Translations under genes and position numbers: made by a program
Part shown: positions 1 through 64,000 of the stretch, piece by piece
Layout: each line of letters opens with the position of its first letter
Position numbering within the stretch: the stretch's first letter is position 1
NCBI GenBank assembly: GCA_017438865.1
Contig: JAFRUN010000044.1
Coordinates: 18,765 to 82,764, forward strand
Source of the DNA: Clostridia bacterium
GTDB taxonomy: Bacteria > Bacillota > Clostridia > Christensenellales > CAG-138
DNA length: 64,000 bases
Reading direction: 5' to 3'
Notes under the pieces: model-generated
What the model saw: the letters and a program-made list of their open reading frames with translations, nothing else
Database searches by the model: none
Told to the model about the DNA's origin: nothing

Positions 1-360
1 GAGCGTCTCCTCGGGGATCGCGAGGATCTCCGGATCCATGAACGCGAGAGCGGAGGAAAACTGCACGTACGCGCTCGTCGCTCTGCCGTTCATTTCCTGA
101 TGCTTCGGATCGGAACCGTCGGCGGACAGGTGCAGCATCGCGTAGATATATGCCTTTTCAAGCCGCTGACCGATCTCATAGACCGTGTCGATGCCCGCCT
201 TGAACGCTTCGCGCGAGGTGCCGAGCGTGCCTTCGATCGCCGCGATCTTCGGAAGATCCGCAACGCAGCGGTTCAGCTCCGCTTCCCAGACCTCGTCGCT
301 TGCGTACATGTGCGTAAAGTCCCACTGGAATTTCGGATCCATGTCTTTTCTTGCCTGCAT
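1..360 (-). CDS. pepF: Oligoendopeptidase F (M3B), N-terminal part; gene runs off the window start
   Basis: Manual translation from ATG at 360 (RBS AAGGAG): MQARKDMDPKFQWDFTHMYASDEVWEAEL...LEKAYIYAMLHLSADGSD...AFMDPEILAIPEETL, typical PepF N-terminus; not in ORF track. Confidence 0.85.
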   Translation of the reverse strand, partial: MQARKDMDPKFQWDFTHMYASDEVWEAELNRCVADLPKIAAIEGTLGTSREAFKAGIDTVYEIGQRLEKAYIYAMLHLSADGSDPKHQEMNGRATSAYVQFSSALAFMDPEILAIPEETL

Positions 361-390
361 GTTCGTTTCTCCTTTGTTTTATTCGGAAAC

Positions 391-419
391 AGTATACCGC
401 GTTTCAGATGCTTTGTCCA
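391..419 (-). promoter_or_regulatory. Putative sigmaA promoter of pepF
   Basis: TGGACA-17 nt-TATACT on minus strand. Confidence 0.55.
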
Positions 420-422
420 CAG

Positions 423-665
423 TCAAGGCGTATTTTTCAGCGAATACGCCGTCTGCCGTCCGCGCCGGATGCCCACGACCGGGAGCCCGTACTGCCGCAA
501 AAGCCGGAGATCGTCCGACACGCTCTTGCGTTCGGCGGAGATCCCGCGCTCCGCGAGCTTGCATAAAAGCTCGCGCATCGTGATCGCGCGTCCCTCCTTC
601 CGCGTCTGCTCCAGGATATCCTTCACATACAGGATCTTCAGTTTTCCGTCCGAATGCTTTGCCAT
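423..665 (-). CDS. Small winged-HTH protein resembling the N-terminal domain of clostridial WYL-domain regulators (no WYL domain)
   Basis: MAKHSDGKLKILYVKDIL...ITMRELLCKLAERGISAERKSVSDDLRLLRQYGL; strong RBS AAGGAGG; 80 aa. Confidence 0.7.
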   Translation of the reverse strand: MAKHSDGKLKILYVKDILEQTRKEGRAITMRELLCKLAERGISAERKSVSDDLRLLRQYGLPVVGIRRGRQTAYSLKNTP

Positions 666-732
666 ACAAAAGCCCTCCTTTCCGGTCTTTCGGGATCAGT
701 ATCGCATGATATCTGTCCCATAAACCGGAAAG

Positions 733-757
733 AAAAAGCTCCCCGCAAAGGGAGCTT
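733..757 (-). terminator. Intrinsic terminator of the ABC exporter operon
   Basis: AAGCTCCC-tttgcg-GGGAGCTT followed by T run on minus strand. Confidence 0.75.
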
Positions 758-768
758 CATAAGGATGT

Positions 769-2022
769 TTATTCGTGCCGAAGCGCTTCGATCGGATCGA
801 GACGCGCCGCGCGGTATGCGGGGATCGCGCCGAAGAACATGCCGATGATGAACGAGAATACGACGGTCGCGGCGACGATGTACCAGCTGATGAAGATCGG
901 CACGCCGGACATCTTGGAAATGCCGTAGGCAAGCCCGATCCCGACGAGCACGCCGAGAATGCCGCCGAGGCAGGTCAGCACGCCCGCTTCGATCAGGAAC
1001 TGCGCCGAAATGCGCCGCCTGCGCGCGCCGAGCGCTTTTTTCAGACCGATCTCCGGCGTGCGCTCGGTGACCGACACCAACATGATGTTCATGACGCCGA
1101 TGCCGCCGACGATCAGCGAAATGCCCGCGACCAGGATGAGCTGGCGGTTCGTGGCGCTCGAAAGCTCCTGCAGGTTTTTCGCCTGCTCCAGAAGGTCCTC
1201 GCTCTTATAGCGGACCTCGGGGTTCTCCTTCTGGATCGTTCCGTTCAGGATCTCCTCGGCTTTTCTGCCCGCCGCCGTCATGGAATCGGTGTCCACGGCG
1301 CGGATCACGAGCGAGCGCGGCTCGTCGTAGCGGAACAGCACCGGCCAGGTGGAGAACGGGATCAGCACCTTTCCGCCGGTCGACTGGTTATAGGTGAAGT
1401 ATTCGTCGAGCGTGCTCACCGTGGGACGAAAGTCCGACGCGCGCGTGAACTCGCCGATCACGATGTACGGCTCGCCGCAGATGTCGATGGATTCGCCGAC
1501 CGGATTCGCGCCGGAGAACAGCGCGGCGGAGACGGTCTCGTCGATCATCGCGACCTTGCGGAAGCGGTCGCTGTCGCTGTCCGTAAAGCCGCGTCCGATG
1601 CGCACGGTGTAGCCGTACACGGAAAGATACGAGCTGTCCACGCCGTAGACCGTGCCGGCGCTCAGCGCTTTGCCGCCGCTGCGGATCTGTCCGTAGGCGT
1701 CGCGCTGCGCGTAATACGCCGCGGACGCGACCGCAGGCACGGCGCGGATCTCTTCAAGCGTGTCGTTCGTCAGCGGCGGGATGTAGTCCGGCGGCGTGCT
1801 CCATGCGCTCTCGAACGGATAATCGCCCTGATACAGGCGAACGGTCACGACGTTCGAGCCGGAGCCGACCAGGTTCTGCTTGATCTGCTCGTTCGTGCCC
1901 ATGATCGTGGAGGAGATCGCAATGATGCTCGCGATGCCGATGATGATGCCGAGCATCGTCAGCGCGCTTCTCAGTTTGTGGGAGCGAATGCCGTCGAAGG
2001 CCTCGCGGAAGTTTTCCAGCAT
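769..2022 (-). CDS. MacB/FtsX-family ABC transporter permease
   Basis: RSALTMLGIIIGI, GGIGVMNIMLVSVTERTPEIGLKKALGA, PAYRAARLDPIEALRHE. Confidence 0.93.
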   Translation of the reverse strand: MLENFREAFDGIRSHKLRSALTMLGIIIGIASIIAISSTIMGTNEQIKQNLVGSGSNVVTVRLYQGDYPFESAWSTPPDYIPPLTNDTLEEIRAVPAVASAAYYAQRDAYGQIRSGGKALSAGTVYGVDSSYLSVYGYTVRIGRGFTDSDSDRFRKVAMIDETVSAALFSGANPVGESIDICGEPYIVIGEFTRASDFRPTVSTLDEYFTYNQSTGGKVLIPFSTWPVLFRYDEPRSLVIRAVDTDSMTAAGRKAEEILNGTIQKENPEVRYKSEDLLEQAKNLQELSSATNRQLILVAGISLIVGGIGVMNIMLVSVTERTPEIGLKKALGARRRRISAQFLIEAGVLTCLGGILGVLVGIGLAYGISKMSGVPIFISWYIVAATVVFSFIIGMFFGAIPAYRAARLDPIEALRHE

Positions 2023-2034
2023 ATCGCGCCCTCC

Positions 2035-3873
2035 TTACCAGCCGTAGTAGAAGCCGCCCTTCGCGTCCTCGACCGGACTGCCTTCTTTGCAGTTCTTGTC
2101 GTAGGGGAACGCGATGCGGTCCTCGGGGGTGATCGGCATGCCGATGAGCTCCACATATTCGTTCATGCGGCTGCCGGTCTTTACGACGCGTTTCTCGAGC
2201 GCGTCGCCGTTTGCGACGAACACGCAGGTCTCGCCGTCGATCTCGCGTAAAAACGCCTCGTGCAGATAGATCGTGCCCTGCTCATAGAGCGAGGAGAAGT
2301 TCGAGAACTCGATATACTCGCCGATGCCGGGAACGACGCCCCCCGTGACGTCGAGCACCAGAAGGTAGCCGGAAGAGTTCGGGTTGCCGCTGCCGGAGTA
2401 GTTCGTGCTGACCGGCATCGTGCCGACCTTGCTGACGCATGCGGTCACGTTTTTCTGCAGCTGATAGGAGAAGCCGGAAAGCTCGGTCCCGACCGGATAT
2501 TCGGAAAGCTCGTCTTCGCCGACGAGTACGCTGATGTGCAGCCCCGAGCCGCCGCGGATCTCCACAAGGATATCGCCGTTTGCGGCCTCATCCGGCTGCT
2601 TCACCTGCATGACCGTGCCGTTGACCTCGGAGAACAGGATGCCGTCCAGACCGCTGCGCTGCGCCTTTTCGATGTCGAGCACAAGCTGGCGGTAGCGAAG
2701 CTCATCCTCGCGGATGCCGTTCGCGATCTCGTTGGCGTACGCCTCGCGCTGCGCCTTCGTCATACCGCCGCCTCCGCCGTAATACGGCGTGGGCGTGGGC
2801 TTCGGCGTTGCGGTCTCACCCGGTTCAAGGGTGCCGTCCGGCGTGGGCGAAGGGGTAGGCGTCGGTGTGGGCGTCGGCGTCGGTGTGGGCGTCGGCGTGG
2901 GGGTGGGCGTGGGCGTCGGCGTAGGCGTCGGCGTCGGAGCGGGTTTTACGGAGGTGACGAACGAGAATGCACCGTCCGGCGTGAACCGGAGCTCAACCGT
3001 GAACCGTTCCGCCTTGAGCGTCACATACCAGTCGCGCATCAGCTCCGCGGCTTTTTCGCGCTGCGATGCCAGAAACGCATTCGGAACCCTTGCGCCGGAG
3101 CCGTAGGAATAGACGATCGGATCGGACGCGCTGCCGTTGCCGCTTTTCGGATGCTCGAGATCCGCGACGCCGGCGTCGTTTTCGACCTTGACCGACAGCG
3201 TGAGTGCGCCGTCCGGCGCCGCCGAGATCAGGATCTCCGCCTCGGGCTGCACGATCCGCGCATAGACCGCCGTTCCGCGCTCCGCCGCCAGAGTGATCAG
3301 CGACTGCAGGAAAGTATCGGTCACGCGGTCGTTTGCGCCGATCTCATATACGAACGGATCGGTCTGCGAACCGCTGCCGCCGACGGCCGAATGCAGATCG
3401 GGCAGGATCCGGCCGGAAAGATCGAAGATCCTGCCGCGGCGCGGCGCCGCGGTCGGCGTGGGCGTCAGAAGCGGGTTCTCGTAATCGACGCGGGCGTATC
3501 GCCTGTACTCCGCGTACTCCGAGCGCAGCTTGTTTTCGAGCTTGATAAGCTCCAGCTTGTTTTCTTCAAAGGAGAGCTCGGCGCGCGTCGCGTCGTAGCG
3601 CAGCAGAGGATCGCCCACGGTGACGGTATCGCCGGGCTTCACAAGGATCTCCAGAACGTTGCGGTCGGCGCTTTTCAGAACGACCTGCGACGCGTCCGAA
3701 GTCACGATGCCGTAAAGGTACGTCTGGTTCGGCATATACGACATCATCCACTGCATGGCGGGATAGACCTCGCAGGGCGGAACCTTGCGGAATTTCAGGT
3801 ATGCAAAGACGCCGCCGGCAAGCAAACCGATGCAAAGAACACAGGCAATGATGATCTTCAAAGCACGTTTCAT
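2035..3873 (-). CDS. Efflux periplasmic adaptor (MacA/HlyD-like) with inserted repeat domains and a Pro-Thr linker
   Basis: N-terminal TM, lipoyl-like [17 protein letters not shown], coiled coil, (TP)n linker, C-terminal LEKRVVKTG. Confidence 0.8.
2782..2945 (-). repeat. Low-complexity (Thr-Pro)n coding repeat
   Basis: ggcgtc/ggcgtg hexamer tandem encoding TPTPTP. Confidence 0.9.
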
Positions 3874-4547
3874 ATGCGGTCGCCTCCCGAAAGAACGCCG
3901 TCATAGATGTGCAGCATGCGCTTTGCGCGTTCCGCGACGGCGTGTTCGTGCGTGATCATGATGATCGACATCCCGCGCGCGTGGAGCGCGTCGAAGATGT
4001 CCATGATCTGCTGACCGGACTTCGAATCCAGCGCGCCGGTCGGTTCGTCGGCAAGCAGCAGCTTCGGCCGCGTGCAGATCGCCCGCGCGATCGCCACGCG
4101 CTGGCATTGTCCGCCGGAAAGCTGCGTGGGATAGAAGTTCATGCGGTCCTTGAGCCCGACCTCCAGAAGCGCCTGTTCCGCGCGTTCGCGGCGTTCGCGC
4201 TTCGGCACGTCGCCGTACATCAGCGGCAGAGCGACGTTTTCCCATGCGCGGCGGCGCTGCAGAAGATGGAACGACTGAAACACGAACCCGATCTTTTCGT
4301 TGCGGATACGCGCCATCTTGGTGTCGGACGCGCGGCTGTTGTCGACGTCCTCGAAGTAATAGGTGCCCTTTGTGGGCGTATCGAGATACCCGAGAATGTT
4401 CATCAGCGTCGACTTGCCGGAGCCGGACGGGCCCATGATCGCGTAGTATTCGCCTTCGTGCATGGCAAAATTGACGTCGTGCAGCACCGGAACGGGATGA
4501 TCGGCGGTGCCGTATGTTTTTTCGATGTGTTCGAGACGGATCAGCAT
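3870..4547 (-). CDS. ABC transporter ATP-binding protein (MacB/LolD-like)
   Basis: Walker [24 protein letters not shown]; start reassigned to MLIRLEH with RBS GGAGG. Confidence 0.95.
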
Positions 4548-4548
4548 A

Positions 4549-5895
4549 TCATCCTCCGAACGCGGGATCGACGCTGAACGAAACGATGTCTTCGCCGTCC
4601 TCGCCGAAGTCGATAAAACCGGACGGCTTGTCGGGCACGACGCTGTCAAAGCCGAAGGATTCGTCGATTTCAAATCCGGCCGGTTCTTCGACGGGGAGCA
4701 TACCGTTTTCGGCAGGATCCGCGAACATCGTCTCCGTTGCGAGCATGCCCGCGCGCACGGTGTCGTCCGGGAACGCGATGCGGTCCTTCAGCGTCAGTCC
4801 GCCGACGATCTCATAGCATTCGGTCTCTTCGGAATACGCGCCGACGGTCACGCGGCGCTTTTCCATGCGTCCGTTCGCGTCCGCCGCCCACACGAAGAAG
4901 CCGCCGTCCTCTTCGATCAGAAACGCCGCGGGCAGCATCAGCGCGGAGCTTTCGGATTCGTCGGTGTTCAGGTCGATCAGCACATGCTGACCGATCAGCA
5001 GCCCTTCGATGCTCTCCGGTTCCACATAAAACGCATACTTGCTGGCGCGTTCGCCGCCGTCGTAATAGATGCCCGCCTGCGATTCACCCGACGTCGATTC
5101 GGTATCGACGCGATAGATCGTGCCGCGGTAAACGGTGTCGTCCACGCGCGAGCGGATGAGCACCGGCATGCCCGGGAACAGCGTGTAGATCGTCTGCTCG
5201 TTCACGGTGCCCTTCACACAGAACGCCGTGCCCGCGATGATCGTGATGTAGGCGCTGCTGCCGCTGCCGGAATAGCCGAACGGATCGCTCGAGCCGGAAT
5301 CGTCGCGCACGGAGCGCACCGTCCCCGTAACGGGGGAGAAGACCGTGCTCGCGTCGATCAGCTCCTGCATTTCCTCCGCCTTGCGCTGTTTGTCCGCAAG
5401 CTCGTATTCGCCCTTGCGAATGTCCAGCTCGACGGTCTGAATGTCGAGCTCAATCCCGTAGCGGTCCTTTTCCTTCGCCTTTTCGAGCCGTTTTTTGAGC
5501 GAGGCGAGCTGACTGCGGTTGGTCCGCAGCTTGTTTTCGATGCCGGTGATGTCGATCAGGATCTGCGCGTGCGACAGCTTCAGATCGTCCACGTCGTAAC
5601 GGAACAGCGGATCGCCTTCGTTCACCTTGCTGCCGGCGGTCACGAAGCATTCCTTGACGGTCATGTCGGCGGACGGATTGACATCGATGACGTCCTTTGC
5701 CTCCACGATGCCGTTGTACTGCGCGTAAAGACCGACGGTTCCCATGCCGGTGACCGCCGCCACGGACTGCACATACGCCGTGCCTTCGTCGCCGCCGTTT
5801 CTGCGCTGATAGAAGTAGTAAACGCCGCCGCCCAGCAAGGTCAGCACCAGTAGGATCACGATGATCCGTACCCAACCTCTGCGTTTCTTTTTCAT
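4549..5895 (-). CDS. Efflux periplasmic adaptor (MacA/YknX-like)
   Basis: Basic N-terminus plus TM (MKKKRRGWVRIIVILL), GSKVNEGDPLFRYD, coiled coil, SPVTGTV, EKRRVTVG; RBS GAGGTG. Confidence 0.85.
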   Translation of the reverse strand: MKKKRRGWVRIIVILLVLTLLGGGVYYFYQRRNGGDEGTAYVQSVAAVTGMGTVGLYAQYNGIVEAKDVIDVNPSADMTVKECFVTAGSKVNEGDPLFRYDVDDLKLSHAQILIDITGIENKLRTNRSQLASLKKRLEKAKEKDRYGIELDIQTVELDIRKGEYELADKQRKAEEMQELIDASTVFSPVTGTVRSVRDDSGSSDPFGYSGSGSSAYITIIAGTAFCVKGTVNEQTIYTLFPGMPVLIRSRVDDTVYRGTIYRVDTESTSGESQAGIYYDGGERASKYAFYVEPESIEGLLIGQHVLIDLNTDESESSALMLPAAFLIEEDGGFFVWAADANGRMEKRRVTVGAYSEETECYEIVGGLTLKDRIAFPDDTVRAGMLATETMFADPAENGMLPVEEPAGFEIDESFGFDSVVPDKPSGFIDFGEDGEDIVSFSVDPAFGG

Positions 5896-5986
5896 AGGAC
5901 ACCTCGATTCAGACTCTCTTTTCATAATACCGCGCGGCGAGCGGTTTCGTCGCGGCGCTTTAAAATATATTTCTTCCCGCCGGAAG

Positions 5987-6015
5987 AAAAAAGTCCCGAT
6001 CGCATTGACCGGGAC
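5987..6015 (-). terminator. Riboswitch-coupled intrinsic terminator
   Basis: GTCCCGGTC-aatgc-GATCGGGAC-TTTTTT on minus strand. Confidence 0.8.
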
Positions 6016-6028
6016 GGTATTTTTTGAC

Positions 6029-6112
6029 ATGCCATCGTCAAGCATTAGCACCTTACTGAGGCAGGTTGCTGTGCGGTCACGGAGCTTGTCTCTCGCGCAC
6101 TCTGGATGGCAT
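6029..6112 (-). ncRNA. SAM-I (S-box) riboswitch aptamer, compact form lacking P4
   Basis: Minus strand: P1 AUGCCAUC/GAUGGCAU, J1/2 AUCCAGAG, P2 GUGCG/CGCAC with kink-turn GA/GA, P3 CAGCAACC...GGUGCUAA, pseudoknot CAAG:CUUG. Confidence 0.88.
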
Positions 6113-6116
6113 ACCG

Positions 6117-6145
6117 AGTATAACGCCGTACATCGGAAAATGCAA
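6117..6145 (-). promoter_or_regulatory. sigmaA promoter driving the SAM riboswitch leader
   Basis: TTGCAT-17 nt-TATACT ending a few nt before P1. Confidence 0.75.
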
Positions 6146-6349
6146 ACGAAATATGAATATTTTTCGTGGATTTTACATTCAAAAACCCGAAAAATCATGC
6201 AGAACCGGCGCATAACGGGGTATACACCGTTTGCAGGAATATACAGGATCAGGCGGAATATTCAGCCGCGCCGCGCTCTTTCGACACACGGATCCGCAGT
6301 GTGACGCCTGCATAACACGTTTCCTTCCGGGGGACAGAAACGTCGCTCC

Positions 6350-7579
6350 TCAGCGGTAGCGCGGAGAGTTTTCAAAGAACGCCCGCATCCAGGAGTACCG
6401 TTCGTGCGTGCGCCAGCCGTCGAGCGTATCGTCCTCGGCGGTGTTGTTGATCTCGCAGTCCGGAAGCAGCGCGCGGAGCGCGTCGCAGTCCTCCGGCGCG
6501 AACGGATTCCGCGCGCACCACAGCCGTTCGAGCGAAGAGACGGATGCGAGCGGGGACAAGTCATCGATCTTGTTTGCACAGACGTTCAGATCCTTGAGGT
6601 TTTTGAGCCCCGAAAGCGGCGAGAGGTCGCTGATGCGGTTCATGAACAGCTCGACGTAGACGAGCTCCGGCATCGAAGCAAGCGCCGAGATGTCGGTGAT
6701 CTGATTGTCCGCAAGGATCAGCACCTGCAGCTTTGTGAGACTTGTGAAGCAGGAGATGTCCTCGATCTGTTGATGTCCGAGGTCGAGCGCGACGAGCTCG
6801 GTGCAGTATTGGATCGGCGATGCCGAGCCGGTCGTCAGCCGGTATCTGATCTCGTCCGGGCGCTTGCTGCTGCGCGTGGTGAACGCGGTCGCGTCCGTGC
6901 GGAGCGGGCCCCAATAGCCGAGATAGACCGTCCAGACGATCCCTTTTTCCGGGAACTCGTCCCGCAGCGCCGCAAGCGTTTCGTTCGGCAGTCCGCAGCC
7001 GGACAGCTCGGTGCGCTTCAGCGCGGGCAGCCATGTGAGCACGCTGCGGAGCTTTTCGGCATCGGCGATCTTTGTTCTCGAAAGATTCAATTCCTCGGTG
7101 CTCTCGTTCAGCTCTTTGCCGAGATAGGTGAACCGGTACTGCGCGGTGATCGTAAGATCGGGGAACGCCGCGCGGAACGACGCGGCGAGCGCCGGGTCCC
7201 GCTTGCCGAGCGCGACCGTTTTCAAAGCGGGGAGATAGGGAAGCGCCGCGGCAAGCTCGTCCGGCGACGGCGATTCCGTATCGGAGAGATCCAGCGTTTC
7301 CGTATCCTGCGCGATCTCGCGTCCGAAGATCCAGACCGAAGAGACTGTTTCCGGTGTCGGTTCGGGCGTGGGTTCGGGCGTCGGCGCTTCGGTCGGTTCG
7401 GACGTCGGCTCCGCAGTCGGTCCGGACGTCGCAAGCGCCACCGCTTCCTCCGGGACCGGCGTCGGGGCAAAGGTTTCGGCGGGTTCCGCCGCCGGTTCCG
7501 GGACCGGTTCCTGCGTTTTGCAGGCGAAGAGAACGGCAAGCAGAACGATCGCGGAGAAAAGCCGGGCGGTTCGTTTCAT
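6350..7579 (-). CDS. Leucine-rich repeat lipoprotein with Glu-Pro-Thr linker
   Basis: Lipobox LFAC, LRRs (LQVLILADNQITDISAL, LKDLNVCANKIDDLSPL); start MKRTARL with RBS AGGAGG. Confidence 0.85.
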   Translation of the reverse strand: MKRTARLFSAIVLLAVLFACKTQEPVPEPAAEPAETFAPTPVPEEAVALATSGPTAEPTSEPTEAPTPEPTPEPTPETVSSVWIFGREIAQDTETLDLSDTESPSPDELAAALPYLPALKTVALGKRDPALAASFRAAFPDLTITAQYRFTYLGKELNESTEELNLSRTKIADAEKLRSVLTWLPALKRTELSGCGLPNETLAALRDEFPEKGIVWTVYLGYWGPLRTDATAFTTRSSKRPDEIRYRLTTGSASPIQYCTELVALDLGHQQIEDISCFTSLTKLQVLILADNQITDISALASMPELVYVELFMNRISDLSPLSGLKNLKDLNVCANKIDDLSPLASVSSLERLWCARNPFAPEDCDALRALLPDCEINNTAEDDTLDGWRTHERYSWMRAFFENSPRYR

Positions 7580-7583
7580 GCGC

Positions 7584-9068
7584 TTACCTCCTTCGTTTCC
7601 GCAGCAGCAGAACGGCGCACAGCCCCGCAACCGCAAGCGCCAGCGCGCCGGCAAGGATCCAGACGGTCGGGCTGATCGGCTGCTCCGGCGCGGGTTCGGG
7701 CGTCGGTTCCGGTGCGGATTCCGGCGCGGGTTCGGGCGCGACGGTCGGGCTTTCGGCAGGCGCCTCGGTGGGCGCGGGCGTGGGTTCGGGCGTCGGTTCG
7801 GGCGTGGGTTCCGGCGTCGGTTCGGGCGTCGGTTCCGGCGTCGGCTCGGGCGTGGGTTCGGGCGTCGGTTCCGGCGAGAGATCGACGTTTTCAAACATAT
7901 CGTTGATCCCGGAATCGAGTCCGACCGCCGTAAAGACGAGTCCGAACTTTTCCAGACTGTTTTCGTTCCTGTTGTTGCACGGATGATACCACAGCCGCTG
8001 CGACTGATGGCATTGATACGCTTCCTGCGCGATCTCCCAGCCCGTGCGTCCGCCGAACGCTTCGAGCGGGACCGTCGCGGAGATGAAGATCGGATTTTCC
8101 TTTGCAAGGTGCAGGTACAGTTTTTTGACCTGCCACAAGCCGTACGACGCGACGGATTCGGGATCGTAATTCGGATCGGCGGCGTCGACGACCGCCCGGC
8201 GCATCGCCGCGGCGACGATCTTGTGCTGCCAGTGTCCGTATTCGCCGTTGTCGTCGTGCGTGATCACGACCTCCGGACGCAGGTTCCGAAGATACCGCAC
8301 CAGCGTGCGTTCGACGTCCGGGAGCTGAAAATTCTTTCCGTATTTTTCCTGATTCTTGATCGAAATGTCGGCAAGCCCCGCCATGACCGGATAGGTTCTC
8401 AAGCCCATGATCCACGCGCCGTTGCACGCTTCGGTGCGGCGGACGCGCGCCCGCGTCGCAAGATAGAGGATCGAGCCGGTCAGCCCGCGTTCCGCGCCGT
8501 AGGTCGGGATCATGTTGCCCATAAAGAGCGTGTCGTCGTCCGGATGCATGGCGATCACCAGAAAGTCGAGCTTTTCGGGCGTCGGCTGCCACGGATGATA
8601 GTCCGAAGGCGCGCCGCCGGAAAACGCCGTGAGCGTACAGAGCCGCGCGTCCTCCGCGGGGCAAAGCCGCACGCCGTGCACGCCGCTTCCGATTTCGACG
8701 CCGTTGTCCCAGTACGGTTCGCCCGCGCGTTCTTCGAGCACGTCGCCGTTCTCGTCGAGCAGAGCGATCGTATACGGCGGAGGCGTGACGCCTTTGTCGT
8801 CCGTCCACGCATAGTACACGAAATCGACCGGCGTATCCTTCCAGCCGATCGAAACCCATTCGTTCTTCTGAATTTCCTGGGAATACTTGGGATCGGGGTT
8901 GGTCACGAAATCCTTGAGGTATTTCGCCTTTTTGGAGCTTTTATACTCGCAGCTTCTGGAGACGTTGACCGGCTCCGCTTTTTCTTCCGCCCGCGCGGAC
9001 GGCACGCTCATGCACAGCAGCACAAGCGCGAGGACGAGGGCGATTCGGATGTTCAGACGTCGTTTCAT
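7584..9068 (-). CDS. Secreted, C-terminally anchored PIG-L/LmbE-family deacetylase
   Basis: Signal peptide, MHPDDD, HDDNGEYGHWQH, HQSQ; EPTP linker; C-terminal TM plus RKRRR. Confidence 0.85.
   Translation of the reverse strand: MKRRLNIRIALVLALVLLCMSVPSARAEEKAEPVNVSRSCEYKSSKKAKYLKDFVTNPDPKYSQEIQKNEWVSIGWKDTPVDFVYYAWTDDKGVTPPPYTIALLDENGDVLEERAGEPYWDNGVEIGSGVHGVRLCPAEDARLCTLTAFSGGAPSDYHPWQPTPEKLDFLVIAMHPDDDTLFMGNMIPTYGAERGLTGSILYLATRARVRRTEACNGAWIMGLRTYPVMAGLADISIKNQEKYGKNFQLPDVERTLVRYLRNLRPEVVITHDDNGEYGHWQHKIVAAAMRRAVVDAADPNYDPESVASYGLWQVKKLYLHLAKENPIFISATVPLEAFGGRTGWEIAQEAYQCHQSQRLWYHPCNNRNENSLEKFGLVFTAVGLDSGINDMFENVDLSPEPTPEPTPEPTPEPTPEPTPEPTPEPTPEPTPAPTEAPAESPTVAPEPAPESAPEPTPEPAPEQPISPTVWILAGALALAVAGLCAVLLLRKRRR
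7690..7875 (-). repeat. (Glu-Pro-Thr-Pro)n coding repeat
   Basis: 12-bp tandem units ggttcgggcgtc encoding EPTP. Confidence 0.9.
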
Positions 9069-9122
9069 GTCGGTTTTTGTCGGTCGAAAGGGTATGGAAA
9101 GCCCGCAGATGCGCAGGCGGGA

Positions 9123-9470
9123 TTATTCGGGATCGGAATCGTATTCCCGTTCGGCGGCGTCCGCCGCGCCGCAGAAATATGCGTCGTAAAGCTCCTTTGC
9201 CGGCGCGAGCCGGTCGAACGGCACATACAGGCGCACACGTCCGACGTTCACGCCGAGCTCCGCGACGAGCCCCGCCCCGAGCACGGAACGCTCCGTGCAG
9301 GGGATGCCGTTGTCGGCGTACAGCTCCTTCAGCATCTCCGCCTGTATATAGGGGACCTCGGCGATCTGACAGAAATCGCCGGGCTGCGGCGCGCGCAGCT
9401 TCCGGTTCCGGCAGCGGGGACAGATTGCGGTGTCGACGAGCTTCATGCAGTTTTCACAGTAAAGAGACAT
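9123..9470 (-). CDS. Zn-ribbon plus DUF2007-like small protein
   Basis: CENC...CPRC; AEMLKELYADNGIPC...RLYVP. Confidence 0.6.
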   Translation of the reverse strand: MSLYCENCMKLVDTAICPRCRNRKLRAPQPGDFCQIAEVPYIQAEMLKELYADNGIPCTERSVLGAGLVAELGVNVGRVRLYVPFDRLAPAKELYDAYFCGAADAAEREYDSDPE

Positions 9471-9485
9471 ATCGGTTCCTCCGGA

Positions 9486-11057
9486 TCAGAAAATTTTTTT
9501 GAGCGTGCCGAGCAGACCGCGATAGAGCGACTTGCCAACCTCGCGGCCGATCGTGTTCGCGGCGGACGAGGCGGCCTTGCCGAGGGCGGAGGAGGTCTTG
9601 CTCTTGCGTTTCGCCTTTTCGCGCAGCGCGTCCTTTTCGGCCTTCGCCTTTGCCTTCGCTTCCTCTTTTTCGGCTTTTTCCTTTGCCTTGGCTTCTTCCT
9701 TTTCCTGCCGTTCGCGTTCCTTTTCGGCGGCCTCGCGTTCGGCGGCCTCCGCTTTTTCCTTCGCTTCCGCCTGCGCTTTGCCGGTCAGGATCTCATATGC
9801 GGATTCGTTGTCGACCGGATCGTCGTACTTGCCGTAGAGCGTGTCCGCCATGATCTCGGCTTTCCTGCGCTCGTCGTCGATCATGCCAATCATCGACTGC
9901 GGCGGCAGGATCGTGCAGCGTTCGACGATCGACGGACGTCCCTTCGCATCGAGGAAGCTGACCAGCGCTTCGCCGGTGCCGAGTTCAACGAGAACGTCTT
10001 CGGTCTTGAACTTCGGATTCACGCGGAACGTCGCGGCGGCGGTGCGGATCGCCTTCTGTTCGGCGGGCGTATAGGCGCGCAGCGCGTGCTGCACGCGGTT
10101 GCCGAGCTGCGCCAGCACCGGATCCGGCAGGTCGGACGGCTGCTGCGAGATGAAATAGACGCCGACGCCCTTCGAACGGATCAGCTTGACGACCTGTTCG
10201 ACCTTGTCGCGCAGCGCTTTTTTTGCGTCGGAGAAAAGGAGATGCGCCTCGTCGAAGAAGAACACGAGCTTCGGCTTTTCGAGATCGCCGACCTCGGGCA
10301 GCTCCTCGAAGAGCTCGGCAAGCAGCCACAGCATGAAGGTCGAGTACAGAAGCGGGCTCTGATAGAGCTTCGCGCAATGGAACACGTTGATATAGCCGCG
10401 TCCGTCCTCGTCCGTCTGCATCCAGTCGGAAAGGTCGATCGCGGGTTCGCCGAAGAACAGGTTTCCGCCCGCGTCCTCAAGCTGCAGGAGCGCGCGCTGG
10501 ATCGCGCCGGCGGACTGCTTTGAAATATTGCCGTATTCGTGCAGGAGCTCCGCGGCGTGCTCGGTGATGTAGGCGACCATTGCGCGAAGGTCCTTGAGAT
10601 CGATCAGAAGCCAGCCGTTGTCGTCCGCCACGCGGAACGCGATCGAAAGAACGCCGGACTGCACGTCGGATAAGCCGAGCAGGCGGGACAGAAGCTCCGC
10701 GCCCATTTCGCTGACGGTCGTGCGCACCGGATGCCCGCCCTCGCCGTACACGTCCCAGAACCGCACGGGATAGCGCCGCATTTCAAAACTGTCCGGATCG
10801 ATGCCGATGCCCGTAAGCCGCGACGCGATCTTCCCGGTCATTTCGCCCGGCTTGCAGCAGCCGCTAAGGTCGCCCTTGACGTCCGCCAGAAACACCGGCA
10901 CGCCGAGGTCGGAGAACGATTCCGCCATGACCTTCAGCGTGATCGTCTTGCCCGTGCCGGTCGCGCCGGCGATCAGGCCGTGGCGGTTCGCCGTTTCGGG
11001 AAGGATCGCAGCTTCGGTCTCGCCCCTGCCGACAAGGATTCGGTTTTCAATGCGCAT
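9486..11057 (-). CDS. HerA-like ATPase (DUF853/YjgR family)
   Basis: [42 protein letters not shown]; start MRIENR with RBS GGAGG. Confidence 0.92.
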
Positions 11058-11135
11058 AACTTGGATTCCTCCGGAAAGCCACATATTTTCAAACATATCA
11101 TAGCACGGATTCTTCCAAAAGTCCAATGAAATGCG

Positions 11136-11642
11136 CTATGCGCCGAAGAAAAGGGACGAAAAAAGGAGTCCCGTCACGATCGAGGTAAACAGCGCGATCA
11201 AAGCCGCGGGCACGGCGAACCGTGTCTTTCTGACGCCGGCGCTGCCGAAGTACAGGGCAAGGGTATAGAAGACCGTTTCGGACGAGCCGAGCAGCACGCT
11301 CGCCGTCAGTCCGATGCGCGAATCGGGACCGTATTCCGCAAACACGTCGGTCAGCGCGGCGAGCGCGGCGCTGCCGGAAAACGGGCGGACGAGGATCAGC
11401 GGCACAAGCGCGGGATCGACGCCGAAGAAGCGGAACGCGGGCGAAAGAACGGAAGCGAGCATCTCCGAGGCGCCGCTTTCGCGAAACAGCGTCATCGCCG
11501 CCGAAAAGACCGCGAGCGTCGGCAGGATCGTTTTGAGGAGCGGGATCGCCCGCGCCGCGCCCTCGCGGAACGCCTCGAACACGTTGACGCGTTGCGCGGC
11601 GGCAAACAGCAGCAGCGCAAGGATCAGGATCGCGACGGGCAT
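11136..11642 (-). CDS. spmB: Spore maturation protein B
   Basis: VRPFSGSAA, YGPDSRIG, GSSETVFYTLALYFGSAGVRKTRFA; downstream of spmA. Confidence 0.88.
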   Translation of the reverse strand: MPVAILILALLLFAAAQRVNVFEAFREGAARAIPLLKTILPTLAVFSAAMTLFRESGASEMLASVLSPAFRFFGVDPALVPLILVRPFSGSAALAALTDVFAEYGPDSRIGLTASVLLGSSETVFYTLALYFGSAGVRKTRFAVPAALIALFTSIVTGLLFSSLFFGA

Positions 11643-12199
11643 GGGCGGATGAACAAAAGACAGAGCACGACGGCGACGATCGTTGAACAGAGCGAGCTCA
11701 TCAGCGTCGGCAGCACGACGGCGGACGGCACGGCGGAGCCGAAGCCGGACCGGATCCCGACGAGCGTCGCGGGGAACAGCTCGAGGCACGAGGCGTTGAC
11801 GACAAGCAGCACGCACATCCCGTTTGTGGCGACGCCCTTATGCGGGTTTTCCTCCTCCATCAGCCGCATGGCGGAAAGACCGTAGGGCGTGGCGGCGTTG
11901 CCCATGCCGAGCATGTTGGCGGCAAGGTTCATCGAGATCGCTTCGCGCGCGTTTTTCGCATCCGGAAACAGCAGCCGGAGCGCGGGGGAAAGCAGACGCG
12001 ACAGCGCTTTGATGAGCCCGGCTTTTTCGGCGACGTTCAGAAGCCCCATCCAAAGCAGATATGCGCCGGAGAGCCGCAGGATGTTTTCGACCGCGGACGC
12101 CGCGCCGTTCTGCAGCGCGGAAAGCACGCCGTCCGCTTTGCCAAAAAGCAGCGAAACGGCGATCCCGGCGACCAAAAGAAGCAGAATCACGATATTCAT
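11624..12199 (-). CDS. spmA: Spore maturation protein A
   Basis: MNLAANMLGMGNAATPYGLSAM, LLVVNASCLELFPAT. Confidence 0.9.
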   Translation of the reverse strand: MNIVILLLLVAGIAVSLLFGKADGVLSALQNGAASAVENILRLSGAYLLWMGLLNVAEKAGLIKALSRLLSPALRLLFPDAKNAREAISMNLAANMLGMGNAATPYGLSAMRLMEEENPHKGVATNGMCVLLVVNASCLELFPATLVGIRSGFGSAVPSAVVLPTLMSSLCSTIVAVVLCLLFIRPCPSRS

Positions 12200-12326
12200 G
12201 GTTCATGGTATGAAGAAAATACGTAGAAAAAGCGTCTTTTTTGAAAACGATCGCAAAAAAAACGCACAAACCGATTTTTTCTGTTATAATGATAAGCGGA
12301 AATTTATTACCCGGAGATCATATACC

Positions 12327-14708
12327 GTGAAAAAAGGGATTTGTATCATATTGATTTTCATTATGCTGTTCGGCGCGATGCTGCCGATCGGCTGTTCCGT
12401 GCCGCACGGAAACGGGAGCGAGGTCTGTCTGTCGTTCATCGAATATGTTGCGGAGGGCAGCTACGGCGCGGCGTACGACCTGCTGTCCGATTCCGTGAAG
12501 AACACGACGGGCACGGACACAAAGCCGGGCGATCCGATGATCAGCGCCAAGGAGTTTGCCGAAAAGTATCAGCAGATCTTCGAGGCGGTCGGGCTGAAAG
12601 AGATCAGCTACATCGTTCGCACCGTTTCGGACGCGTCGATCACGAGCTCCGTTGATTTTCAGATGACTTACGACACGTCGCTCGGCGAGATGACCAACGA
12701 TTATACGATCAACGCCGCGTATGAAAACGGACGCTGGGGCATCCTTTGGACGCCCGCGCTGATCTTCCCCACGATGGAATGGGGGGACAAGCTGCTGGTC
12801 GGTATCAACTACCCGAAGCGCGGCGAGATCTTCGACTGCAACGGCGAGCTGCTCGTCAAAAACCTTTCTCCGATCACGGTCTTCTGCGTCCCGAACCACA
12901 TTCCGAAGGATAAAAAGGAAGAGGTCATCAAGCAGATTCTGGCGATCCCGATCCTGAAGCCCTCCGGTACGCCGGCGGACGAATATGAAGAGCTGGTGCG
13001 AAAGGCGATCAACAGCACCAACTCCTCGGCGGTCATTGCAAAGCTCTATCCGGATCAGATGGACGACGCGCTCGAGGAACGGCTTCTGGCGATCGAGGGC
13101 ATCGGTATCGATAAGAACGCCAGCTTGACGTCCACGCGCTTCCGCGAATACCCATACGGCCGGTCGGCGTCCCATCTTCTGGGCTTTGCCTCGATCATGT
13201 GGGAAACGACGTGGAAGGACATCAAAAAGAAGCGCGAGGCGGCGGCAGGCAAGAACGCGACCGAAGAGGATATTGCCGCGGCGGAGGCGTTTGCCGTTTA
13301 CGAAAAGGACAGCTGGATGGGATATGCCGGTCTCGAGCAGCAGTATGAATCGCTGCTGCGCGGGCAAAAGGGCGGCTACGCATACATCCAGGGACTGGAC
13401 GGAAGCAACCGTCAAACGCTTTATAACAACCCGGCGATCGACGGTCAGGACCTGCATCTGACGCTGGACATCAAGATGCAGCAGCGCGTAGAGGAGGTCG
13501 TAAAGACCGTCGTCTACGACAGCAGCATCGGCGGGACCGTCATCGTCATGAATCCGAAGACCGGCGCGATCGAGGCGCTGTACTCGTTCCCGGACTACGA
13601 CGTGGAATCGTTCAGCCGAGGCACCGTCGGCACCGAGGCGTTCGAAGCGCTGGAAAAGGACCCGCAGACGCCGATGTTGAACCGCGCGATCCAGGGCCTT
13701 TATGCGCCGGGATCGACGTTCAAGCCGTTCACCGGCGTCGGCGCGCTGGAGGCGGGCGTCGCCACGCCGGAGACAGAATTTCCGAAGAGCGAACAGGATC
13801 ACATCCGCATTGCGCGCTATACCACGTCGGGCGGAAGCTGGAAGGACGCATGGGAGGTCAAAAAGGGCGAATACGCCTACACCGGCATCGAGGAGATCAC
13901 CCGCACCTATTCCTCCGGTCGCCATACGCCGATGAATATGGAATCGAGCATCATTGACTCCGATAATATCTTCTTTGCATGGATGGCGCTGAAGCTCGGC
14001 TGGGACCGGTTCAAGGATTATCTCAAGTTCATCGGCATGGGCGAAAGCGTTCCGTTCGACCTGCCGACGCAGCCGTCGCAGATCAAGAACGAGGGCAGCA
14101 CCGAGACCTACACCCTGCTTGCGATGAGCGGCTACGGACAGGGCGAGCTGCTGGTCACGCCGCTGCAGATGGCGAGCTATATCGCAGCGTTCCGCAACGA
14201 CGGAAACGCGCCGATCCCCTATGTGGTCGATTCGATCTGGCAGGCGGAGGGACAGAATTATACCGAAACGTACAAGCATGAGACAGGCGCGGTCTGGAAA
14301 AGGATCTGCTCGAAGACCAATGCGGATATCATGGCGAACATGATGATCGGCGTATGCAAGCTGCCGGAGAATCACGGCGGCACGGGCCGATATCTCGGCG
14401 TCAGGAGCTATATCATTTCGGGCAAGACGGGAACCGCCGAGGTCGGCAACAAGAAGGATAAGAATTCACAGGCGAAAAAGGAAATCGCTTGGTTCATCGG
14501 CTTCCGTGAGGCGAACAAGGACGGCTCCGAGGTCAGCCCGGAGGACGAACGTCTGGTCATGGTCATGCTGGAGCTCGATATGGAGCATCTGCCGGAGGAG
14601 TATTCGCTGATGAAATTCATGACCGCGCGCGTGCTTCTGAAGGACGACGAGCTGACGAAGCCCGGCGTGACGCAGAGTGCGTTTTTGACGGCGGGCGTCG
14701 GCAACTGA
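12327..14708 (+). CDS. Class B penicillin-binding protein with NTF2-like (MecA_N) N-terminal domain
   Basis: GTG start; PKRGEIFD, GLEQQYE, SxxK GSTFK, SDN, KTG; TGnTATAAT upstream. Confidence 0.9.
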   Translation: MKKGICIILIFIMLFGAMLPIGCSVPHGNGSEVCLSFIEYVAEGSYGAAYDLLSDSVKNTTGTDTKPGDPMISAKEFAEKYQQIFEAVGLKEISYIVRTVSDASITSSVDFQMTYDTSLGEMTNDYTINAAYENGRWGILWTPALIFPTMEWGDKLLVGINYPKRGEIFDCNGELLVKNLSPITVFCVPNHIPKDKKEEVIKQILAIPILKPSGTPADEYEELVRKAINSTNSSAVIAKLYPDQMDDALEERLLAIEGIGIDKNASLTSTRFREYPYGRSASHLLGFASIMWETTWKDIKKKREAAAGKNATEEDIAAAEAFAVYEKDSWMGYAGLEQQYESLLRGQKGGYAYIQGLDGSNRQTLYNNPAIDGQDLHLTLDIKMQQRVEEVVKTVVYDSSIGGTVIVMNPKTGAIEALYSFPDYDVESFSRGTVGTEAFEALEKDPQTPMLNRAIQGLYAPGSTFKPFTGVGALEAGVATPETEFPKSEQDHIRIARYTTSGGSWKDAWEVKKGEYAYTGIEEITRTYSSGRHTPMNMESSIIDSDNIFFAWMALKLGWDRFKDYLKFIGMGESVPFDLPTQPSQIKNEGSTETYTLLAMSGYGQGELLVTPLQMASYIAAFRNDGNAPIPYVVDSIWQAEGQNYTETYKHETGAVWKRICSKTNADIMANMMIGVCKLPENHGGTGRYLGVRSYIISGKTGTAEVGNKKDKNSQAKKEIAWFIGFREANKDGSEVSPEDERLVMVMLELDMEHLPEEYSLMKFMTARVLLKDDELTKPGVTQSAFLTAGVGN

Positions 14709-14751
14709 CAGGCGTTTTTGCGCATAGGATAGAAACGAGGGGGAGAACAGC

Positions 14752-15816
14752 ATGAAAAAAGTCATCGTTTTTACGGGCGGCGGCACGGCGGGGCATGTGA
14801 CGCCGAACCTCGCGCTGATCGAAAAACTCGACCGCAGCGAATGGGACATTCATTATATCGGCACGTCCGGTATGGAAAAGGAGCTCTTGAAAGCGGTTCC
14901 GGACGTGATCTATCACGAGATCGATTCGGGCAAGCTGCGGCGCTATGCCAGCTTGAAAACGCTGACCATGCCGTTTCATGTGCAGAAGGGGTACCGTCAG
15001 GCGAAGAACATCTTAAAGGCGCTGAAGCCCGCCGTCGTGTTCAGCAAGGGCGGCTATGTTTCCGTGCCCGTCGTTGCCGCGGCAAAGGGACTTTGCCCGG
15101 TGCTCACACACGAATCGGACTATACCCCCGGTCTCGCGAACAAAATCGACGCGCATTTTGCGGATAAGGTGCTCGTGACGTTTGCGGACACGGTTCCCTA
15201 TGTAAAGGGCAATAAGGGCGTGCACACCGGCACGCCGATCCGTCCGGAGCTGTACCGCGGCTCGCGCGAACGCGCGCTCGGATTCACCGGCCTTTCCGGA
15301 GAGAAGCCGGTCCTTCTGGTAACGGGCGGCAGTCTCGGCGCGGTCGCGGTCAACGTCGCCGTGCGCGAAGCGCTGCCGGAGCTTCTGAAAACCTTTGACG
15401 TCGTGCATCTGTGCGGCAAAGGCAAGCTGGATGAAACCGTCTCCATGCCCGGATATCTGCAGTACGAGTACATCCGCGAGGAGATGGCGGACCTCTTTGC
15501 GCTGGCGGACGTCGTCGTTTCCCGCGCGGGCGCAAACGCTGTGTTCGAGCTTCTGGCGCTTCAAAAACCCATGCTTTTGCTGCCGCTGTCCGGCGCGTCC
15601 ACACGCGGCGATCAGGAACTGAACGCGGCGTATTTTGAAAAGCGCGGCTATGCGCGCGTGCTGAAGGCGGATGAAGTGAACGCGCAATCCGTGCTCCGCG
15701 AGGTGACCGCGCTGTATGAAAACCGCGAAACATATATCGAAACGATGCGTCACGCCGAGAGCGTCGACGGCACCGAGCATATTCTGCGACTGATCCGCGA
15801 AGCGGCGAACGCATGA
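14752..15816 (+). CDS. murG: Undecaprenyl-PP-MurNAc-pentapeptide GlcNAc transferase
   Basis: GGGTAGHV, FSKGGYVSVP, GGSLGA, SRAGAN, DQELNA. Confidence 0.95.
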   Translation: MKKVIVFTGGGTAGHVTPNLALIEKLDRSEWDIHYIGTSGMEKELLKAVPDVIYHEIDSGKLRRYASLKTLTMPFHVQKGYRQAKNILKALKPAVVFSKGGYVSVPVVAAAKGLCPVLTHESDYTPGLANKIDAHFADKVLVTFADTVPYVKGNKGVHTGTPIRPELYRGSRERALGFTGLSGEKPVLLVTGGSLGAVAVNVAVREALPELLKTFDVVHLCGKGKLDETVSMPGYLQYEYIREEMADLFALADVVVSRAGANAVFELLALQKPMLLLPLSGASTRGDQELNAAYFEKRGYARVLKADEVNAQSVLREVTALYENRETYIETMRHAESVDGTEHILRLIREAANA

Positions 15817-17255
15817 CGACGGCGGAACTGATCGGACAACTGAACGGCGAAACCGCGGTCGAGGCGCTGTCTGCGCTCTGCGCGACGGCAAAGACCAAAC
15901 AGGGCAGAGCGGAGATCGAAGCGGCGCTTTCCGATCGCGCTTTGCTTTCCTCACTGGCGGAAAGCGACCGGCCGAAGGTGCGCAAGAACGCATACCGCCT
16001 GATCGGCGCGCTGGAAAACGAGACGTACGTCCCCGTACTTATTCGCGCGCTCGAAACCGAAACGACGCTGTTCGCCGTGCCGAGTCTTTTGCTCGCGCTC
16101 GGCAAGCTCAACGCAAAGGACGCGCTGCTTTCCTACCGCGTGCCGGTTTCGGAATCCGGAGAAACGGACAAGCATATCGCCGAGATCGCGCTGGCATACG
16201 AAAAGGCGACGCAGCGGTTTATGACCGTGCCGGAACGGACGCTTTTAAAGCTCGCTGCGCCGCGTGAAGTGCTGTGTTTTGCACCGCACGGCTTTGCAAA
16301 GGAGCTTTCCGGGGAACTTCGCTCGCTCGGATTTTCGGGAAAGATCAAAGGCGACGCGGTCTCTCTGTTCACGGATGAAATTGCAAAAATCTATCGCGCA
16401 AACTGCATGACGGAAGCGCTGCTGCCGGTCGCGTTCGACGTGCCGATGGAGCCGAAGGCGATCGCCGCCGCGGCGAAAAACTGTATCGGGACGTATTATC
16501 GCATCGAGATCCGCGGATACTTAAAGGACCGGAGCGGGTTCATCGAGCGTTTGAAAGGGCTTCTGGACGGACACAACAATCCGTCGGCATACGACTGCGA
16601 GCTGCGCATCGATTCGCGCAACGATGTCTGCGACCTCTACTGGAAGCTGTGGAACGTCAAAGACGAACGCTATCCGTGGCGCAAGGGCACACTGCCCGCG
16701 TCGATGCAGCCCGCGCTGGCGTACGCGATGAGCCGCTACGCGCTTTCGCTGACAAAATGTGACCGTCCCGCGGTGTTCGATCCGTTCTGCGGCTCGGGCT
16801 CGCTGCTCTTTGCGGCGGAGGCGCAGGCGAACTGCAAAACGCTGACGGGCGTGGACAAAAGCGGCACGGCGATCGTGACCGCAAGGGAGAACGCAAGGGC
16901 AATACAGAGCCGCGCGCGGTTCATCTGCCGCGACATTCTGCGGTTCGAGGCGAAAAGCGGCGCGGACCTTGTGATCGGCAATCTCCCGTTCGGCAGCCGC
17001 GTGGGTTCGCATCGCGAGAACGAAACGCTGTACGCACGTTTTCTGAAGCGCCTTCCGTATTATCTGAACGACGGCGGCGTTGCGGTGCTCTATACCGCGG
17101 ACGCGAAGCTCCTCGAACGGCTGATCAAGGAAAATCCGCATCTTTCGCTCCGCGAAAAGCGGCGCACGGCGGCGGGCGGACTTTCTCCGTGGATTTTCAC
17201 GGTTGACAAAAACGCACAGTCTTCTTATACTGACAGGAACAAGGAGAGAGAATGA
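15813..17255 (+). CDS. Putative RNA (guanine-N2) methyltransferase (RlmL/Trm14-like) with N-terminal HEAT-like helices
   Basis: ASMQPALA, FDPFCGSGSL, NLPFG; N-terminal PKVRKNAYRLIG. Confidence 0.7.
   Translation: MTTAELIGQLNGETAVEALSALCATAKTKQGRAEIEAALSDRALLSSLAESDRPKVRKNAYRLIGALENETYVPVLIRALETETTLFAVPSLLLALGKLNAKDALLSYRVPVSESGETDKHIAEIALAYEKATQRFMTVPERTLLKLAAPREVLCFAPHGFAKELSGELRSLGFSGKIKGDAVSLFTDEIAKIYRANCMTEALLPVAFDVPMEPKAIAAAAKNCIGTYYRIEIRGYLKDRSGFIERLKGLLDGHNNPSAYDCELRIDSRNDVCDLYWKLWNVKDERYPWRKGTLPASMQPALAYAMSRYALSLTKCDRPAVFDPFCGSGSLLFAAEAQANCKTLTGVDKSGTAIVTARENARAIQSRARFICRDILRFEAKSGADLVIGNLPFGSRVGSHRENETLYARFLKRLPYYLNDGGVAVLYTADAKLLERLIKENPHLSLREKRRTAAGGLSPWIFTVDKNAQSSYTDRNKERE
17203..17231 (+). 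promoter_or_regulatory. sigmaA promoter for metG embedded in the upstream CDS
   Basis: TTGACA-17 nt-TATACT. Confidence 0.75.
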
Positions 17256-17256
17256 T

Positions 17257-19209
17257 ATGAGACAGAAGTATTACATGACGACGGCGATCGCCTATGCGTC
17301 CGGGAAACCGCACATCGGCAACACCTACGAGGCGATCCTTGCGGACAGCATCGCGCGGTTCAAGCGCTACGAGGGCTACGACGTCTATCTGCAGACCGGC
17401 ACGGACGAGCACGGTCAGAAGATCGAGGAAAAGGCGAAGAACGCGGGACAGACGCCGAAGGAATACGTCGACCGCGTCGCCGGCGAGATCAAGCGCATCT
17501 GGGATCTCATGGGCACGTCCTACGACCGCTTCATCCGCACGACCGACGACGACCACGTCGCGCAGGTGCAGAAGATCTTCAAATATATGTACGACAAGGG
17601 CGATATCTATAAAGGATATTACGAGGGTATGTACTGCCTGCCCTGCGAGTCGTTCTTCACGCCCTCGCAGCTTGTGGACGGCAAGTGCCCCGACTGCGGC
17701 GGGAAGGTGCAGCCCGCAAAGGAGGAGGCGTACTTCTTCAAGATGAGCAAGTACGCGCCGAAACTCATCGACTACATCAACACGCATCCCGATTTCATCA
17801 AGCCCGTTTCGCGCAGAAACGAGATGATGAACAACTTCCTGCTGCCCGGGCTTCAGGACCTTTGCGTATCGCGCACGTCGTTTTCGTGGGGCATTCCGGT
17901 CGACTTCGATCCGAAGCATGTGGTCTACGTCTGGCTGGACGCGCTTGCAAACTACATCACCTGCATCGGCTACGACTGCGGCGGCGAATCGACGGAGCAG
18001 TTCAAAAAGCTCTGGCCCGCGGACGTGCACATCATCGGCAAGGACATCATCCGTTTCCATACGATCTACTGGCCGATCTTTCTGATGTCGCTGGACATCC
18101 CGCTGCCGAAGACCGTGTTCGGGCATCCGTGGCTTCTGCAGGGTGAGGGCAAGATGAGCAAATCGAAGGGCAACGTGATGTATGCCGACGATCTCGCGGA
18201 TCTGTTCGGCGTCGATGCGGTGCGCTATTATGTGCTCAGGGAGATGCCGTTCGACAACGACGGTTCGATCACATGGGACAACCTCATTGAGCGGCTCAAC
18301 GCGGACCTCGCGAACACGCTCGGCAACCTCGTGAACCGCACGGTCGCCATGAGCAATAAATACTTCGGCGGGACCGTGAAGCGCACCGGCGCCGCGGAAC
18401 CGGTCGACGCGGAGCTCAAGGCGGTCGCAGCCGGCGCGGCGGAGCGTGTGCGGAAGGCGACGGACGATTTCCGGATCGCGGACGCGCTCGAGGAGATCTT
18501 CAATATCTTCCGCCGCAGCAACAAGTACATCGACGAGACCGCGCCCTGGGTTCTTGCGAAGGATCCCGAAAAGGCGGACCGTCTTTCGGAAGTGCTCTAT
18601 AACCTGATCGAAAGCATCTCGATCGGCGCAAACCTGCTCGCTCCGTTTCTTCCCGCAACGGGAGAGAAGATCCTCGCGCAGATCGGCACGGAACCGCGCG
18701 CGCTCGAAACGCTCGATTCGTTCGGACTGTATCCCGCGGCGGGCGGCAAGGTTGCGGAAAAGCCGGAGATCCTCTTTGCGCGGCTCGATCCGAAGGTCGT
18801 GATGGAAAAGGTCGAAGCGCTGCAGAACGCGCAGAAAGCCGCGGCGCAGCCGCAGGGACCGGCGCTTCCGCCGATCAAGGACGAGATCACCTACGACGAG
18901 TTTCAAAAGCTCGATCTGCGCCTTGCAAAGGTCGTCGCCTGCGAGGAGGTCAAACGCTCGAAAAAGCTCCTGAAGCTGACCGTCTCTCTGGGGACGGAGG
19001 AGCGCACGGTCGTTTCCGGCATCAAGAGCTGGTACAAGCCCGAAGACCTTATCGGCAAGACGGTCGTGCTGGTCGCGAACCTCAAGCCCGTCACGCTCTG
19101 CGGCGTGGAAAGCCACGGCATGATCCTGTGCGCATCCGATCCGGAAGATAAGGAGCTTGCGTTCCTTACGCCCGAAAAGGCGCTGCCCGCGGGCTGGGTG
19201 GTGCGCTGA
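17257..19209 (+). CDS. metG: Methionine--tRNA ligase
   Basis: PHIGN, GTDEHG, CxxC knuckle, KMSKS, C-terminal tRNA-binding domain. Confidence 0.97.
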   Translation: MRQKYYMTTAIAYASGKPHIGNTYEAILADSIARFKRYEGYDVYLQTGTDEHGQKIEEKAKNAGQTPKEYVDRVAGEIKRIWDLMGTSYDRFIRTTDDDHVAQVQKIFKYMYDKGDIYKGYYEGMYCLPCESFFTPSQLVDGKCPDCGGKVQPAKEEAYFFKMSKYAPKLIDYINTHPDFIKPVSRRNEMMNNFLLPGLQDLCVSRTSFSWGIPVDFDPKHVVYVWLDALANYITCIGYDCGGESTEQFKKLWPADVHIIGKDIIRFHTIYWPIFLMSLDIPLPKTVFGHPWLLQGEGKMSKSKGNVMYADDLADLFGVDAVRYYVLREMPFDNDGSITWDNLIERLNADLANTLGNLVNRTVAMSNKYFGGTVKRTGAAEPVDAELKAVAAGAAERVRKATDDFRIADALEEIFNIFRRSNKYIDETAPWVLAKDPEKADRLSEVLYNLIESISIGANLLAPFLPATGEKILAQIGTEPRALETLDSFGLYPAAGGKVAEKPEILFARLDPKVVMEKVEALQNAQKAAAQPQGPALPPIKDEITYDEFQKLDLRLAKVVACEEVKRSKKLLKLTVSLGTEERTVVSGIKSWYKPEDLIGKTVVLVANLKPVTLCGVESHGMILCASDPEDKELAFLTPEKALPAGWVVR

Positions 19210-19976
19210 TGCGGCTGTTCGATACCCACGCGCACATCCTCGACGAACAGTTCGACGCGGATCGCGACGCGCTGATCGCGTCGCTGCCGGAAGCGGGGAT
19301 CGTGCACGTCATGGAAGCGTGCTGCGACGAAGCGGAGATCGACCGCGTGGTCGCGCTTGTCGAACGCGTTCCGTTCTTTTTCGGCAGCGCGGGCGTGCAT
19401 CCGCATTCCGCGGACGAATTCCGTCCCGAAACGCTTGAGCACATCAGGACGGCGCTTACGCACGAGCGTATGCTTGCGATCGGCGAGATCGGGCTCGATT
19501 ACCACTACGATTTCTCCCCGCGCGGCGTACAGCGCGACTGCTTCGACGCGCAGCTTGCGCTGGCGGCGGAGCTTCATGCGCCGGTCATCATCCACGACCG
19601 CGAGGCGCACGGCGATACGATGGACCTTCTGCGGCAATACCGCGGAAAGCTCTCGGGCGTGATGCACTGCTTTTCGGCAAGCTGGGAGATCGCGAAGGAA
19701 TGCATCGATCTCGGTCTGTATGTGGCGTTCGGCGGCGCACTGACGTTCAAAAACGCGGTCAATCAATGGGCGATCGCGGCGAAGCTGCCGCAGGACCGGC
19801 TTCTCATCGAAACCGACTGTCCGTATATGACGCCGGTGCCGTTCCGCGGTACGCGCAACGATCCGACGCGCATCGTTCTGACGCTCCGGAAACTCGCCGG
19901 GCTGCGCGAAACGGATCCGGAAACGCTTGCCGAAGCGCTGTTTGAAAACAGCTTCCGCGCGTTCGGGATCAGATAA
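19209..19976 (+). CDS. tatD: TatD-family nuclease
   Basis: DTHAH, GVHPH, GEIGLDY, HCFS, ETDCPY. Confidence 0.95.
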   Translation: MRLFDTHAHILDEQFDADRDALIASLPEAGIVHVMEACCDEAEIDRVVALVERVPFFFGSAGVHPHSADEFRPETLEHIRTALTHERMLAIGEIGLDYHYDFSPRGVQRDCFDAQLALAAELHAPVIIHDREAHGDTMDLLRQYRGKLSGVMHCFSASWEIAKECIDLGLYVAFGGALTFKNAVNQWAIAAKLPQDRLLIETDCPYMTPVPFRGTRNDPTRIVLTLRKLAGLRETDPETLAEALFENSFRAFGIR

Positions 19977-19984
19977 AGCAAATC

Positions 19985-20013
19985 AAAAGGACTGCCTGCC
20001 GGCAGTCCTTTTT
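19985..20013. terminator. Bidirectional intrinsic terminator
   Basis: AAAAGGACTGCC-tgcc-GGCAGTCCTTTTT between convergent genes. Confidence 0.85.
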
Positions 20014-20024
20014 CATGCGGTTTC

Positions 20025-21884
20025 TTATTCGCCGCCGTCGCCCGGCGGATCGGCGGGCTTGGGCGTCGCCGTCGGCTTCGGCGTTTTGGTCGGTTTCGGC
20101 GTCTTGGTCGGGACGGGCGTTACCACGGCGGTGCCGACCTTGTAGATCGGATAGATCGGCTTATAGATCGTTTCCTCGGTGCGGACGGTCTTAACGAGTT
20201 TTCCGTCCTTGTACTTGTCGACGTATGTCTTGACGCGGTAGCCGTTGTGCGGCGTGTTCAGAAGGATGCGCTTCGCGGTCGACAGCATTGTTTTGTCATA
20301 CTCGAACTGGTATTTGCTCTCATCCTCGTATGACGTCATTTCAAGGATCTCGTTGCGCACGCGATACTCGACGCCCGGCTCCTTCTGCCCGTAGATCTCC
20401 ACGTTGATGTTCTTGCGCCGGCTGTTGTTCTTCGTGATGTATACGAACATATAGATCGTATGATCGGTATCGTTCTTGAACGTGAAATCGATATGTCCGT
20501 AGTCCACCGTGGCGTCGAAGCCCAGACCGTCCTCAAACTTTTTGGTCACATAATCGGACGGAATGCTGTGCCCTGTGCGCTTGATGTTGGTGAGACCGGC
20601 GCGCAGGACTGCGTTGAAGATCGTCGTGCTGACCTGGCACACGCCGCCGCCGGGTTCCGGACGGTAACCCTTCTGATAGACCGCGTTTGCAAGCGCCCAG
20701 CCCTTCTTTTCGGTGCGGTTGCCGGTGGTCTTGTTGAAATCGAACGTCTTGCCGGGCTTCAATTCCACGACCTGCATCATGCCGACCGCTTTCGAGATAT
20801 TCGTGTCGCGCGCTCTCGACATGGCGTCGGATTCCGGATTCTTGGAGGAATCCTTGAAGGAATAGTTGGTCTGATAGCTTCCGAGCTTTGTCAGCTGATC
20901 CCTGAGCGCCTGCGTTGTGATCTCCGGTTCGGACACCGCGACCGACGGCGTCAGCGACGCGGTCAGGTCGCCGGATGCAATCGCTTCGTCGACCTGCCGC
21001 TCCAGCGCGTCAAAGTCGATCTTCGCGCCGTTCACGCCCTCCGTGAAGCTCCAGTACGGCTGATAATAGACGACGTCGTCGATCTTGTGCGTCTTGTACT
21101 TGACCGTTGCGCTCGCGTTGACCGCATGGTTCGGGATCTTCTCGTTCAGGGTATACAGCGCGTTTCTTAATAGCTCGCTGTCGAAGGTCAGCGGGATCGG
21201 GATCTCCGTTTCCGTGCCGCGCGCCGCGCTTTCCAGCGCCGCCTCGAGCACGGCCTCGTCGTAACCGAGACCGATCGTTTCGGCGTTCAGGGCGAGCGGT
21301 TCATAGCTTTCGTAGGAAACCGTGATGTCGAGCGAATTCTGTTTTTCCGAAAGCGCGGCCTTCACGCGTTCCCGCGCGTCGCGCACCGAAAGATTGCGCA
21401 CGTTTACGCCCGCGATCGTCGCGCTGTGCGAGATCACGGTATTGTCGGTGACCGGGATCTGGGTGGGTTCGGGCGACGAAACGGCGTTCGGATCGTCGGG
21501 CAGATTCGGATCGGGCTTCGCTTTTCCGCAGTTTCCGGAAAGGACGATCGCCGTGATCAGCACGCCGACGGCAAAGACCAGAAAACAAACGGCGATCAGC
21601 AGCAGACGGGCGTTCTTTTTCTTTCTGCGCCTGCGCTTTCTCGGCGGCTGTGAGCCGCTTGTACCGCGCTTCTGCGTCGAAGCCGTACTGCGCTTCGGCG
21701 CCGACGCCGTACTGCGCGCGGAAGAAGCCGACGCGCTGCGGGCTGCCGCCTTGCGCTCGGCGGAAAAGCGCAGCGTACCGTTCGCCGCGGATAGGGGATC
21801 CTCGGCTCTGCGGGACGTCGGAACGGGCGCTGAAGCGGTATTCGGTTGCGGACGGGCGGAGCCCGTGTTTGCGATCGTTGTCAT
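20025..21884 (-). CDS. VanW-family membrane-anchored cell-wall protein
   Basis: GGGVCQVSTTIFNA, DATVDYGHIDFTFKN; single TM after a basic stretch. Confidence 0.88.
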   Translation of the reverse strand: MTTIANTGSARPQPNTASAPVPTSRRAEDPLSAANGTLRFSAERKAAARSASASSARSTASAPKRSTASTQKRGTSGSQPPRKRRRRKKKNARLLLIAVCFLVFAVGVLITAIVLSGNCGKAKPDPNLPDDPNAVSSPEPTQIPVTDNTVISHSATIAGVNVRNLSVRDARERVKAALSEKQNSLDITVSYESYEPLALNAETIGLGYDEAVLEAALESAARGTETEIPIPLTFDSELLRNALYTLNEKIPNHAVNASATVKYKTHKIDDVVYYQPYWSFTEGVNGAKIDFDALERQVDEAIASGDLTASLTPSVAVSEPEITTQALRDQLTKLGSYQTNYSFKDSSKNPESDAMSRARDTNISKAVGMMQVVELKPGKTFDFNKTTGNRTEKKGWALANAVYQKGYRPEPGGGVCQVSTTIFNAVLRAGLTNIKRTGHSIPSDYVTKKFEDGLGFDATVDYGHIDFTFKNDTDHTIYMFVYITKNNSRRKNINVEIYGQKEPGVEYRVRNEILEMTSYEDESKYQFEYDKTMLSTAKRILLNTPHNGYRVKTYVDKYKDGKLVKTVRTEETIYKPIYPIYKVGTAVVTPVPTKTPKPTKTPKPTATPKPADPPGDGGE

Positions 21885-21948
21885 GATACCGTATTATAAC
21901 AAGGTACAAACTGTTTCTCAATAGATTTTCGCTTTGTTTTTGTAAATT

Positions 21949-21977
21949 TTGCATTTTATACGAATCTGTGTTACAAT
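21949..21977 (+). promoter_or_regulatory. sigmaA promoter of trmL
   Basis: TTGCAT-17 nt-TACAAT with TG extension. Confidence 0.6.
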
Positions 21978-22004
21978 GCGGGCATTGAGACCGGAGGTGA
22001 GAGA

Positions 22005-22466
22005 ATGCTTCATATTGTGTTGGTGGAACCGGAAATCCCGAGCAATACGGGCAATATTTCGCGCACCTGCGCGGTCACGGGCGCGGCGCTTCACCTTGTG
22101 CGGCCGCTCGGTTTTTCGACCGACGACAAGAGCTTGAAGCGTGCGGGACTCGACTACTGGCATTCGCTGACGCTGTTCTATCACGATGCGATCGAGGAGG
22201 TCTGGGCCGAGTATCCCGACGCGCGGTTTTTCTACTGCAGCACGCACGCAGAGAACCGTTATGACGAGGTGCAATTCCGCGACGGCGACTTTCTCGTCTT
22301 CGGCAAGGAGACGGCGGGGCTTCCGAAGCCGCTTCTTCAGGCGCACGCGTCTGAGGCGATCCGCATCCCGATGGGCGACGGACAGCGCTCGCTGAATCTT
22401 TCTAACGCAGTCGCGATCGTCGTCTACGAAGCGCTTCGCCAGAACGATTTCTTCGGCATGCGGTAA
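22005..22466 (+). CDS. trmL: tRNA (cytidine/uridine-34-2'-O)-methyltransferase
   Basis: PEIPSNTGNI, KRAGLDYW, FGKETAGL, RSLNLSNAV. Confidence 0.95.
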   Translation: MLHIVLVEPEIPSNTGNISRTCAVTGAALHLVRPLGFSTDDKSLKRAGLDYWHSLTLFYHDAIEEVWAEYPDARFFYCSTHAENRYDEVQFRDGDFLVFGKETAGLPKPLLQAHASEAIRIPMGDGQRSLNLSNAVAIVVYEALRQNDFFGMR

Positions 22467-22611
22467 AATCCTGTCCGGAAAATGCCTCACGGACTTGAAA
22501 AATCGTAAGATTCGCAGAAAAAAAGTCCGATTTTGAAAAAATAATGCTTGCATTGTTGAAAACCTTGTGGTAGTATTGCAATGTTCGAGTTTTAGCAAGG
22601 AGGTGGACTGA

Positions 22612-22803
22612 ATGGGTAAGTTCTGTGAAGTCTGCAAGAAAGGAACCATGTCCGGCAATCTGGTCAGCCATTCCAATCGCAAGACCAAGCGCAGCTGGGC
22701 GCCGAATATTCAGACCGTGCATGTCGTCGTTGACGGACGCGTTCAGAAGATGAGCGTCTGCACGCGCTGCCTGCGTTCCGGCAAGGTCGCAAGAAGCAAC
22801 TGA
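22612..22803 (+). CDS. rpmB: 50S ribosomal protein L28 (Zn-binding form)
   Basis: CEVC...GNLVSHSNRKTKRSWAPN...CTRCLRS. Confidence 0.97.
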   Translation: MGKFCEVCKKGTMSGNLVSHSNRKTKRSWAPNIQTVHVVVDGRVQKMSVCTRCLRSGKVARSN

Positions 22804-22822
22804 GCAATCCTTGAGTAAAAGC

Positions 22823-22850
22823 AAAAGCCACCAGATTCCGGTGGCTTTTT
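22823..22850 (+). terminator. Terminator after rpmB
   Basis: AAAAGCCACC-agattcc-GGTGGCTTTT. Confidence 0.75.
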
Positions 22851-22864
22851 GTCGCAGAAAAGAT

Positions 22865-23608
22865 ATGATCGTCACAAGCAGAAGCAACGAGCGCATCAAA
22901 GCGGCGCGGGCATTACAGGACGCGAAAGCGCGGAAAGAGACCGGTCTGCATCTCATTGAGGGGGACAAGCTGGTGTTTGACGCGGCGGCGTCCGGCGCAC
23001 GCATTCGGACCGTATTTGCAAAGGAAGGCGCTGACACGCCCGACGGGATCGAAACGGTGTTCGTCAGCGACGACGTGATGGACGCGCTGTGCGCCGCAAA
23101 GACGCCGCAGAATCTATGCGCGGTCGTCGAAACGCCGGACTGCGCCTGCCCGGAAACGTATCCCGACGGACTGATCGTCGCGCTTGATCGGCTGCAGGAT
23201 CCCGGGAACCTCGGCACGATCCTGCGTACCGCCGACGCGCTGGGCGCGGGCGGCGTCCTTCTGAGCCCGGATTCCGCCGATCCGTTTTCACCGAAAGCGC
23301 TGCGGGCGGCGATGGGCTCGACCTATCATCTGCCGGTGTTTGTCGGCGAATTGGGAACGGAACTGCCGCGGCTCAAGGCGCAGGGATTCGTCTGCGTCTG
23401 CGGACATCTCTCCGGAAGCGAAACGCTGCCGGCGATCGGCAGACGCACGGCGCTGATCGTCGGAAACGAGGGGCGGGGCGTGTCGGAGGAAACGGCGGCG
23501 CAATGCACGCTCTACCGCATGCCGATGCGCGGACGCGCCGAATCGCTGAACGCCGCGGTGTTTGCAGCGCTGATGATGCAAACGATCCTGAATCGTATGC
23601 CGGAATAA
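22865..23608 (+). CDS. TrmH/SpoU-family RNA methyltransferase
   Basis: LQDPGNLGTILRTA, GNEGRG, AESLNAAV. Confidence 0.92.
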   Translation: MIVTSRSNERIKAARALQDAKARKETGLHLIEGDKLVFDAAASGARIRTVFAKEGADTPDGIETVFVSDDVMDALCAAKTPQNLCAVVETPDCACPETYPDGLIVALDRLQDPGNLGTILRTADALGAGGVLLSPDSADPFSPKALRAAMGSTYHLPVFVGELGTELPRLKAQGFVCVCGHLSGSETLPAIGRRTALIVGNEGRGVSEETAAQCTLYRMPMRGRAESLNAAVFAALMMQTILNRMPE

Positions 23609-23619
23609 AGGAGTTTTTT

Positions 23620-24720
23620 ATGGAACAGGCAAATCAGATCCATACCATCGTGATCACGGGCGGTCCCTGCGCGGGCAAAACGACCGCGATGAGCTGGCTG
23701 CAGAACGCGCTGACCGACGCGGGCTACGCCGTCATGTTCATTCCGGAGACCTGCACCGATCTCAACAACAGCGGCGTCACCGCGCGTGCATCGAAGACGA
23801 ACTTCGATTTTCAGCGCGTGCAGGTGAAATACCAGCTTCTGCGCGAGCAGGTTTACCGTCAGGCGGCGGAGGCGAGCGCCTCGAAGGAGGTCGTGATCGT
23901 CTGCGACCGCGGCTCGATGGACGACAAGCCCTATATGACGGCGGAAGAGTTCGCCGCGATCCTGAAGGAGCTCGGTCAGAACGAGGTCGCGTTCCGCGAC
24001 AAGTATGACGCCGTGTTTCATATGGTGACCGCAGCGAAGGGCGCGGAGGCGTTCTATACGACCGACAACAACACCGCGCGTGTCGAAACGCTCGAGGAAG
24101 CGATCGAGCTCGACGCAAAAACGCTCGCCGCGTGGGCGGGGCATCCGCATCTCCGCATCATCGACAACTCGACCGACTTCAACGGCAAGCTCGTCCGGCT
24201 TCTCCGCGAGGTCATGACGGCGCTCGGCAAGCCCGCGCCGTTCGAGCATGCAAGGCGGTTCCTCATCGACATGCCGGATCGCGCATGGCTCGAAAACCAT
24301 CCCGCGTGCCGCCGCGTCGAGATCATCCAGACGTATCTTACCGACGTGCAGGGCGAGAAGCGCCGCATCTGCATGCGCGGCAGCGACGGGAGCTATATCT
24401 ATTACATGACGACGCATTGCACCGGCACGGACGGCAGCCGGATCGAGACCGAAAAGCGGCTCTCGCTCGACGATTATCAGCAGCTGATGATGGAAGCCGA
24501 TCCGATGTGCATGCCGATCCGCAAGACGCGCTACTGTCTGATGGACGACGCGCACGCGTTCGAGGTCGATTTCTATCCGGCATGGCAGGACAAGGCGATG
24601 CTGCAGGTCGAACTGAACGATCCGGAGGCGGACGTGCATATCCCGGAAAACTTCCGCGTGAAGCGCGAAGTCACCGACGATCCGGACTACCAGAACTACG
24701 CGATGGCACGGATCCGGTAA
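23620..24720 (+). CDS. P-loop kinase-like (AAA_28/NadR-like) plus CYTH-domain fusion protein
   Basis: ITGGPCAGKTT, CDRG; C-terminal EHARRFLI, IIQTYL, IRKTRY, FEVDFY, EVTDDPDYQN. Confidence 0.8.
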   Translation: MEQANQIHTIVITGGPCAGKTTAMSWLQNALTDAGYAVMFIPETCTDLNNSGVTARASKTNFDFQRVQVKYQLLREQVYRQAAEASASKEVVIVCDRGSMDDKPYMTAEEFAAILKELGQNEVAFRDKYDAVFHMVTAAKGAEAFYTTDNNTARVETLEEAIELDAKTLAAWAGHPHLRIIDNSTDFNGKLVRLLREVMTALGKPAPFEHARRFLIDMPDRAWLENHPACRRVEIIQTYLTDVQGEKRRICMRGSDGSYIYYMTTHCTGTDGSRIETEKRLSLDDYQQLMMEADPMCMPIRKTRYCLMDDAHAFEVDFYPAWQDKAMLQVELNDPEADVHIPENFRVKREVTDDPDYQNYAMARIR

Positions 24721-24729
24721 GGAACCGAT

Positions 24730-24759
24730 CAAAAAAGATCGCCTGCGGGCGATCTTTTT
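24730..24759. terminator. Bidirectional terminator
   Basis: AAAAAGATCGCC-tgc-GGGCGATCTTTTT. Confidence 0.85.
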
Positions 24760-24770
24760 GTATGCTGTTT

Positions 24771-25667
24771 TCAGTCCGGATTCACATACCCTTTCGAAAG
24801 ATGCTTCGCAAAGTCCCATACGCTCTGCACGGCGGGCGACATCGCGTGCAGTTTATAGCGCAGCACGCACACGTCGCGCGTCATCGGCACGTCGGAAAAC
24901 GGGATCAGCTTGAGGTTGAAGGTGTCGAGGATCGGCAGTTTCGGCATGATCGCGACGCCCGCGCCGGTCGTGACGGACGCGGCGATCGAGCTGTATTCGT
25001 CCGCCTCGAACACGATGTTCGGGAAGAACGACGCTTTTTTGAACTTGTCGGCAAGCTCGCGGTAAATGACCGCCTCGTGCGTGATCGAGATGAACTGCTC
25101 CTCTGACACGTCGGAAAGCGTGACGGACGCGCGGTTCGCAAGCCGGTGCGACGCGGGAACGGCGAGGAACAGCTCCTGACTTGCCACGGGCAGGTATTCG
25201 ACCGAATCGATCTCCGGCTTGCCTGCGATCAGAAGGTCCAGAGAACCGTTCAGAAGCTGCTCGATGAGCCCGCCCGCCATGCCCTGATGGAAGCGGAACG
25301 CCGTCTGCCGGCTGCCGAGATGCGCATAGAAGCGGTCGACGAACGACGGCAGCACCGAAAAGCTGACGCTGTAGATATAGCCGAGGTTGATGATGCCCGC
25401 GCCCGGCGCTTTGAGCTCCTTCAATCGCTCCTGTCCTTTGCTGAGCTCGGAAAGCGCGCGTTTTGCGTACGGCAGGAACTCCGCACCGTATTTTGTCAGC
25501 GCGATCTGTTTGCCCTGCTTTTCAAACAGCGGCATATTGAGCTCTTTTTCGAGCTTGGAAAGCGCATAGGATAAGCTCGGCTGCGAGATATACAGGAGCG
25601 CCGCCGCGCGCGTGTAGTGCAGGACCTCTGCGGTCACGCAGAAATACCGAAGCTGCTGCAGCGTCAT
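24771..25667 (-). CDS. LysR-family transcriptional regulator
   Basis: MTLQQLRYF...HYTRAAALLYISQPSLSYALSKLEKEL; 298 aa; overlaps citXG stop. Confidence 0.95.
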   Translation of the reverse strand: MTLQQLRYFCVTAEVLHYTRAAALLYISQPSLSYALSKLEKELNMPLFEKQGKQIALTKYGAEFLPYAKRALSELSKGQERLKELKAPGAGIINLGYIYSVSFSVLPSFVDRFYAHLGSRQTAFRFHQGMAGGLIEQLLNGSLDLLIAGKPEIDSVEYLPVASQELFLAVPASHRLANRASVTLSDVSEEQFISITHEAVIYRELADKFKKASFFPNIVFEADEYSSIAASVTTGAGVAIMPKLPILDTFNLKLIPFSDVPMTRDVCVLRYKLHAMSPAVQSVWDFAKHLSKGYVNPD

Positions 25668-26968
25668 ACCCGCACCTCCCGAAGATCCCGTGAGAGCGTG
25701 CGCCACGCGTCCAGAAGATACCCGAGCGCCAGCATGTCCGCCGCGCCGCCGGGCGAGAGATTTCGTTCGATCAGTTCCGCATCGAGACGAACGAGCGCTT
25801 CCGCGCGTTCGCTTTCCGGCAGCGCCGCAATTTCTTTCGCGCGCCGCTGCACAAACGCAAGCCCCTTCCCGCCGCCGCGGTGCAGCAGATTCGTATCGTT
25901 CAATACGACCATCACATCGCACAGCGCCAGCGCGCCGGGATTTTCCGCTTCCCGATGCGCCGCAAGTCTGTCCGCACAGTAGCAGGCGTGGAAGAACCCG
26001 TCCGCCGCTTCGCCGACCGCGCCGCGCGCGCCGTAGTCGGAAAAGACCTTCGCGCCGTTCGTATCGCGCTCAGCAAGCGCATGATCGAGGCGCTCTTCGG
26101 CGTCCGTCCGTGCCAGCCCGGACGCGTATGCAACGGCGTCGCCGCCTTCCGAAAGCGCCTTTCCCATGCCGTACAGCAAAAGCCCCGTCGAATAGATCAT
26201 GCCCTTGTGCGTGTTCACGCCGTTCGTCGCCGCGAACATCGTGCGTTCGGCGCCGAGCCCCGCCTGCTTCAGCGGCGCCATGCCCGCGTCCGCAAGGCCG
26301 AGCAGGACCGCGGTTTTGAAATAGGGAACGAGCGCCGCTGCGCTCTTCAGAAACAGCGGCACGTCCATGTCCGTATGCGCGCCGTTGTTGTTCCCGTCGA
26401 CAAGCCCCGGCTTCGGCGTCGTCAAAAGCTCGCGTTCGAGCGCGAAGTGCGCGGTATACGCGAGCGTGTCCGCGCAGAAGTCGGAAAGAAGCGCATCGGT
26501 CGCCGCCTTCACGGCGTCCAGCCCGTGCGCGCGGCTGCGCGCGCAGACCGCCGCCGGTCCGTCGCAGACGAGGCATTTGCGCGGGACGTTCCGGGACAGC
26601 TTTTCGCCCTGCGCGTTCAGCACGTCGAAGTCATAAAGCCGCGCCGCGGGGAACGCGTTTTCCAGCCGTTCGGTCGCGGCCTTGACGTCCGCGGCGTCCG
26701 CGCGCAGCAGGATCAGCGCTTCCGTGCCGGTTTTTTCGTCGATGACACGGCGTTCGACCTCGGGAAATCCGAGCAGGTCAAAGGCGCGCAGTCCGCGGTC
26801 GAACAGCAGACGCGTCTTCGCCGTGCGCTTGACGTCGCCCGCAATGTTCAGGGAAAACGAAACAAGGCAGTATGAAGCGTCCGCCGATGCGAGCATGGCG
26901 GATTGCGCGTTTGCGCGCCGCTCGCGCGCGTCAAGCATCTCGGTTAAGGTGACGGAGGATGGCAGCAT
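25664..26968 (-). CDS. citXG: Fused citrate lyase holo-ACP synthase / triphosphoribosyl-dephospho-CoA synthase
   Basis: CitX: EMLDARERRA, RLYDFDV, RKCLVC...CARSRAH; CitG: TPKPGLVD, GVNTHKG, NLSPGGAAD. Confidence 0.9.
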   Translation of the reverse strand: MLPSSVTLTEMLDARERRANAQSAMLASADASYCLVSFSLNIAGDVKRTAKTRLLFDRGLRAFDLLGFPEVERRVIDEKTGTEALILLRADAADVKAATERLENAFPAARLYDFDVLNAQGEKLSRNVPRKCLVCDGPAAVCARSRAHGLDAVKAATDALLSDFCADTLAYTAHFALERELLTTPKPGLVDGNNNGAHTDMDVPLFLKSAAALVPYFKTAVLLGLADAGMAPLKQAGLGAERTMFAATNGVNTHKGMIYSTGLLLYGMGKALSEGGDAVAYASGLARTDAEERLDHALAERDTNGAKVFSDYGARGAVGEAADGFFHACYCADRLAAHREAENPGALALCDVMVVLNDTNLLHRGGGKGLAFVQRRAKEIAALPESERAEALVRLDAELIERNLSPGGAADMLALGYLLDAWRTLSRDLREVRV

Positions 26969-27911
26969 AGGTGGTTTCGGGGACCAGCTCTCTGGTCTGT
27001 TCGGGTTTGCCCTCGCGAATCAGCGCGCGAACGCGGCTTGCGCTGATGCCGTCGAGCCGCGGGATCTCGCAGAGTTCGATGCCGCATTCGGGCAGCAGCT
27101 CCTTCATACGCTCGTTATAAGCGCGCGTGGTCGGCGAAAACGGCTCCTCGCCTACAAAGCGCTTCGTGATGTGCAGCGCGGGCGCGATGCGTTTCCGGAA
27201 CAGTTCGATGTCGAGGTCCGCCTTCACACGGTCGGCGTGCGCCTCGTCGCGAATGAAATAGGCGGGGAAGGTCTCGCGCGAAACGAGATATTCGTCGGTG
27301 TGTTCGACGTGACAGTCGGGAAGGTGCGCCGTGCCGGCTTTCAGCATTTCAAACCGTTCGTCGGGCGAAAACATCGAGCCCGGCTCGGAGACGGAGAACA
27401 CATACAGCGCGTCGCAGTGCGCCGCCGCGTATTCGCACAGATGCAGATGTCCGCGGGTAAAGGGATCGCCGTTCACGACGATCGCGCCGCAGTCGCCCTC
27501 ATAACGCGGCAGCGAGGCGAGATAGTCGGAAAACCCGTTTCTGCGGTCCTCCATCAGCACAGCGTCCTTCGTCTCGATGATCGGATAAAAGCCCATCGAG
27601 GCGAACATGGCGCGGTTCTTCGGCTTCGTGCACAAAAACAGCCGCTGCTGCCCGCTGCGCGACGCCTCGTTCAGAAGCTCCGACAGCACGGTCGCGAACG
27701 CGCCGGTCCCCTCGATATCGGGGGAAACGGCAAACTGTTTCAGCGTGTGTCCCGCGCGCGCGCCGCAGGCGACAATGTTGAAATCGTCGTCCGTCATCAG
27801 CGCGACGACGTCCGCGTCCTCCTCGTCCCTTAGATCCGACGAGGATAGAAAGTCTTTATAACGTGCCGCCATTCGCTTTGTGAGCGGCGCGTAGAACAGG
27901 GAAACGTCCAT
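26931..27911 (-). CDS. citC: [Citrate (pro-3S)-lyase] ligase
   Basis: N-terminal GNAT, VVNGDPFTRGH, VSRETFPAYF, RFVGEEPF, ISASRVR. Confidence 0.9.
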   Translation of the reverse strand: MDVSLFYAPLTKRMAARYKDFLSSSDLRDEEDADVVALMTDDDFNIVACGARAGHTLKQFAVSPDIEGTGAFATVLSELLNEASRSGQQRLFLCTKPKNRAMFASMGFYPIIETKDAVLMEDRRNGFSDYLASLPRYEGDCGAIVVNGDPFTRGHLHLCEYAAAHCDALYVFSVSEPGSMFSPDERFEMLKAGTAHLPDCHVEHTDEYLVSRETFPAYFIRDEAHADRVKADLDIELFRKRIAPALHITKRFVGEEPFSPTTRAYNERMKELLPECGIELCEIPRLDGISASRVRALIREGKPEQTRELVPETTYAAILRHLNRDA

Positions 27912-28079
27912 TCTGCCTCCCGCATACGGCGTAAATCTGCCGTATTTTTCGGTATTATTGTGCGGAAAACGGCACAGATTCGCGGTTTCGGCGTCGAAAA
28001 ACCGAATGTGCGCCGCGTGCTTCCGCCGAATTCAGTATAGCAGAAACACCGGCAAAAACGCAAGAAGATTTTACAGATG

Positions 28080-28094
28080 ATAGAGAATATCTAT
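28080..28094. promoter_or_regulatory. LysR-type T-N11-A binding site
   Basis: Palindrome ATAGA-gaata-TCTAT centred about 65 nt upstream of the predicted aconitase TSS. Confidence 0.6.
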
Positions 28095-28115
28095 GAAAAA
28101 ATATAAAAAATATAT

Positions 28116-28144
28116 TTGAAAAGATGCAGAAAAGCATATATAAT
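28116..28144 (+). promoter_or_regulatory. sigmaA promoter of aconitase-icd-citD
   Basis: TTGAAA-17 nt-TATAAT. Confidence 0.7.
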
Positions 28145-28216
28145 CAAAAACGGAGGCGACGCTGGTTTTGCGCCGCAAAACGAGATTCCAAATACAGTAC
28201 AGGAGGAAGAAAATCG

Positions 28217-30460
28217 ATGATCCAGTATCACGCACAGGGCATGCTGTGGAAGAACGGCGCGCCGACGCCTGCGCCGGAAGACGTTGACAAGGCAAGCGGC
28301 CGCAGAGGGACGATCGCTTACCGCATCATGGAAGCGCACAGCAGATCAAACGAGGGCGGCGTTATGCACATCCGTTTTGACGCGCTGGTCTCGCACGACA
28401 TCACCTACGTCGGCATCATCCAGACCGCACGCGCCAGCGGGCTCAAGGAGTTCCCGATCCCGTACGCCATGACGAACTGCCACAACTCGCTTTGCGCGGT
28501 CGGCGGTACGATCAACGAAGACGACCATGTGTTCGGTCTTTCCGCGGCGAAGAAGTACGGCGGCATCTATGTTCCCGCAAACCAGAGCGTCATTCACTCC
28601 TACGCGCGTGAAGAGCTTGCGACCTGCGGCAACATGATCCTCGGTTCGGACAGCCATACGCGTTACGGCGCACTCGGCACGATGGGCGTCGGCGAAGGCG
28701 GTCCGGAGCTCGTCAAGCAGCTCCTCAAGAACACCTACGACGTGAAGCCCCCGGAAGTGGTGCTGTGCTATCTGACCGGCGCGCCCAAGAAGGGCGTCGG
28801 CCCGCACGACGTGGCGCTCGCGCTCGTCAAGGCAACGTTCGCGGACGGTCTTGTGAAGAACAAGGTCCTCGAGTTCGCGGGCCCCGGTCTCAAGAACCTC
28901 CCGTTCGATTTCCGCAGCGGCATCGACGTCATGACGACCGAGACGACCTGTCTGTCCTCCATCTGGGCGACCGATGAGGAAATCGAAAAGTATTACGAGA
29001 TCCACAAGCGTCCGTACGCATACGAAAAGCTCGAACCGGCGGAGGGCGCATACTACGATTCGATGATCACGATCGAGCTCGACAAGGTCGAGTCCATGAT
29101 CGCGCTGCCGTTCCATCCCTCCAATGCGTACACGATCCACGAGTTCCTCGCGAACGCGGACGAGATCCTCGCAAAGGTCGAAGCCGAAGCGGCAAAGAAG
29201 TTCCCGAAGGCGCATCTCGATCTGCGTTCGAAGATCAGCGAAAAGGGCGTGCTTGCGGATCAGGGCGTTATCGCGGGCTGCTCGGGCGGTCTGTTTGACA
29301 ACATCGTCGAGGCGGCGGACATCCTGAAGGGCGGCAGCACCGGCAACGGCTACTTCTCCTTCTCGGTCTATCCCACCAGCATTCCGACCTCTCTGGCACT
29401 CACCAGAAACGGCAAGACCGAAGCGCTGCTCGAAGCGGGCGCGATCATCAAGCCGTCGTTCTGCGGTCCGTGCTTCGGCGCAGGCGACGTTCCGGCAAAC
29501 AACGGTCTTTCGCTCCGTCACACCACGCGCAACTTCCCGAACCGCGAAGGCAGTAAGCCCGGCGAAGGTCAGGTCAGCGTCGTCGCGCTGATGGATTCCC
29601 GTTCCATCGCGGCGACCGCGGCAAACGGCGGCTACATCACCGCCGCGACCGACGTGGAATACGAGACCGAGCGCATCCCGTATGTGTTCGACGATTCCGT
29701 GTATGCAAAGCGCTGCTACAACGGCTTTGCGCATCCGCATCCCGAAGAGGAGCTTATCCTCGGGCCCAACATCACCGACTGGCCCAAGATGTATCCGCTG
29801 ACCGACAACCTGCTTGTGGAGCTGGCAGCGGTCATCCGCGATCCGGTCACCACGACCGACGAGCTGATCCCGTCCGGCGAGACCTCCTCGTATCGCTCGA
29901 ATCCGCTCCGTCTTTCGGAGTTTGCGCTTTCGCGCAGAGTGCCCGAATACGTCGGACGCAGCAAGGCGATCGCGAAGGACGAAGCGGCGCGCCGCGCAGG
30001 CGAGAAGCCCGAAAAGCTCGTGAAGGCGCTTTCCGCGGTCGGCAATGCGGAGGAGCTTCTTCTGAACACCCAGTTCGGTTCCTGCGTGTTTGCGAACAAG
30101 CCGGGCGACGGCTCCGCGCGCGAACAGGCGGCGTCCTGCCAGAAGGTGCTCGGCGGCTTTGCGAACATCTGCTATGAGTATGCGACCAAGCGTTATCGCA
30201 GCAACTGCATCAACTGGGGCATCGTGCCGTTCACGCTGAAAGAGGGCGACGCGTTCCCGTACGAGGACGGCGATTTCGTGTTCGTGCCCGGCATCCGCGA
30301 GGCGATCGAGACCGGCAAAGAAGAGTTCCCCGCGAAGGTGATTAAAAAGGACGGCACGGTCGAAGACCTCATGCTGTATGTGAAGGGACTCACCGAGGAT
30401 GAAAAGACGATCATCCTCGAGGGCTGCCTCATGAACTACTACGCGGCACAGAATCAATAA
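28217..30460 (+). CDS. Aconitase-family hydratase (YbhJ-like), probable aconitate hydratase
   Basis: NCHNSLC, GSDSHTR, IAGCSGG, CGPCFG, RNFPNREG, TTDELIP, GSAREQA; RBS AGGAGG. Confidence 0.9.
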   Translation: MIQYHAQGMLWKNGAPTPAPEDVDKASGRRGTIAYRIMEAHSRSNEGGVMHIRFDALVSHDITYVGIIQTARASGLKEFPIPYAMTNCHNSLCAVGGTINEDDHVFGLSAAKKYGGIYVPANQSVIHSYAREELATCGNMILGSDSHTRYGALGTMGVGEGGPELVKQLLKNTYDVKPPEVVLCYLTGAPKKGVGPHDVALALVKATFADGLVKNKVLEFAGPGLKNLPFDFRSGIDVMTTETTCLSSIWATDEEIEKYYEIHKRPYAYEKLEPAEGAYYDSMITIELDKVESMIALPFHPSNAYTIHEFLANADEILAKVEAEAAKKFPKAHLDLRSKISEKGVLADQGVIAGCSGGLFDNIVEAADILKGGSTGNGYFSFSVYPTSIPTSLALTRNGKTEALLEAGAIIKPSFCGPCFGAGDVPANNGLSLRHTTRNFPNREGSKPGEGQVSVVALMDSRSIAATAANGGYITAATDVEYETERIPYVFDDSVYAKRCYNGFAHPHPEEELILGPNITDWPKMYPLTDNLLVELAAVIRDPVTTTDELIPSGETSSYRSNPLRLSEFALSRRVPEYVGRSKAIAKDEAARRAGEKPEKLVKALSAVGNAEELLLNTQFGSCVFANKPGDGSAREQAASCQKVLGGFANICYEYATKRYRSNCINWGIVPFTLKEGDAFPYEDGDFVFVPGIREAIETGKEEFPAKVIKKDGTVEDLMLYVKGLTEDEKTIILEGCLMNYYAAQNQ

Positions 30461-30527
30461 CAAAGACCGTCGGCGGGGCGAAAGCTCCGCCGGCGTTCGC
30501 GCATTTTAAAACAAGATGGAGGAACCT

Positions 30528-31742
30528 ATGGAAAAGATCAAAATGACCACGCCGCTCGTCGAGATGGACGGCGACGAAATGACGCGGATCATCTGGAAGA
30601 TGATCAAGGACGAACTGCTGCTTCCGTTCGTGGACCTCAAAACCGAGTATTACGACCTCGGTCTTCCGAAGCGCGACGAAACGCGCGACCAGATCACCAA
30701 GGACGCGGGCAACGCGATCAAGAAGTACGGCGTCGGCGTTAAGTGCGCCACGATCACGCCGAACGCGCAGCGCATGACCGAGTACAATCTGCACGAGATG
30801 TGGAAGAGCCCGAACGGCACGATCCGTGCGATCCTCGACGGCACCGTGTTCCGCGCGCCGATCATCATCGACGGCATCAAGCCGGTCGTGAAGAACTGGG
30901 AGCTGCCGATCACCATCGCGCGTCACGCGTACGGCGATCTCTATAAGGGCACCGAGTACCGCGTCCCCGAAAAGGGCAAGGCGGAGCTGGTGTTCACCGG
31001 CGAGAACGGCGCGACCTTCCGCGAGACGGTCTACGATTTCGAGTGCCCGGGCATTTTGCAGAGCATCTACAATAAGGATACCTCGATCACCTCGTTTGCG
31101 CATTCGTGCTTCAAGTACGCGCTCGAAACGAAGCAGGATCTGTGGTTCTCCGCAAAAGACACGATCAGCAAGAAGTACGACATGAACTTCCGCAACATCT
31201 TCCAGGCGGTCTATGAGGCGGATTACAAGGAACAGTTCGAAAAGCTCGGCCTGACCTACTTCTACACCCTGATCGACGACGCGGTCGCGCGCGTCATCCG
31301 CAGCAAGGGCGGCTTCATCTGGGCGCTCAAGAACTACGACGGCGACGTCATGAGCGACATGGTCTCCACCGCGTTCGGTTCGCTTGCCATGATGACCTCC
31401 GTGCTGTGCAGCCCGGACGGCAAGTTCGAGTTCGAAGCGGCGCACGGCACCGTCACCCGCCACTACTACAAGTACCTGCAGGGCGAGGAAACGTCCACGA
31501 ACCCGATGGCGACGATCTACGCGTGGAGCGGCGCGCTGAAAAAGCGCGGCGAGATGGACGGTCTCGACGATCTCGTCGACTTCGGCAAAAAGCTCGAGGA
31601 GTCCTGCGTCGAAACGCTCAACGACGGCATCATGACGAAGGACCTCGTGAACCTCGTCGAGGGCATGAAGCCCACCGCGGTCAACACGATCGACTTCATC
31701 CGCGCGATCCGCGCGCGCCTCGAAAAGAAGCTGGGCGCATGA
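30528..31742 (+). CDS. icd: NADP-dependent isocitrate dehydrogenase
   Basis: EMDGDEMTR, KCATITP, SPNGTIR, NYDGDVMSD, EAAHGTVTRHY. Confidence 0.97.
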   Translation: MEKIKMTTPLVEMDGDEMTRIIWKMIKDELLLPFVDLKTEYYDLGLPKRDETRDQITKDAGNAIKKYGVGVKCATITPNAQRMTEYNLHEMWKSPNGTIRAILDGTVFRAPIIIDGIKPVVKNWELPITIARHAYGDLYKGTEYRVPEKGKAELVFTGENGATFRETVYDFECPGILQSIYNKDTSITSFAHSCFKYALETKQDLWFSAKDTISKKYDMNFRNIFQAVYEADYKEQFEKLGLTYFYTLIDDAVARVIRSKGGFIWALKNYDGDVMSDMVSTAFGSLAMMTSVLCSPDGKFEFEAAHGTVTRHYYKYLQGEETSTNPMATIYAWSGALKKRGEMDGLDDLVDFGKKLEESCVETLNDGIMTKDLVNLVEGMKPTAVNTIDFIRAIRARLEKKLGA

Positions 31743-32026
31743 AGATCGTAAAAGCGGCACAGGCGGGCACGGTCGAGTCCAGCGATATCGTGGTCCGGAT
31801 CGAGCCGAACGAAAGCGGCGTCGAGATCCTTCTGACGTCGTCCGTGCAGCAGCAGTACGGAAAACGGATCGAAGCCGTCATCCGCGAAACGCTCAAGGAG
31901 CTCGGCGTCGAAGCCGCGCGCATCGAGGCGATCGACAAAGGCGCTCTGGACTGCACGGTGAAAGCCCGCACGCAGGCGGCGGCATACCGCGCCGCGGAGA
32001 GCACGGATTATCCGTGGAAGCAGTAA
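31739..32026 (+). CDS. citD: Citrate lyase acyl carrier protein (gamma subunit)
   Basis: MKIVKAAQAGTVESSD (Ser14 attachment site), SSVQQQYG, DKGALDC; ATGA overlap with icd. Confidence 0.92.
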   Translation: MKIVKAAQAGTVESSDIVVRIEPNESGVEILLTSSVQQQYGKRIEAVIRETLKELGVEAARIEAIDKGALDCTVKARTQAAAYRAAESTDYPWKQ

Positions 32027-32036
32027 CATACGGAAC

Positions 32037-32080
32037 AAAAAAGCGGATCCTTTCGATCGAAAGGATCCGCTCCTTTTTTT
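32037..32080. terminator. Bidirectional terminator
   Basis: AGCGGATCCTTTCG-at-CGAAAGGATCCGCT flanked by A/T runs. Confidence 0.85.
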
Positions 32081-32083
32081 GAC

Positions 32084-33364
32084 TTATTCTTCGTCCGTTC
32101 CCGCAACCGCAACGTTTTTCAGCAGGATCGCGTAGGGCCCGTCGTAACCGATCTCGGCGTAGCGATCCGTGGAGAATACGATATCCTTCTGCGACTCCAG
32201 GATGCTGCCGTTGATCGAGCCGCCGGTGACGGGCGTCATCCTGCCGTTTTCGATCAGGTACGCAAGGCGGATCTCACCGCCGAAGTGACCGGAAAAGGCG
32301 TCCATCTCAAAGCCGGAGAACGTGACCGCCCAGAGGCACGGGCGCTCCCGCATCTCCGCAAAAGACATGGTGCCGGGATTGTCGCAGGAGAACCTACGGT
32401 AGTTGCCCGTCGGTTCCGCGCCGAGGTAGCGGCAGAAGCGGTTCGATCCGTATGTGCTCAGCATCACGCCGTTTTCGATCAGCTTGCGGTCGCGCATCGG
32501 TATGCCCTCCGCGGAATACGGCGCAAGCGCACGCAGCGTGATCGTCACGCGTTCGCCGTTCGTTTCGCCCTGCACGTCGTCGCCGATCTTCCAGGTCGAA
32601 TAGCCGGGATAGATCATATGCGCCGCAGAGCGGTCGCCGTAGAACCACAGCGTCATCATGACGTTTTCGTCGGTGAGGATCACGTCGTAATTACCGCTTT
32701 TCAGGATCTTCTGCGCCCGCGCGCGGTCGCGCACGAACGTCAGCGCTTCCTTCGCCTGCGTAAAGAGCGCATCCGTGTTCAGATCGGTGTAGGCGAAATC
32801 ACGGTACATTTCGACGTCTTCGGGCTTTTTCGCCTGCACGACGTATTCGCCTTTGACCTCCGCCTCGGTCCACGCAACGTCCGTGCCCGCGGAGCTGATC
32901 ACATGCACGCGCTTTTGGATCACGAAGATTTCCGCGGAATTCAGGAATGCGTCCGTTTCGCAGTCCGCTTTGAAAAGCGCCGCCGCCATTTCGCCCGCGC
33001 TCTGCTCCGGCGCCTGTTCCGCCAGCTTGCCGTGCGCCTCGACAAGCGGCGCCCGTACCGGATCCGGCAATTCATAATACGGGTTCATCGCGAACTGCGC
33101 GGCAAAGTATGCGCCCTTGAACGCATCGAGCAGTTCGGCGTCGGTCATCTCGGCAAGCACCGTCACGTCGGTCGCGGCGCGCAGCTTTTTGCCGTCCTGT
33201 TCGTCCGTGCGGAACACGGTCACCTTGAATTTTTCCACGTCTTTCAGGCGGCGGGTGTCGAGCTGCCGTTTCACGAAGAACAGCTCCGCGGTCCGCTCCC
33301 TGTATCCGTAAATGATGTAATCCGAAATGCCCGCTTCCTTCAGCAGCTTTTTGATTCGTTCCAT
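32084..33364 (-). CDS. TldE/PmbA-family protein
   Basis: Downstream of tldD; C-terminal MDAFSGHFGGEIRLAYLIENG...VTGGSINGS; no HExxxH. Confidence 0.8.
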   Translation of the reverse strand: MERIKKLLKEAGISDYIIYGYRERTAELFFVKRQLDTRRLKDVEKFKVTVFRTDEQDGKKLRAATDVTVLAEMTDAELLDAFKGAYFAAQFAMNPYYELPDPVRAPLVEAHGKLAEQAPEQSAGEMAAALFKADCETDAFLNSAEIFVIQKRVHVISSAGTDVAWTEAEVKGEYVVQAKKPEDVEMYRDFAYTDLNTDALFTQAKEALTFVRDRARAQKILKSGNYDVILTDENVMMTLWFYGDRSAAHMIYPGYSTWKIGDDVQGETNGERVTITLRALAPYSAEGIPMRDRKLIENGVMLSTYGSNRFCRYLGAEPTGNYRRFSCDNPGTMSFAEMRERPCLWAVTFSGFEMDAFSGHFGGEIRLAYLIENGRMTPVTGGSINGSILESQKDIVFSTDRYAEIGYDGPYAILLKNVAVAGTDEE

Positions 33365-33376
33365 AGCGTTTCCTCC

Positions 33377-34786
33377 TCAGCCCAGGCGGATGCGCGCCTT
33401 CATGTACGCGCCGCCGTCGGAGACCTTCACCCATTCCTTATAGCCCTTGCCGCAGTAGCCGCCGCCGGCAAGCTGTACCTTTCCGCCCATCATCGAGACG
33501 GATTTCAGAAGGTCCGGCACATAGCCGGTCAGCACGATCGGCGAGAACACCCTGCCGGTGAGCTTTCCGTCCCTGATCTCGCGCGCAACATTGACCATGC
33601 ACTGGATGCCCCAGTTCTTCGGATCCTCCATGCCGCTGGTCGGTTCCTCGAGCAGGAATCCGTATCCGATCGAGGCGATCATCTCTTCCTTCGTGGCGTC
33701 GCCGCCTTCGAAGTATGTGTTCGTCATGCGTGTGTACGCCTTGCGCTCATAGCTTTCGCGGCGTCCGTTGCCCGTGGGCTTTGTGCCGAGCCGCATCGCG
33801 GACAGCGCGTCGCACATGCCGCGGCGCAGCACGCCCTTGTCAATGATGACCGTGTCGCCGGTGAGCGTTCCTTCGTCGTCGAACGCCCACGTTGCGCATT
33901 CGTCGACCGCCGAACCGTCGTGCATGGTGACCAAAGGACTTGCCACATATTCGCCGATGAACTGCTTTGCCTGCGCGCGGTCTTTCACAAACATATCCAT
34001 CTCCACGCCGTGCCCGAACGCCTCGTGAACGATCATGCCGGTGACCTCCGGATCGCAGACGCATTCGTACTCGCCGGGGATCATCGGTTCGGACCGCAGC
34101 AGATCGTTGAGCCGGCGGGTGACCTCGTCGACGTCGTTTTCGACCGCTTTCAAAAGCTCCGCGCCGCCGAGCAGAGAATAGCCCTGATAGCTGTTCTTGA
34201 CCTCTTCCCCGCGCGAACCGAACGCGCCGACGCCCGCAGTTATCCACATATGCGTTTCATCAAGGTCACGGTGTTCGGACAGAAAGAGCTTGCGTTCCGC
34301 GCAGTAGGTCACATTACAGGCGATATCCATGATGTTCTCCGCCCGCATGCCCTTTTCGCGGATGCGGCGAATGAGATCGAGGATCGCTTCGTCGCCGACG
34401 TCCATCGGATCGATCTCATACTTCGCTTCCTTTTTCAGCACGGCGGGGGAATCGTCCGGGATTGCCGTCGGCATCGGCGTGATCCCTTCGGGCAGCGCCC
34501 TGCGCTCCGCTTCGAGACGCCGCTCCATTTCGGCGGCGATCTTCGGGATCATCTCCTCCGAAAACGCGTTGATCGAATACTCCGCGCAGCCGGTTTCGTC
34601 GAACACGCGGATCACAAAGCCGTAGCCGCCGTCGCCCTCGGACGAGATCGTGATCCCGTTCCTGGAAACGCGCCACGAGCGGAAATGCTCGTCGGTCGCG
34701 AGCACCGAGGCGTAGGGATAGCGCTCACGCAGCGCCACAACGAGTTTGCGAAGAGCGGGCTTCTGCGCGTCGAGTCGTTCAAACAT
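33377..34786 (-). CDS. tldD: TldD-family metalloprotease
   Basis: HEAFGH, TGNGRRESY, RMTNTY, GYCGK. Confidence 0.9.
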   Translation of the reverse strand: MFERLDAQKPALRKLVVALRERYPYASVLATDEHFRSWRVSRNGITISSEGDGGYGFVIRVFDETGCAEYSINAFSEEMIPKIAAEMERRLEAERRALPEGITPMPTAIPDDSPAVLKKEAKYEIDPMDVGDEAILDLIRRIREKGMRAENIMDIACNVTYCAERKLFLSEHRDLDETHMWITAGVGAFGSRGEEVKNSYQGYSLLGGAELLKAVENDVDEVTRRLNDLLRSEPMIPGEYECVCDPEVTGMIVHEAFGHGVEMDMFVKDRAQAKQFIGEYVASPLVTMHDGSAVDECATWAFDDEGTLTGDTVIIDKGVLRRGMCDALSAMRLGTKPTGNGRRESYERKAYTRMTNTYFEGGDATKEEMIASIGYGFLLEEPTSGMEDPKNWGIQCMVNVAREIRDGKLTGRVFSPIVLTGYVPDLLKSVSMMGGKVQLAGGGYCGKGYKEWVKVSDGGAYMKARIRLG

Positions 34787-34807
34787 GGTTGTCGTTACCT
34801 CCTTTTT

Positions 34808-35713
34808 TCAGTCAAACAGGGGCAGCATGTTCACGGCGGAGATCGTCATCAGAACGAATCCCGCAAAGAACAGCACGCCGGATGCGATTCCCGCAAACAG
34901 GAACCGCTTTTTCTGGTGTGTTTCTGGGCTGATGAGCATTGCGCCGAGCGTCAGAAGCATCGGGAAGCTGCAGCCCGCGATAAGATAGGTTCCGAGCAGC
35001 TGCACGGGCTGAACCGAGGCGAGCGCCGTGCTCACGTCGACGGTCGAGGGCAGGATGCTCGACAGCGCGCCCGCACCGACCGCGATCAGGTTGTTCAGAA
35101 AATGCAGCAGCATCGGAAGCAGAATGTTGTTGCGCTTGACCATCAGAAATGCAAGGATCATTCCGAGGCAGGCGGTGTTCAGAAACCGCAGCGGCGACAG
35201 ATGGAAGATCCCGAAGATGATCCCCACGACGAGCACGATCGGCCAGTCGCGTTTCCAGCTTCTGAAGCTCGAAAGGATCGCGCCGCGCATGATCGCCTCC
35301 TCACAGATCGCGGGAAGGATCGTCGCGATCGGGATCAGAAGCAGCAGGTTGTTTCCGGAGTAGAGAAAATCGTTGAGCCCCTCGATCTCCTGCATCGACG
35401 AGGGCAGGATCGTCATCGAAAGACCGACGGCGACCATGCTGAGACCGTAGCCGCCCGCGAGCAGAAGCATCGTTCCGCCGAACTCGCGTCCGGTGATGCG
35501 GCGGACGGGGAAGACCTCTTTGAGTTTCACGCGAAAGATCAGGCAATAGCCGACCGCAAGCGCGAGCATCATGAGCTCCGTTGCGGCGAGCCCCCAAAGT
35601 CCCCACGCGCGCTGCATCGCCGAACCGGCGAACAGCAGCGCGGCGATCGCGACCGCCGCAAGGATGAAGCCCGCCCACGGACGCAGCCGTTCCTGGTTTG
35701 TCAGTTGCTGCAT
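34808..35713 (-). CDS. CPBP (Abi/CAAX) intramembrane metalloprotease
   Basis: EEAIMRG, FGIFH, HFLNN; multiple TMs. Confidence 0.9.
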   Translation of the reverse strand: MQQLTNQERLRPWAGFILAAVAIAALLFAGSAMQRAWGLWGLAATELMMLALAVGYCLIFRVKLKEVFPVRRITGREFGGTMLLLAGGYGLSMVAVGLSMTILPSSMQEIEGLNDFLYSGNNLLLLIPIATILPAICEEAIMRGAILSSFRSWKRDWPIVLVVGIIFGIFHLSPLRFLNTACLGMILAFLMVKRNNILLPMLLHFLNNLIAVGAGALSSILPSTVDVSTALASVQPVQLLGTYLIAGCSFPMLLTLGAMLISPETHQKKRFLFAGIASGVLFFAGFVLMTISAVNMLPLFD

Positions 35714-35728
35714 ATGCCCCTCCGTTTT

Positions 35729-36673
35729 TCAGTCGATTTTGAAGAGCTGGCGGTTGTCGAGCGCCCATTGCCGCTCGGAGAAGCCGTCCTTCGATACGCC
35801 GTCCAATGCGGCATCCATTTCGTACATCTTGCTGTCCAGAAGGTCACAGACGGAAAGCACCTCCGCCTCCGGGAACATCGGAAGCCGCGGGCTGCCGAAC
35901 TCCGGCTTGCCGTGATGCGACAGGATCATGTGTTCGAGGAGCATCGCGGTCTTCGGCTCGATCATCGTGATCTCCGCGGCGGCGGCGACCATCGCCATGC
36001 CGACGTTGATGTGCCCCAAAAGCTGTCCTTCGGTCGTGTACGCGCCCGCGATGCCGAGCGTGTCCGCGTCGAGCTCACGGAGTTTTCCGATGTCGTGCAG
36101 AATCGCCCCCGCAAACAGCAGGTCCTTATGGAGCGAGGGGTAAAGCTCCGCAATGCGCTGCGCCAGATGCAGGACCGCGCAGGTATGGTGCAGAAGTCCG
36201 CCGCGCGTGGCGTGGTGGAGCTTCACGCCCGCGGGATAGATCAGGAGCTGATCCTTGTTCTCGCGCAGCATATACTGCACGATGCGCCTGAGTTCCTCGT
36301 CTTTGAACCCGCCCGCCGCGGCGTACAGCTCGTCGTACATCGCCTGCGGATCGAACGGCGCGGTCGGGATGATCCCGCTCATGTCCACGTTGTCGTCCTC
36401 GGTCGCCATGCGGATCCGGTCGATCTTGAACTGCTCGGTGTCCTTCCACACCTGCACTGTGCCGCGCACCTTAATGATATCGTTCACGTCGTAGGAGCCG
36501 TGCGTGATGCGCGAATAGTTCCAGAGCTTCGCCACGCACTCGCCCTCACTATCCGCAAGCACCATGTCGAGGTATTCCGTGCCCTTCACGTCCGTGCGTA
36601 CCGCTGCGCTCTTTACGAGACAAAAGCCCTCGGTCGTGCCGAACGCATCCTTGATCAATCGCATTTTACCCAT
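35729..36673 (-). CDS. yhaM: 3'-5' exoribonuclease YhaM family (OB plus HD)
   Basis: N-terminal OB fold, HHATRGGLLHHT, HDIGK, LSHHG. Confidence 0.88.
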   Translation of the reverse strand: MGKMRLIKDAFGTTEGFCLVKSAAVRTDVKGTEYLDMVLADSEGECVAKLWNYSRITHGSYDVNDIIKVRGTVQVWKDTEQFKIDRIRMATEDDNVDMSGIIPTAPFDPQAMYDELYAAAGGFKDEELRRIVQYMLRENKDQLLIYPAGVKLHHATRGGLLHHTCAVLHLAQRIAELYPSLHKDLLFAGAILHDIGKLRELDADTLGIAGAYTTEGQLLGHINVGMAMVAAAAEITMIEPKTAMLLEHMILSHHGKPEFGSPRLPMFPEAEVLSVCDLLDSKMYEMDAALDGVSKDGFSERQWALDNRQLFKID

Positions 36674-36793
36674 GTTTCGATCCTCCTGTGCCTTTCAGTA
36701 TAGCAGAGTTTTACGGAAATTTCCACTATTCGTTGCACAAAATCCGTCGGATATGGTATACTGAACCGTCGAACAAACACGAAGGGGATTCTT

Positions 36794-38662
36794 ATGGAAC
36801 GGCAGCGGTTTGAAATCATCGTCATCGGCGCGGGGCACGCGGGCATCGAAGCCGCGCTTGCCTGTTCGCGCATGGGCCTGAAAACGCTGCTTTTAACCCT
36901 CAATCTCGACAGCATCGGCATGATGCCCTGCAATCCCGCGATCGGCGGCACCGGCAAGGGACATCTGGTGCGCGAAGTCGACGCGATGGGCGGCGAAATG
37001 GGGCTTGCCGCGGACGATACGCTGATCCAGATGCGCATGCTGAACACGTCGAAGGGCCCCGCGGTCCATTCGCTTCGCGCGCAGATGGACAAGCGCCGCT
37101 ATCACGAGCGCATGAAACGCGCGCTGGAACGGCAGGAAAACCTGACGATCGTGCAGGGCGAAGTCACCGAGATCCTCACCGAGAACGGGCGTGTCTCCGG
37201 CGTAAAGACCGACGAGGGCTTTTCCTACGACTGCCGCGCCGTCGTGCTGTGCAGCGGCGTATACCTGAAAAGCCGGATCCTGATCGGCGAATGGTCACGT
37301 CTTTCCGGTCCCTGCGGGATGATGCGCAGCGAAGGGCTTTCCGACGCGCTGTCCTCGCTCGGGATCCCGCTGCAGCGGTTCAAGACCGGCACGCCCGCGC
37401 GCGTACGAAAAAACTCGCTCGATCTCGACAAGATGGAGATCCAGCTCGGCGACGATCCGACGCCCGCGTTCTCGTTTTTGAACGGGCGGCTGCAGATCGG
37501 GCAGGATCCCTGTTATCTCACCTATACGAATCAGAAAACGCACGACATCATCCTGAGGAATCTCGACCGTTCGCCGATGTACGCGGGGCGCATCCACGCC
37601 ACCGGCACGCGCTACTGCCCGTCGATCGAGGACAAGATCGTGCGGTTTCCGGACCACGACCGGCACCAGATCTTCATCGAGCCGGAGGGCAGAACGACCG
37701 AGGAAATGTATGTGCAGGGCATGAGTACCTCGCTGCCCGCCGATGTGCAGGTCGACATGCTGCACACCATGCCGGGACTCGAACACTGCGAGGTCATGCG
37801 CCTGGGCTATGCGATCGAGTACGACTGCCTCGTGCCGAACGTGCTCGACCTTTCGCTGATGGTCAAGGAGATCCCCGGTCTGTTCACCGCGGGGCAGGTG
37901 AACGGTTCGAGCGGCTATGAGGAAGCCGCCGCGCAGGGCTTTTATGCCGGCGTGAACGCCGCGCTGCATGTAAAGGGCGAGGAGCCGTTCTTCCTCGGCA
38001 GAAGCGACGCCTACATCGGCGTGCTCGTCGACGATCTTGCCACCAAGGGCACGCCCGAACCGTACCGTATGATGACGAGTCGCTGCGAATACCGCCTGCT
38101 GCTCCGGCAGGACAACGCGGACCTGCGGCTCACCGGGCGCGCAAGGCGGCTCGGGCTCGTCTCCGAGGAACGCTGGGCAGCGCTGCAAAGAAAGAAAGAG
38201 GGCATCGAACGGGCAATGGAACGCCTCGGCACGCATGTGCCGCCGGGCGACGCGCTGCGCGTGTATCTCGAATCGATCGGCGAGAGTGTACCGGCAAACG
38301 GCGCAAAGCTCTTTGACCTGCTGAAGCGTCCGAATGTGCACTATACCGACCTGCTGAACCTCTTTGACTGTCTCGAGCCGCTCGAGCCCGCGGTCGAGGA
38401 GCAGGTCGACGTCATGGCGCACTACGACGGCTATATCGAAAAGCAGACCGAGCAGGTGCGGCGCTTCCGCGCGATGGAGGAGCTGCCGCTGCCGAAGGAT
38501 TTTGACTACATGACGCTCGACGGGCTGCGGCTCGAAGCGCGGCAGAAGCTGAACGCACAGCGTCCGATGAACCTCGGGCAGGCGTCGCGTATCTCCGGCG
38601 TGTCGCCCGCGGACGTCGGCGTACTGCTGGTGTATCTGAAGAGAGGAACGAACCATGCGTGA
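36794..38662 (+). CDS. mnmG: tRNA uridine 5-carboxymethylaminomethyl modification enzyme
   Basis: GAGHAGIEAA, MPCNPAIGG, RFKTGTP, RYCPSIEDK, GYEEAAAQG. Confidence 0.97.
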   Translation: MERQRFEIIVIGAGHAGIEAALACSRMGLKTLLLTLNLDSIGMMPCNPAIGGTGKGHLVREVDAMGGEMGLAADDTLIQMRMLNTSKGPAVHSLRAQMDKRRYHERMKRALERQENLTIVQGEVTEILTENGRVSGVKTDEGFSYDCRAVVLCSGVYLKSRILIGEWSRLSGPCGMMRSEGLSDALSSLGIPLQRFKTGTPARVRKNSLDLDKMEIQLGDDPTPAFSFLNGRLQIGQDPCYLTYTNQKTHDIILRNLDRSPMYAGRIHATGTRYCPSIEDKIVRFPDHDRHQIFIEPEGRTTEEMYVQGMSTSLPADVQVDMLHTMPGLEHCEVMRLGYAIEYDCLVPNVLDLSLMVKEIPGLFTAGQVNGSSGYEEAAAQGFYAGVNAALHVKGEEPFFLGRSDAYIGVLVDDLATKGTPEPYRMMTSRCEYRLLLRQDNADLRLTGRARRLGLVSEERWAALQRKKEGIERAMERLGTHVPPGDALRVYLESIGESVPANGAKLFDLLKRPNVHYTDLLNLFDCLEPLEPAVEEQVDVMAHYDGYIEKQTEQVRRFRAMEELPLPKDFDYMTLDGLRLEARQKLNAQRPMNLGQASRISGVSPADVGVLLVYLKRGTNHA

Positions 38663-39332
38663 ATTGCTGAACCAAACGATCCCGAATCTCAGCAAGGAGG
38701 CATGCGACAAATTTGTCGCATACTATGACCTGCTGATCGACTGGAACACGCGGATGAATCTGACGGCGATCACCGAACCGGCGGACGTCGTGAAAAAGCA
38801 TTTTTACGATTCGCTCGCCGCGCTGCCGTATCTCCGTGACGGCGCGAAGGTCGCGGACGTCGGCACCGGGGCGGGTTTTCCGGCGATCCCGCTGCTCATT
38901 ATGAATCCGACCTTAAAGATCACGCTCGTCGATTCGCTTCAAAAGCGCATCACATTCCTTGAGGAAGTGCTGAAAACGCTCGGATTATCGGCGGAATGCG
39001 TCCACGCGCGGGCGGAGGACTTCGGGCGCGATCCGGACGTTCGCGGGCGGTTCGACGCGACGGTTTCCCGCGCCGTCGCTTCTCTTCCGGTGCTTCTGGA
39101 GCTCACCGTGCCGCTTCTCACGGTCGGCGGCAAGGCGTACTGCTATAAGGGCGACGTTTCCGAGGAACTCGTTACCGCAAGAAATGCCCTGCATCTTTTG
39201 CACGCGACCTGTGAAACCGTCCCGGTCGAAGCGGACTACGGCGCGCGCACGCTGGTAATCTGCACCAAAAACGCACCAACTCCGTCGATCTACCCGCGCA
39301 AGGCAGGCATGCCGAGCAAAAAGCCGCTTTGA
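38655..39332 (+). CDS. rsmG: 16S rRNA m7G527 methyltransferase
   Basis: WNTRMNLTAI, HFYDS, DVGTGAGFP, SRAVA, YPRKAG. Confidence 0.96.
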   Translation: MRELLNQTIPNLSKEACDKFVAYYDLLIDWNTRMNLTAITEPADVVKKHFYDSLAALPYLRDGAKVADVGTGAGFPAIPLLIMNPTLKITLVDSLQKRITFLEEVLKTLGLSAECVHARAEDFGRDPDVRGRFDATVSRAVASLPVLLELTVPLLTVGGKAYCYKGDVSEELVTARNALHLLHATCETVPVEADYGARTLVICTKNAPTPSIYPRKAGMPSKKPL

Positions 39333-39348
39333 CAAGGTCAAAGCGGCA

Positions 39349-39428
39349 GTGATATCCGCGCTGCGCGTGGGCGATATCTGCTGCGCAGGTGATATCCGCT
39401 TCGCGGGTGATATATTCCCTGCGGGAAT
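39349..39428. repeat. Array of four G(T/C)GATAT plus short-hairpin units
   Basis: gtgatat-ccgcgctgcgcgtgg; gcgatat-ctgctgcgcag; gtgatat-ccgcttcgcgg; gtgatat-attccctgcgggaat. Confidence 0.7.
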
Positions 39429-39509
39429 GTTCAGGAGGATTCTCCTGCCGGAGAATCACGGGATTGGGTGCGGGACGCCGACCCCGGCGTCCCGCAAAAC
39501 CTGTTTCTT

Positions 39510-39716
39510 TTACCGCTTGTCCGTGCGCTCGAGAATATAGTCGGTCGTCGTATGATAGAGATCGGCGAGCGCAATCAGAATATCCGTCGGAATATCCCGA
39601 TATCCCTGCTCATACCGAAAATACTGCGGCTGCGGCATGTTGAGATATGCCGCCACCTCGCGCTGTGTCATATCACTGTCCTCGCGCAGTTCCCGAATCC
39701 GTTTATAAACCGCCAT
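39510..39716 (-). CDS. XRE-family HTH transcriptional regulator
   Basis: RIRELREDSDMTQREVAAYLNM...YEQGYRDIP...TTDYIL; RBS GGAGG; 68 aa. Confidence 0.92.
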   Translation of the reverse strand: MAVYKRIRELREDSDMTQREVAAYLNMPQPQYFRYEQGYRDIPTDILIALADLYHTTTDYILERTDKR

Positions 39717-39729
39717 GTCTGCCTCCGGA

Positions 39730-39798
39730 TATCCGTTTGGATATATTGACAATACCCGAAACGGATGGTAAAATGCACATATGATAACCGCATGGATA
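39730..39798 (+). promoter_or_regulatory. Promoter with repeated operator-like palindromes
   Basis: TTGACA(39746)-17 nt-TAAAAT; TATCCGTTTGGATA at 39730 and TAACCGCATGGATA at 39785. Confidence 0.65.
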
Positions 39799-39823
39799 TC
39801 AATACATTTGAGGAGGGAATACA

Positions 39824-40138
39824 ATGTTTCAAAACGTAGGTAAAAAGCTGCAGGTGATAGCGATCATCTTGTTTTGGGTTGCGACTGCCGCAAGCGTTGT
39901 TCTTGCATTTGTGTTCGGAATTGACAGGGATTACTATCACTATAGAAACGTTTTTAACGCCGGTATTTTTTTCGCTTTCCTTCTCGGCGGACCGACCGTT
40001 GCATATTTCGGGAGTCTGATTCTGCACGGGTTCGGGAGCATCGTTTCGGATCATGAAGAGTATGAATATCCGGAAGAAAAAGTGCAGGGATGGTCTGGAA
40101 AGAATGTGAATTGGCTGAACGGTCAGAACAAAAAATAA
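39824..40138 (+). CDS. Small membrane protein, hypothetical
   Basis: RBS GAGGAGG; two hydrophobic helices; AT-richer than surroundings. Confidence 0.75.
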   Translation: MFQNVGKKLQVIAIILFWVATAASVVLAFVFGIDRDYYHYRNVFNAGIFFAFLLGGPTVAYFGSLILHGFGSIVSDHEEYEYPEEKVQGWSGKNVNWLNGQNKK

Positions 40139-40140
40139 GC

Positions 40141-40169
40141 AAAAAGCGCTTCTTCGGAAGCGTTTTTTC
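40141..40169 (+). terminator. Intrinsic terminator
   Basis: AAAAAGCGCTTC-ttcg-GAAGCGTTTTTT. Confidence 0.85.
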
Positions 40170-40223
40170 ATGCTTGCGCGGCGATGCATGATATGCGATA
40201 ATGAAAATCGGGAGGACGGGCAT

Positions 40224-41006
40224 ATGAAGCAGTACATCGTCGATGCGTTTACCGACAAGCCGTTTCACGGCAATTCCGCGGCGGTTCTGGTCACGGACCG
40301 GTGGCTGCCGGACGAAACGATGCAGGCGATCGCGGCGGAGAACAACCTTGCCGAAACCGCTTTTGCGGTAAAGGAGGGCGAACGGTACCGCCTCCGCTGG
40401 TTCACGCCGAGCATGGAGGAGGAGCTTTGCGGTCATGCGACGCTGGCGGCGTCGTTCGTGATCCTGAACTTCTATGAAAAGGGCGCGGACGAGGTGTGCT
40501 ATACCTCGATGAGCGGCGATCTTTCCGTGAAGCGGGCGGGCGACCTGTACGAACTGAATTTCCCGACGTATGAGCTGAAAGAGATACCGGTGACCGACGA
40601 AATGGCGCGGGCGTTCGGCGCGCGTCCCGAAAAAGCGATTCTCGGACTCGATCTCAACTGCGTGTTTGCGGATGAAGAGATCGTCCGCGGACTTGCGCCC
40701 GATTACGAACTGCTGAAACAGCTGCCCGGACGCATCTGGAACGCCACGGCGAAGGGCAAAGAATACGACTGCGTATCGCGGAGCTTTACGCCGGAGACCG
40801 CCGTGCCGGAGGATCCGGTCTGCGGATCGGCGCACTGTCGGATCGGCGATTACTGGGCAAAGGTCCTCGACAAAAAGGTGATCCGCGCGTATCAGGCGTC
40901 ACCGCGCGGGGGAGAGCTTTTCTGCGAGCCGCTCGGCAGCGGACGGATCGCGCTGCGGGGCAAAGCCGTGCTCGTCGCGGTATCCGAAATCGTCGCGCCG
41001 CTGTAA
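40224..41006 (+). CDS. PhzF-family isomerase
   Basis: VDAFTDKPFHGNSAAV, ETAF, RWFTP, LCGHATLA, EDPVCGSAHC. Confidence 0.93.
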   Translation: MKQYIVDAFTDKPFHGNSAAVLVTDRWLPDETMQAIAAENNLAETAFAVKEGERYRLRWFTPSMEEELCGHATLAASFVILNFYEKGADEVCYTSMSGDLSVKRAGDLYELNFPTYELKEIPVTDEMARAFGARPEKAILGLDLNCVFADEEIVRGLAPDYELLKQLPGRIWNATAKGKEYDCVSRSFTPETAVPEDPVCGSAHCRIGDYWAKVLDKKVIRAYQASPRGGELFCEPLGSGRIALRGKAVLVAVSEIVAPL

Positions 41007-41016
41007 AAGTCTGCAT

Positions 41017-41049
41017 AAAAAATGATCCCGGAGCATTCCGGGATCATTT
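41017..41049. terminator. Bidirectional terminator
   Basis: AAATGATCCCGGA-gcat-TCCGGGATCATTT. Confidence 0.75.
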
Positions 41050-41072
41050 GTATTTCTGCGTTACGGACGGGA

Positions 41073-41618
41073 TCAATCCGAGAACTGTCCGCTCTTGAAG
41101 AGCTCGGGCGCGTCGCTCGTATAGGTGACGGTCGTCTGTGTGCGCTTGCAGCTGCATCCGCCGGACGCGGTGGTGATCGTCTTTTCGTACGCGCCGTCGC
41201 CGACGAGCCAGTCCGTCAGCAGTTTTTCCGCTTTCTTGGCGCTGTCGGTGCGGTCGGGCGCAGTCAGAACGATGAAGCCGAACGTGTCGCCGTTGGTCTT
41301 CTTCTGCGCGTCGGTCCAGTTCTCCGTTTCGGTCCAGCCGGCTGCCCTGAGCTGTTCTGCGACGGCCTCGTCCTTGAGAAGCGCGACGGACGCTTTGGTC
41401 GGGAGCGCTTCATAATCGGTTTCCGCGTCGAGGAGCACGCCGGTCACGATGCAGTCCTGGTTTGCCTGGAAATAGGCAAGGAGCTCTTTCGTGCTCTCTC
41501 TGTCGTACGCGACCGAAAGCTCGCCGCGGTGGCTGACGGTCTGCTGCTGACCGCCGGTGCATCCGGCGACCGCGGTCAGAAGGATCAATGCGATCAATAA
41601 CGAAATCAGTTTTTTCAT
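41073..41618 (-). CDS. Hypothetical lipoprotein
   Basis: Lipobox VAGC after MKK plus hydrophobic core; RBS AAGGAG. Confidence 0.75.
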   Translation of the reverse strand: MKKLISLLIALILLTAVAGCTGGQQQTVSHRGELSVAYDRESTKELLAYFQANQDCIVTGVLLDAETDYEALPTKASVALLKDEAVAEQLRAAGWTETENWTDAQKKTNGDTFGFIVLTAPDRTDSAKKAEKLLTDWLVGDGAYEKTITTASGGCSCKRTQTTVTYTSDAPELFKSGQFSD

Positions 41619-41784
41619 GGAAGTCTCCTTCTCGGATAATCGATTTATATTAGCACACTTTTCCGCGAATCACAAGCCCCAAATGCAGAAAAACACGGGA
41701 AGGGACGCGGCGGAACGGAATCCTTGCTTTTTGTCCCGTATAATGATATAATATCTCATTATTGCGAATATGAGGAGGAGAACT

Positions 41785-43155
41785 ATGCAGATTGTGATCG
41801 TCGGCTGCGGCAAAATGGGATCGACGCTTGCGGTGCAGCTCGTTGCGGAGGGACACCGCGTGACCGTCATCGACCGGAGCGAATCGGTCATCGAGCAGAT
41901 CAGCAATACGCAGGACGTCATCGGCTACGTCGGAAACGGCGCGGTCTTTTCCGTGCTGGAGGAGGCGGGCGCGAAGGACGCCGACCTGCTGCTTGCGGTG
42001 ACGCAAAGCGACGAGATCAACCTCCTCGCGTGTCTGATCGCGCATAAGATCGGCGCAAAGCACACGATCGCCCGCGTCCGCGATCCCGAATATGCGAACA
42101 ATATGTACCGTATCTCCGACGATCTCGGGCTTTCGATGACGGTCAATCCGGACCGGCAGGCGGCGGAAGAGATCGCGCGCGTGCTTCGGTTCCCGGCTGC
42201 GATGCACATCGAGCTGTTCGCGCGCGGACATGTGGAGCTGGTCACCTGCAAACTTCCGGAAAAGAGCGTTCTTTCCGGCATTCCGCTTTTTGAACTGCCG
42301 CAGAAGCTCGGCGTGAAGGTTCTGATCTGCGCGGTCGAACGAGACGGCACGTTTACGATCCCGTCCGGCGGATTCACGCTCGCCGGCGGCGACGTGCTGT
42401 ATGTAACCGGCGCGCCCCGCGAAGTGGCGAAGGCGCTGCGCAAGGCGGGCGTGCTGGCGGCGCCGATCCGCTCCGTCATTCTGGGCGGCGGCAGCCGCAT
42501 CAGCTACTATCTTGCGCAGGAGCTTCTGAGAAGCAATATTTCCGTCAAGATCATTGAACGCAGCAGGGACGCCGCGCGCCAGATCGCGGAGCTTCTGCCC
42601 GAAGCGGTCGTCATCAACGGCGATATCACCGATCACGATCTCATGCAGGAGGAGGGTATCGATCGCGCCGACGCGTTCGTTGCGCTGACCGGACTGGACG
42701 AAGGCAACGTCCTTTCCGCGCTGTATGCGAAGCGCCGCAATGTGTCGAAGGTCATTGCAAAGGTCAACAACGACGGACTCGAAAGTCTCGTCAGGGAAAC
42801 GGCGCTGGATTCCGTCATCTCCCCGAAGCGCGTTGCGACGAATCAGATCCTGCGCTACGTTCGCGCCCGCGAAGCGAGCGCGGATCAGGGCGAGATCCGC
42901 GGTCTCTATAAGATTGCGGACGGTTCGATCGAGGTGCTGGAGTTTCGCGCAAGCGCCGAAAACAGCAATCTGCTCAATATCCCGCTGAAGGATCTGAAAA
43001 CGAAAAAGCATCTGCTGATCGCGTGTCTCGTGCGCAACGGCAAGGCGATCATCCCGGGCGGCGCGGACAGCATTCAGACGGGCGACGTTGTGCTCGTCGT
43101 GACGGCGCAGCGCATGATGAACGATCTCGGCGACATCATGGAGGAAACGAAATGA
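41785..43155 (+). CDS. trkA: Trk K+ uptake regulatory subunit (two RCK units)
   Basis: IVGCGKMG, DEINLLAC, GGGSRI; about 456 aa. Confidence 0.93.
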   Translation: MQIVIVGCGKMGSTLAVQLVAEGHRVTVIDRSESVIEQISNTQDVIGYVGNGAVFSVLEEAGAKDADLLLAVTQSDEINLLACLIAHKIGAKHTIARVRDPEYANNMYRISDDLGLSMTVNPDRQAAEEIARVLRFPAAMHIELFARGHVELVTCKLPEKSVLSGIPLFELPQKLGVKVLICAVERDGTFTIPSGGFTLAGGDVLYVTGAPREVAKALRKAGVLAAPIRSVILGGGSRISYYLAQELLRSNISVKIIERSRDAARQIAELLPEAVVINGDITDHDLMQEEGIDRADAFVALTGLDEGNVLSALYAKRRNVSKVIAKVNNDGLESLVRETALDSVISPKRVATNQILRYVRAREASADQGEIRGLYKIADGSIEVLEFRASAENSNLLNIPLKDLKTKKHLLIACLVRNGKAIIPGGADSIQTGDVVLVVTAQRMMNDLGDIMEETK

Positions 43156-44597
43156 ACCGCCGCATGGTCGTATTCCTGCTGGGACGCATTCTGTTCCTGG
43201 AAGCGCTTCTGATGCTCCCGTCCGTACTGGTCGGGATCATCTATCGCGAGGCGATCACCTGGTGCTTCCTGCCGGCGATCGGCGTGCTGGCGCTTCTGGG
43301 ACTGTTCGGGATCAAAAAACCGAAGGACACCGCGATCTACGCGCGCGAGGGTTTTCTGACCGTCGCGGCGGCGTGGGTGCTGATGTCTCTTTTCGGCGCG
43401 GTGCCGCTGTGGCTCTGCGGCGGATTCGAAACGTTCTGGGACTGCCTTTTTGAGATCGTGTCCGGCTTCACCACGACCGGCGCATCGATCCTTGAGACGG
43501 TCGAACAGCTTCCGCACTGCATTCTCTTCTGGCGCAGCTTCAGCCATTGGGTGGGAGGCATGGGCGTGCTGGTGTTCGTTCTGGCGGTCATGCCGATGAG
43601 CGAGGAACGCTCGATGCATCTAATGCGCGCCGAGGTCCCGGGGCCGGTGGTCGGCAAGCTCGTGCCGCGCATGCGCGATACCGCAAAGATCCTCTATGCG
43701 GTTTACACCGTTCTGACGCTTGTTCTGATCATCCTGCTGTGGGTTGGCGGTATGCCGCTGTTCGAGTCGATCTGCCACGCGTTCGGCGCGGCGGGCACCG
43801 GCGGTTTTTCCGTCCGGGACGCAGGGATCAAGGCGTACGACAGTACATATATCCACGTCGTGCTGTCAACGTTCATGCTGCTGTTCGGCATCAACTTCAG
43901 CTTGTACCATCTGATCCTGATCGGGAGATGGAAGAACGCGGTGCGTTCCGAGGAGCTGCATACATATCTCGGCATCATCGCCGCGGCGGTCGTGTTTATC
44001 ACGATCAACACGCTTTCGGCGGCAAAGAGCTTCGGGGTGACATTGCGGGACGCTTATTTCCAGGTCTCGTCGATCATTACGACAACCGGATACGCGACGG
44101 TCAATTTCGACCGGTGGCCGAGCTTTTCCAAGATGATCCTGCTGCTTCTGATGGTATTCGGCGCGTGTGCGGGTTCGACCGGCGGCGGTCTGAAGATCAG
44201 CCGCGTTGTGATCCTGTTCAAATCCGCACGGCAGGAGGTCCGGAAGCTCCTGCACCCGCGCGCGGTCACGGTCGTCCGCATGGAAGGCAAGCCGATCCAG
44301 CCGGATCTGATCCGCGCAACGCTGATCTTTTTCGTGATGTATATCGCTTGCCTTGCGCTCGGCGTGCTTCTGCTGTCGCTCGGCGAGCAGGATTTCGTGA
44401 CGAACTTCACCGCGACGCTCGCGTGCCTTTCCAACATCGGTCCGGGACTCGCCCTCGTCGGTCCGGCCGAAAACTACGGCTTCTACAGCAGCGCGTCGAA
44501 GGTTCTTCTCTCGTTTGAGATGCTTGCGGGCAGATTGGAACTGTTCCCGATCATCATGCTGTTCAGTCCGCTGACCTACCGGCATCGTTCGAAATAA
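43152..44597 (+). CDS. trkH: Trk K+ uptake membrane subunit
   Basis: SGFTTTGAS, GGMGVLV, TTTGY, GSTGGGLK, NIGPG, GRLE. Confidence 0.95.
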   Translation: MNRRMVVFLLGRILFLEALLMLPSVLVGIIYREAITWCFLPAIGVLALLGLFGIKKPKDTAIYAREGFLTVAAAWVLMSLFGAVPLWLCGGFETFWDCLFEIVSGFTTTGASILETVEQLPHCILFWRSFSHWVGGMGVLVFVLAVMPMSEERSMHLMRAEVPGPVVGKLVPRMRDTAKILYAVYTVLTLVLIILLWVGGMPLFESICHAFGAAGTGGFSVRDAGIKAYDSTYIHVVLSTFMLLFGINFSLYHLILIGRWKNAVRSEELHTYLGIIAAAVVFITINTLSAAKSFGVTLRDAYFQVSSIITTTGYATVNFDRWPSFSKMILLLLMVFGACAGSTGGGLKISRVVILFKSARQEVRKLLHPRAVTVVRMEGKPIQPDLIRATLIFFVMYIACLALGVLLLSLGEQDFVTNFTATLACLSNIGPGLALVGPAENYGFYSSASKVLLSFEMLAGRLELFPIIMLFSPLTYRHRSK

Positions 44598-44602
44598 CAT
44601 AC

Positions 44603-44633
44603 AAAAAAGACCGTCGTCGGACGGTCTTTTTTT
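44603..44633. terminator. Bidirectional terminator
   Basis: AAAAAAGACCGTC-gtcg-GACGGTCTTTTTT. Confidence 0.85.
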
Positions 44634-44642
44634 ATTTTGGAT

Positions 44643-45290
44643 TCAATGCAAAATGTGATCCAGCGCTTTCCGCTCCGCTACTGCGAAAATCTCGGCGCCG
44701 GCGAGCAGGACCTGATCGGGATTCATTGTCGCGCTGGTGCGGCCGTTCTCGCGGATCGCCATGATATTGAGCTGGTAACGGTCGCGCAGCTTGAGCTCGC
44801 GCAGCGTTTTGCCGATCCATTCCTTTTTCGGCTTCATGCTGAAAACGCAGAGATCCGATCCGAGGTTGAAAAACTCGAGGAAATCGGAAGACAGCAGCCG
44901 CCGCGCGGTCATTTCCGCGCTCTCCTTTTCGGGGTAGATGATCTCGTCCGCGCCGACGCGCCGCAGAATATCGCCCATCCGCAGGGAAGCGGCTTTTGCA
45001 ATTACGTATCGCACGCCGAGCTCCTTTGCAACCATGACGCACATGATGCTGGCGTCCAGACTGCTGCCCATGGAAACGATGACCGTATCCACGCCGGACA
45101 GCCCCAGTCCCCGGATGACCTCCGGGTCGCTGAGATCGGCTTTGATCGCGCAGCTTACCTGATTTGCAAACTTGCGGATGGTCTCTTCGTCGTTGTCGGC
45201 GATCAGAACGTCCGCGCCGCCTTTGGACAGTTCATCGGTCAAAAACTGTCCGAACCGTCCCATGCCCAGAACTGCGATTGATTTTTTCAT
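44643..45290 (-). CDS. ktrA: KtrA/C-type K+ uptake RCK subunit
   Basis: AVLGMGRFG, GADEIIYPE, RCK_C domain; 215 aa. Confidence 0.85.
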   Translation of the reverse strand: MKKSIAVLGMGRFGQFLTDELSKGGADVLIADNDEETIRKFANQVSCAIKADLSDPEVIRGLGLSGVDTVIVSMGSSLDASIMCVMVAKELGVRYVIAKAASLRMGDILRRVGADEIIYPEKESAEMTARRLLSSDFLEFFNLGSDLCVFSMKPKKEWIGKTLRELKLRDRYQLNIMAIRENGRTSATMNPDQVLLAGAEIFAVAERKALDHILH

Positions 45291-45302
45291 AAAGGCCTCC
45301 TT

Positions 45303-46667
45303 TTAGCCGACATAATAGCGTCCCTGCGCAAAGTGAATGTTCTTTCCGCCGGACAGATCCGTATGGAAGAACAGGGCGAGTGAGATCGGACCGATTCTTC
45401 CGAGATACATGCAAAGAATGATCAGGATCCGTCCGAAGACGGACAGATGGGGCGTCAGTCCGCGGGACAGACCGACCGTTCCGGTCGCGCTGAACACCTC
45501 GAAAACGGCATCTGCCATCGGTACGCCGTCGACGGCGGCGAGCAGAACGGACGAGAGCAGAGACAGCGTTAAGCTGAAGAACAGGATCGCCGCCGCTTTA
45601 CGCACCAGCCCGGACGGGATGCTGCGCCGGAACGCTGCGGACTCCGGACGTCCGCGCACGAAGGACAGCGCGCTCAGAAGCAGAACGGCGATCGTGGCGG
45701 TCTTGATGCCGCCCGCCGTTCCCATCGGGGAGCCGCCGATGAACATCAGGACGCTGCCGAACAGTACGGAGCCGTCGGAAAGACCGCTCTGCGGGATCGC
45801 GGAAAAGCCGGCAGTACGGTAGGTGACCGACTGGAATACGGCGTTCAGGATCTTTCCGCTCCACGGCAGCGCGCCGAGCGTCGCGCCGTTCCGGTATTCC
45901 AGAAGCAGCGTTCCGGCGGCGCCGAGAACGATCAGAATGAGAGTCGCCCACAGAACGAGCTTGGTGTGTTCCCCGAGGTGCCGGAAAAACCAGCGGACGC
46001 CGAACCGGCACTTTGCGGCTCTTTTTGCGGTCGTATACGAATCGAACCACACGATGTAACCGAGACCGCCGACGACGATCAGAAGCATCGTAACGGTCAG
46101 CACATAAACGCTGTTTTGATACGGCAGCAGACTGTCCGGACCGATCAGATCGAGACCGGCGTTGCAGAATGCCGAAACCGAGTGAAACAGCGCGTACCAG
46201 AGCCCGCGGAAAAAGCCGTATTCCGGAACGAATGCGAAAGCATAGAGAATCGTGCCGACGCCCTCGATGAGAAGCACGCCGAGGATGACCTTTCGCAAAA
46301 AACGGAGCACGCCCTGCAGCGAGTCCAGATCGAACGCGTCGCGCAGGATCGCGCGGTTGCGGATCGTGAAGGATTTGCGCAGCAGAAGGAACAGGGAAGA
46401 GGACACGGCGACGATCCCGAGGCCGCCTGCCTGGATGAGCAGAAGGATCACGGCCTTTCCGAAGCCGGACCAGAAGGAGAACGTGTCGGCGACGACAAGA
46501 CCGGTCACGCAGACGGAGGTCGTCGAGGTGAACAGCGCAGTCAGAAAGGATGCGGACGTTCCGTCCGCCGTTGCAAACGGGAGCATCAGAAGACCGGTCC
46601 CGATCGCGATCAGAAACAGGAATCCGAGCGGAACGATCTGTGCGGCGGACATCGAACGGCGTTTCAC
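45303..46667 (-). CDS. ktrB: KtrB/D-type K+ uptake membrane subunit
   Basis: TSVCVTGL, SAFCNAG, RTAGF, GTAGGIK, GTVGLS, GRIGP. Confidence 0.88.
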   Translation of the reverse strand: MKRRSMSAAQIVPLGFLFLIAIGTGLLMLPFATADGTSASFLTALFTSTTSVCVTGLVVADTFSFWSGFGKAVILLLIQAGGLGIVAVSSSLFLLLRKSFTIRNRAILRDAFDLDSLQGVLRFLRKVILGVLLIEGVGTILYAFAFVPEYGFFRGLWYALFHSVSAFCNAGLDLIGPDSLLPYQNSVYVLTVTMLLIVVGGLGYIVWFDSYTTAKRAAKCRFGVRWFFRHLGEHTKLVLWATLILIVLGAAGTLLLEYRNGATLGALPWSGKILNAVFQSVTYRTAGFSAIPQSGLSDGSVLFGSVLMFIGGSPMGTAGGIKTATIAVLLLSALSFVRGRPESAAFRRSIPSGLVRKAAAILFFSLTLSLLSSVLLAAVDGVPMADAVFEVFSATGTVGLSRGLTPHLSVFGRILIILCMYLGRIGPISLALFFHTDLSGGKNIHFAQGRYYVG

Positions 46668-46800
46668 CGAGAACCTCCTTTCCGTCCGGCGCCGGACAAT
46701 ATATTAAATATATTATAGCGGGCGCAGTGCGATTTTGCAAGCATGGAAGAAGCGACCGGTTCCAAAGATGCAGTGTAACACCGATTTTACATCTTTTCTC

Positions 46801-46829
46801 TTGAACGAAGCATGAAAAAGCGGTATGAT
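46801..46829 (+). promoter_or_regulatory. Putative sigmaA promoter of the dat-MBOAT operon
   Basis: TTGAAC-17 nt-TATGAT; RBS AAGGAGG before dat. Confidence 0.55.
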
Positions 46830-46864
46830 ATGTTGAATGATCCTGTGGCAAAGGAGGGCGGTCG

Positions 46865-47707
46865 ATGCCCGCGATCGGTTGGTACAACGGAATGCTCGGG
46901 AAACCCGCTGAAATGTCGGTCCCGATGAACGACCGCGCCGTGTATTTCGGCGACGGCTGTTACGAGGCGTGTGTCGCGTTCGGCACGCGCGTGTTCGCGC
47001 TGGACGCGCATTTCGACCGGTTTTACAACAGTTTAAGAGCGCTCGAGATCCCGTTTTCCGAGGATCGCGCCGCGCTGAAAGCGATCCTGACCGGGTGCCT
47101 TCAGGCGGCGGACGAGCCGTGCGCGGTACTCTACTGGCAGGCGTCCCGCGCAACGGCGCCGCGGACGCACGCGTTTCCCGGAAGCGGCGAGCCGAATCTT
47201 CTGGTCACGGTGACGCCGAAAACGCTTCTGCCGCCGGAACGGACGCTGCGTCTCGTCACGACGGAGGACGTCCGCTATGCGATGTGCAACGTAAAGACGC
47301 TGAACCTGATCCCGAACATCCTTGCAAACGAGCACGCAAAGCGCAGCGGCGCGGACGAGGCGGTCTTTGTGCGCAGCGGTTTTGTGACCGAGGGATCGCA
47401 TACGAACGTTCACATCCTGCAGGACGGCGCGTTGATCACGCATCCGACGGACAACCGGATCCTGCCGGGCGTTACGCGCAGGATCCTCCTCGATCTATGC
47501 CGTGAAAACGGTGTTCCGGTCGCGGAGCGTCCGTTTACAACGAAAGAATTGACGAACGCGGACGAGGTGCTGATCACATCCAGCACGCTCGGCGTCCGCC
47601 GCGCAGAAACCGTCGACGGCGTGCCGGTCGGCGGCAGGGCGGAAACGCTTTACAAACGGCTTTTAACGGCATACGGAGAGGTTTTTTCAAGGGAAATGCG
47701 GGCATGA
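46865..47707 (+). CDS. dat: D-amino-acid aminotransferase (PLP fold IV)
   Basis: DRAVYFGDGCYE, D-AAT-type loop PRTHAFP (R-x-H), catalytic K in VKTLNL, EGSHTN, ILPGVTR. Confidence 0.8.
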   Translation: MPAIGWYNGMLGKPAEMSVPMNDRAVYFGDGCYEACVAFGTRVFALDAHFDRFYNSLRALEIPFSEDRAALKAILTGCLQAADEPCAVLYWQASRATAPRTHAFPGSGEPNLLVTVTPKTLLPPERTLRLVTTEDVRYAMCNVKTLNLIPNILANEHAKRSGADEAVFVRSGFVTEGSHTNVHILQDGALITHPTDNRILPGVTRRILLDLCRENGVPVAERPFTTKELTNADEVLITSSTLGVRRAETVDGVPVGGRAETLYKRLLTAYGEVFSREMRA

Positions 47708-49764
47708 AGCAAAGGGAGACGGGGGAAAATCAAACGCAGCGGCATTCGCTGTGGCGTTCCGTACTGACAGGGATTCTGCCGGTCTTTGCGCTTGCGCTCG
47801 CCGTTTCGTTTGTGCTGCTCTGCGTCGCTTACGGCGGCGTCCGTCCGTCCGTGACGATCGAGCTGGGCGAGGATTCGCCCGAGGTCGACGCATTTCTGAG
47901 AAAGGATTTTTCCGATGCGGAATACCTGTCCGCGCCGGAGGCGCACTATACGTCCGCGGGCAATTATCCGGTGCGCGTCTATGCGGACGGACGCACCGTT
48001 CCGGCGGTCCTGAAGGTCCGTGACACGCAGCCGCCGGCTGCGGCGGGAATCGATACGACCGTTCCCGCGGGGAAGGCGCTTTCGCCGGACCGGCTGATCC
48101 GGAACCTGCGCGACGGCAGCGTTGTCAAGGTCACATATGAATCCAGGCCGGATTTCGACGCCGTCGGCGATTACGAAGCGGTCATTCTTCTGGAGGATGC
48201 GAGCGGAAACAGCTCGCGCGTCTTTTCAACGGTGCATGTGCGTACCGTCAGGGACGAGGTGATCGCGGAGGCGGGCGGTCCCGCGCCGGACGCGGACGCG
48301 TTTCTGGTCGGCGCATATGCCGACATAACGCTTTCGCCGATCACCGACGCCATGCTGCGTGAGCCGGGCGAATACCCGATCCGCATCACGACGGACGGGA
48401 TCGAAGCAGAAAGCCGTCTTATCGTGCGCGACACGGTCCCGCCGCAGGGCGAGGGCGTCACGTTCATCGCCGCGCCGGGCGAACAGATCCGTCCGGAACA
48501 GCTTGTGACCGGCATCGTCGACGAGACCGAGGTGACCGCGTCGTTCCTTTCGGAGCCGGATCCCGACAGTCTGGATTCGCAGACGGTCGGCGTAGTCCTG
48601 ACCGACCGCGGCGGCAATGAAACGACGGTGTACGCGACGCTGCTGTTTACAAACGTAAAGCCGGTCGAGATCGAGGCGCGCACCGCGCAGCTCGATATTT
48701 CCGAACTTCTCGAAGAGGGGACGTATACCGAAGCGTCGCTGGATCCGTTCATCCCGGACGATCCCGGCCTGCATGTGCTTGCGGTCACGATCGACGGAAA
48801 GCGCAACCTCGCGCTGGTCGAGGTCCGCGACACGACGCCGCCCGAGATCAAAACGGTCAACGCCAAACGGTATCTGAACACGCCGGTCGACGCGGCGGCG
48901 CTTGTGAGCGTTACGGACCCGACGGAAACGGAGATCAGCTTCGTTTCGGAGCCGGACTGGACGAAGGAAAAACAGGAGGTGACGGTCGCCGCGACCGATT
49001 CGAGCGGCAACCGCAGCGAAAAGACCTTCACGCTGAAGCTGGTCGCCGATACCGAACCGCCGCATCTGTACGGCGTGAACGACCGCTACTGCTATACCGG
49101 CGAGCCGGTCGCGTACTTTGCCGAGGTCTATGCATGGGACGAATGCGACGGCGAAGTCGACGTGCAGGTCGACGCCTCGAAGGTCAACAGCGAAAAGTCC
49201 GGGGATTATCCCGTGTTCTATACCGCAACGGACAAGGCGGGCAATACGGCGCGTAAAACGGTGTTCTTCCGGTTTGTGACGCCGCAGGTCGACGAACAGC
49301 GCGCGCAGGAGGTCGCGGACAAATACATCGCGAAGATCCTGACCGACGATATGACGCTTGCCGAGCAGATCGAAGCGATCTATAACTACATCTTCAAAAA
49401 TTTGCGCTACAGCGCCCGGTCGAACAAATGGGACTGGCGCGGCGAAGCGGTCCGCGGGCTGACGACCGGCAGGGGCGACTGCTTCACCGCCTATGCCGCG
49501 GCGCGCCTGCTGCTTGAGCAGACGGACGCGCAGGTCGTCGCCGTACAGCGGATGAGCGAGACCTCGCATCATTACTGGATGTTCGTCAATATCGGCACGG
49601 GCTGGTATCACTTCGACGCCTGCAACGCATGGTCGGGGAAGAAGCGCTGCTTTATGTGGACGGACGCGCAGACGCGCCGGATCAGCAAATCCTACTGGCG
49701 TTACGACAAAACGCTGTACCCGCCGGTTGCGACGGAGCCGTACAACGGAGGAAACGGATCATGA
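47704..49764 (+). CDS. Membrane-anchored protein with Ig-like repeats and a C-terminal transglutaminase-like domain
   Basis: N-terminal TM; repeated VRDTxPP / DxxGN Ig-like units; triad GDCF, HYW, WYHFD. Confidence 0.85.
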   Translation: MKQRETGENQTQRHSLWRSVLTGILPVFALALAVSFVLLCVAYGGVRPSVTIELGEDSPEVDAFLRKDFSDAEYLSAPEAHYTSAGNYPVRVYADGRTVPAVLKVRDTQPPAAAGIDTTVPAGKALSPDRLIRNLRDGSVVKVTYESRPDFDAVGDYEAVILLEDASGNSSRVFSTVHVRTVRDEVIAEAGGPAPDADAFLVGAYADITLSPITDAMLREPGEYPIRITTDGIEAESRLIVRDTVPPQGEGVTFIAAPGEQIRPEQLVTGIVDETEVTASFLSEPDPDSLDSQTVGVVLTDRGGNETTVYATLLFTNVKPVEIEARTAQLDISELLEEGTYTEASLDPFIPDDPGLHVLAVTIDGKRNLALVEVRDTTPPEIKTVNAKRYLNTPVDAAALVSVTDPTETEISFVSEPDWTKEKQEVTVAATDSSGNRSEKTFTLKLVADTEPPHLYGVNDRYCYTGEPVAYFAEVYAWDECDGEVDVQVDASKVNSEKSGDYPVFYTATDKAGNTARKTVFFRFVTPQVDEQRAQEVADKYIAKILTDDMTLAEQIEAIYNYIFKNLRYSARSNKWDWRGEAVRGLTTGRGDCFTAYAAARLLLEQTDAQVVAVQRMSETSHHYWMFVNIGTGWYHFDACNAWSGKKRCFMWTDAQTRRISKSYWRYDKTLYPPVATEPYNGGNGS

Positions 49765-51254
49765 AATCGGTGCTTGACGATCTGAAAAAACAGGCGGCGC
49801 TGCGTCCGGATCAGATGATGTTTTGGGATGAGTCGGAAACGCTGACGTTTGCGGACGCCGCTGCGCGGTCCGACGCAATCGGCAGCGCGCTTTTAAGCCG
49901 GCGGGCGAACCGCGAGCCGGTGCTGGTGTTCATGCGCCGCGGCGGGGCGATGATCGCCGCGTTTTTCGGCGTGTGGAAGGCGAACTGCTTCTATGTGCCG
50001 GTCGACGCCGAAATGGGTGAGGCGCGCATCCGGTCCATCGTCGAACGGGTGCAGCCGCGGTTTGCGATCGCGGACGGCTCCGCCGATCCGCTGCTCTCCT
50101 CCTGCGGGTTTGCGGGCGAACGGCTCGACGCAAACGCGATCCTTTCAAAACCGGTCGATCCCGATGCGCTGGGAGCGGCGGAACGGGCGATGCTCGATTC
50201 CGATCCGGCGTATCTCGTATTTACAAGCGGCAGCACCGGCGCGCCGAAGGGCGTCGTGGGCGTGCACCGCGCGGTGCTCGATTATGCGGAGCAGATTACA
50301 AAAACGCTTCGCGCCGACGAGACCGACGTGTTCGGTATGCAGGCGCCGCTGTATGTGGATGCGTGTCTGAAAGAGATCCTGTCCGCACTGCGCTGCGGCT
50401 CGCGCGTGGTGCTCGTTCCGAAAAAGCTGTTTCTGACGCCGGTCCCGCTGACGGAGTTTCTGAACGCGCACCGCGTCACGACGCTGTGCTGGGTGGTTCC
50501 CGCGCTGACGCTGATCTCCGCGCTGCATACGTTCGACGCGGTCGTGCCGCAGTATCTGAAGACCGTTGCGTTCGGCAGCGAGGTCATGCCGCCGAAGCAG
50601 CTTAAAATCTGGCGCGACCATGTTCCCGCGCGATATCTCAATCTGTACGGGCCGACCGAATGCACGGGTATGTCCTGCTTCTACGAGGTCGACCGCGATT
50701 TTTCGGACGGCGACCGGATTCCGATCGGGCACGCATTCGACAATACCGAACTCTTTCTGATCGACGAAAACGGAAACCGCGCGAACGAGGGCGAGATTTT
50801 GATCCGCGGAACGGCGGTATGTCACGGCTATTTCCGCGATCCCGAACGCACCGCGGCGGCGTTTGTGCAGAATCCGTTGAATCCCGATTATCCGGAAACG
50901 GTGTACCGCACCGGCGATCTCGGACGGATCAACGACCGCGGCGAGCTGGAGTTTCTCGGCCGCAAAGACGATCAGATCAAGCATATGGGGCACCGCATCG
51001 AGCTCGGCGAGCTGGAAGCGGCGGCAAAGACCGTCGAGGGGATCGATGCCGCCTGCGCGGTATTCGACCGCGGGCGAAGCGTATTGGGACTGGTGTATGC
51101 CGGCGCTGCGGAAAAGGCGGAGCTGCTTGCGGCGCTGCGCAAAAAACTCCCCGAATACCTGCTGCCGAAGCAGACCGTGCGCGTCGACGCGCTGCCGCTG
51201 ACCGAAAACGGCAAGACCGACCGGAAGGCGGCGTGTGCAATGCTGTACCGATAG
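49761..51254 (+). CDS. Stand-alone amino-acid adenylation enzyme (DltA-like)
   Basis: FTSGSTGAPKG, NLYGPTE, YRTGD, GHRIELGE, LTENGKTDR. Confidence 0.92.
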   Translation: MKSVLDDLKKQAALRPDQMMFWDESETLTFADAAARSDAIGSALLSRRANREPVLVFMRRGGAMIAAFFGVWKANCFYVPVDAEMGEARIRSIVERVQPRFAIADGSADPLLSSCGFAGERLDANAILSKPVDPDALGAAERAMLDSDPAYLVFTSGSTGAPKGVVGVHRAVLDYAEQITKTLRADETDVFGMQAPLYVDACLKEILSALRCGSRVVLVPKKLFLTPVPLTEFLNAHRVTTLCWVVPALTLISALHTFDAVVPQYLKTVAFGSEVMPPKQLKIWRDHVPARYLNLYGPTECTGMSCFYEVDRDFSDGDRIPIGHAFDNTELFLIDENGNRANEGEILIRGTAVCHGYFRDPERTAAAFVQNPLNPDYPETVYRTGDLGRINDRGELEFLGRKDDQIKHMGHRIELGELEAAAKTVEGIDAACAVFDRGRSVLGLVYAGAAEKAELLAALRKKLPEYLLPKQTVRVDALPLTENGKTDRKAACAMLYR

Positions 51255-51262
51255 GAGGGGCT

Positions 51263-51496
51263 ATGGAAAAGCTGCTGGATATTTTAAGGGAGCTGCATCC
51301 CGAAACGGACTTTGAGACGGAGACGCGTCTCGTCGACGGCGGCGTTCTTTCCTCGTTCGATATCGTGATGCTGATCACGCGGATCGAGGAGGAGTTCGAC
51401 GTCGTGATCCCGGCAAGGGATATCGTTCCGGAACACTTCAATTCCGCAAAGGCGCTTTATACGCTGATCGAAAAAATCTCGGAGCAGGACGACTGA
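51263..51496 (+). CDS. Carrier protein (DltC-like ACP)
   Basis: GVLSSFDIVML, EEEFDVVI, EHFNS; RBS AGGAGG; 77 aa. Confidence 0.9.
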   Translation: MEKLLDILRELHPETDFETETRLVDGGVLSSFDIVMLITRIEEEFDVVIPARDIVPEHFNSAKALYTLIEKISEQDD

Positions 51497-53073
51497 TGCT
51501 GTTCACGTCGTGGGCGTTTCTTCTGTTTCTGGCAGTACTCGTGCCCGTGTACTTTCTGGTGCCGAAACGGATCCAATGGATCGTGCTTTTGCTCTTCAAC
51601 GCGGTTTTCGTCTGCGCTGCGGGGGTTCTCGGCGCGGTCTTCATGGTCGTGACGATCGGCACGGTGTACGCGGCGTCGCGCGCGATCGACGCGCTGTATT
51701 CCCGTCAGCGCGAGACGCTTGCAGCCATAAAGGAAACGCACACGAAGGAGGAACGGAAACAGACGCGCCTGCGGTTCGAAAAACGCCGGCGGCTCGTTCT
51801 GATCGCGTGTCTCGCCGTCAATTTCGGCATCCTGTTCGTGCTGAAATACGGCGCGATGATCGGGCGCTTCTCCGCGGCGCTGTTCGGTACGCGCGCGTTC
51901 GGGCAGGATCTTGCGCTCACGATGGGCATTTCGTTCTATACGTTTTCCACGGTCGGGTACCTGCTTGACGTATACCGCGAAACGATCCCGGCGGAAAAAA
52001 ACCCCCTGAAGCTCGCGCTGTTCACCTCGTTTTTCCCGCTTCTGGTGCAGGGACCGATCACGCGCTTTGAAACGGTCGGACGAGCTTTACTCGAACCGCA
52101 TTCGTTCGACGGACAGCGGTTTTTGTCGGCAGGTCTTCGCATCGCGTGGGGGTACTGGAAAAAGCTGATCGTCGCCGACCGGCTGCTCGTTGCGGTCAAG
52201 GCGCTCTGCGCGCGACCGGACGTGTATCGCGGGGATTTTATCCTTGTCGAAATGCTCCTCTACGCCGCGTGCCTCTATGCAGATTTCACGGGCGGCGTCG
52301 ACATCACGATCGGCGTGGGCGAACTGCTGGGCGTCCGGATCGAGGAAAACTTCCTGCGCCCGTATTTTTCCAAGAGCATCTCCGAATACTGGCGGCGCTG
52401 GCACATCACGCTCGGCGAATGGTTCAAGCGCTACGTCTATTATCCGCTGTCGGTTTCTAAACCGATGCGCGCGCTGTCGAAGGGCACACGGAAACTCGGC
52501 GCCGGCGTTTCGCGGCGCGTTCCGGTATATCTGGCGACGCTGCTCGTATGGGCGCTGACCGGCGCGTGGCACGGCAGCAGACCGACGTTCCTCGTCTGGG
52601 GACTTTTGAACGGCGCGGTGATCCTGATCTCCGAGGAGCTGAAGCCGCTTTACGCGCGGTTTCATAAGCGCTCTCCGCGGCTTACAGCGAGCGCGTTTTA
52701 CCGCGGGTTTACCGTGATCCGCACGGTGCTGCTGCTGTCATCGCTGCGCATCCTCGACTGCTACGGCACGATAAAGGAAGCGTTTTCGTCCTTTTTCTCG
52801 ATGTTCACAACGTGGAACTGGGGCGCGGTGTTCCGCGGCGGGATCCAATCGCTGGGGCTTTCGTATACCGACTATGCGATCGCCGGTCTCGGCGTGATCG
52901 CGATGTTCGCGCTGTCGATGACGCAGCGAAAGGGCGCGATCCGGCTGCGCATCCGAAAACGCGGAACGGTGTTTTCCGTCTGCATGCTGCTCGTGCTGAT
53001 CGGCACGATCCTGATCTTCGGGCGTTACGGCTTCGGCTTCGATGCGTCCCAGTTTATCTATAACCGGTTCTGA
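51496..53073 (+). CDS. MBOAT O-acyltransferase (AlgI/DltB-like) with C-terminal FIYxxF motif
   Basis: MGISFYTF, ENFLRPYFS, WRRWHITL, GAWHG; ends SQFIYNRF. Confidence 0.93.
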   Translation: MLFTSWAFLLFLAVLVPVYFLVPKRIQWIVLLLFNAVFVCAAGVLGAVFMVVTIGTVYAASRAIDALYSRQRETLAAIKETHTKEERKQTRLRFEKRRRLVLIACLAVNFGILFVLKYGAMIGRFSAALFGTRAFGQDLALTMGISFYTFSTVGYLLDVYRETIPAEKNPLKLALFTSFFPLLVQGPITRFETVGRALLEPHSFDGQRFLSAGLRIAWGYWKKLIVADRLLVAVKALCARPDVYRGDFILVEMLLYAACLYADFTGGVDITIGVGELLGVRIEENFLRPYFSKSISEYWRRWHITLGEWFKRYVYYPLSVSKPMRALSKGTRKLGAGVSRRVPVYLATLLVWALTGAWHGSRPTFLVWGLLNGAVILISEELKPLYARFHKRSPRLTASAFYRGFTVIRTVLLLSSLRILDCYGTIKEAFSSFFSMFTTWNWGAVFRGGIQSLGLSYTDYAIAGLGVIAMFALSMTQRKGAIRLRIRKRGTVFSVCMLLVLIGTILIFGRYGFGFDASQFIYNRF

Positions 53074-53074
53074 T

Positions 53075-54115
53075 ATGAAACGAGAGCTTAAAACCGCAAT
53101 CGGCATTCTGCTAGCCTGCATCGTGTTTTTCGGAGCGCTGTCCGCGCTTACGCGTCTTGCTGCGCCGAAGTATCACGACACGCTGATCGACGGGCATCTG
53201 ACCGGTGAATACTACGATGAAAAGACGGATCACGACGTGCTGTTCGTCGGCGACTGCGAGGTGTACGAGAACTTCTCGCCGGTCACGCTTTATAACGAAT
53301 ACGGCGTCACGTCCTATATCCGCGGCGGCGCGCAGCAGCTCGTCTGGCATTCGTATTATTTTCTGAAGGACGCGTTGAGGGCCGAAACGCCGAAGGTCGT
53401 CGTCTTCAACGTTCTTTCGCTGAGATACGGCGAGCCGCAGTCCGAGGCGTATAACCGCCTTGCTTTGGACGGCATGCGCTGGGGCGCCGCGAAGGTCGGT
53501 GCGATCAAAGCGAGCATGACCGGGGGCGAGGACTTCATGAGCTATGTGTTCCCGCTTCTCCGGTATCACGACCGCATCACGGCGCTGACGGCGGAGGATT
53601 TCGAATACTGGTTCAAAAAAGGCGATCCGGTTTCGTTCAAGGGCTATATGATGCACACGGGCGTCGAACCCGCCGCGGAAACGCCGCAGGAGATCTATGA
53701 ACCGAACCTGCCCGAGCAGAGCTTCGCATGGCTTGAAAAAATCGCGGCGCTGTGTGAGGAGAACGGGATCGCGCTGGTGCTGATCAAATCGCCTTCGATC
53801 TATCCGGAATGGCATCCGGAATGGGACGCCGAGATCGCGGCGTTTGCAAAGGCGCACGGAGTGCGGTATGACAACATGATCACGGAAAACGATGCGATCG
53901 GCATCGATATGCAGACCGATACCTACGATCAGGGACAGCATCTGAACGTTTACGGCGCGGAAAAGCTCTCGCGCTGGTTCGGGAAGGTCCTAAAAGAGGC
54001 ATACGGATTAAAGGATCACCGGGGCGAGGCGGCTTACGATGCGGACTACGCGGCGCTGACCGAACGGTACGAGGCGGAAAAACAGAGACAGCTTTCGGAG
54101 GAAAACGGAGCATGA
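53075..54115 (+). CDS. SGNH-like extracellular acyltransferase (DltD/AlgJ-like)
   Basis: N-terminal TM; block I FVGDCE; DQGQHLN (D..H). Confidence 0.8.
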   Translation: MKRELKTAIGILLACIVFFGALSALTRLAAPKYHDTLIDGHLTGEYYDEKTDHDVLFVGDCEVYENFSPVTLYNEYGVTSYIRGGAQQLVWHSYYFLKDALRAETPKVVVFNVLSLRYGEPQSEAYNRLALDGMRWGAAKVGAIKASMTGGEDFMSYVFPLLRYHDRITALTAEDFEYWFKKGDPVSFKGYMMHTGVEPAAETPQEIYEPNLPEQSFAWLEKIAALCEENGIALVLIKSPSIYPEWHPEWDAEIAAFAKAHGVRYDNMITENDAIGIDMQTDTYDQGQHLNVYGAEKLSRWFGKVLKEAYGLKDHRGEAAYDADYAALTERYEAEKQRQLSEENGA

Positions 54116-54648
54116 AACGAACGATACTTTTTTTGACGGCGCTGCTTATGCTTGCGGCGATCGGCTGCGGACCGGCGAAAGCAGACGATCCGAACACGGT
54201 GTTCATCGATCCGAACGCGGTGCGCGGCGGCGAGTACGGCGATCTGTACTTTGAAGCATACGGCGTGCGCTTCGGCATCTACGACGAAACGGAACAGGTC
54301 CTTTCGGCGCTGCCCGCGTACAACAGCACGTTTTCGGAACAGTCCTGCGCGTTTCCGGGTGCAGACGTCAGCTATTCGTTCGGCGGATTCCGGATCATGA
54401 CCAATGAGATCGACGGCGTCAGCCGCATTACGGGGATCTCGGTAAAGGACGACACCGTGAAAACGCCGCAGGGCCTGTATATCGGCATGTCCGAGGCGGA
54501 CGCGCGCGCGGCGTTTCCGGCGCTTCCGGAAAGCGACTGGAACGCGGAGGACGGCACGGCGCTGCTGTCGGTGATCGTGGAGGACGGCTTCGTCACGCGC
54601 ATCGAGTATTCGCCTGCGGTCGGGGAGGATGGATATGCGATTCCGTAA
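54112..54648 (+). CDS. Hypothetical lipoprotein
   Basis: Lipobox AIGC; KTPQGLYIGMS; ATGA overlap with upstream gene. Confidence 0.75.
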   Translation: MKRTILFLTALLMLAAIGCGPAKADDPNTVFIDPNAVRGGEYGDLYFEAYGVRFGIYDETEQVLSALPAYNSTFSEQSCAFPGADVSYSFGGFRIMTNEIDGVSRITGISVKDDTVKTPQGLYIGMSEADARAAFPALPESDWNAEDGTALLSVIVEDGFVTRIEYSPAVGEDGYAIP

Positions 54649-54847
54649 AACACCGAAAAAAACGTTCGACGCCGAACATTTCATACCGGCGATCCGGCAA
54701 AGCATCTGCACCGGCGAGCGCGTCGCCGGGTTTGTGAACCGCGAGACCGGCGGATTTTCCGAGGTCATGCTGATCCGCACGGAAAAGGACCTCGACGCGT
54801 TCCGCGCGCAGTACGGGATCGATGGCGCAATCAAAACGATCTATTGA
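54635..54847 (+). CDS. Small conserved hypothetical protein (SICTGE motif)
   Basis: PAIRQSICTGERVAGF...EVMLIR...FRAQYGI; RBS GGAGG; followed by terminator. Confidence 0.7.
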   Translation: MRFRKTPKKTFDAEHFIPAIRQSICTGERVAGFVNRETGGFSEVMLIRTEKDLDAFRAQYGIDGAIKTIY

Positions 54848-54883
54848 AAAAAGACTGTTCCGATTTCGGAACAGTCTTTTTTT
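54847..54883. terminator. Bidirectional terminator
   Basis: AAAAAGACTGTTCCGA-tt-TCGGAACAGTCTTTTT. Confidence 0.85.
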
Positions 54884-54894
54884 GACGGTGAAGA

Positions 54895-55362
54895 TTATCT
54901 GCCGGATTTTACAGCCGCTGTGATAACCAGTACAACGATGATGATGATCAGGATGACGAACATCACAATGCTCAGGATCAGACCGACGATCGAAACGATG
55001 CTGCCGACCTTTGCAAAGATGCCGCTGACCTTCGCTTTTTTCGCAAGCCCGGCCGGACCGATCTGATAGCCCGCTTCCCGGAATTTGCGCACCATACCTC
55101 TTGCGATCGCCGAGAAAATGATGCCGAGCAGACTCGTATACGGGTTTGTACCGAAGGCAACGCCGACGATCGAGAAGATCATCAGCGTCAGCGCCTTGGA
55201 AAAGCCGTTGTCGGAAACGGGCTCTTCCGGTGCTGCCGGCTCCGGCACGATCTCCGTGACGGGTTCTTCAACGACGGCTTCGCGCACTTCGACCGGCGCG
55301 CCGCAGTTCGGGCAGAATTTATCCGTGTTGTTCAGTTCACTGCCGCAGTTTTGACAAAACAT
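54895..55362 (-). CDS. Zinc-ribbon membrane protein
   Basis: MFCQNCG...FCPNCG, hydrophobic C-terminal helices; RBS AGGAGG. Confidence 0.85.
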   Translation of the reverse strand: MFCQNCGSELNNTDKFCPNCGAPVEVREAVVEEPVTEIVPEPAAPEEPVSDNGFSKALTLMIFSIVGVAFGTNPYTSLLGIIFSAIARGMVRKFREAGYQIGPAGLAKKAKVSGIFAKVGSIVSIVGLILSIVMFVILIIIIVVLVITAAVKSGR

Positions 55363-55385
55363 ATGAATGCCTCCTTTTGTTATTC

Positions 55386-56015
55386 TCAGAATCCAAGCGT
55401 ATCGTTGACGAGGATCACATGGATCCGATCCTTATGACGGGAATATCTGGTGACCAGGAATTGGCAGCAGATTGTGTCGGGCGATTTGCAGTTCATGCAT
55501 GTGCCGACCTTGGAACACGGCGTGGAGAGACCGAACCGCTGGGCGTTCATCGGCGCCGCGACGCTTCTGGCGCGCTTCATGGCGCTGTCGATGTCGGGGC
55601 AGACCTTGTTCATGCCGACGATGAACAGCACATGCTTCGGTCCCTGCGCAATGCAGGATACGCGGTTTGCGTTGCCGTCGATGTTGACGAGCACGCCGTC
55701 GTCGGTCATCGCATTCGCGCTCGAAAGGAAGAAATCGGCGTCGTATGCCGCCAGCAGCGCAGCGCGCGGATCATTGAACGCGCCGCGGTCGATGAAACGG
55801 TAATTTCCCGCCTTGATCGCGTCGATCAGTCCGATCTCGCGTGCGCTCACCGTTCCGCCCATCGTGACCGAGCTGCCCTCGGGGATCAGCGAAAGCGCGA
55901 TGCGCTTCGCTTCCTCGCGGTCCTTTGCATAATAGCCCGTCATGTTGCGGGATTCGAGCCCCCTGATGACCTTCTGCGCCAGTAATTCGTTGCGTTTGAC
56001 AATGTTCGGATCCAT
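55386..56015 (-). CDS. LUD-domain (lactate utilization) protein
   Basis: SSANA, NIDGNANRV, GPKHV..VGMNKV, C-terminal Cys cluster. Confidence 0.85.
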   Translation of the reverse strand: MDPNIVKRNELLAQKVIRGLESRNMTGYYAKDREEAKRIALSLIPEGSSVTMGGTVSAREIGLIDAIKAGNYRFIDRGAFNDPRAALLAAYDADFFLSSANAMTDDGVLVNIDGNANRVSCIAQGPKHVLFIVGMNKVCPDIDSAMKRARSVAAPMNAQRFGLSTPCSKVGTCMNCKSPDTICCQFLVTRYSRHKDRIHVILVNDTLGF

Positions 56016-56084
56016 GGTTTTCCCTCCGTATTCTGATACTCTATTATACCGCCGGAGCGGGCGGGCGTGTCAATCCCTTTTATA

Positions 56085-56114
56085 AAAAAGACCGCATCCC
56101 GAAGGATACGGTTT
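56085..56114 (-). terminator. Terminator after degV
   Basis: ACCGTATCC-ttcg-GGATGCGGT-CTTTTT on minus strand. Confidence 0.7.
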
Positions 56115-56122
56115 GTTCCGGC

Positions 56123-57007
56123 TTACCGTTCTTTTCCGAAGAAAAAGACGGCAACCGTGCCCGGACCGGCGTGACAGCCGATGATCGCGCCGATATAGTA
56201 GACCTCGATCTCGCCTTTGATGTGCGGAAAGCGCTCCTCAACCTGCGCTTTCAGCGCCAGCGCGTCATCGATGCAGTCGGAATGGCTGATGAAGCAGCGG
56301 CCGGAATAGTTTTCGCCGCCGTCCGCAAGCTCCGCCATTTGATCGACCAAGGCGCGAAGCGCACGCTTCTTGGTGCGCACGCGGGAATGGACCGCAAGAT
56401 GCCCCGGATGATCCATGCGCATCACTGGGCAGATGCCGAGGAGATTTCCGATCCTGCCGGCGGCGGGGGAGATGCGTCCGCCGCGCATGTAATAGGTCAG
56501 CGTGGTCGAGCAGAACAGATGCTGGATGCGAAGACGGTTGCCGATCGCCCAGTCATAGAGCTCGTCGATCGATTTGCCCTCGTCGCGCAGGTCCGCCAGC
56601 GCCTGGATCAGAAAACCGAAGCCGGACGATGCGCCGCGGGAATCGACGATCAGGAGCTTTCGTTCCGGGAACCGCTCTTTCATGATGTCGACGGAAGCAA
56701 GCGCGGCCTGAAACGTGCCGGAAAGACCGCTCGAAAGCGTAACGTGCAGGATGTCCCTGTTCTCCTCGGTAAAGAGCTTTGTAAAGTAATCGACGTAATC
56801 GGCGGTGTTGATCAGCGTCGTGACGCCGACCTCGCCTGCGCGGATACGGTCGTAAAATTCGCGGTACGGCATGGTCTTGCCGAGATCGTCCTTATAGGGA
56901 ACGCCGTCCATCGTATAGTCGCTGCAGATCATTTTCACATCCAGCGAATCCAGTTTCTCCTGCGTCAGGTCGACGGGCGAGCAGCAGCTCAGAATGTAAT
57001 CGTGCAT
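56123..57007 (-). CDS. DegV-family fatty-acid-binding protein
   Basis: LSSGLSGTFQ, VDSRGAS, RGGRIS, IGCHAGPG; RBS GAGGAGG. Confidence 0.93.
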   Translation of the reverse strand: MHDYILSCCSPVDLTQEKLDSLDVKMICSDYTMDGVPYKDDLGKTMPYREFYDRIRAGEVGVTTLINTADYVDYFTKLFTEENRDILHVTLSSGLSGTFQAALASVDIMKERFPERKLLIVDSRGASSGFGFLIQALADLRDEGKSIDELYDWAIGNRLRIQHLFCSTTLTYYMRGGRISPAAGRIGNLLGICPVMRMDHPGHLAVHSRVRTKKRALRALVDQMAELADGGENYSGRCFISHSDCIDDALALKAQVEERFPHIKGEIEVYYIGAIIGCHAGPGTVAVFFFGKER

Positions 57008-57103
57008 GATGATCCTCCTCATTCGCGCTAACTTCATATCATAGTATAGATACGGTCTCCGCGGAAAGGCAATCTATTGCAGCAAACCTGCGCTCTATCG
57101 ATG

Positions 57104-57143
57104 AAAAAAACACGGTAGAATCCGGATCCCGGACTCTACCGTG
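57104..57143 (-). terminator. Terminator after the TPM gene
   Basis: CACGGTAGA...TCTACCGTG-TTTTTTT on minus strand. Confidence 0.75.
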
Positions 57144-57177
57144 CGTGGAAAAGCAGTATTTTCAACAGGTTTTCGGC

Positions 57178-59208
57178 TCAGAACTTGCCGGAATGCCCGC
57201 CGTGCGTGCCGCCCGAAGACGAGGTGTGCGTCGAGCTTCCGCCGTGGAAACTGCTGCCGCCGCTGCCGCCGCGTCCGCCTCCGCCCGAGGATTCGGTGTG
57301 TACGACGTGGACCGATCGCGTGACGTTCTTGCCGAGCAGCAGGTCGCTGTTCTGCGTTACGGTGAACGACGCGGGCTCCATATAGGTCTCCGCACTCGTC
57401 TTTTTGTTCACGCTGATCAGCTGGCGCTTCATGCCGCTGACCGGAATGAAGCCGAACAGCAGACCTGCGACGACCGCAACGAAGAGCGTGATCCAGTTCA
57501 TGGGACGCCAGTTCATGATCTTCTCACCGCGCGCCGCAAAGGCGTCGAGCGCGCCGGAAAGATCCTGCGCGGACAGATACGGACCGACCTCCTTGACGAG
57601 CTTTGCGATCCGTTTTTCGCTGAACTTCTCCCGCGCCAGGTCGCCGCGCACCAGCACCGAGCAAGCCGAACCGTTCGTGCCGAACACGACGGCGTTGCCT
57701 TCATAGACCTTGCCGCTGTCAAGGAACGTCCGCGCAAGCGCGGAGGGATCGCTTGTATCGTCGCAGAGGAAGTACATCGCGATGCCGTGCTCCAAATAGA
57801 GCTGTTTGAGCCGGTCGTTGACGCTCCGGAGCGTCGCTTCCGGAAGCGCGCCGTCGTTCGTCAGGATATGCGCATAGTCCGTGGCGATCTTCTCGCAGAC
57901 GTCCAGATACGCGGCGACTGCGGAATAGGCGTCGCGGTTCAGATGCGGCTCGACCGCCTCGCGGACCGAATCCAGCTTCGCATCCGTAAACTTCGCCTGC
58001 GCGAGACTGCCGGTCACGCGGAGCGCGCAGCCGGAGGGCGAGTTCACCAGCACGATCGCGTTGGATTCGAGCAGGCGTTCGCGGATGAAATCCGAAAGGA
58101 ACGCGTCCGGATCGTCCGCAGCCGCGTTTTCCAGCAGATAGATGCCGATGCCGCTTGCGTTCGCAACGGACTCCGCACGGTCGTTGAAGATCAGAAGCTG
58201 TGCGTCGGACAGCGCTTCGGAATAGATGCGCCGGTGATCGTAGGGAACGCCTTCGCGCGCGGTTTTCAGAAGATATTCGCAGCCGTCCGCGAACGCGTCG
58301 AAGCCGTCGCTGAAGTTGTTGTTGGAAAGGTACGGCAAAAACTGCGGTTCCAGATACACCTGAATGCCGTAATCGGTGAACGCCTTGATCGCGGAACCGC
58401 TGGTGCTGATCGCAAAGTCGCGGCCCTCCATCGAGAGGAGCAGCAGGATGCCGTCGCCGTCGATCGTCGTGCCCTGCGCGTTCGGGACTGCGCCGTAGCC
58501 GTAGCCGTTATAGTCGAAGAAATCGTCCGCATACGCTTCGGCGCTTTTTCCGTCGAGCCGCGGTACGGTCACGACGACCACGTCGCAGCGGTACTCGAGG
58601 CCGATCTCTTTGAGCCGCTGCGAAAGCGCTTCCGCTTCGCGGTCGGTCAGCAGATGCTCGCGGTCGACGACCGTGGGCTTTCCGCCGTCGGTCATCGCGA
58701 TGTTCGCCGGTACGCCGGAAAGGTCGGATGTACCGGACGGAATCAGCCCGCTTTGGGTTTCAAAATACGCCGCGAGCGCGTCGTCCGCCGCGTTCAGGTA
58801 TGCGAGCAGCTTCCGTTCGGGATCGCCCTTCACCGCGCGGTACGCGTCGAGGATCGCTCCGTCGCAGACGGAATCGGGAAGCGCCGCCTTTGCGACGGGA
58901 CCGATCTGCAGGAAATAGTAATAGTTTTCGTTGAAGCCGAGCACGAGCGCGTTCTCTTCGACGACGTGTTCTTCCGCAAATTCGCGGATGTAGGAGGGAA
59001 GGTCTTCGACGGCGCTGTAGAAGAAGTAATACACGCCGACGCCGCGCGTCGATGCGATCTCCGCGGCGCGCGCGTTGACCGTCTGAAGCTCCGCTTCGGT
59101 CAGGATGTCGTCGTCGGCATACACATACCGTCCGTCCTCCGCGTGCATTGAAAGGACGGGAACGAGCAGCAGAAGCGCGATCAGAAGGATCGGGAATACG
59201 CGTTTCAC
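57178..59208 (-). CDS. Multi-TPM-domain membrane protein (YdjH-like)
   Basis: GTG start, signal peptide, about four TPM-like units, TM, Gly-rich tail ending GGHSGKF. Confidence 0.82.
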   Translation of the reverse strand: MKRVFPILLIALLLLVPVLSMHAEDGRYVYADDDILTEAELQTVNARAAEIASTRGVGVYYFFYSAVEDLPSYIREFAEEHVVEENALVLGFNENYYYFLQIGPVAKAALPDSVCDGAILDAYRAVKGDPERKLLAYLNAADDALAAYFETQSGLIPSGTSDLSGVPANIAMTDGGKPTVVDREHLLTDREAEALSQRLKEIGLEYRCDVVVVTVPRLDGKSAEAYADDFFDYNGYGYGAVPNAQGTTIDGDGILLLLSMEGRDFAISTSGSAIKAFTDYGIQVYLEPQFLPYLSNNNFSDGFDAFADGCEYLLKTAREGVPYDHRRIYSEALSDAQLLIFNDRAESVANASGIGIYLLENAAADDPDAFLSDFIRERLLESNAIVLVNSPSGCALRVTGSLAQAKFTDAKLDSVREAVEPHLNRDAYSAVAAYLDVCEKIATDYAHILTNDGALPEATLRSVNDRLKQLYLEHGIAMYFLCDDTSDPSALARTFLDSGKVYEGNAVVFGTNGSACSVLVRGDLAREKFSEKRIAKLVKEVGPYLSAQDLSGALDAFAARGEKIMNWRPMNWITLFVAVVAGLLFGFIPVSGMKRQLISVNKKTSAETYMEPASFTVTQNSDLLLGKNVTRSVHVVHTESSGGGGRGGSGGSSFHGGSSTHTSSSGGTHGGHSGKF

Positions 59209-60317
59209 AGACAACCACCTCCGCATCCGAGAAAATGTCCGAGAAGGCACAGTCCCGCGAGGATCCCCGCGAACAGTCCGCCGTACAGCAGGCGGTACTT
59301 CCACATACGCCCCTTGTCGAGCGGCAGGTCGCCGACGAGCTTGCCGGTCTGTCCGTTCATTGCAAAGGTGTAGAGCTTGCCGTTCCATCTGACGTGCAGA
59401 AGCCAGACGGGCAGCAGCGCATACTCGCGCTCGTTGTTGCGCTCCGAGATCGTCGAGCTTTCCAGAGCGACCGAATTGAACCCGCTCGTCATCGCGGCGA
59501 CCTTGGAGGTCATCGTCTGGCTGAACCGCGTCTTGGCGCGTTCCACGCTGACGTCCGCATCGACGTCGTACCGGTCGGAGAAGAAGCCCGAAAGGTACGC
59601 GGTCTGGAAATCGACCGCTTCACTGAGGTCGAACGGTTCCAGAGAATCCATCATTGCATCGTCCATCTTCAGGGAACCGTCGACCGGAATGCGGTTGAAC
59701 CGTGCGGTTGCGGCGCGAAGCAGGGCGTAGCGCGAGGTCTCGACGTAATCGAACCCGCCGTCCGTCCACGCGCGGGACCTTGTGCCGGAAAAGCGCATAC
59801 TCGCGGAAACGTCCGACGAGAACAGCCAGAACGGCACATAGATGCCCTTGATCTCCTCGATGCAGGATTCCGAGTGGAACGCTTTCGGCAGGAGCTTTTT
59901 GCCGTGCAGATGCTTGCGGAACGCGTCCTGCGCGGCGGCGCGGTCGAGCTTGAACGGCAGCACGAGGTCCGGCTTCCATTCGCCGGTAAACTGCCGCTTC
60001 ATGATCACGGTGTTGTCGCAGAACGGACAGCGTGCGCTCGCAAGCGTGTCGTCGCCGAGCACCTCGCCGCCGCACGCGGCGCAGGTATACACGTTGAGAC
60101 CGGTGGCTTCGTCCTTATCCCAGCGTTCCGCGTCCTTCGACCACGAATCGCTCGTTTCGTTTTCGGCGTCCTCCTTCAAAAAGCTGTCGTAATCGATCAG
60201 CTCCTGCGGGGAAAACGTCGAATCACAGTACGGACAGACGACCTGCTGCGATCCGCTGTCGAACTGCAGGGACGCGCCGCAGGCAGGGCATCTGTATTCC
60301 AATAATTGCTGTGGCAT
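59205..60317 (-). CDS. Double Zn-ribbon membrane protein (YdjG-like)
   Basis: CPAC/CPYC, CAAC/CPFC, YVPFW, LLPVW, MNGQTGK, C-terminal TM. Confidence 0.82.
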   Translation of the reverse strand: MPQQLLEYRCPACGASLQFDSGSQQVVCPYCDSTFSPQELIDYDSFLKEDAENETSDSWSKDAERWDKDEATGLNVYTCAACGGEVLGDDTLASARCPFCDNTVIMKRQFTGEWKPDLVLPFKLDRAAAQDAFRKHLHGKKLLPKAFHSESCIEEIKGIYVPFWLFSSDVSASMRFSGTRSRAWTDGGFDYVETSRYALLRAATARFNRIPVDGSLKMDDAMMDSLEPFDLSEAVDFQTAYLSGFFSDRYDVDADVSVERAKTRFSQTMTSKVAAMTSGFNSVALESSTISERNNEREYALLPVWLLHVRWNGKLYTFAMNGQTGKLVGDLPLDKGRMWKYRLLYGGLFAGILAGLCLLGHFLGCGGGCL

Positions 60318-60417
60318 CGGAATCTCCTTTTCATTTCAATCGATCGAAAAGACTTTCGATCGATTGGTTTTCAGCTTCCGCCTGTCATGCTGCGTATTCC
60401 CGGGCGGCGAAAGCAGC

Positions 60418-60510
60418 AAGGTGTCAAATGCGCCGCGCATGTCGCGGCATTTGACGGATTGACAACCGATAAGGTGTAAAATCCGCCGCGCATGTCGCCG
60501 GATTTTACAG
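60418..60510. repeat. Tandem 40-bp hairpin repeat with compensatory changes
   Basis: Copies 60418-60457 and 60471-60510, 34/40 identical; 10-bp stem retained. Confidence 0.8.
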
Positions 60511-60594
60511 ATCGATACAAGACGGTAATTCAAACAAACGGAGGGTGCGGAACGGTTCCGCACCCTCCGCGTCGGGCTTATCGATTAAAGGATC

Positions 60595-61890
60595 TTATTC
60601 GAAGCGGCTGCCGCACTCGGGGCAGAACTTCGGGGGATTGGCGGGATCTTCGGGCGTGAAGCCGCACTTCGGGCAGCGCGCCGCCGGTTCGGGTTTCTTG
60701 GTGCCGCACTGTGTGCAGAACTTGCCGCTGTTCACCGCGCCGCAGGCGCAGGTCCATGTGCCGGCGGGCGCGGGCTTCTTGGCGCCGCACTCGGGGCAGA
60801 AGTTGCCGGTTGCGGTCGTGCCGCAGGTCGGGCACTTCCAGCTGTTGGCTGCCGCCGCCTGCGCTTCCTTGTTCTGCTGGCCCATCTGGAACAGCGCCGC
60901 GGTGTTGCTGCCCATCGCGCCGCCGACGCCGTTGACCATACCCATGCCCATGAAGCCGGTCATCGCGCCGTTCGCATTGCCCGCCGCGGTCTTCATCGCT
61001 TCCGCGCTTGCCTGCGTCATGGTCGCCGCTGCCATCGTCGGATCGCGGTTGATCGCCGCGCGCTGCGCCGCCTTGATCATCTCCGCATCCTCTTCGGTCA
61101 GCGTGATCGGGTTCATCGCGATGGAAACGACTTCGAGACCTCTCTTTTCGCCCCAGAGCTTACTGAGCTCGACGTTCATCGCCTCGCAGAGCTCGGTGGT
61201 GTGCGCCGGGACCTGATTCGGACGGACTTCCAGCGCGGAGATCTTCGCCATCGCGGGCTGCAGCGCATTGACGAACTCGGTTTTCAGCTGCGCGTCGATC
61301 TCGCTGCGCAGATAATCGCCGGAGACGTTGCCGCAAACCTCGGTGTAGAACAGGATCGGGTCGACCATCTTGTAGGAGTAGACGCCGTTGCAGCGCAGAC
61401 TGACGTCGATGTCCAGATTGATGTTATGGTCGACGACACGGAACATGATCGGGTTCGAGGTGCCGAACTTGTTGTCCATGATCTCCTTGGTGTTGAAATA
61501 ATACACCCGCTGATCCTTGCCCGTATCGCCGCCGAACGTGAAACGGCGGCCGAGCGTCTTGAAGGAATTCAGGATGCTCTGACCGAGACTGCCTGCGAAG
61601 ATGCTCGGTTCGGTCGAGGTGTCGTAAACGAATTCGCCGGGCTCGGCGCAGACCTCAACGACCTTGCCCTGCTCGACAATGATCATGCACTGACCGTCGG
61701 CGACCGCGATGACGGAGCCGTTGCTGATGATGTTGTCGCTGCCCTTCGTGTTGGAAGAACGGCTGCCGATCCGCTTCTGTCCCTTCGTTACCAGAACGTC
61801 CTTCGTGAGCGCCTCACAGTAGAAAAATTCTTTCCACTGATCTGCGAGTACGCTGCCCAATGCGCCGATACCGGCTTTAATAAGTCCCAT
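60595..61890 (-). CDS. SPFH (band-7-like) domain protein with C-terminal Zn ribbons (YdjI-like)
   Basis: ADQWKEFFYC, RFTFGG, KFGT; repeated CxxCG/FCPECG. Confidence 0.88.
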   Translation of the reverse strand: MGLIKAGIGALGSVLADQWKEFFYCEALTKDVLVTKGQKRIGSRSSNTKGSDNIISNGSVIAVADGQCMIIVEQGKVVEVCAEPGEFVYDTSTEPSIFAGSLGQSILNSFKTLGRRFTFGGDTGKDQRVYYFNTKEIMDNKFGTSNPIMFRVVDHNINLDIDVSLRCNGVYSYKMVDPILFYTEVCGNVSGDYLRSEIDAQLKTEFVNALQPAMAKISALEVRPNQVPAHTTELCEAMNVELSKLWGEKRGLEVVSIAMNPITLTEEDAEMIKAAQRAAINRDPTMAAATMTQASAEAMKTAAGNANGAMTGFMGMGMVNGVGGAMGSNTAALFQMGQQNKEAQAAAANSWKCPTCGTTATGNFCPECGAKKPAPAGTWTCACGAVNSGKFCTQCGTKKPEPAARCPKCGFTPEDPANPPKFCPECGSRFE

Positions 61891-61947
61891 AGTGTTTCTC
61901 CTTTCAGTTGGTCGGTTCTATCGAAAAAGGTTTGTATCCTTGATCGC

Positions 61948-62244
61948 CTATGGATTGTTCCGCGCTTCCGCGTACGGATCGCGTACCTTTTCGGAGTACG
62001 GATTCTTGTTCTCGGGAGAGGGGATCCGGTGCGCGCTCGCGCAGCGCGCAAAGATCACCAGAAGCGTACGCAGAACGATCACGAGCGCCCATGCGCCGAG
62101 CGCCGCCCAGAACCATACGAACGGCAGTCCGATCGCAAAGTGCAGCGCGAGAAAGATCCAGGCAGGGATCGTCCACAGCGCGTACAGAAGCGCGTTCCAA
62201 AGAAGACACAGAAAAAACCCGCCGCGGTCCTTCGTTTCCGTGAT
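61948..62244 (-). CDS. Small membrane protein with apparent non-canonical ATC start (absent from ORF track)
   Basis: AAGGAGG-5 nt-ATC; 98-aa frame ITETKDRGGFFLCLLWNALLYALWTIPAWIFLALHFAIGLPFVWFWAALGAW...ENKNPYS...; promoter upstream. Confidence 0.65.
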   Translation of the reverse strand: MTETKDRGGFFLCLLWNALLYALWTIPAWIFLALHFAIGLPFVWFWAALGAWALVIVLRTLLVIFARCASAHRIPSPENKNPYSEKVRDPYAEARNNP

Positions 62245-62275
62245 CGCCGCCTCCTTTGCAAACTATTCCGTATAT

Positions 62276-62304
62276 ATTATAACGACCTGCCGGACAAATT
62301 GCAA
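62276..62304 (-). promoter_or_regulatory. sigmaA promoter for the small membrane gene and SPFH operon
   Basis: TTGCAA-17 nt-TATAAT on minus strand. Confidence 0.7.
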
Positions 62305-62355
62305 ATGCATTTTTGTGATATTTGTGTTATACTGATGTGACAGGGAGGTGAAACC

Positions 62356-62781
62356 ATGCTTGACACACGTCTTTCGTCCTATCTGAACGGGATCTTGGAC
62401 CTATCGAGCGCGCTTTCGGAATGGATCGGGTGCTCAAACGCCGGCGTTTCCGCGTATACGAAGGACGGCTGGGAGGACGCGTTCCGCCGCCACTATCACA
62501 TCAAACAGTTCACGCCGGTCCCTGTCGGGGAGACCTTTTATCAGACGCTTGTGCAATGGCTCGGCAGCACCTCGTTCGGGCTGACAAAAAACGTGATCGA
62601 CTGCATCACGCATAAGCTCGGCGAACCGCTCGCCGTGTACCGCGCGGAAAACGAGCAAGCATTGATCGATCGGCTTTCGAGCTGCAACGGGCACATCGGC
62701 GCGTATTATTTCACCGAGGACGTTTTCTTCGTCGCCTTTGAGACGCACGTCCTCGCATTTATCATGGGTAATTGGGAATAA
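62356..62781 (+). CDS. Hypothetical protein
   Basis: RBS GGAGGTG; 141-aa ORF. Confidence 0.7.
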   Translation: MLDTRLSSYLNGILDLSSALSEWIGCSNAGVSAYTKDGWEDAFRRHYHIKQFTPVPVGETFYQTLVQWLGSTSFGLTKNVIDCITHKLGEPLAVYRAENEQALIDRLSSCNGHIGAYYFTEDVFFVAFETHVLAFIMGNWE

Positions 62782-62796
62782 ACGGGAGCAAAGGGC

Positions 62797-63540
62797 ATGC
62801 AGATCACGGTATACGATGAACAGAGGCAGGCGAACGTGTTCGATCTTCGCACGCTGGACGCATACAGCGGAATCTACCGTTCCGAGCATTATGCGTTTCA
62901 TTATAAACCCGGTTCATTTGCGGAGCAGCATATCCGATCGGTTGCCGGGGAGCAGGAAGCATGCTTTCGGAGGATCACCGAACAGCTTTCGATTCCGTTT
63001 TCGGATACGATTCAGTATTTCCTGACGGATTCGCCGGAGGAGAACGGAAGAATCATCGAGGAGCTGTTCGGGGAATACGCCCCGGGCAACGGCTTTGCGA
63101 TCGGACCGAACAACGTGTTTGCCGTTTACGGCGAGCAGATCCGCTGCATCGGCGCGCACGAGGATACGCATCTGATCTCCTATGCGTACTGCGATCCCGC
63201 AAGCGCGTTTTTAAGCGAAGGGCTTGCCATGTTCATGGACGGGGAATGGTGGGGAAAGCCGAACGCCGAATGGATAAAAGCGTTTTTGAAAAACGAAACG
63301 TACCGGTCGGTCTTTACGCTTGACGACGAAGAGACATTTTGGAATACGCCGTGCGAGATCTCCTATCCGATCGCAGGCGCGTTTACGGCTTTTATGATCG
63401 AACGCCTCGGCGCCGCCGTATTTCTGGAACAGATCTACAAACCGAAGGCGCCGCTTGCGGAAAAAACGGAGCGGACCTTCAAAAAAACGCCCGAGGCGGT
63501 TGAAAAGGATTTCCTCGATTGGGTGGATTTGAAACAATAA
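62797..63540 (+). CDS. Putative gluzincin (peptidase MA-like) metalloprotein
   Basis: HExxH (AHEDTH) followed by FLSEGLA and downstream SY. Confidence 0.7.
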   Translation: MQITVYDEQRQANVFDLRTLDAYSGIYRSEHYAFHYKPGSFAEQHIRSVAGEQEACFRRITEQLSIPFSDTIQYFLTDSPEENGRIIEELFGEYAPGNGFAIGPNNVFAVYGEQIRCIGAHEDTHLISYAYCDPASAFLSEGLAMFMDGEWWGKPNAEWIKAFLKNETYRSVFTLDDEETFWNTPCEISYPIAGAFTAFMIERLGAAVFLEQIYKPKAPLAEKTERTFKKTPEAVEKDFLDWVDLKQ

Positions 63541-63563
63541 AAGCTCCCTGCGGGGAGCTTTTT
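63539..63563. terminator. Bidirectional terminator
   Basis: AAAAGCTCCC-tgcg-GGGAGCTTTT. Confidence 0.8.
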
Positions 63564-64000
63564 CATTCGTTCAGCAGCCGGAAGAATTCCTGCGCTTCCG
63601 AAGCGGTCAGGGGCTTGTCGGAGATCATGCGGTACAGGAAAAGATAGATCGAATCGAACGGCGGCTCGCCGCATAGATCGACGTGCCGGTCCATCCAGTG
63701 CGCGATCGCCATCGCGTCGGACGGATTCAGAAATGTCGTCGGCTCCACGCCGTCGAGCAGCTCTTTGAGCTTGCGAAGCTCGAGGTCGGTCTCCGACTCG
63801 GTCGAGAACCGTCCCGCGGGCTTTTGCACCGGCTTTGCGTGTCTGCGGTACGGACGCACGTCGCGCGGGTCCCCGCCGAAATCGGTCAGCAGTTCGCGGT
63901 ACAGCCGATAGCACGCAAGCGCGTCGCACAGCGCGTCGTGATGGTTTTCAAGCGGGATATCGAACGCGGCGCAGAGCGTGTCGAGCCGGTAGCTTCCGTA
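63563..64000 (-). CDS. DEDDh 3'-5' exonuclease (DnaQ-like), C-terminal part; start lies outside the window
   Basis: Frame open to window end: YRLDTLCAAFDIPLENHHDALCDALAC (ExoIII H-x4-D). Confidence 0.8.
   Translation of the reverse strand, partial: YGSYRLDTLCAAFDIPLENHHDALCDALACYRLYRELLTDFGGDPRDVRPYRRHAKPVQKPAGRFSTESETDLELRKLKELLDGVEPTTFLNPSDAMAIAHWMDRHVDLCGEPPFDSIYLFLYRMISDKPLTASEAQEFFRLLNE

Follow-up and report, generated by a model that had tools for sequence, protein, structure and literature searches.

A Clostridia operon with an apparently undescribed relative of the D-alanylation machinery of the cell wall

An eight-gene operon from a rumen Clostridia genome, located at 46865..54847 on the forward strand of the window (the whole stretch of 64,000 nucleotides that was analysed), contains a conserved unit of six genes which encode a transglutaminase-like protein on an Ig stalk, an adenylation enzyme, a carrier protein, an MBOAT, an SGNH-fold protein and a lipoprotein. 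Gut Clostridia frequently carry the same set of genes. The unit is probably a carrier-fed MBOAT–SGNH system that aminoacylates a component of the cell envelope with an acidic D-amino acid, and that is Dlt-like without being a member of the Dlt family. A search of the open-access literature found no paper on the cassette, and the operon looks like an undescribed cousin of the machinery that tags the cell wall with D-alanine.

The operon and its conserved core

All eight open reading frames of the operon were confirmed, with families assigned by Pfam and NCBIfam profile matches. The features are as follows.

46801..46829, forward strand: promoter-like site TTGAAC-17-TATGAT, matching 9/12 consensus positions
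46865..47707, forward strand: g1 (dat), D-amino-acid transaminase-like protein, class IV, PLP (PF01063, 163 bits, over cut-off)
47704..49764, forward strand: g2, membrane-anchored Ig-repeat stalk with a C-terminal transglutaminase-like Cys-His-Asp domain (Transglut_core)
49761..51254, forward strand: g3, stand-alone amino-acid adenylation (A) enzyme (AMP-binding, 212.6 bits)
51263..51496, forward strand: g4, carrier protein (ACP) of 77 aa (PP-binding, 22.5 bits, cut-off 20.8)
51496..53073, forward strand: g5, MBOAT with a C-terminal FIYNRF acyl-shuttle motif (PF03062, 56.8 bits)
53075..54115 (alternative start 53042), forward strand: g6, putative membrane-anchored SGNH-fold transferase with Cys72 at the nucleophile position (assigned by fold)
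54112..54648, forward strand: g7, lipoprotein of no named family (lipobox AIGC, invariant Cys79-Ala80)
54629..54847, forward strand: g8, small protein of 72 aa
54844..54885 (approximate), no strand assigned: intrinsic terminator hairpin with A-run and T-run arms, directly after g8

The Pfam families represented are Aminotran_4, Transglut_core with Ig-like domains, AMP-binding, PP-binding and MBOAT; g6, g7 and g8 have no match in Pfam or NCBIfam, and a Pfam profile search of the operon found no condensation or thioesterase domain. The original prediction of eight genes linked by overlapping stop and start codons holds, the junctions reading exactly as it gave them (ATGA at 47704-47707, 49761-49764 and 54112-54115, and TGATG at 51494-51498). 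The first gene overlaps the second by 4 nt, the spacing from A to ACP is +8 nt, that from MBOAT to SGNH is +1 nt when g6 begins at 53075 (the start used by its relatives), and g7 and g8 overlap by 20 nt, with g8 ending 1 nt before the terminator. The predicted terminator is also real by the measure of its stability (-25.7 kcal/mol, z -6.7, equalled by none of 200 shuffles), and its A-run and T-run arms could allow it to serve both strands; the 16 internal terminator-like sites, against 10.7 expected, are not above chance. The claim of a single promoter fared less well, because the 9/12 match upstream of g1 is one of three promoter-like sites in the region where 2.3 are expected, and is not above chance. 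A Shine-Dalgarno-like sequence, AAAGGAGGG, lies upstream of the ATG at 46865.

The block of transglutaminase-like (TG), A, ACP, MBOAT, SGNH and lipoprotein genes recurs in Christensenellales, Oscillospiraceae, Lachnospiraceae and other groups. Among the testable loci outside the genus, the TG gene is syntenic with the module in 47/53, the A gene is present in 49/55 and the MBOAT gene in 54/59, and the lipoprotein gene follows g6 in 56/58. About a tenth of the sampled genomes of the class carry the cassette (g6 orthologues in 30/301 genomes and 15/178 genera), and a pattern scan of species-level genomes encountered a g6 relative encoded at at least 576 loci among the 599 matches listed, which include loci labelled Agathobacter, Blautia, Dorea and Mediterraneibacter.

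The gene-neighbourhood check proposed originally thus divides the two unusual partners of the module: the synteny of the transglutaminase extends far beyond the genus, whereas dat, found in 14/18 genus-type loci, occurs in 0/62 loci outside it and is a genus-level add-on that lies outside the conserved core. The same is true of g8, which had been counted as a member of the system: it stands beside the cassette, at variable distance, in just 4/15 genus loci, and is absent from all 62 others. It belongs to a family of proteins of about 70 aa with 164 matches.

Components of the proposed relay

The adenylation enzyme scores 317.1 bits against TIGR01733 (cut-off 317.4) and 240-254 bits against the DltA models (cut-offs 476-560), including 240.2 bits against TIGR01734 (cut-off 559.85). 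It retains the equivalents of Asp235 (Asp200) and of Lys517 (the Lys of NGKTDRK). Its pocket was compared with those of three DltA-type enzymes, two of which exceed the TIGR01734 cut-off while one lies just under it (544.7 bits). The cassette enzymes have the motifs D-A-x-x-K, FGSE and NLYGPTE-x-TGM where the DltA-type enzymes have D-L-x-x-M/L, FCGE and N-T/L-YGPTE-x-TVAV, so that Gly occupies the position of the DltA Cys, and other variable code positions differ too. Lys204, which corresponds to code position 239, is invariant in all 86 non-DltA sequences aligned, and is accompanied by Ala at 236 and Gly at 301. The original prediction staked itself on an enzyme that does not prefer D-Ala, and these pocket motifs agree with it: judged by them, the enzyme does not look D-Ala-specific.

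The carrier protein scores 34 bits against the DltC model (cut-off 68), and its Ser31 is invariant (72/72). The MBOAT scores 131 bits against the DltB model (cut-off 375) and shares its invariant H303 and H359 with three DltB proteins, but its C-terminal F-x-Y-x-x-F/Y, present in 70/70 relatives, is absent from the three DltB compared. FXYXXF is defined in the 2025 paper PMC12148441 as the acyl-shuttle motif of DltX and PatA. The packed junctions leave no room for a separate DltX-like small gene. In sequence, g5 is 36-41% identical to MBOAT paralogues in the source genome that lack an A partner, as against 26-29% to DltB. It is a PatA/AlgI-like MBOAT with a fused candidate shuttle, a feature originally overlooked.

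No PDB entry matches g6 in sequence. Its AlphaFold2 model (pLDDT 93.2, pTM 0.90) aligns with SGNH hydrolases, DltD and PatB at Z 11-13; the longest structural alignment is with DltD (Z 11.3-11.4 over 236-238 residues), and PatB gives Z 11.1. The naming of this protein as SGNH is therefore upheld by fold, although not by sequence families, of which none matched. The catalytic Ser nucleophile of block I is absent and a Cys is found in its place, the motif being GDC rather than GDS in 76/80 loci, while the His and Asp are kept (D293, D296 and H300 are invariant). In the model, Cys72 stands where a helix begins after strand 55-59, and its alignment column contains Ser in three paralogues. The predicted nucleophile is Cys where relatives carry the catalytic Ser, which had also escaped notice.

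The lipoprotein g7 has five invariant residues (C79, A80, D114, G121 and G125) and 3717 cluster representatives among its relatives at E<=1e-3, and a search of the Atlas found no named neighbour. It is fused to g6 in 3/80 loci (L080, L092 and L099) and in P0163, fusions to which the original prediction made no reference. The TG-like protein g2 has a hydrophobic segment at about residues 20-40, DTxPP linkers at 107, 243, 376 and 449, Ig-like matches, and a Transglut_core match at residues 543-639 (33.5 bits, cut-off 23) in which C593, H623 and D638 are each kept in 63/64 relatives.

Supply, cargo and acceptor

From these components we infer the following order of events. The D-amino-acid transaminase of the operon would make a D-amino acid with an acidic side chain, its place being taken in other lineages by an aspartate-racemase-type enzyme; the adenylation enzyme would activate the D-amino acid and load it onto Ser31 of the carrier; the MBOAT would carry it across the membrane to the Tyr of the FIYNRF at the MBOAT's C-terminus; the membrane-anchored SGNH-fold protein would accept it as a thioester on Cys72; this protein and the lipoprotein g7 would hand it to an acceptor in the envelope; and the Ig-stalk Cys-His-Asp enzyme would act on the acceptor or on the product. 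As to the identity of the cargo, the sequence evidence makes D-Asp the leading candidate, although one to be held tentatively; D-Glu is a rather unlikely choice, and something other than these two is possible.

A dedicated supply of D-amino acid linked to the module was correctly foreseen, although dat is the supplier in the genus alone: 30/62 loci outside it have an aspartate-racemase-type gene within or next to the cassette, at varying positions. In the PDB the linked racemases match the Pyrococcus aspartate racemase best, at 190 bits, while glutamate racemase reaches 42 bits; a point against the Asp reading is that the TIGR00035 family takes in amino acid racemases broadly. In the sample of the class, such a racemase is found in 19/29 cassette-bearing genomes, 10 of these 19 having it within 6 kb of the cassette, and in 55/271 others; the non-independence of related genomes means that this enrichment is overstated. 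The source genome has no aspartate-type racemase that could be found. The sole genome with an aspartate-type racemase among 28 of the genus (G022) is also the one whose cassette lacks an adjacent dat, with a dat-like gene, 41% identical, elsewhere in the genome; the two genomes of the genus that lack the cassette lack dat as well.

The alternative that survives best, though still unlikely, is the one first proposed, in which Dat makes D-glutamate from D-Ala and 2-oxoglutarate, D-glutamate is the cargo, and the transglutaminase cross-links or edits the product. The enzyme encoded by g1 is indeed DAAT-like: its best PDB match is the Bacillus D-amino-acid aminotransferase 3DAA (E 2e-44), it falls below the cut-off of the TIGR01121 equivalog model (193.9 against 277.45 bits), and it retains the residues aligned to Y31, R98, H100 and K145, which we take to be the DAAT active-site residues. 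Lys at code position 239 presumably marks an acidic cargo, by the rule for NRPS Glu domains. The Glu/Gln and Asp/Asn codes given in PMC12283262 place the pocket (Lys204 at 239, Ala at 236, Gly at 301) nearer to the NRPS Glu/Gln codes than to the Asp codes, and because the Asp codes given there carry their Lys at position 278, the NRPS analogy favours Glu over Asp. Against this, the source genome already has the glutamate racemase MurI (224 bits), the other lineages recruit an aspartate-racemase-type and not a MurI-type gene, and one cassette locus adds an asparaginase. Moreover, dat-linked and racemase-linked cassettes share their pocket motifs, which makes a common cargo probable. D-Glu is for these reasons ranked below D-Asp.

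A second alternative, given somewhat less credence, concerns the acceptor: the targets would be proteins, with the Ig-stalk TG-like proteins or g7 serving as acceptors or covalent carriers, and no glycopolymer would be modified. In one genus, g6 and g7 lie among many transglutaminase-like genes and a GT2, with multiple TG-like matches per locus and no A, ACP or MBOAT gene nearby (an A orthologue is absent from 3/4 checked genomes), which indicates that the extracellular part can work with another feed. The TG gene is also tandemly duplicated in some members of the genus of the source genome, g7 has its invariant Cys, and in P0262 an Ig stalk of this kind bears a g7 domain in place of the TG domain. 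The conservation of the TG triad nevertheless suggests an enzyme rather than a passive target, and all characterised MBOAT–SGNH pairs act on glycopolymers, according to the account in PMC12148441.

It is more doubtful again that the cargo is D-cysteate, an L-amino acid or a neutral D-amino acid, or that it depends on the lineage. The linked racemases do pass the NCBI cysteate-racemase model (196-215 bits, cut-off 190), and an Asp-type code also accepts cysteic acid, as described in PMC12283262. In addition, some cassette-bearing genomes have neither candidate supply enzyme, the racemase being absent from 10/29 in the class sample and a DAAT-like gene from 3/5 of the racemase-less genomes checked. 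These observations have to be set against pocket motifs that are nearly invariant across all lineages, a racemase whose best structural relative is a solved aspartate racemase, and two supply enzymes, Dat and the racemase, that both suggest the D form.

Comparison with known systems

The closest known system is Dlt (DltA, DltC, DltB, DltX and DltD), which D-alanylates teichoic acids in Firmicutes; to our knowledge, no other MBOAT–SGNH pathway fed by a carrier protein has a worked-out mechanism. Dlt and the cassette each bring together in a single operon a cytoplasmic A enzyme, a small carrier, an MBOAT and a membrane-anchored SGNH-fold protein, with an acyl-Tyr shuttle motif and a D-amino acid as the likely cargo. 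The cassette differs in that it lacks DltX, has two additional conserved proteins (TG-like and g7), and is linked to Dat or to an aspartate-type racemase. That the cassette is a divergent but ordinary Dlt system for the D-alanylation of teichoic acids, in which Dat tops up the D-Ala, is very improbable. Several features do point that way: the A–carrier–MBOAT–SGNH order is that of Dlt, the NCBIfam names that rank next after the generic A-domain model are those of DltA, DltC and DltB, the longest structural alignment of g6 is to DltD, and no DltA over cut-off was found in the source genome. On the other side, every Dlt model falls far under its cut-off, the DltA Cys is missing from the pocket and the other variable code positions differ as well, Alr is present in the genome, the MBOAT itself carries the shuttle motif that Dlt places on a DltX microprotein, the nucleophile is Cys, and the partner racemases are of aspartate type. 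The view that canonical dlt operons do not account for this relay is in this respect sustained.

The O-acetyltransferases PatA/PatB and AlgI/AlgJ resemble the cassette in having an MBOAT of about 500 residues that ends in FXYXXF and a separate SGNH partner, but they use acetyl-CoA, whereas the cassette encodes an A enzyme and a carrier and has a Cys nucleophile. MBOAT–SGNH pathways other than Dlt lack a carrier protein, as they are described in PMC12148441; the cassette breaks this rule, coupling carrier feeding with an MBOAT of PatA type that has its Tyr shuttle fused on, exchanging the catalytic Ser of the final transferase for Cys, and adding two conserved surface proteins. Given its spread in gut genera, an acidic D-amino-acid tag could bear on envelope traits such as surface charge, susceptibility to antimicrobial peptides, phage adsorption and host recognition.

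A more speculative and rather unlikely extension is an extracellular thioester chain, in which the cargo would pass from the MBOAT Tyr to Cys72 of the SGNH protein and possibly to Cys79 of g7 or the TG-like Cys; its final form would be an amide-linked D-aspartyl or D-glutamyl group, carried at a distance from the membrane by peptidoglycan or some other wall polymer. If true, many abundant Clostridia of the gut and rumen would possess a new kind of wall modification, one that contributes negative charge and so runs opposite to D-alanylation.

The D-Asp cross-bridge of lactococci and enterococci is made by a cytoplasmic route that pairs an aspartate racemase with an ATP-grasp D-aspartate ligase, the ligase acting on the peptidoglycan precursor. 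This route resembles the cassette in dedicating an aspartate racemase to the use of D-Asp in the cell wall, but it employs an ATP-grasp ligase, with no carrier, MBOAT or SGNH protein.

Layout and spread of the cassette

The ORF listing of the window bears out the original prediction of eight open reading frames on the forward strand at 46865-54847, which encode in order a D-amino-acid aminotransferase (Dat), an Ig-stalk transglutaminase-like protein, an adenylation enzyme, a carrier protein, an MBOAT protein, an SGNH-fold protein, a lipoprotein and a small protein. A check of the sequence likewise finds the predicted stop/start overlaps (ATGA at 47704, 49761 and 54112; TGATG at 51494-51498). 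The adenylation and carrier genes are separated by 8 nt, and the last two genes overlap by 20 nt. The MBOAT gene stops at 53073 and an ATG lies one base further on, at 53075, which corresponds to the start of the relatives of the SGNH-fold protein; the longer reading frame from 53042 is probably not used. The predicted terminator is present: one base past the end of the last gene stands a strong hairpin (-25.7 kcal/mol, z -6.7) with A and T runs on its flanks. The predicted promoter is not supported: it matches the consensus at only 9 of 12 positions, and three such sites against 2.3 expected is no better than chance.

Among sequencing runs searched for words sampled from the window, the highest fraction recovered is 0.21; for the single run securely recorded as RNA the fraction is 0.11. 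The contigs from these runs are 90-95% alike to the window and therefore derive from relatives. The firmly recorded RNA run gives short fragments only, together with one 201-nt metatranscriptome contig that covers a close relative of the small-protein gene, and for the contigs that span the junctions from the MBOAT gene to the SGNH-fold gene, and from there through the lipoprotein gene to the small-protein gene, the source libraries can only be guessed to be RNA.

From a reading of ORF translations, the flanks (43023-46667 and 54895-57037 of the window) look unrelated to the cassette, and their genes resemble the following:

43023-44597, forward strand: TrkH-like protein, K+ uptake, upstream
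45303-46667, reverse strand: TrkH-like protein, K+ uptake, upstream
within 43023-46667: TrkA-like protein, K+ uptake, upstream
within 54895-57037, reverse strand: small zinc-ribbon-like membrane protein, a 209-aa ORF and a 304-aa ORF, downstream

The upstream pair adjoins the cassette only in some members of the genus.

The unit that is conserved is the six-gene cassette running from the transglutaminase-like gene to the lipoprotein gene. Within the genus, the orthologue is present in 22 of the 24 other genomes, the order of the six genes is kept in all 15 loci that were fetched, and Dat adjoins them in 12 of the 13 loci where this could be judged. When species-level genomes were scanned for patterns with the alignment of the SGNH-fold protein, at least 599 matches came back, at least 576 of them confirmed; the counts in the next sentence refer to the best 80 loci (18 genus-type, 62 others). 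Among testable loci outside the genus-type group, the transglutaminase-like gene is present in 47/53, the adenylation gene in 49/55, the MBOAT gene in 54/59 and the lipoprotein gene in 56/58. The record titles among the matches listed include Christensenellales, Oscillospiraceae, Lachnospiraceae, Agathobacter, Blautia, Dorea, Mediterraneibacter, Oscillibacter and others. When genomes were sampled evenly across the class, an orthologue of the SGNH-fold protein (E ≤ 1e-50) turned up in 30 of 301, representing 15 of 178 genera.

The small protein is rejected as a part of the system, because its gene lies next to the cassette in just 4 of the 15 loci fetched from the genus and, among the best 80, in no locus from elsewhere. 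It belongs to a family of proteins of about 70 residues with 164 matches; the NCBI name "aspartate dehydrogenase" carried by a 74-aa relative is rejected, being implausible for so short a protein and backed by no Pfam match.

A probable carrier-fed variant of the MBOAT–SGNH systems

The cassette is real and widespread and represents a variant form of the MBOAT–SGNH systems for envelope acylation that is, as far as we have found, undescribed; the search covered a library of open-access papers and turned up nothing on it. The original prediction of a Dlt-like operon for surface modification with D-Glu stands in outline; its choice of amino acid is probably wrong, the gene context favouring D-Asp.

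By analogy, the cassette would work as Dlt does, but it fails membership of Dlt on DltA, on DltB/DltX and on the serine of DltD. The adenylation enzyme is a stand-alone amino-acid adenylation enzyme (TIGR01733 score 317.1, cut-off 317.4), and no DltA model reaches half of its cut-off on it. The carrier protein has 77 residues, with Ser31 invariant in 72 of 72 sequences. A nonribosomal peptide or secondary-metabolite reading can be set aside, since the operon encodes no condensation or thioesterase domain. The MBOAT protein ends in FIYNRF, and F-x-Y-x-x-F/Y ends all 70 full-length relatives and is absent from the three DltB proteins compared; identity is 36-41% to MBOAT paralogues in the same genome that lack an adenylation enzyme and 26-29% to DltB. 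According to PMC12148441, FXYXXF is an acyl-shuttle motif, its Tyr being the residue that takes the acyl group over from the MBOAT and delivers it to the SGNH protein; the motif is found on the microprotein DltX in Dlt and fused to the C-terminus in PatA and other MBOATs, and the non-Dlt MBOAT–SGNH pathways described there have no carrier protein. The cassette combines the fused motif with a carrier protein. Apart from the serine and the acyl-CoA donor, it fits the definition of the MBOAT–SGNH pairs.

The last three proteins of the operon have no Pfam or NCBIfam match, and searches of the PDB with the SGNH-fold protein, by single sequence and by profile, give nothing useful. Its AlphaFold2 model, built from an alignment of 41 relatives (pLDDT 93.2, pTM 0.90), matches SGNH hydrolases with Z of 11-13; the longest alignments are to DltD (Z 11.3-11.4 over 236-238 residues), and PatB gives Z 11.1. 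The block I motif is GDC rather than GDS, with the Cys placed by the model after the first strand, at the start of a helix. GDC is found in 76 of the best 80 loci, the remaining four giving no match to the search pattern, and three more distant paralogues have Ser in the Cys column. In block V, neither the Asp nor the His varies.

The lipoprotein belongs with the SGNH-fold protein, and the two form a single ORF in three fetched loci (L080, L092 and L099) and in the database protein P0163, a fusion of 548 aa that retains the lipoprotein signal mid-protein. Another database protein, P0262 (424 aa), has a membrane anchor and an Ig stalk of the cassette type, with the lipoprotein domain replacing the transglutaminase domain at the end. 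The lipoprotein family comprises 3717 cluster representatives, with Cys79-Ala80 invariant, and its Atlas model has no named structural neighbour.

The transglutaminase-like protein has a hydrophobic anchor at the N-terminus, repeats parted by DTxPP linkers and a C-terminal Transglut_core domain. Of 64 relatives, 63 conserve Cys593, and the count is the same for His623 and for Asp638; a sequence search of the PDB with this protein gives nothing useful. The gene is tandemly duplicated in some members of the genus (loci L032, L033, L034 and L053-L056), the copies being 38-43% identical to the one in the window.

Candidate supply genes and cargo

Dat is a class IV aminotransferase. The solved proteins closest to it are D-amino-acid aminotransferases from Bacillus (E 2e-44), and it keeps the residues aligned to Y31, R98, H100 and K145. 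Among the best 80 loci it is present in 14 of 18 genus-type loci and in 0 of 62 others, and 30 of those 62 carry a racemase-type gene of about 240 residues, placed between the transglutaminase-like and adenylation genes, upstream on either strand, or downstream. The cassette-linked racemases pass TIGR00035 (204-224 bits, cut-off 93) and also the NCBI cysteate-racemase model (196-215 bits, cut-off 190); the solved protein most like them is an aspartate racemase from Pyrococcus (190 bits over almost the whole length), with glutamate racemase at 42 bits. In the class sample such a racemase is carried by 19 of the 29 genomes that have the cassette and by 55 of the 271 that do not, a contrast inflated by relatedness, and lies within 6 kb of the SGNH-fold gene in 10 of the 19 genomes having both. 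Of the 10 cassette-bearing genomes without it, which count against the proposed reading of the cassette, five were checked: two have a DAAT-like gene elsewhere and three have none.

Within the genus such a racemase occurs in one of 28 genomes (G022), the one whose cassette lacks an adjacent Dat; G022 does, however, carry a dat-like gene (41% identical) at another place. Dat is missing from the two genomes of the genus that lack the cassette. In the window's own assembly, which is 79.5% complete, MurI and Alr are present and an aspartate-type racemase was not found. Cassettes with neither racemase nor Dat have no consistent supply enzyme among their neighbours, which vary (a Sel1-repeat protein, a periplasmic binding protein, an L,D-transpeptidase/carboxypeptidase fusion, an M14 peptidase with PG-binding domains). 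At single loci, an asparaginase directly follows the lipoprotein gene (L078:11235-12236), and a fused L,D-transpeptidase/D-Ala-D-Ala carboxypeptidase follows the cassette (L099:11501-13333).

PMC12283262 gives ten adenylation code positions. Our alignment of 89 adenylation enzymes includes three of DltA type, two above the TIGR01734 cut-off and one just below it (544.7 bits). The pocket of the cassette family reads D-A-x-x-K, CWV, (A/C)FGSE and NLYGPTE-x-TGM, against D-L-x-x-M/L, FLFCGE and N-T/L-YGPTE-x-TVAV in DltA; the pocket Lys is present in 86 of 86 non-DltA sequences, and the motifs are identical in Dat-linked and racemase-linked cassettes. With the code positions mapped onto these motifs, the pocket Lys would lie at 239. 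Lys at 239 would be a mark of Glu-activating domains, a rule for which no supporting passage was found in the literature searched. The gene context points to D-Asp, and the analogy with nonribosomal peptide synthetases points to Glu. We tentatively place D-Asp first as the cargo, at a little under even odds; some other cargo is less likely, and D-Glu slightly less likely again.

Other arrangements and a paralogous cassette

In one genus (loci L130, L132, L133 and L134) the SGNH-fold gene, with GDC kept, and the lipoprotein gene lie among several transglutaminase-like Ig-stalk genes, with no adenylation, carrier or MBOAT gene near them; at L132:6675-13777 a family-2 glycosyltransferase stands in their place. 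An orthologue of the adenylation enzyme (E ≤ 1e-40) is missing from three of four genomes of this genus that were checked. Both observations count against the proposed reading. Because the SGNH-fold and lipoprotein genes stay with transglutaminase-like genes when the other three are not nearby, the tightest unit is the extracellular trio, which may accept another feed. The transglutaminase-like proteins may serve as partners, act as the final transferases or themselves be the targets.

A paralogous cassette is found in the same genus as the window and in another family (L035:5340-10676; L036:3293-9602, reverse strand; L037:8001-14312). It encodes an adenylation enzyme, a GNAT acetyltransferase, a carrier, an MBOAT ending in FIYQQF and an SGNH protein that has Ser and is 686-689 aa long in two loci, in an order that differs among the three loci, and is without the transglutaminase-like protein, Dat and the lipoprotein. 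Its adenylation enzyme also has Lys at the position equivalent to 239.
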